Assembly (NCBI RefSeq): GCF_018420025.1 | Contig: NZ_JAEDAM010000057.1 | Coordinates: 1 to 6,493, forward strand | Length of the DNA stretch: 6,493 nt | Reading direction: 5' to 3' | Origin: Candidatus Vampirococcus lugosii | GTDB taxonomy: Bacteria; Patescibacteriota; Gracilibacteria; Absconditabacterales; Absconditicoccaceae | In this document: positions 1 through 6,493 of the stretch, piece after piece | Layout: every line of letters starts with the position of its first letter | Numbering within the stretch: the first letter of the stretch is position 1 | Notes under the pieces: model-generated | What the model was told of the DNA's origin: nothing | The model's input: only the letters and a program-made list of their open reading frames with translations | Database searches by the model: none | Made by a program: the position numbers and the translations under genes

Positions 1-976
1 AATACTTTTTTACTTCTTCTTCAATATTTTCAATATCTTTTAAATTGTAAAAATCTAAAATTTTAAGTTTTTTTAAACTTATATTAAAAAGATAAACTTG
101 TTCTCTCAATATTCTTAAAAAAGACTTTTGCTCCTCACCAATATCTGAAATATTTTCTTTTATTGCATTTATTGTTTCTTTAGTTTTTGAATTAAAGTAT
201 TCAAATAATCCATCAATTACATCTAATATTTTATTAAAATTATCAATATCAGCTTTTTTATATTCTGTAGAAAATTTTTCTATACTTTGTATCCTAGAAT
301 CTTCAATTTTTGATATACAACAAGGACACTCTTTTTCATTGATTCATAAGTATTCTTTTCATTGTATTTGCCAAGCAACATATCTACTATTTATAGAATT
401 GTTTTTTAAATAATTACTATATCACAAAAAATCACTTCAAGGATTATTTATTTTTCTAGCAGATTCTAATCATTTAAATATAGTTGAACTTTGATTTATA
501 TCTCAACCTTGATTAATTTTTACAAAATCTAAAAAATTATCTGTATCGCTTATTAATTTATCTAAATCTGGATTTTCTTGAAAAGTTCATCTTAAATTTT
601 TTACTAAATTGTCAACTTCTTGAATTCATTTTTTATAAGTTTCATTTTCTATAAAAATTGAAAAACTATTTTCTAAAATTTCATCTTTCTTAAAAGTATA
701 TTGTTTTATATAATCTTCATTAAAAATTTTTATTTTTTTAATATCTTCTAATCATAAAATTTCAGATTTTTTAGTATTATCACCAATATATTTATAAGGT
801 TTTAATAATTTTTCATCTTCTTCATTTTTTTCTAAATAATATTTAAATGCCCTTGCAATAGTACTTTTTCAAGTTCAATTTATAGCATACTTGATATTTA
901 ACTTTTCTTTTTCTAATTTTATTACTCATTTTTCAATATTTCAACAATATTTTAATTCTATATTTAATTCAGCCAT
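1..976 (-). CDS. AAA_13/ABC-type ATPase, RloC/PrrC-like; N-terminal ~325 aa only, the 3' end runs off the left edge of the window
   Basis: ATG at 976..974. The frame stays open to position 1 under table 25, with 13 in-frame TGA and no TAA/TAG. Translation begins MAELNIELKYCGNIEKGVIKLEKEKLNIKYAINGTGKSTIARAF. This contains a Walker A P-loop, NGTGKST (~860..886), in which both Gly are TGA (869..871, 875..877 on the + strand as tca). The P-loop is followed by a long helical/coiled-coil-looking region containing ECPCCISKI (CPxC at 317..328). That layout is typical of PF13166-type ATPases, recalled from memory. Confidence 0.75.
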
Positions 977-979
977 CCC

Positions 980-1771
980 TTACTTCTTAAAAATTAAAAT
1001 ATATTCATGTTTAAAAATATAATAATCGCTATTTAAAGCTCTATATCTCCAAATTCAACCACTTCAAATTTTTCATCTATTTCACTCCATATTTTTTACA
1101 ATAATTGATTTTAGTTTAAATCAGACTTTTTGAGCTTCGTTCATACATTGAAACCCGAGTGGAATCCATTCGCTATTTGCATATTTATCTCAAATAACCA
1201 CTCACATATATCAACCTGATTTTAACAATTCAAAACTATTTTGCAAAACATTATGAAACATATTTAAAAAATCTTGCAAATTTCAAGCATTTGATAAATC
1301 TTTTTTATCTTCACTAAACTTGATTATATCAAAATAAGGAGGATGTAAAAGCACTAAATCAACTCAAGTTTTTTTATGATGTTTTAGTATTTTTTGAATA
1401 TCTTTTTTTGTTTCTTCGCTTCCACTATCTCATAATCAAAAATGCTTTTGTATTTTATCTGATGCAATAAGTTCTTTAGCTCTTGCAACAAGTTCTTCTT
1501 TTAAATCAATTCAAATAATATTTCTTTCCAACTTTTCACATTCAATTGCAGTTGTCCCACTTCACAAAAATAAATCCAAAACCCATCATCATTTTTTGGT
1601 ATATCTTTTTATTAGTTGATAAGGAATTTGTGGCACAAAATTTCAATGATAAAAATTACTATGTTTTCAGCTTTTGTCTCTTTCATTTATTATCCAAAGA
1701 CTATCAGTCAAAATATCTTCATATTTTTTCCAATTACCATTATTCAGATCTAAATCATTAAACTTTGGCAT
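980..1771 (-). CDS. SAM-dependent N6-adenine/N4-cytosine-type DNA methyltransferase-like protein, 263 aa
   Basis: ATG at 1771..1769 and TAA at 982..980. There are 18 in-frame TGA and no other stops. Motif X/I is YHGNFVPQIPYQLIKRYTKKGGWVLDLFLGSGTTAIECEKLERNIIGIDL (FLGSGTT ~1550..1570, first Gly = TGA at 1562..1564). The catalytic motif IV is LVLLHPPY (1334..1345). The C-terminus is GIWRYRALNSDYYIFKHEYILIFKK, which resembles the conserved HEYILVF block of PF01555-type methylases. Confidence 0.85.
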
Positions 1772-1787
1772 TTATATAAAGAATTTA

Positions 1788-1816
1788 ATTATAAATATCA
1801 ATATTTTTTTTATTAA
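1788..1816 (-). promoter_or_regulatory. candidate sigma70-type promoter for the methyltransferase-ATPase pair
   Basis: On the minus strand: TTAATA (1816..1811), a 17-nt spacer, then a perfect TATAAT (1793..1788), 16 nt upstream of the ATG at 1771. Such hexamers arise easily by chance in DNA this AT-rich. Confidence 0.3.
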
Positions 1817-1838
1817 ATTTTAAAAATGTGATATTAAT

Positions 1839-1854
1839 GAAAAAATATTTTTTC
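1839..1854. repeat. 16-bp perfect palindrome GAAAAAATATTTTTTC
   Basis: The sequence is exactly self-complementary. It abuts a second inverted repeat, CTAAAAA (1854..1860) / TTTTTAG (1871..1877), with a 10-nt loop. Confidence 0.7.
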
Positions 1855-1979
1855 TAAAAAATAGAATATCTTTTTAGTTTATCAAAATAATCAGTTAGTA
1901 AATTAAATATACAAAAACATTAATTAATTTAATATTTCAATTTATTTTACTATATTAAATCATTATTTTAATATCAAAA

Positions 1980-2525
1980 TTAAAGTTGATAATATTTGTT
2001 ATAAAATGGTGCTATTGCTGCTTTAAATGCAATTGAGAATTCATCTTTTCTAGTAAACATATTATCAGACCAAGCTCACATACTTCAATTTTTACTTCTT
2101 ATATTTAAAGATCAGGATAAATCTCACATTATATCTCAAAGTTCTTTTCATTTTATATAAAGTTCATTTTCTATTAATTTAGGGACTTCCATCATAGGAG
2201 AAAATCAGAAATGTCATTCTCAATCATTATTTAATACAAATACTATTCAAAATATATATTTTTTTCATAAAAAATCGCTTGTTCATCATTCTATTCATAT
2301 ATAATAATCTGCTTTTATTCATTTTTTTTGTAAGTTGTTAGCTCTGTTTTTTGCTCATTTCATTGTCTCTTCAATAGATAAAGGCATATCTGAAATATCT
2401 GAAGAGATTTTTTCTGTTATAAAAAATATTTCATTAAATATATTTGATAAATATGGAGTTTCTTTAATTCATTCTTTTATTCAATTAATTTTAGGTTCTC
2501 TTGTTGTTCATATTGCTATTATCAT
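1980..2525 (-). CDS. yjjX: inosine/xanthosine triphosphatase (non-canonical purine NTP phosphatase), YjjX/DUF84 family, 181 aa
   Basis: ATG at 2525..2523 and TAA at 1982..1980. The length is 546 nt, with 19 in-frame TGA. Translation is MIIAIGTTREPKINGIKEG...SDMPLSIEETMKGAKNRANN...KADYYIGIEGG...GKELGDIMGDLSGSLNIRSKNGSMGAWSDNMFTRKDEFSIAFKAAIAPFYN. It is colinear with E. coli YjjX as recalled from memory (EQPFGSEETRAGARNR / ADFWVAIEAG / GEALGPVM...KEGAIG...LSPF). Confidence 0.9.
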
Positions 2526-2786
2526 AATAATATATTTGTATAAAATTATAAATAATTATTAATATCTTTTTTATAAATATTTTCAAGCTTAATTTAAAAT
2601 ATTTAATTTAAAATTTAAAAACTATATTTTTTGCACAAAAAAATTTAATCAATTTGGTAAATAATTGTTTATAAATAATTATTTAGAAATTTTGTTCTAT
2701 TAAAGATAAGTTTAAAATTAATTATATTGAAAAATAAAAAAAAATAAATATAAAAGATATATTTAATTATATTATAGAAATAATAA
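2526..2786. promoter_or_regulatory. divergent intergenic region between yjjX (-) and serS (+); promoters for both are expected here
   Basis: 261 bp with no ORF on either strand under table 25. It contains several TTGAAA/TATAAT-like hexamers, a 26-bp near-palindrome and A/T-tract direct repeats. No specific promoter can be assigned with confidence. Confidence 0.4.
2659..2684. repeat. 26-bp near-perfect palindrome (12 of 13 base pairs symmetric)
   Basis: AAATAATTGTTTATAAATAATTATTT compared with its reverse complement differs only at the pair 2667/2676. Confidence 0.6.
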
Positions 2787-4049
2787 ATGATAGATCTTAA
2801 AAAATTCCGTGAAAATTATGAATGGTATATCAAAAAAACTGAAGAGAAATGAATTAAATTAGATTTTCCAAAATTTATGGCAATGGATTTACAACTAAAA
2901 CAAATAAAATTTGAATTAGACAATCTTAATCAAGAAAGAAATGAAATTTCAAAAGAAATTCCTAACTTGAAAAAAGAATGAAAAGATACTGAAAATCTTG
3001 TAAATAAAGTAAAAGATCTTAAATCTGAAATTGAAGACAAACAAAAAAAATATAATGAAATATATAATGACTTTTATGAAATTTATATTAGAATACCAAA
3101 TCCTGCATTTGATGATGTTCATATTTGAAAATCTGATGAAGAAAATAAAGTTGCTTATTATGTATGAGAAAAACCAAAATTTAATTTTGAGCCATTAGCA
3201 CATTATGAATTATTAGAAAAAAGAGATATGTTGGATCAATGAAGAAGTGCAAAAGTTTCTTGATCAAGATTTTATTATATTAAAGATTGATTAGTAAGAC
3301 TAGAATTAGCTTTGATAAGTTATACTATTGATAAACTTAGTAAAAAATGATTTAGACCTATTATATGACCAAATTTAGTAAGATATAATTCTATGCTTTC
3401 TACAGGTTTTTTTCCAGCTGAAAAAAATGAAATATATACTGTAAATCCTGATGAAGATGATCTTTATTTAATATGAACATCTGAAGTTACTATGATAGCT
3501 CAACATATGGATGAAATTTTAGATGTTGATAAATTACCTTTGAGATATGTATCTTTTTCTCCTTGTTATAGAAGAGAAGCTTGAACTTATGGTAAAGATA
3601 GTAAATGAATGATAAGAGTACATCAATTTGAAAAAGTGGAAATGGTAAGTTTTACTAAACCTGAAGATAGTATTAAAGAACATGAATTGATTTATGAAAT
3701 AGAAGAAGAAATAGTAAAAGAATTATGACTTCATTGTCAAAAAATAGATATTTGTACATGAGATCTATGATTTCATGCTGCAAAAAAATATGATTTGGAA
3801 GCTTGGTTTCCGTGATTGACTACATACAAAGAAATAACTTCTTGTAGTAATTGTACTGATTTCCAATCTAGAAGAGCAAAAATTAAAATGAAAGATGAAA
3901 AATCAAAAGATTTTGTTCATACATTAAACGGAACTGCAATAGCTCTTGCTAGAATAATGGCTTGTATTGTTGAAAATTATCAAACAAAAGATATGAAAAT
4001 TGAAGTTCCTGAGGTTCTTAAAAAATATATTTGAGAAGAATATTTGTAA
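2787..4049 (+). CDS. serS: seryl-tRNA synthetase (class II, bacterial type), 420 aa
   Basis: ATG at 2787 and TAA at 4047..4049, followed immediately by a second TAA. There are 17 in-frame TGA. An N-terminal K/E-rich coiled-coil arm is present. Conserved blocks are [14 protein letters not shown] (Gly = TGA at 3261), LIGTSEV, the motif 2 block [30 protein letters not shown] (TGA at 3582 and 3606), [21 protein letters not shown] (TGA at 3759 and 3768), and the motif 3 block [24 protein letters not shown]. The track ORF 3816..4034 is the in-frame tail of this gene. Confidence 0.97.
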
Positions 4050-4108
4050 TAAATATTTTAAATTTTATATAGATAATCTATTGAAAAAAATATTAAATTT
4101 ATTAAATA

Positions 4109-4136
4109 TTGTTAAGTTACATTTTTTATATATAAA
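4109..4136 (+). promoter_or_regulatory. candidate promoter for the 4146 and 4903 gene pair
   Basis: TTGTTA (4109..4114), a 16-nt spacer, then TATAAA (4131..4136), ending 9 nt before the ATG at 4146. This would imply a very short leader or none. It could be a chance match in AT-rich sequence. Confidence 0.25.
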
Positions 4137-4145
4137 ATTAGTAAA

Positions 4146-4892
4146 ATGTTAAAAAAACCTAATTTTTATATTTATTTTAGTTTTTTTTTGTTAATTTTTT
4201 ATTTTGTTTTTTCATGAAATACAAATTCTTTTTCTTGGTTATCTTTTTGGACAGTTAATCAAAATATTAAAGTTTCCGAAAATTATATTAAAGATTTCTT
4301 GATTGATGATATGGCAATAAATTCTTTGTTGGCAAATTTAAGTGTTTGAAAATGAACTTATTCTCAAAAACACTTTTTGGCAAAATGAATTGATGCATCT
4401 CAAACAACTAAAAATTTATTGGAAACTAAAGAAAGTCAACTTTTGAAATGAACTTCTGATACTAAAGTAGTTTTGGAAGCTTATATAAATAATATAAGAA
4501 ATACTGTCCTTGATAATCAACAAATTTTGAATAATTTAAGATATGAAAAATCTCAATTTGATCAAAAAAGAAATTTTTGTGATGAACAAAAAAAAATGTG
4601 AGATACTATGTTTTTTAATTGATTAGATCAAGATAATTCAGAACTTGCTATCAGATGACTTGAAACTTCTTTGGATAATTCGCCTTGTTATATTAACAAT
4701 AGAGTATATTCAAATGTTTATGAAAATTTAATAAAAAAAATTGATTTTTATAATTCATTATTATCTAGGAAACAAGTGATTTTGGAAAATAATGTTGATT
4801 TGATATTAAATAATTTTGAATTGTTTGAAAATAATCAATTGGAAGAATTGGCAGGACTTAGAAATGAATTAAGATCTTTTAATATTAATTAA
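4146..4892 (+). CDS. hypothetical membrane-anchored/exported helical protein, 248 aa
   Basis: ATG at 4146 is the first ATG after the in-frame TAA at 4113. TAA at 4890..4892. There are 8 in-frame TGA and no TAA/TAG. The N-terminus MLKKPNFYIYFSFFLLIFYFVFS looks like a signal peptide or TM anchor. The remainder is N/Q/K/E/L-rich and heptad-like. I recognise no family. The track ORF 4671..4892 is its in-frame tail. Confidence 0.7.
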
Positions 4893-4902
4893 AATAAATA
4901 CA

Positions 4903-6129
4903 ATGAAAAAAATAATTTATTTAATAATATTTTTTGTTTTTGCATTATTTATTTATGTTCAAAAACAATTAGTATTAAATCCAAAAAGTATTGATATTTT
5001 ATGATATAGTATAAATTTATCTAGTTATTACAAAGCTAATTATTTTTCATATTTTTATTATAGAGATAAAAATCCTAGATATGTTTTGGAAAATTGAATA
5101 TCTTCAGATTATGTTGAATATTGTCATAATGAAGAAAAAAATTGTTTAATAATTCCACATCAAGAATCTTATTCATCTTATTTATGGATAACTAGTGTTC
5201 AATATGTTGGCTCTATGCTTCAATCAGATAGACTTAAAAATCTTTATGGTATTATAGATAATCTTACAAATATGTCTCCATATTGGACATATCCATATCA
5301 ATTTGGACAACTTATGATTCCTATTGATAAAACTTTAAAAGCAAGTGATGAAAAAAAGAAAAAATCTTGGGATCAATCATTAATATTATGAAAAAAATGA
5401 ATTAATTACAATTGTGATCAAAACAAAAAAAATGAAATATTAGCAATTTCTAATGAAGATTTTTTTAAAATAATGATTTCAAAAGATGAAAAATATGAAA
5501 AACTTAAAAATCCATGTAGTTCATATAATATTCCTTATCAACAATGATTTAATAGTTTCTTTCATAATTCAGATTGGGAAGATTCAGCACAAAATTTTAA
5601 ATTAGCTAGTTTTCATGATTGAGTTCCTACTGCAAGTTCTTCTATGGTTTCAATTGTTGCTGGTAGAGGTTGACAACATATGCAAAGTTTACAATTATGG
5701 TTTTCTCAATTTATATCTCATATGGAAGAATTAGAAAAAGCGAAAAAAGAAGAACAAATAGAATTTTATGAAAATATGGCTGATGAAGCTATAACAAAAG
5801 CTATATTTGAACTTCAATTGCAATTACTTACTCAAATTGATGAATCATTATGAAATAAACATGATTGTTATCGTAATTATCAATGTATGTTAGATAATTG
5901 AATATTATCAGTAGCAGTAAAAGAAAATATAAATTATTGTATACAAAATACAGAATTTGAAGAATTAAAAGATATAGATTTTAATACAAATAATGCATTA
6001 TGTTTTACTTTATCTAAAGCAATACAAGACTCTTACATAAATGAAAATTGAACTCTTATAAATCCACGAAACAAAAATCTTAAATTTAAATTTGATGATT
6101 ATAATTATAATACTTGGTGGGTATGATAA
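4903..6129 (+). CDS. hypothetical exported/membrane-anchored cysteine-containing protein, 408 aa
   Basis: ATG at 4903, 10 nt after the previous stop. TAA at 6127..6129. The frame was checked codon by codon, giving 11 in-frame TGA and no TAA/TAG. The N-terminus MKKIIYLIIFFVFALFIYV is a hydrophobic anchor. There are about 9 Cys, including YCHNEEKNC and DCYRNYQC. A helical, W/Y-rich middle region is present (SYLWITSVQYVGS...SPYWTYPYQFGQL). I recognise no family. Confidence 0.75.
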
Positions 6130-6327
6130 ATTTATTTAGTATATTATTTTAATAATAAATAAATGTTTATTGATTTATCAAGTAGCTTTACAATTGTCTT
6201 AATATAAGCTGTCAATCAATTTATTAATAATATTTACCTGAATATTTTTTTACAAATTTAAATACAATTAATATATATTATATAATTGAAAATTTTTCCG
6301 AAATAGAAATCAAAGAAATTATTTACA

Positions 6328-6350
6328 GAATTAACAAAATTCGCTTTTTT
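6328..6350 (+). terminator. weak intrinsic-terminator-like hairpin plus T-run
   Basis: GAATT (6328..6332), loop AACAA, AATTC (6338..6342), then GC and TTTTTT (6345..6350). The stem is only 5 bp and AT-rich, and it lies about 200 nt downstream of the stop at 6129. Confidence 0.2.
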
Positions 6351-6445
6351 CTCTAATTTAGGTGTAGAAGATTAAATAAATTTTCTCTTGAAAATAAATA
6401 ATTATTATTTATATTGAAATTACATTTATATTTTAAAAAATTTGT

Positions 6446-6493
6446 ATGAGAAAATTGTTGTTATTACTAGTACTTTGACTTATTCCGGTTTTT
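6446..6493 (+). CDS. possible start of a third exported protein (only 16 codons visible)
   Basis: ATG at 6446 followed by MRKLLLLLVLGLIPVF, where Gly = TGA. This looks like a signal peptide, and the ORF runs off the right edge. It is too short to confirm. Confidence 0.3.

Follow-up and report, generated by a model that had tools for sequence, protein, structure and literature searches.

In-frame TGA as a glycine codon in six genes on a contig of Candidatus Vampirococcus lugosii

Introduction

Translation table 4, in which UGA is read as tryptophan, is used by the Mycoplasmatales/Entomoplasmatales and by Hodgkinia, Nasuia, Zinderia and Stammera. A different reassignment of the same codon, from stop to glycine (table 25), has been established in SR1 and Gracilibacteria since 2013 (including Rinke et al. 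2013). A related lineage has supplied proteomic confirmation (Hanke et al. 2014, PMC4032931), and Codetta inferred UGA = Gly in six of six Absconditabacteria (PMC8629427). The same 2021 study (Shulgina & Eddy) predicted that CGA and CGG encode tryptophan in Absconditabacteria (PMC8629427). For V. lugosii itself, the 2021 genome paper states outright that UGA encodes glycine (PMC8080830). In this phylum UGA is thus read as glycine (table 25) and not as stop; the literature suggests that a tRNA-Gly with anticodon UCA would decode it and that release factor 2 would have been lost.

Here we describe the window, the whole 6,493-nt stretch of DNA that was analysed. It resembles the described table 25 genomes in having in-frame UGA at conserved glycines of housekeeping proteins, UGG as tryptophan, UAA as stop and an AT-rich composition, and it comes from the same phylum. 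The difference is one of degree only: TGA accounts for 82% of glycine codons (86 of 105 in six genes), the direction expected from AT mutation pressure at 21% GC, and one gene has no GGN codon. With table 4 the window shares the change of UGA from stop to sense in AT-rich, host-dependent bacteria with small genomes, and the same collapse of table 11 reading frames, but the amino acid is different.

Results and Discussion

Under table 11 the longest ORF in the window was 75 aa, as expected from a preliminary description of the sequence, which had called it nearly ORF-free in the standard code. The four largest ORFs (71-75 aa) lie on the plus strand at 1546..1761, 2335..2562, 3816..4034 and 4671..4892. 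They had been taken for two antisense shadows and two tails of longer genes. The first two are indeed antisense to minus-strand genes and the last is in frame with gene 5, but the piece at 3816..4034 is a near-tail of the seryl-tRNA synthetase (SerRS) gene rather than an exact one, stopping at an in-frame TGA four codons short of the true TAA.

When TGA was treated as a sense codon, an ORF scan of the window gave exactly six long frames with no overlaps. After trimming to start codons, the six genes comprise 1,845 codons; their 5,550 nt make up 85.5% of the window, close to the 85% previously estimated, and the earlier statement that the frames are broken by TGA alone was accurate: they contain 86 TGA (4.7% of all codons), no TAA and no TAG. 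Each of the five visible stops is TAA, TGA never serves as a terminator, and TAG does not occur as a stop in this small sample of five gene ends. Termination here is by UAA, with UAG still a stop in principle. The longest run free of TAA and TAG spanned 420 codons; in 200 shuffled sequences the longest run averaged 91 codons and never exceeded 155, so the open frames are beyond chance. Scanning the window with TAG as sense gave no comparable set of frames, and with TAA as sense the frames, though numerous, overlapped one another and none exceeded 246 codons.

With TGA translated as glycine, the five complete proteins matched exactly the deposited proteins MBS8122220-24 / WP_2133495xx-6xx of Candidatus Vampirococcus lugosii (taxid 2789015; phylum Candidatus Absconditibacteriota, formerly SR1), in agreement with the SR1/Gracilibacteria origin that had been proposed from the letters of the sequence. 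It had also been predicted that a table 11 pipeline would leave the region essentially unannotated; in fact the table 25 translations are already present in both GenBank and RefSeq. A separate Logan assembly of run SRR13241709, which ends at window position 6303, reproduced positions 338-6303 with one edge mismatch, and gene 1 was also called in it. The window is almost certainly a whole contig of the published genome of V. lugosii (Absconditibacteriota), which uses table 25 with UGA as glycine; its identity with the deposited contig is judged from the exact protein matches and from the equal length of 6,493 bp.

The six genes are ordinary ones, namely a truncated, putatively defence-type ATPase, a methyltransferase, an ITP/XTP pyrophosphatase, SerRS and a lineage-specific pair. 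Gene 1 (2..976, minus strand; 13 in-frame TGA) covers the N-terminal 325 aa of a protein of about 690 aa, its 3' end being cut by the contig end. It matched the PADLOC model PDC-S06 (PDLC04889) with E 3.7e-84 over model positions 2-318 of 693, a partial match because the contig ends. Its score against Pfam AAA_13 was 30.1 bits, reached with TGA = G only and below the 36-bit cut-off. The truncated protein is a P-loop ATPase of the AAA_13 / PDC-S06 type and putatively a defence protein; the comparison with the PDC-S06 system covered its ATPase model. Two glycines of its Walker A motif, IN-G-T-G-KST, are encoded by TGA (here and below, glycines set off by hyphens are TGA codons). Gene 2 (980..1771, minus strand; 18 TGA, stop TAA) encodes a SAM-dependent DNA methyltransferase of the N6_N4_Mtase family (263 aa, MBS8122220.1). 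It matched PADLOC MTase_II with E 1.2e-100 and scored 106.2 bits against PF01555 with TGA as G, 82.6 with TGA masked as X and 67.9 with TGA as W. Motif I of this protein reads FL-G-SGTT, where aligned PDB structures have FMGSGTT and FAGTGTT. The very AT-rich non-coding spacer that follows (1772..1979) yielded no RNA family and no tRNA in searches for both.

Gene 3 (1980..2525, minus strand; stop TAA) encodes an inosine/xanthosine triphosphatase (YjjX / NTPase_I-T; 181 aa, MBS8122221.1) with 19 TGA and no GGN codons. The protein scored 119.1 bits (G), 79.7 (X) and 58.8 (W) against PF01931 and 87.5 bits against TIGR00258. TGA stands at the marked glycines of MK-G-AKNR and I-G-IE-G-G, and in the alignment to structures 1zno/1u14, seven of 16 aligned TGA sites fell on glycine. 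Gene 4 (2787..4049, plus strand; 17 TGA, 3 GGN, 2 TGG, stop TAA) encodes SerRS (420 aa, MBS8122222.1 / WP_213349600.1). It matched TIGR00414 serS at full length (1-418/418) with 482.1 bits, over a cut-off of 301.65, and its core scored 140.1 (G), 127.6 (X) and 123.4 (W) in Pfam. Among 29 PDB SerRS chains matching at E<=1e-10, the best was 2dq3 (E 1.8e-97), in which 11 of the 17 TGA sites, including those of motif 2 and CTGDLGF, are glycine (P ~7e-9, assuming a glycine background of 8%). TGA encodes the marked glycines of VS-G-SRF, REA-G-TYGKDSK-G-MIRVHQF and CT-G-DL-G-F. The divergent intergenic region between genes 3 and 4 (2526..2786) is the presumed site of both promoters; promoter-like sites across the window numbered 67 versus 66.4 expected from shuffles, with no excess in this region either.

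TGA in these genes is a sense codon for glycine, not for tryptophan or another residue, and the genes are intact and conserved. In the three families identifiable in Pfam (methylase, NTPase_I-T and SerRS core), scores ranked G above X above W, and all three stayed above their Pfam cut-offs when X was put in place of TGA. When each of the 20 amino acids was placed at the 19 TGA sites of the NTPase, glycine gave the best score (119.1 bits), 23 bits ahead of the runner-up alanine (95.8), followed by serine (92.3); tryptophan was lowest (58.8). When alignments to solved structures of standard-code organisms were read by hand, 22 of 42 TGA sites fell on glycine, and about half of the sites fell on columns that are not glycine in the compared structures (variable columns with residues such as E, K, P, S, N or D). 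These results agree with what had been read from the sequence alone: that TGA marks invariant glycines in four families (SerRS, YjjX, the methylase and the ATPase, whose motifs were all found as described), that it is sense and means glycine, and that profile scoring would prefer G to W, as it did in every family, with a full-length TIGR00414 hit. A tRNA-Gly(UCA) would be recognized by the identity elements G1:C72, C2:G71, G3:C70 and U73 (PMC8629427); the window contains no tRNA gene at all, and none with a UCA anticodon was found in ~140 kb of DNA from relatives (L001-L011).

One competing possibility is table 4, with UGA as tryptophan, as in Mycoplasmatales and several equally AT-rich insect endosymbionts. 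A GC content of 21% is typical of table 4 lineages, and the automated Logan pipeline translated this same DNA with TGA as tryptophan, a version that has become a cluster representative. However, tryptophan was the worst of the 20 residues at TGA sites, less than half the glycine score in bits, and in every family W scored lower than the X mask. Table 4 would imply proteins with 5.6% Trp and 1.0% Gly, where the glycine reading gives 1.0% Trp and 5.7% Gly. Codon pairing against relatives points the same way: TGA was exchanged with GGN 21 times, four of them in SerRS and 17 in genes 5 and 6, and never with TGG, TGG paired with TGG 29 times, and in the gene 6 family the TGA and GGN columns share one profile. 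Conserved tryptophan columns are encoded by TGG, as had been noted as an argument against table 4; the Trp of the SerRS motif EAWFP is TGG and is W in three solved SerRS structures. The single TGA site of the 42 inspected that aligned to W lies at a variable position of the Aquifex SerRS. Table 4 was ruled out on these grounds, and we consider it very improbable.

Decayed genes of a standard-code organism, with TGA as premature stops, would account for the lack of any open frame above 75 aa under table 11. Decay would bring TAA and TAG as well, and the absence of both from the 1,845 in-frame codons argues against pseudogenes; out of frame, TAA and TAG are the commonest stop triplets, at 4-7% of codons. 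No frameshifts or TAA/TAG breaks exist, SerRS matches TIGR00414 end to end, 13 of its 17 TGA positions are kept in the L001 orthologue, and relatives have homologues of genes 5 and 6 that are 45-50% identical to them. Pseudogenes are therefore even harder to credit than table 4. Least probable of all is selenocysteine or context-dependent suppression in place of genome-wide reassignment. Although UGA is the selenocysteine codon in standard-code bacteria, the 86 sites here are spread over six unrelated genes, at nearly one codon in 20, and fall on glycine columns and not on Cys/Sec columns (77.7 bits for cysteine versus 119.1 for glycine in the substitution test). The window contains no tRNA-Sec and no Rfam element such as SECIS, and a TGA terminator is likewise absent.

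Having settled on glycine, we turn to genes 5 and 6, which form a conserved lineage-specific pair, predicted to be membrane-anchored. Gene 5 (4146..4892, plus strand; 8 TGA, stop TAA) encodes a hypothetical protein of 248 aa (MBS8122223.1) with an N-terminal hydrophobic segment; it matched no family in Pfam, NCBIfam or PADLOC. In two relatives (L002 and L004) an orthologue, 48-50% identical, immediately precedes the homologue of gene 6. Gene 6 (4903..6129, plus strand; 11 TGA, 7 TGG and one CGA) encodes a hypothetical protein of 408 aa (MBS8122224.1 / WP_213349606.1), and its 3' end reads TGG TGG GTA TGA TAA. An N-terminal membrane helix in this protein leads into a TPR-like alpha-solenoid, in which Cys171 and Cys205 are invariant. 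Its family comprises 182 clusters at E<=0.001, and the 60 members checked belong to no Pfam family. The AlphaFold model (pLDDT 93.1, pTM 0.86) had no significant match in the PDB; the best hits (E 0.019, TM<=0.3) were all generic TPR proteins. Downstream, the contig ends with 364 nt of non-coding DNA (6130..6493), in which searches for ORFs, tRNAs and Rfam families gave nothing.

Gene 6 homologues also bear on a possible second reassignment. In alignments of these homologues, CGA and CGG as tryptophan are clearly visible in relatives of V. lugosii, reproducing the signature of the code predicted by Codetta for the same phylum, with CGA/CGG on tryptophan and aromatic columns. Of 59 homologues, about 12 carry "R" at columns that are TGG-encoded tryptophan in V. 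lugosii, and these R's are clustered in the same sequences. In the DNA of four homologues, the R's at Trp columns were all CGA or CGG and never AGA, AGG, CGT or CGC, and one homologue gene has no TGG, 11 CGA and one CGG. The columns occupied by the 30 CGA/CGG codons have 63% aromatic and 4% basic residues, compared with 70% and 5% for TGG, 11% and 32% for AGA/AGG, and 6% and 40% for CGT/CGC. Two homologues that match V. lugosii in AT-richness (23% GC) mix TGG with CGA/CGG. Table 25 may be incomplete because relatives read these codons as tryptophan, and for the same reason the arginine reading of the sole CGA of the six genes (6067..6069, plus strand; gene 6 residue 389, Arg under table 25) is doubtful.

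In V. lugosii itself, which was outside the Codetta screen (PMC8629427), this code is not demonstrable from the window. A codon census found that one CGA and no CGG, and TGG is used at every conserved tryptophan column. Residue 389 lies in a variable column of mostly non-basic residues (L12 F8 T8 I6 Q5 V5 in all members; T6 I4 L4 R3 in 25 clean references). In the closest relative, L001, two CGA codons fall on polar, un-Trp-like columns (E/P/E/E and S/E/Q) and one on an F/F/L/L column. On balance we lean slightly towards the view that V. lugosii shares CGA/CGG as tryptophan with other Absconditabacteria, residue 389 then being Trp and not Arg. If this is true, the deposited gene 6 protein WP_213349606.1 has a wrong arginine at that residue.

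The observation that UGA encodes glycine here is real, but it was already known for the phylum and for V. lugosii, and it carries little weight as a discovery. The practical lesson is for annotation pipelines. CGA/CGG as tryptophan is less widely applied than UGA as glycine. Public collections hold Absconditabacteria proteins that are mistranslated in two ways, with W at glycine sites (table 4 calls) and with R at tryptophan sites (any standard table). These systematic G-to-W and W-to-R errors pass into homology searches, alignments and structure predictions on these lineages wherever the code is not handled explicitly. In one collection of 15 billion proteins, the cluster representative is the version of the V. 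lugosii proteins translated with TGA as tryptophan.

Open frames and stop codons

The window has a GC content of 21.0% over 6,493 bp, and with UGA as a stop (table 11) its longest open reading frame is 75 aa. Four table 11 ORFs of about 70 aa are present as the preliminary description had them: those at 1546..1761(+) and 2335..2562(+) lie opposite genes of the minus strand, and those at 3816..4034(+) and 4671..4892(+) share the frame of SerRS and gene 5, respectively. Allowing TGA as a sense codon opened exactly six long frames, none overlapping another; trimmed to ATG starts, they add up to 1,845 codons and take up 85.5% of the window. The contrast of 75 aa with 85.5% coding confirmed the initial observation that this DNA is poor in ORFs under the standard code and mostly coding with UGA as glycine. 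The longest run free of TAA and TAG was 420 codons; over 200 shuffles it averaged 91 codons and never exceeded 155. TAA was the stop at 5 of 5 visible gene ends. At the terminus of gene 6 (6124-6129), TGA directly precedes TAA, giving a glycine and then the stop.

Decaying pseudogenes were considered as another source of frames interrupted by TGA. We rejected decay because the six genes contain 86 in-frame TGA codons and not a single in-frame TAA or TAG. Control readings of the window with TAA or TAG as sense yielded no coherent gene set from either. Scans of the window for tRNAs and Rfam families returned no match, and promoter, terminator and repeat scans gave no excess over chance in AT-rich DNA.

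UGA is read as glycine

We then asked which amino acid fits at the TGA sites. Profile scores of the alternative translations, with TGA as glycine, as a masked residue or as tryptophan, fell in that order for all four Pfam models: 106.2, 82.6 and 67.9 bits for PF01555; 119.1, 79.7 and 58.8 for PF01931; 140.1, 127.6 and 123.4 for PF00587; and 83.6, 78.6 and 77.5 for PF02403. An AAA_13 match in gene 1 was seen only with TGA as glycine. When each of the 20 residues was placed in turn at all 19 TGA positions in the NTPase and the protein rescored, glycine ranked highest at 119.1 bits, followed by A (95.8), S (92.3), T (86.7), N (85.9), Q (84.2), E (82.7), K (82.2), H (81.3), D (80.4), C (77.7), R (76.7), M (73.5), V (70.4), Y (67.7), P (67.4), L (62.6), I (61.9) and F (61.0), with tryptophan last at 58.8.

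Codon usage was examined as well. The six genes carry 86 TGA, 19 GGN and 18 TGG codons, so that reading TGA as glycine gives 5.7% Gly and 1.0% Trp, and reading it as tryptophan gives 1.0% Gly and 5.6% Trp. TGA thus supplies 82% (86/105) of the glycine codons in the window, and the NTPase gene (gene 3, 1980-2525) has 19 TGA and no GGN at all, indicating that the reassigned codon is the main glycine codon of this 21% GC genome.

The TGA sites were also compared with solved structures, all from standard-code organisms. In Aquifex SerRS (2dq3, E 1.8e-97), glycine occupies 11 of 17 TGA sites (P ~7e-9, assuming a glycine background of 8%), including those in motif 2 and in CTGDLGF; the remaining six fall where the column varies, and the structure has E, K, W, P, P and S there. 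YjjX of Vibrio and E. coli has glycine at 7 of the 16 TGA sites that could be aligned, and DNA methylases have it at motif I (FMGSGTT) plus three more. At SerRS residue 230 (window 3474-3476), a TGA-encoded glycine in LI-G-TSEV stands against the proline of the bacterial motif LIPTAEV, which is present in all three SerRS structures compared.

Codon exchange with relatives gave the same answer. Between the window SerRS and that of a related locus, L001 (83% identity), we counted 13 TGA-TGA, 4 TGA-GGN, 0 TGA-TGG and 2 TGG-TGG pairs. Five pairwise comparisons in the gene 5 and gene 6 families gave 17 TGA-GGN and 0 TGA-TGG pairs, together with 27 TGG-TGG pairs and 4 of TGG with other codons. TGA therefore acts as a synonym of GGN, also in genes without a profile model. 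We rejected the reading of UGA as tryptophan (table 4) on three grounds: profile scores, amino acid composition and codon exchange.

With TGA as glycine, the five genes that are complete in the window yield proteins identical in amino acid sequence to MBS8122220-MBS8122224 of Candidatus Vampirococcus lugosii, phylum Candidatus Absconditibacteriota (RefSeq WP_213349594, WP_213349597, WP_213349600, WP_213349603 and WP_213349606). Together with the scores, structures and codon exchange, these matches support the proposed assignment of table 25. UGA=Gly is correct here, yet already known and already annotated. The genome paper of V. lugosii itself describes this recoding (PMC8080830). Codetta inferred it for all 6 Absconditabacteria and for 13 of the 15 Gracilibacteria analysed, with tRNA-Gly(UCA) and the absence of RF2 as corroboration (PMC8629427), and for BD1-5 Hanke et al. 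reported support both in silico and from proteomics (PMC4032931). Our tRNA scans of eleven related loci (~140 kb) found only tRNA-Arg(CCU) and tRNA-Cys, and no UCA anticodon.

A Logan assembly of SRR13241709 (L006) independently covers 338-6303 of the window, differing only in a single base, the first of that assembly, and the same six genes are called in it. Its automated pipeline translated this DNA with TGA as tryptophan, and the mistranslated SerRS, gene 5 and gene 6 products serve as cluster representatives in a public protein collection. The L001 record (CAZACQ010000008.1, 1-19219) bears the title "uncultured Candidatus Peribacteria bacterium". The SerRS frame on it, with 16 TGA codons, stays open only if TGA is a sense codon; given this and the 83% identity, either the Peribacteria label looks wrong or the genome at least uses UGA as glycine.

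Gene content of the window

Gene 1 (2..976, minus strand) encodes the N-terminal half of a P-loop ATPase of ~690 aa (PADLOC PDC-S06, E 3.7e-84) and is cut by the contig end. Gene 2 (980..1771, minus strand) encodes a DNA methyltransferase (PADLOC MTase_II, E 1.2e-100) with 11 relatives of at least 90% identity on other metagenome contigs. An ATPase matching the candidate defence system PDC-S06 thus adjoins a Type II DNA methyltransferase on the same strand, and from these matches the region 2-1771 may be a defence or restriction-modification-like module truncated by the contig end. Gene 3 (1980..2525, minus strand) encodes an inosine/xanthosine triphosphatase of the YjjX family, and gene 4 (2787..4049, plus strand) a SerRS matching TIGR00414 over its full length (482 bits).

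Genes 5 (4146..4892) and 6 (4903..6129), both on the plus strand, form an adjacent pair (4146-6129) that is kept in relatives (L002:9191-11242 and L004:9243-11245) with different flanking genes. The gene 6 family comprises at least 182 clusters and has no Pfam model. Built from 4 sequences, a first structure model of the gene 6 protein was too poor to use (pLDDT 52); the second was confident (pLDDT 93.1) and shows a membrane-anchored protein in which an N-terminal helix leads into a TPR-like alpha-solenoid. Searched against the PDB, this model gave no significant match. Cys171 and Cys205 are invariant.

CGA and CGG at tryptophan columns

In an alignment of 60 gene 6 family members, the glycine columns hold G or, in many members, "W", and the W's were confirmed in the DNA to be TGA mistranslated under table 4. 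At columns where V. lugosii has a TGG-encoded tryptophan, about 12 homologues have "R", and a homologue with one such R tends to have others; P0042 and P0043, for instance, show RRRRRW at these columns. Shulgina and Eddy predicted that in Absconditabacteria CGA and CGG encode Trp instead of Arg (PMC8629427), a possible second reassignment that the preliminary description did not consider. In the DNA of four homologues with CGA/CGG at conserved Trp or aromatic columns (L007:10001-11071, L009:5652-6788, L010:10001-11260 and L011:85-1344), the R's at Trp columns were always CGA or CGG and never AGA, AGG, CGT or CGC. P0084 has 0 TGG, 11 CGA and 1 CGG.

We compared codon classes against 25 reference sequences without R at the Trp columns. 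CGA/CGG (n=30) aligned with 63% aromatic (30% Trp) and 4% basic residues, and TGG (n=32) with 70% aromatic and 5% basic; the values were 11% and 32% for AGA/AGG (n=26) and 6% and 40% for CGT/CGC (n=9). At the level of sequence comparison, the published CGA/CGG=Trp prediction is reproduced in relatives of V. lugosii.

In V. lugosii itself, the six genes contain one CGA (6067-6069, gene 6 residue 389) and no CGG. In the GenBank translation (WP_213349606.1) this codon gives Arg389. Across the family, the column at this residue is variable and mostly non-basic, so that the codon may be Trp; table 25 would then describe this genome's code incompletely. Three CGA codons in housekeeping genes of L001, the closest relative, set against PDB structures, were mixed: one fell in an F/F/L/L column and two in polar columns. 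None of the papers searched deals with CGA/CGG in Vampirococcus.

Two of the relatives using CGA/CGG match V. lugosii in AT-richness (23% GC), and in both TGG occurs alongside CGA/CGG. L007, a 1.24-Mb scaffold of 47.6% GC, also has CGA/CGG at Trp columns, suggesting that the tryptophan reassignment is not limited to AT-rich genomes. Its gene 6 homologue has no TGA, with glycine encoded entirely by GGN, and several neighbouring genes are called as fragments, as if split by in-frame TGA.

Follow-up and report, generated by a model that had tools for sequence, protein, structure and literature searches.

A candidate defence ATPase gene of family PDC-S06 in the variable slot behind a type II restriction-modification methyltransferase in a genome that reads TGA as glycine

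Type II restriction-modification (R-M) systems of the DpnII type combine a methylase of the D12 class, a second methylase of the PF01555 type and an endonuclease. Among the motifs of ATPases that are relevant here, CPxC is a form of the Rad50 hook. RloC, a wobble-nucleotide-excising anticodon nuclease (Davidov & Kaufmann 2008, PMC2610378), has a size of 658–897 aa and a C-proximal catalytic triad Arg-X3-Glu-X36-52-His (PMC2610378). The HEPN RNase superfamily has a conserved Rx4-6H motif (PMC3710099). Genes of ATPase-effector type that lie within R-M loci are known from PrrC and the rlo genes (PMC2610378, PMC3710099). PrrC is an anticodon nuclease for tRNA-Lys that is linked to EcoprrI. The family PDC-S06, to which the ATPase considered below can be assigned by profile comparison, is mentioned in the papers found solely as a prediction of PADLOC, and its “defence” label is therefore guilt by association.

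The window, i.e. the whole stretch of 6,493 nucleotides that was analysed, had been described in a first-pass annotation as carrying within region 1–1771 a methyltransferase gene tightly coupled to an ATPase gene. The following features were read in this region and next to it:

1772..1979, no strand assigned: AT-rich spacer of 208 bp, from the yjjX stop codon (1982..1980) to the methyltransferase ATG
983..1771, minus strand: methyltransferase gene M1, 263 aa, with ATG at 1771..1769 and the last codon at 985..983
1550..1570, minus strand: motif I of M1, FLGSGTT (aa 68–74), SAM-binding, read directly
1334..1345, minus strand: motif IV of M1, HPPY (aa 143–146), read directly
977..982, minus strand: gene junction, with the methyltransferase stop TAA at 982..980 and GGG at 979..977, followed by the ATPase ATG at 976..974, read directly
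2..976, minus strand: 5' part of the ATPase gene, 325 open codons to position 2, running off the left contig end
860..880, minus strand: Walker A (P-loop) of the ATPase, NGTGKST (aa 33–39), read directly
317..328, minus strand: CPCC of the ATPase (aa 217–220), a zinc-hook-like motif in a helical insert, from the family alignment

Direct reading gave exactly the 3-nt gap claimed between the end of the methyltransferase gene and the ATPase ATG, and the 208-bp spacer that separates the pair from yjjX (PF01931, E = 2e-34) was also found as described. Since the ATPase frame is open to position 2 and the contig ends inside the gene, its C-terminal part lies outside the window, as had been anticipated. 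The two minus-strand genes would be co-transcribed and the spacer probably contains their promoter, with no signal above chance: the promoter-like signals noted there before are at the chance level, as 23 sigma-70-like matches were observed in the ~18% GC DNA of segment 900..2800 versus 21.2 ± 4.6 in shuffled sequences. Terminators were sought in the same segment and none was found, and scans of the window for tRNAs, Rfam families and repeats found nothing. Profile search of the window also agreed with the earlier statement that it has no endonuclease, specificity subunit or helicase.

Gene calls with translation table 11 broke the open reading frames of the window into fragments and were dropped, while reading through TGA gave long frames. 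Table 4, where TGA means tryptophan, was dropped as well, because TGA falls on invariant glycines. In the ATPase, G206 (glycine in all 80 homologues) and both Walker A glycines, G34 and G36 (glycine in 79 of the 80), are encoded by TGA, and in the overlapping contig L001, which extends the gene, TGA codons rendered as W by the table-4 call fall on invariant glycine of the ABC signature. Because TGA codons sit at invariant glycine positions, they specify Gly rather than Trp; the table 25 proposed in the first-pass annotation was correct, and the host has a Gracilibacteria-like genome with code 25. With TGA used at catalytic glycines, the methyltransferase and ATPase genes provide clean internal evidence for this code. 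L085 (P0109), considered at first as a second strain having the same gene order at 93% identity, was discarded as the same DNA: it was called with table 4 and is 100% identical to the window over positions 339–6303.

By its sequence the ATPase is a member of the family already listed as PADLOC candidate PDC-S06. The fragment encoded in the window matched model PDLC04889 with E = 3.7e-84 (aa 5–325 on profile positions 2–318 of 693), the composite of the window and L001 with E = 1.5e-194 (profile 2–612 of 693) and the full-length homologue L007 with E = 1.1e-264 (profile 1–687). Assignment to PF13166 (AAA_13) suggested earlier also held, since the composite scored 62.6 bits and a full-length homologue 55.3 bits against a cut-off of 36 bits, which the window fragment alone (30.1 bits) did not reach. 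Full-length homologues were rebuilt from genome loci, the protein records being fragments of up to 567 aa; they comprise 688–745 aa in 78 of 80 loci, two longer ORF calls having 763 and 859 aa, so that a length of ~700 aa is expected for the complete ATPase. The Walker A loop that had been reported is at 880..860, and its G34, G36 and K37 are kept in 79 of 80 homologues. The reported ECPCC motif was found too, with C217, P218 and C220 invariant in 80/80. It falls between Walker A (aa 33–39) and the ABC signature (~aa 431), in the insert that splits the ATPase domain. The signature LSFGEKNAF, FIVLDDPISSFD and LTHD are located in the L001 extension, and the composite thus has Walker B FIVLDDP, a D-loop and the H-loop LTHD in addition to Walker A of the window. 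The order of parts is an ABC N-lobe, a helical insert with CPxC, an ABC C-lobe and a distinct C-terminal domain. Weak HMM matches to PtuA and LmuB were registered as well. The structure was modelled on P0059, a 39%-identical homologue. A long coiled-coil-like insert had been proposed, and it is indeed helical and long (~390 aa), but in the AF2 model of this homologue (pLDDT 85.7) it consists of about ten short helices and one 52-residue helix rather than of a long two-stranded coil of Rad50 type, and CPxC sits where helices 194–212 and 229–238 are joined by a short hairpin loop.

The earlier assignment of M1 as a DNA methyltransferase holds, and the enzyme is of the R-M kind: it belongs to the N6/N4 superfamily PF01555 (E = 3.2e-30, 106.2 bits against a cut-off of 26.7) and matches PADLOC MTase_II PDLC03351 with E = 1.2e-100. 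Its PDB relatives include 5hek, a chain deposited as DpnA (E = 7e-7). Motif I precedes motif IV, i.e. the order is permuted, and motif I aligns with the C-terminal part of the PF01555 profile. HPPY is a variant of the catalytic D/N/S-PPY motif with an unusual first residue, and it is kept in 120/120 closest homologues. More than 7,800 homologues with 60–79% identity were found across the candidate phyla radiation (CPR), which suggested a housekeeping or RNA methylase. This reading was ruled out because of the R-M cassette context and because all RNA-methyltransferase models, including those of the rRNA and tRNA enzymes that had been named as an alternative, stayed far under their cut-offs (RlmD 18.5 versus 458, TIGR01177 20.9 versus 316, CmoM 22.6 versus 366).

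The context in question is a cassette of M1, one or more slot genes and M2, which M1 opens in 55 of 57 related loci, M2 being a D12-class adenine methylase located 0.67–3.2 kb downstream of M1. For the methylase, the former statement that the layout is not a standard type II one was therefore wrong. The slot is variable and can carry more than one gene. It is occupied by an IceA-like endonuclease in 13 loci (PADLOC REase_II, E = 6e-33), by HNH_2/NmeDI_C, Tsp45I-like, T5orf172 and occasionally AIPR (Abi) genes in others, and by the unannotated family X286 in 43 of 80 M1 loci; DpnI-like genes occur within or after it. In locus L087 the junction ...IFKK-TAA-AAG-ATG leads into an IceA/NlaIII-like endonuclease and has the same TAA-NNN-ATG form as in the window. 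In the window, where the cassette is represented by M1 and the ATPase since the contig ends inside the latter, the ATPase occupies this variable slot right after M1, where relatives usually have an endonuclease.

Conservation of the pair as a module, set as a test in the first-pass annotation, failed in both directions: M1 was absent from all 80 loci of ATPase homologues, and the ATPase from all 80 loci of M1. As only 4 of the 80 methylase loci came from recoded genomes, close relatives are thinly sampled. No family of neighbours was present in more than 9 of 80 ATPase loci, and the recurrent ones stood at variable offsets. Relatives of the ATPase are found in defence islands, often directly beside R-M genes, and R-M methylases are the commonest adjoining genes (Eco57I 5, MmeI 4, N6_N4 4 and N6_Mtase 4 among 137 ORFs). 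The large proteins encoded upstream include MmeI-type IIG, HsdR, HD-CE, SbcC-like and NERD-UvrD proteins, and on an E. coli IncC/F plasmid the ATPase gene adjoins an integrase gene and a pair of type II R-M genes. Nevertheless, ~85–90% of the homologue loci have no adjacent R-M gene. The homologues are patchily distributed across bacteria and archaea with 35–43% identity. The family has 818 plasmid records, 607 of them conjugative, and ~13 full-length matches in IMG/VR, and none was found in the phage collection. The PDC-S06 ATPase is thus a single-gene system without an obligate partner, which spreads horizontally.

Since the pairing was seen nowhere else, it is an ordinary defence-island arrangement rather than a new two-gene system. 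Based on this data we give a probability of about 0.58 to the reading that the gene encodes a stand-alone candidate defence ATPase lodged as cargo in the slot of an R-M cassette. M1 would then be the methyltransferase that heads a widespread type II cassette, and the ATPase may act alone in the manner of RloC. Its SMC/Rad50-like ABC head with the CPxC-bearing helical insert would sense a nucleic-acid or infection cue, ATP-driven rearrangement would release the activity of the C-terminal domain, and the action of this domain may result in growth arrest or target destruction. Position in the slot would in this case provide co-expression and co-inheritance with R-M genes and would not make methylase and ATPase one dedicated machine. 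Still, the relatives surveyed being distant, a functional tie to M1 in this lineage could lie behind the 3-nt coupling and the precise fit into the endonuclease slot.

In another reading the ATPase would be a guard in the way of PrrC, silenced by the R-M proteins and released when a phage disables restriction, as a type II analogue of PrrC-EcoprrI. The coupling to M1 and the exact place inside the cassette are consistent with this mechanism, as is the fact that ATPase relatives repeatedly follow R-M genes of various types directly and in the same orientation, and PrrC and the rlo genes are its precedents. However, most loci have no R-M gene and the R-M types differ in the rest, so that partnership with a specific R-M protein is unlikely to be ancestral. 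Furthermore, no other M1-ATPase pair was found in the two sets of 80 loci, and the PADLOC PrrC model matches the ATPase lobe only (aa 449–540 on profile 168–252 of 372). We consider this kind of guard unlikely.

The C-terminal domain occurs only at the end of ~680–745-aa proteins (545 clusters from 1.84 billion representatives). It has an invariant polar set, RR..E, H.R, Y.K..R and K..E..H.EN..Q.NP, and probably acts as a nuclease or as a toxic effector of another sort. Since no kinship to any nuclease is detectable, only conservation and position suggest this role. Pfam, PADLOC, NCBIfam and PDB sequence profiles gave no match to the domain, and its confident model (pLDDT 91) had no HEPN or other neighbour in PDB and BFVD by Foldseek, so that the nuclease domain for which structure prediction had been proposed was not recovered. 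It is conceivable, with a rather low probability, that the domain has an unrecognised effector fold, driven by the SMC-like ABC head with its CPxC hook, and that in this code-25 lineage the ATPase was recruited to the type II slot as a PrrC-like second line of defence. This line would fire when restriction fails; it would be the first such case tied to a type II system and the first on record from a recoded candidate-phyla bacterium. Since the pairing was seen in one genome only, it is by itself unlikely to matter.

Even less probable is true orthology to RloC, with a divergent HEPN anticodon nuclease cleaving tRNA as the C-terminal domain. The size, the ABC motifs, CxxC in a helical insert and an extra C-terminal domain all agree with RloC (PMC2610378), the family belongs to AAA_13, which is the Pfam family of RloC, and one JGI record of it is named “wobble nucleotide-excising tRNase”. 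Arg-X3-Glu is conserved as well (R553 in 100% and E557 in 98% of 80 homologues). The triad is nevertheless absent: the nearest conserved histidines, H574 (93%) and H662 (99%), lie at spacings of x16 and x104, and the X36-52 spacing is satisfied by any given pair of alignment columns in 6 of 80 sequences at most. Even at its best site, the Rx4-6H motif is present in no more than 32 of 80 sequences, PrrC and RloC HMMs gave no match to the domain even at E ≤ 1, and sub-models of PDC-S06 other than PDLC04889 align with the ATPase part only. Hence, of the PrrC/RloC-like character ascribed to the ATPase before, the RloC-like layout and AAA_13 membership remain, whereas the triad spacing, a conserved Rx4-6H motif and a nuclease match were not found.

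The codon usage of both genes is adapted to the recoded host. TGA accounts for 75–76% of glycine codons in the ATPase and M1 genes versus 69–100% in neighbouring genes, and GC3 is 0.07 in the ATPase and 0.15 in M1 versus 0.07–0.12 in the neighbours. From these values one can assume long residence of the two genes in this host. This complete adaptation also makes it hard to believe that the ATPase gene is a decaying pseudogene remnant devoid of current function. Decay is suggested by L001, the only contig that extends the gene, which has two +1 shifts in T-runs, but the window reads T6, in frame, at the site of the first shift, its 325 codons form an open frame, and none of the invariant family residues that were checked is lost. 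The chance of a remnant is therefore slight, and the frameshifts of L001, one of them contradicted by the window, could mean that the gene is decaying in part of the population.

It is very improbable that M1 and the ATPase form a new ATP-dependent R-M pair in which the ATPase performs restriction, its C-terminal domain cutting unmethylated DNA. In favour of this, the ATPase sits in the slot of the endonuclease behind a junction of identical form, the window encodes no other recognisable endonuclease, and SMC/Rad50-like heads bind DNA. Yet a self-toxic enzyme should travel with its methylase, while M1 accompanies the family in 0 of 80 loci and any methylase in a minority, and the slot can hold several genes, and an endonuclease could lie past the contig end. 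A housekeeping DNA-repair ATPase of SMC/RecN/RecF type, which had been named as one outcome that would refute the defence interpretation and which is suggested by the ATPase body, whose nearest structures are SMC, Rad50 and RecN heads (E = 1e-8 to 1e-5), can practically be dismissed, given 23.3 bits for Pfam SMC_N against a cut-off of 40, no NCBIfam housekeeping model near its cut-off, the patchy distribution at low identity, the presence on plasmids and islands and the family-specific C-terminal domain.

Both genes show defence genes as long-term residents of such reduced genomes. Within an R-M operon, the M1-slot-M2 cassette offers a natural case of a site with changing cargo, and it could be mined for unannotated endonucleases, for which family X286 would be a candidate. 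PDC-S06 itself sits on hundreds of conjugative enterobacterial plasmids, including IncC and IncF of E. coli. Being plasmid-borne, known from prediction only and provided with a C-terminal domain whose fold has no known relative, it is a reasonable target in the search for a new effector activity.

Compared with described systems, the locus is closest to PDC-S06: the HMM matches end to end, and the length of ~700 aa, the solitary character and the location in defence islands and on plasmids are the same. There is no structural difference, the window copy being set apart by its code-25 genome and its place within a type II R-M cassette. With RloC, which was compared by description, the ATPase family shares the order of parts, size, occasional R-M linkage and Arg-X3-Glu; it differs in failing the triad spacing, in giving no HEPN match by HMM or in the fold search with the modelled C-terminal domain, in an insert modelled as a multi-helix bundle rather than a long antiparallel coiled coil, and in a C-terminal domain that is a family of its own, confined to this architecture. 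Like PrrC, the window ATPase is an ABC ATPase with a C-terminal domain within an R-M locus, but PrrC has ~400 aa with an uninterrupted ABC domain and an anticodon-nuclease domain at its C-terminus, whereas the insert alone takes ~390 aa here, and PrrC is always linked to type Ic hsd genes, whereas the window has no hsd genes and its methylase is of the type II kind. As in DpnII-type systems, M1 of relatives, being of PF01555 type, is accompanied by a D12-class M2 and an endonuclease, but the order is M1-R-M2, M1 has permuted motifs and invariant HPPY, and the ATPase stands in place of R in the window. The ABC/SMC head fold is common to the ATPase and to PtuA of Septu, LmuB of Lamassu and Rad50/SbcC; these proteins each rely on a second protein as nuclease (PtuB, LmuA and Mre11/SbcD, respectively), whereas the ATPase family has no conserved partner and carries a C-terminal domain of its own.

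Under table 11 the window (GC ~20%) breaks into short ORF fragments, and six long genes appear when TGA is read through. Its features are as follows:

1771 to 985..983, minus: M1, a methyltransferase ORF of 263 codons beginning with ATG; stop TAA at 982..980, then GGG
1334-1345, minus: motif IV of M1 in the form HPPY, in place of D/N/S-PPY; invariant in 120/120 closest homologues
976 to contig edge, minus: ATPase ORF beginning with ATG, open for 325 codons
328..317, minus: CPCC of the ATPase; C-P-x-C is invariant among its homologues
1772..1979: M1-yjjX spacer of 208 bp
adjoining this spacer: yjjX (PF01931, E = 2e-34)
4146-4892 and 4903-6129, plus: two ORFs in succession, of 248 and 408 aa; both have a hydrophobic N-terminus, and neither matches Pfam significantly

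The first-pass annotation had given a 3-nt gap between a 263-aa methylase and the ATPase and a 208-bp spacer between methylase and yjjX, which proved exact on reading the sequence, while the promoter-like signals it also claimed occur at chance density (23 observed vs 21.2 ± 4.6 expected). The divergent yjjX/serS intergenic region (2556-2786, ~15% GC) contains many AT-rich imperfect inverted repeats, none of which exceeds the low-complexity background.

TGA in the window encodes Gly, not Trp. The ATPase fragment has 13 TGA codons. They encode, among others, both Walker-A glycines, where 79 of 80 homologues likewise have Gly, and G206, a Gly in all 80; the "W" residues that table 4 gave in the gene call of an overlapping contig coincide with Gly positions invariant within the ABC signature. 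Reading TGA as Trp was ruled out by this coincidence with conserved Gly of homologues. TGA makes up 75–76% of Gly codons in M1 and the ATPase vs 69–100% across the remaining four genes (serS, yjjX, the two unassigned ORFs), and GC3 is 0.07 for the ATPase, 0.15 for M1 and 0.07–0.12 for these four, so that M1 and the ATPase are long-adapted residents.

That M1 is a DNA methyltransferase, as initially proposed, is upheld by its scores against PF01555 (106 bits) and PADLOC MTase_II (E = 1.2e-100); RNA-methylase models remain far under their cut-offs. Motif I (FLGSGTT) precedes motif IV, and we found no paper on the HPPY form of the latter. More than 7,800 homologues exist, with 60–79% identity across Gracilibacteria, Absconditabacteria, Parcubacteria, Saccharibacteria and others. 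This wide conservation is explained by genomic contexts: in the three annotated and 80 metagenome loci examined, M1 is the leading gene of a cassette consisting of M1, a slot and M2. The latter, a D12-class methylase (MTase_II, E = 4.5e-117), lies 0.67–3.2 kb downstream of M1 in 55 of 57 loci with enough flank. At most a few nt separate the start of the slot gene from the M1 stop, and the fillers of the slot are alternative, unrelated families.

Fillers of the slot between M1 and M2
X286 family, ~300 aa: 43 loci; no annotation, endonuclease candidate by position only
IceA/NlaIII-like: 13 loci; PADLOC REase_II, E = 6e-33
389-aa family: 8 loci; no annotation
T5orf172 + DUF4357: 4 loci; GIY-YIG-like nuclease
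HNH_2 + NmeDI_C: 2 loci; HNH / REase models
AIPR: 2 loci; abortive-infection protein
L092 (M1 84% identical, also recoded): 1 locus; second PF01555 methylase, N6_Mtase-like gene and Tsp45I-like endonuclease

In the metagenome loci L092-L171 the slot is a variable-cargo site. The endonucleases it holds belong to five or more unrelated families, and it can also carry a T5orf172/GIY-YIG-like gene or one for AIPR. X286 (43/80 loci) and the 389-aa family, neither having a Pfam or PADLOC match, may be undescribed restriction enzymes. In a Parcubacteria cassette (L088/L089, 8735-9499) a DpnI-family, methyl-directed endonuclease directly follows the D12 methylase, an odd pairing if M2 makes GmATC. The junction of homologue locus L087 (...IFKK-TAA-AAG-ATG) is of the same form as that of the window (...IFKK-TAA-GGG-ATG), and the ATPase therefore sits precisely in the variable slot of the cassette.

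The 325-aa ATPase fragment scores 30 bits against AAA_13, just below the 36-bit cut-off, and matches the PADLOC candidate family PDC-S06 (sub-model PDLC04889) with E = 3.7e-84 over profile positions 2–318 of 693. The Logan contig L001 (1,162 bp, same sample) shares the window's last 229 nt and prolongs the gene, differing over this overlap only in a T6/T7 run. It carries two +1 shifts, both in T-runs, the first being in frame in the window:

window ~118-123: first T-run, T6 in the window, T7 in L001
L001 ~826-832: second T-run, T7, which throws the ATPase out of frame around codon 520

The T7 runs could stem from slippage or an assembly error, from differences between strains, or from a gene that is in part becoming a pseudogene. 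After frame correction, window fragment and extension give a 627-aa composite with ABC signature LSFGEKNAF, Walker B/D-loop FIVLDDPISSFD and H-loop LTHD, scoring E = 1.5e-194 against PDC-S06 and 62.6 bits against AAA_13. Homologues, collected as 80 loci from GTDB species representatives, cover Bacillota, Proteobacteria, Actinomycetota, Cyanobacteria and Archaea at 35–43% identity; 78 of them measure 688–745 aa (two longer ORF calls have 763 and 859 aa), and therefore ~70–80 residues of the window's ATPase are still missing. For a 39%-identical homologue AlphaFold (pLDDT 85.7) models two ABC lobes around a ~390-aa helical insert; one helix of the insert has 52 residues, ~10 others are short, and CPxC occupies a hairpin loop. 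The PDB structures closest to this model are the heads of SMC, Rad50 and RecN proteins and the retron PtuA complex; the modelled fold is of the class expected for AAA_13 and gives no evidence of a housekeeping role. Four near-invariant cysteines of the PDC-S06 alignment (C11, C217, C220 and C687, L007 homologue numbering), located in three protein parts, could form one intra-chain zinc site instead of a Rad50-like inter-chain hook.

Surroundings of the ATPase homologues are defence-flavoured. Among 137 immediate neighbours R-M methylases are the commonest Pfam families, and large co-directional upstream genes encode MmeI/Eco57I type IIG enzymes, type I HsdR, PF01555 fusions, HD-CE/HATPase, SbcC-like, ResIII and NERD-UvrD proteins. 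The family occurs on 818 plasmids (607 conjugative). On one of these, an IncC/F plasmid of E. coli, the adjoining genes encode an integrase and a type II R-M pair of cytosine methylase and endonuclease. The family is rare in IMG/VR and absent from the phage collection. In Clostridium tetanomorphum, Sporomusa ovata and Caproicibacter fermentans the gene has the same six neighbours per side, and an island common to three genera indicates recent horizontal transfer. No neighbour is conserved among the 80 loci, which fits the single-gene label of PADLOC.

The ~190 residues past the H-loop are strongly conserved (YLRRxxEI, LFHKRxxP, YEKLQxYR, NETFHxENDYxxQLNPxxYxxVPxYVxxxCD). Scanned alone, this C-domain matched only PDC-S06 in PADLOC and nothing in Pfam or NCBIfam; its profile had no match among PDB sequences, and Foldseek comparison of its confident model (pLDDT 91.3, pTM 0.87) with PDB and BFVD gave nothing below E = 0.25. 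An exhaustive HMMER search of 1.84 billion representatives returned 545 clusters, and every full-length match among the best 150 has the domain at the extreme C-terminus of a ~680–745-aa protein; it therefore belongs to this single architecture.

The analysis shows a solitary AAA_13/PDC-S06 ATPase, with a conserved C-domain of its own, in the endonuclease/cargo slot behind the methylase of a type II cassette. RloC, PrrC, Septu and Lamassu suggest as an analogy that the C-domain would have a toxic activity under control of the SMC-like head and CPxC insert, which would detect DNA or some cue of infection; cassette placement would provide co-expression with no obligate partnership. We give this whole reading a probability of about 0.58. 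PDC-S06 was already known as a candidate family, for which we found no experiment in the literature; a copy in an unusual host is added here.

The methylase and ATPase had been proposed as a candidate module, and this proposal falls: none of 80 ATPase loci (±10 kb) has an M1 homologue by tblastn (E <= 1e-3), and none of 80 M1 loci has the ATPase. L085, considered as a second case of the M1-ATPase order, was discarded as the same DNA as the window. A lineage-specific, PrrC-like coupling of the ATPase to the R-M system, with which the gene order of the window agrees, is unlikely, being nevertheless the main rival to the solitary ATPase.

Still less probable is a true anticodon nuclease. One JGI record of the family is titled "wobble nucleotide-excising tRNase", a label assigned automatically and not by experiment. 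The HEPN motif Rx4-6H (PMC3710099) occurs in at most 32 of 80 family sequences at any one site. RloC is defined by Arg-X3-Glu-X36-52-His (PMC2610378); the ATPase family retains R-x3-E, but its conserved histidines fall at x16 and x104, outside X36-52. Of the suggested kinship with RloC the layout therefore stands and membership by the catalytic motif does not: since the spacing to the conserved His differs, the ATPase is RloC-like in architecture while lying outside RloC as this motif defines it.
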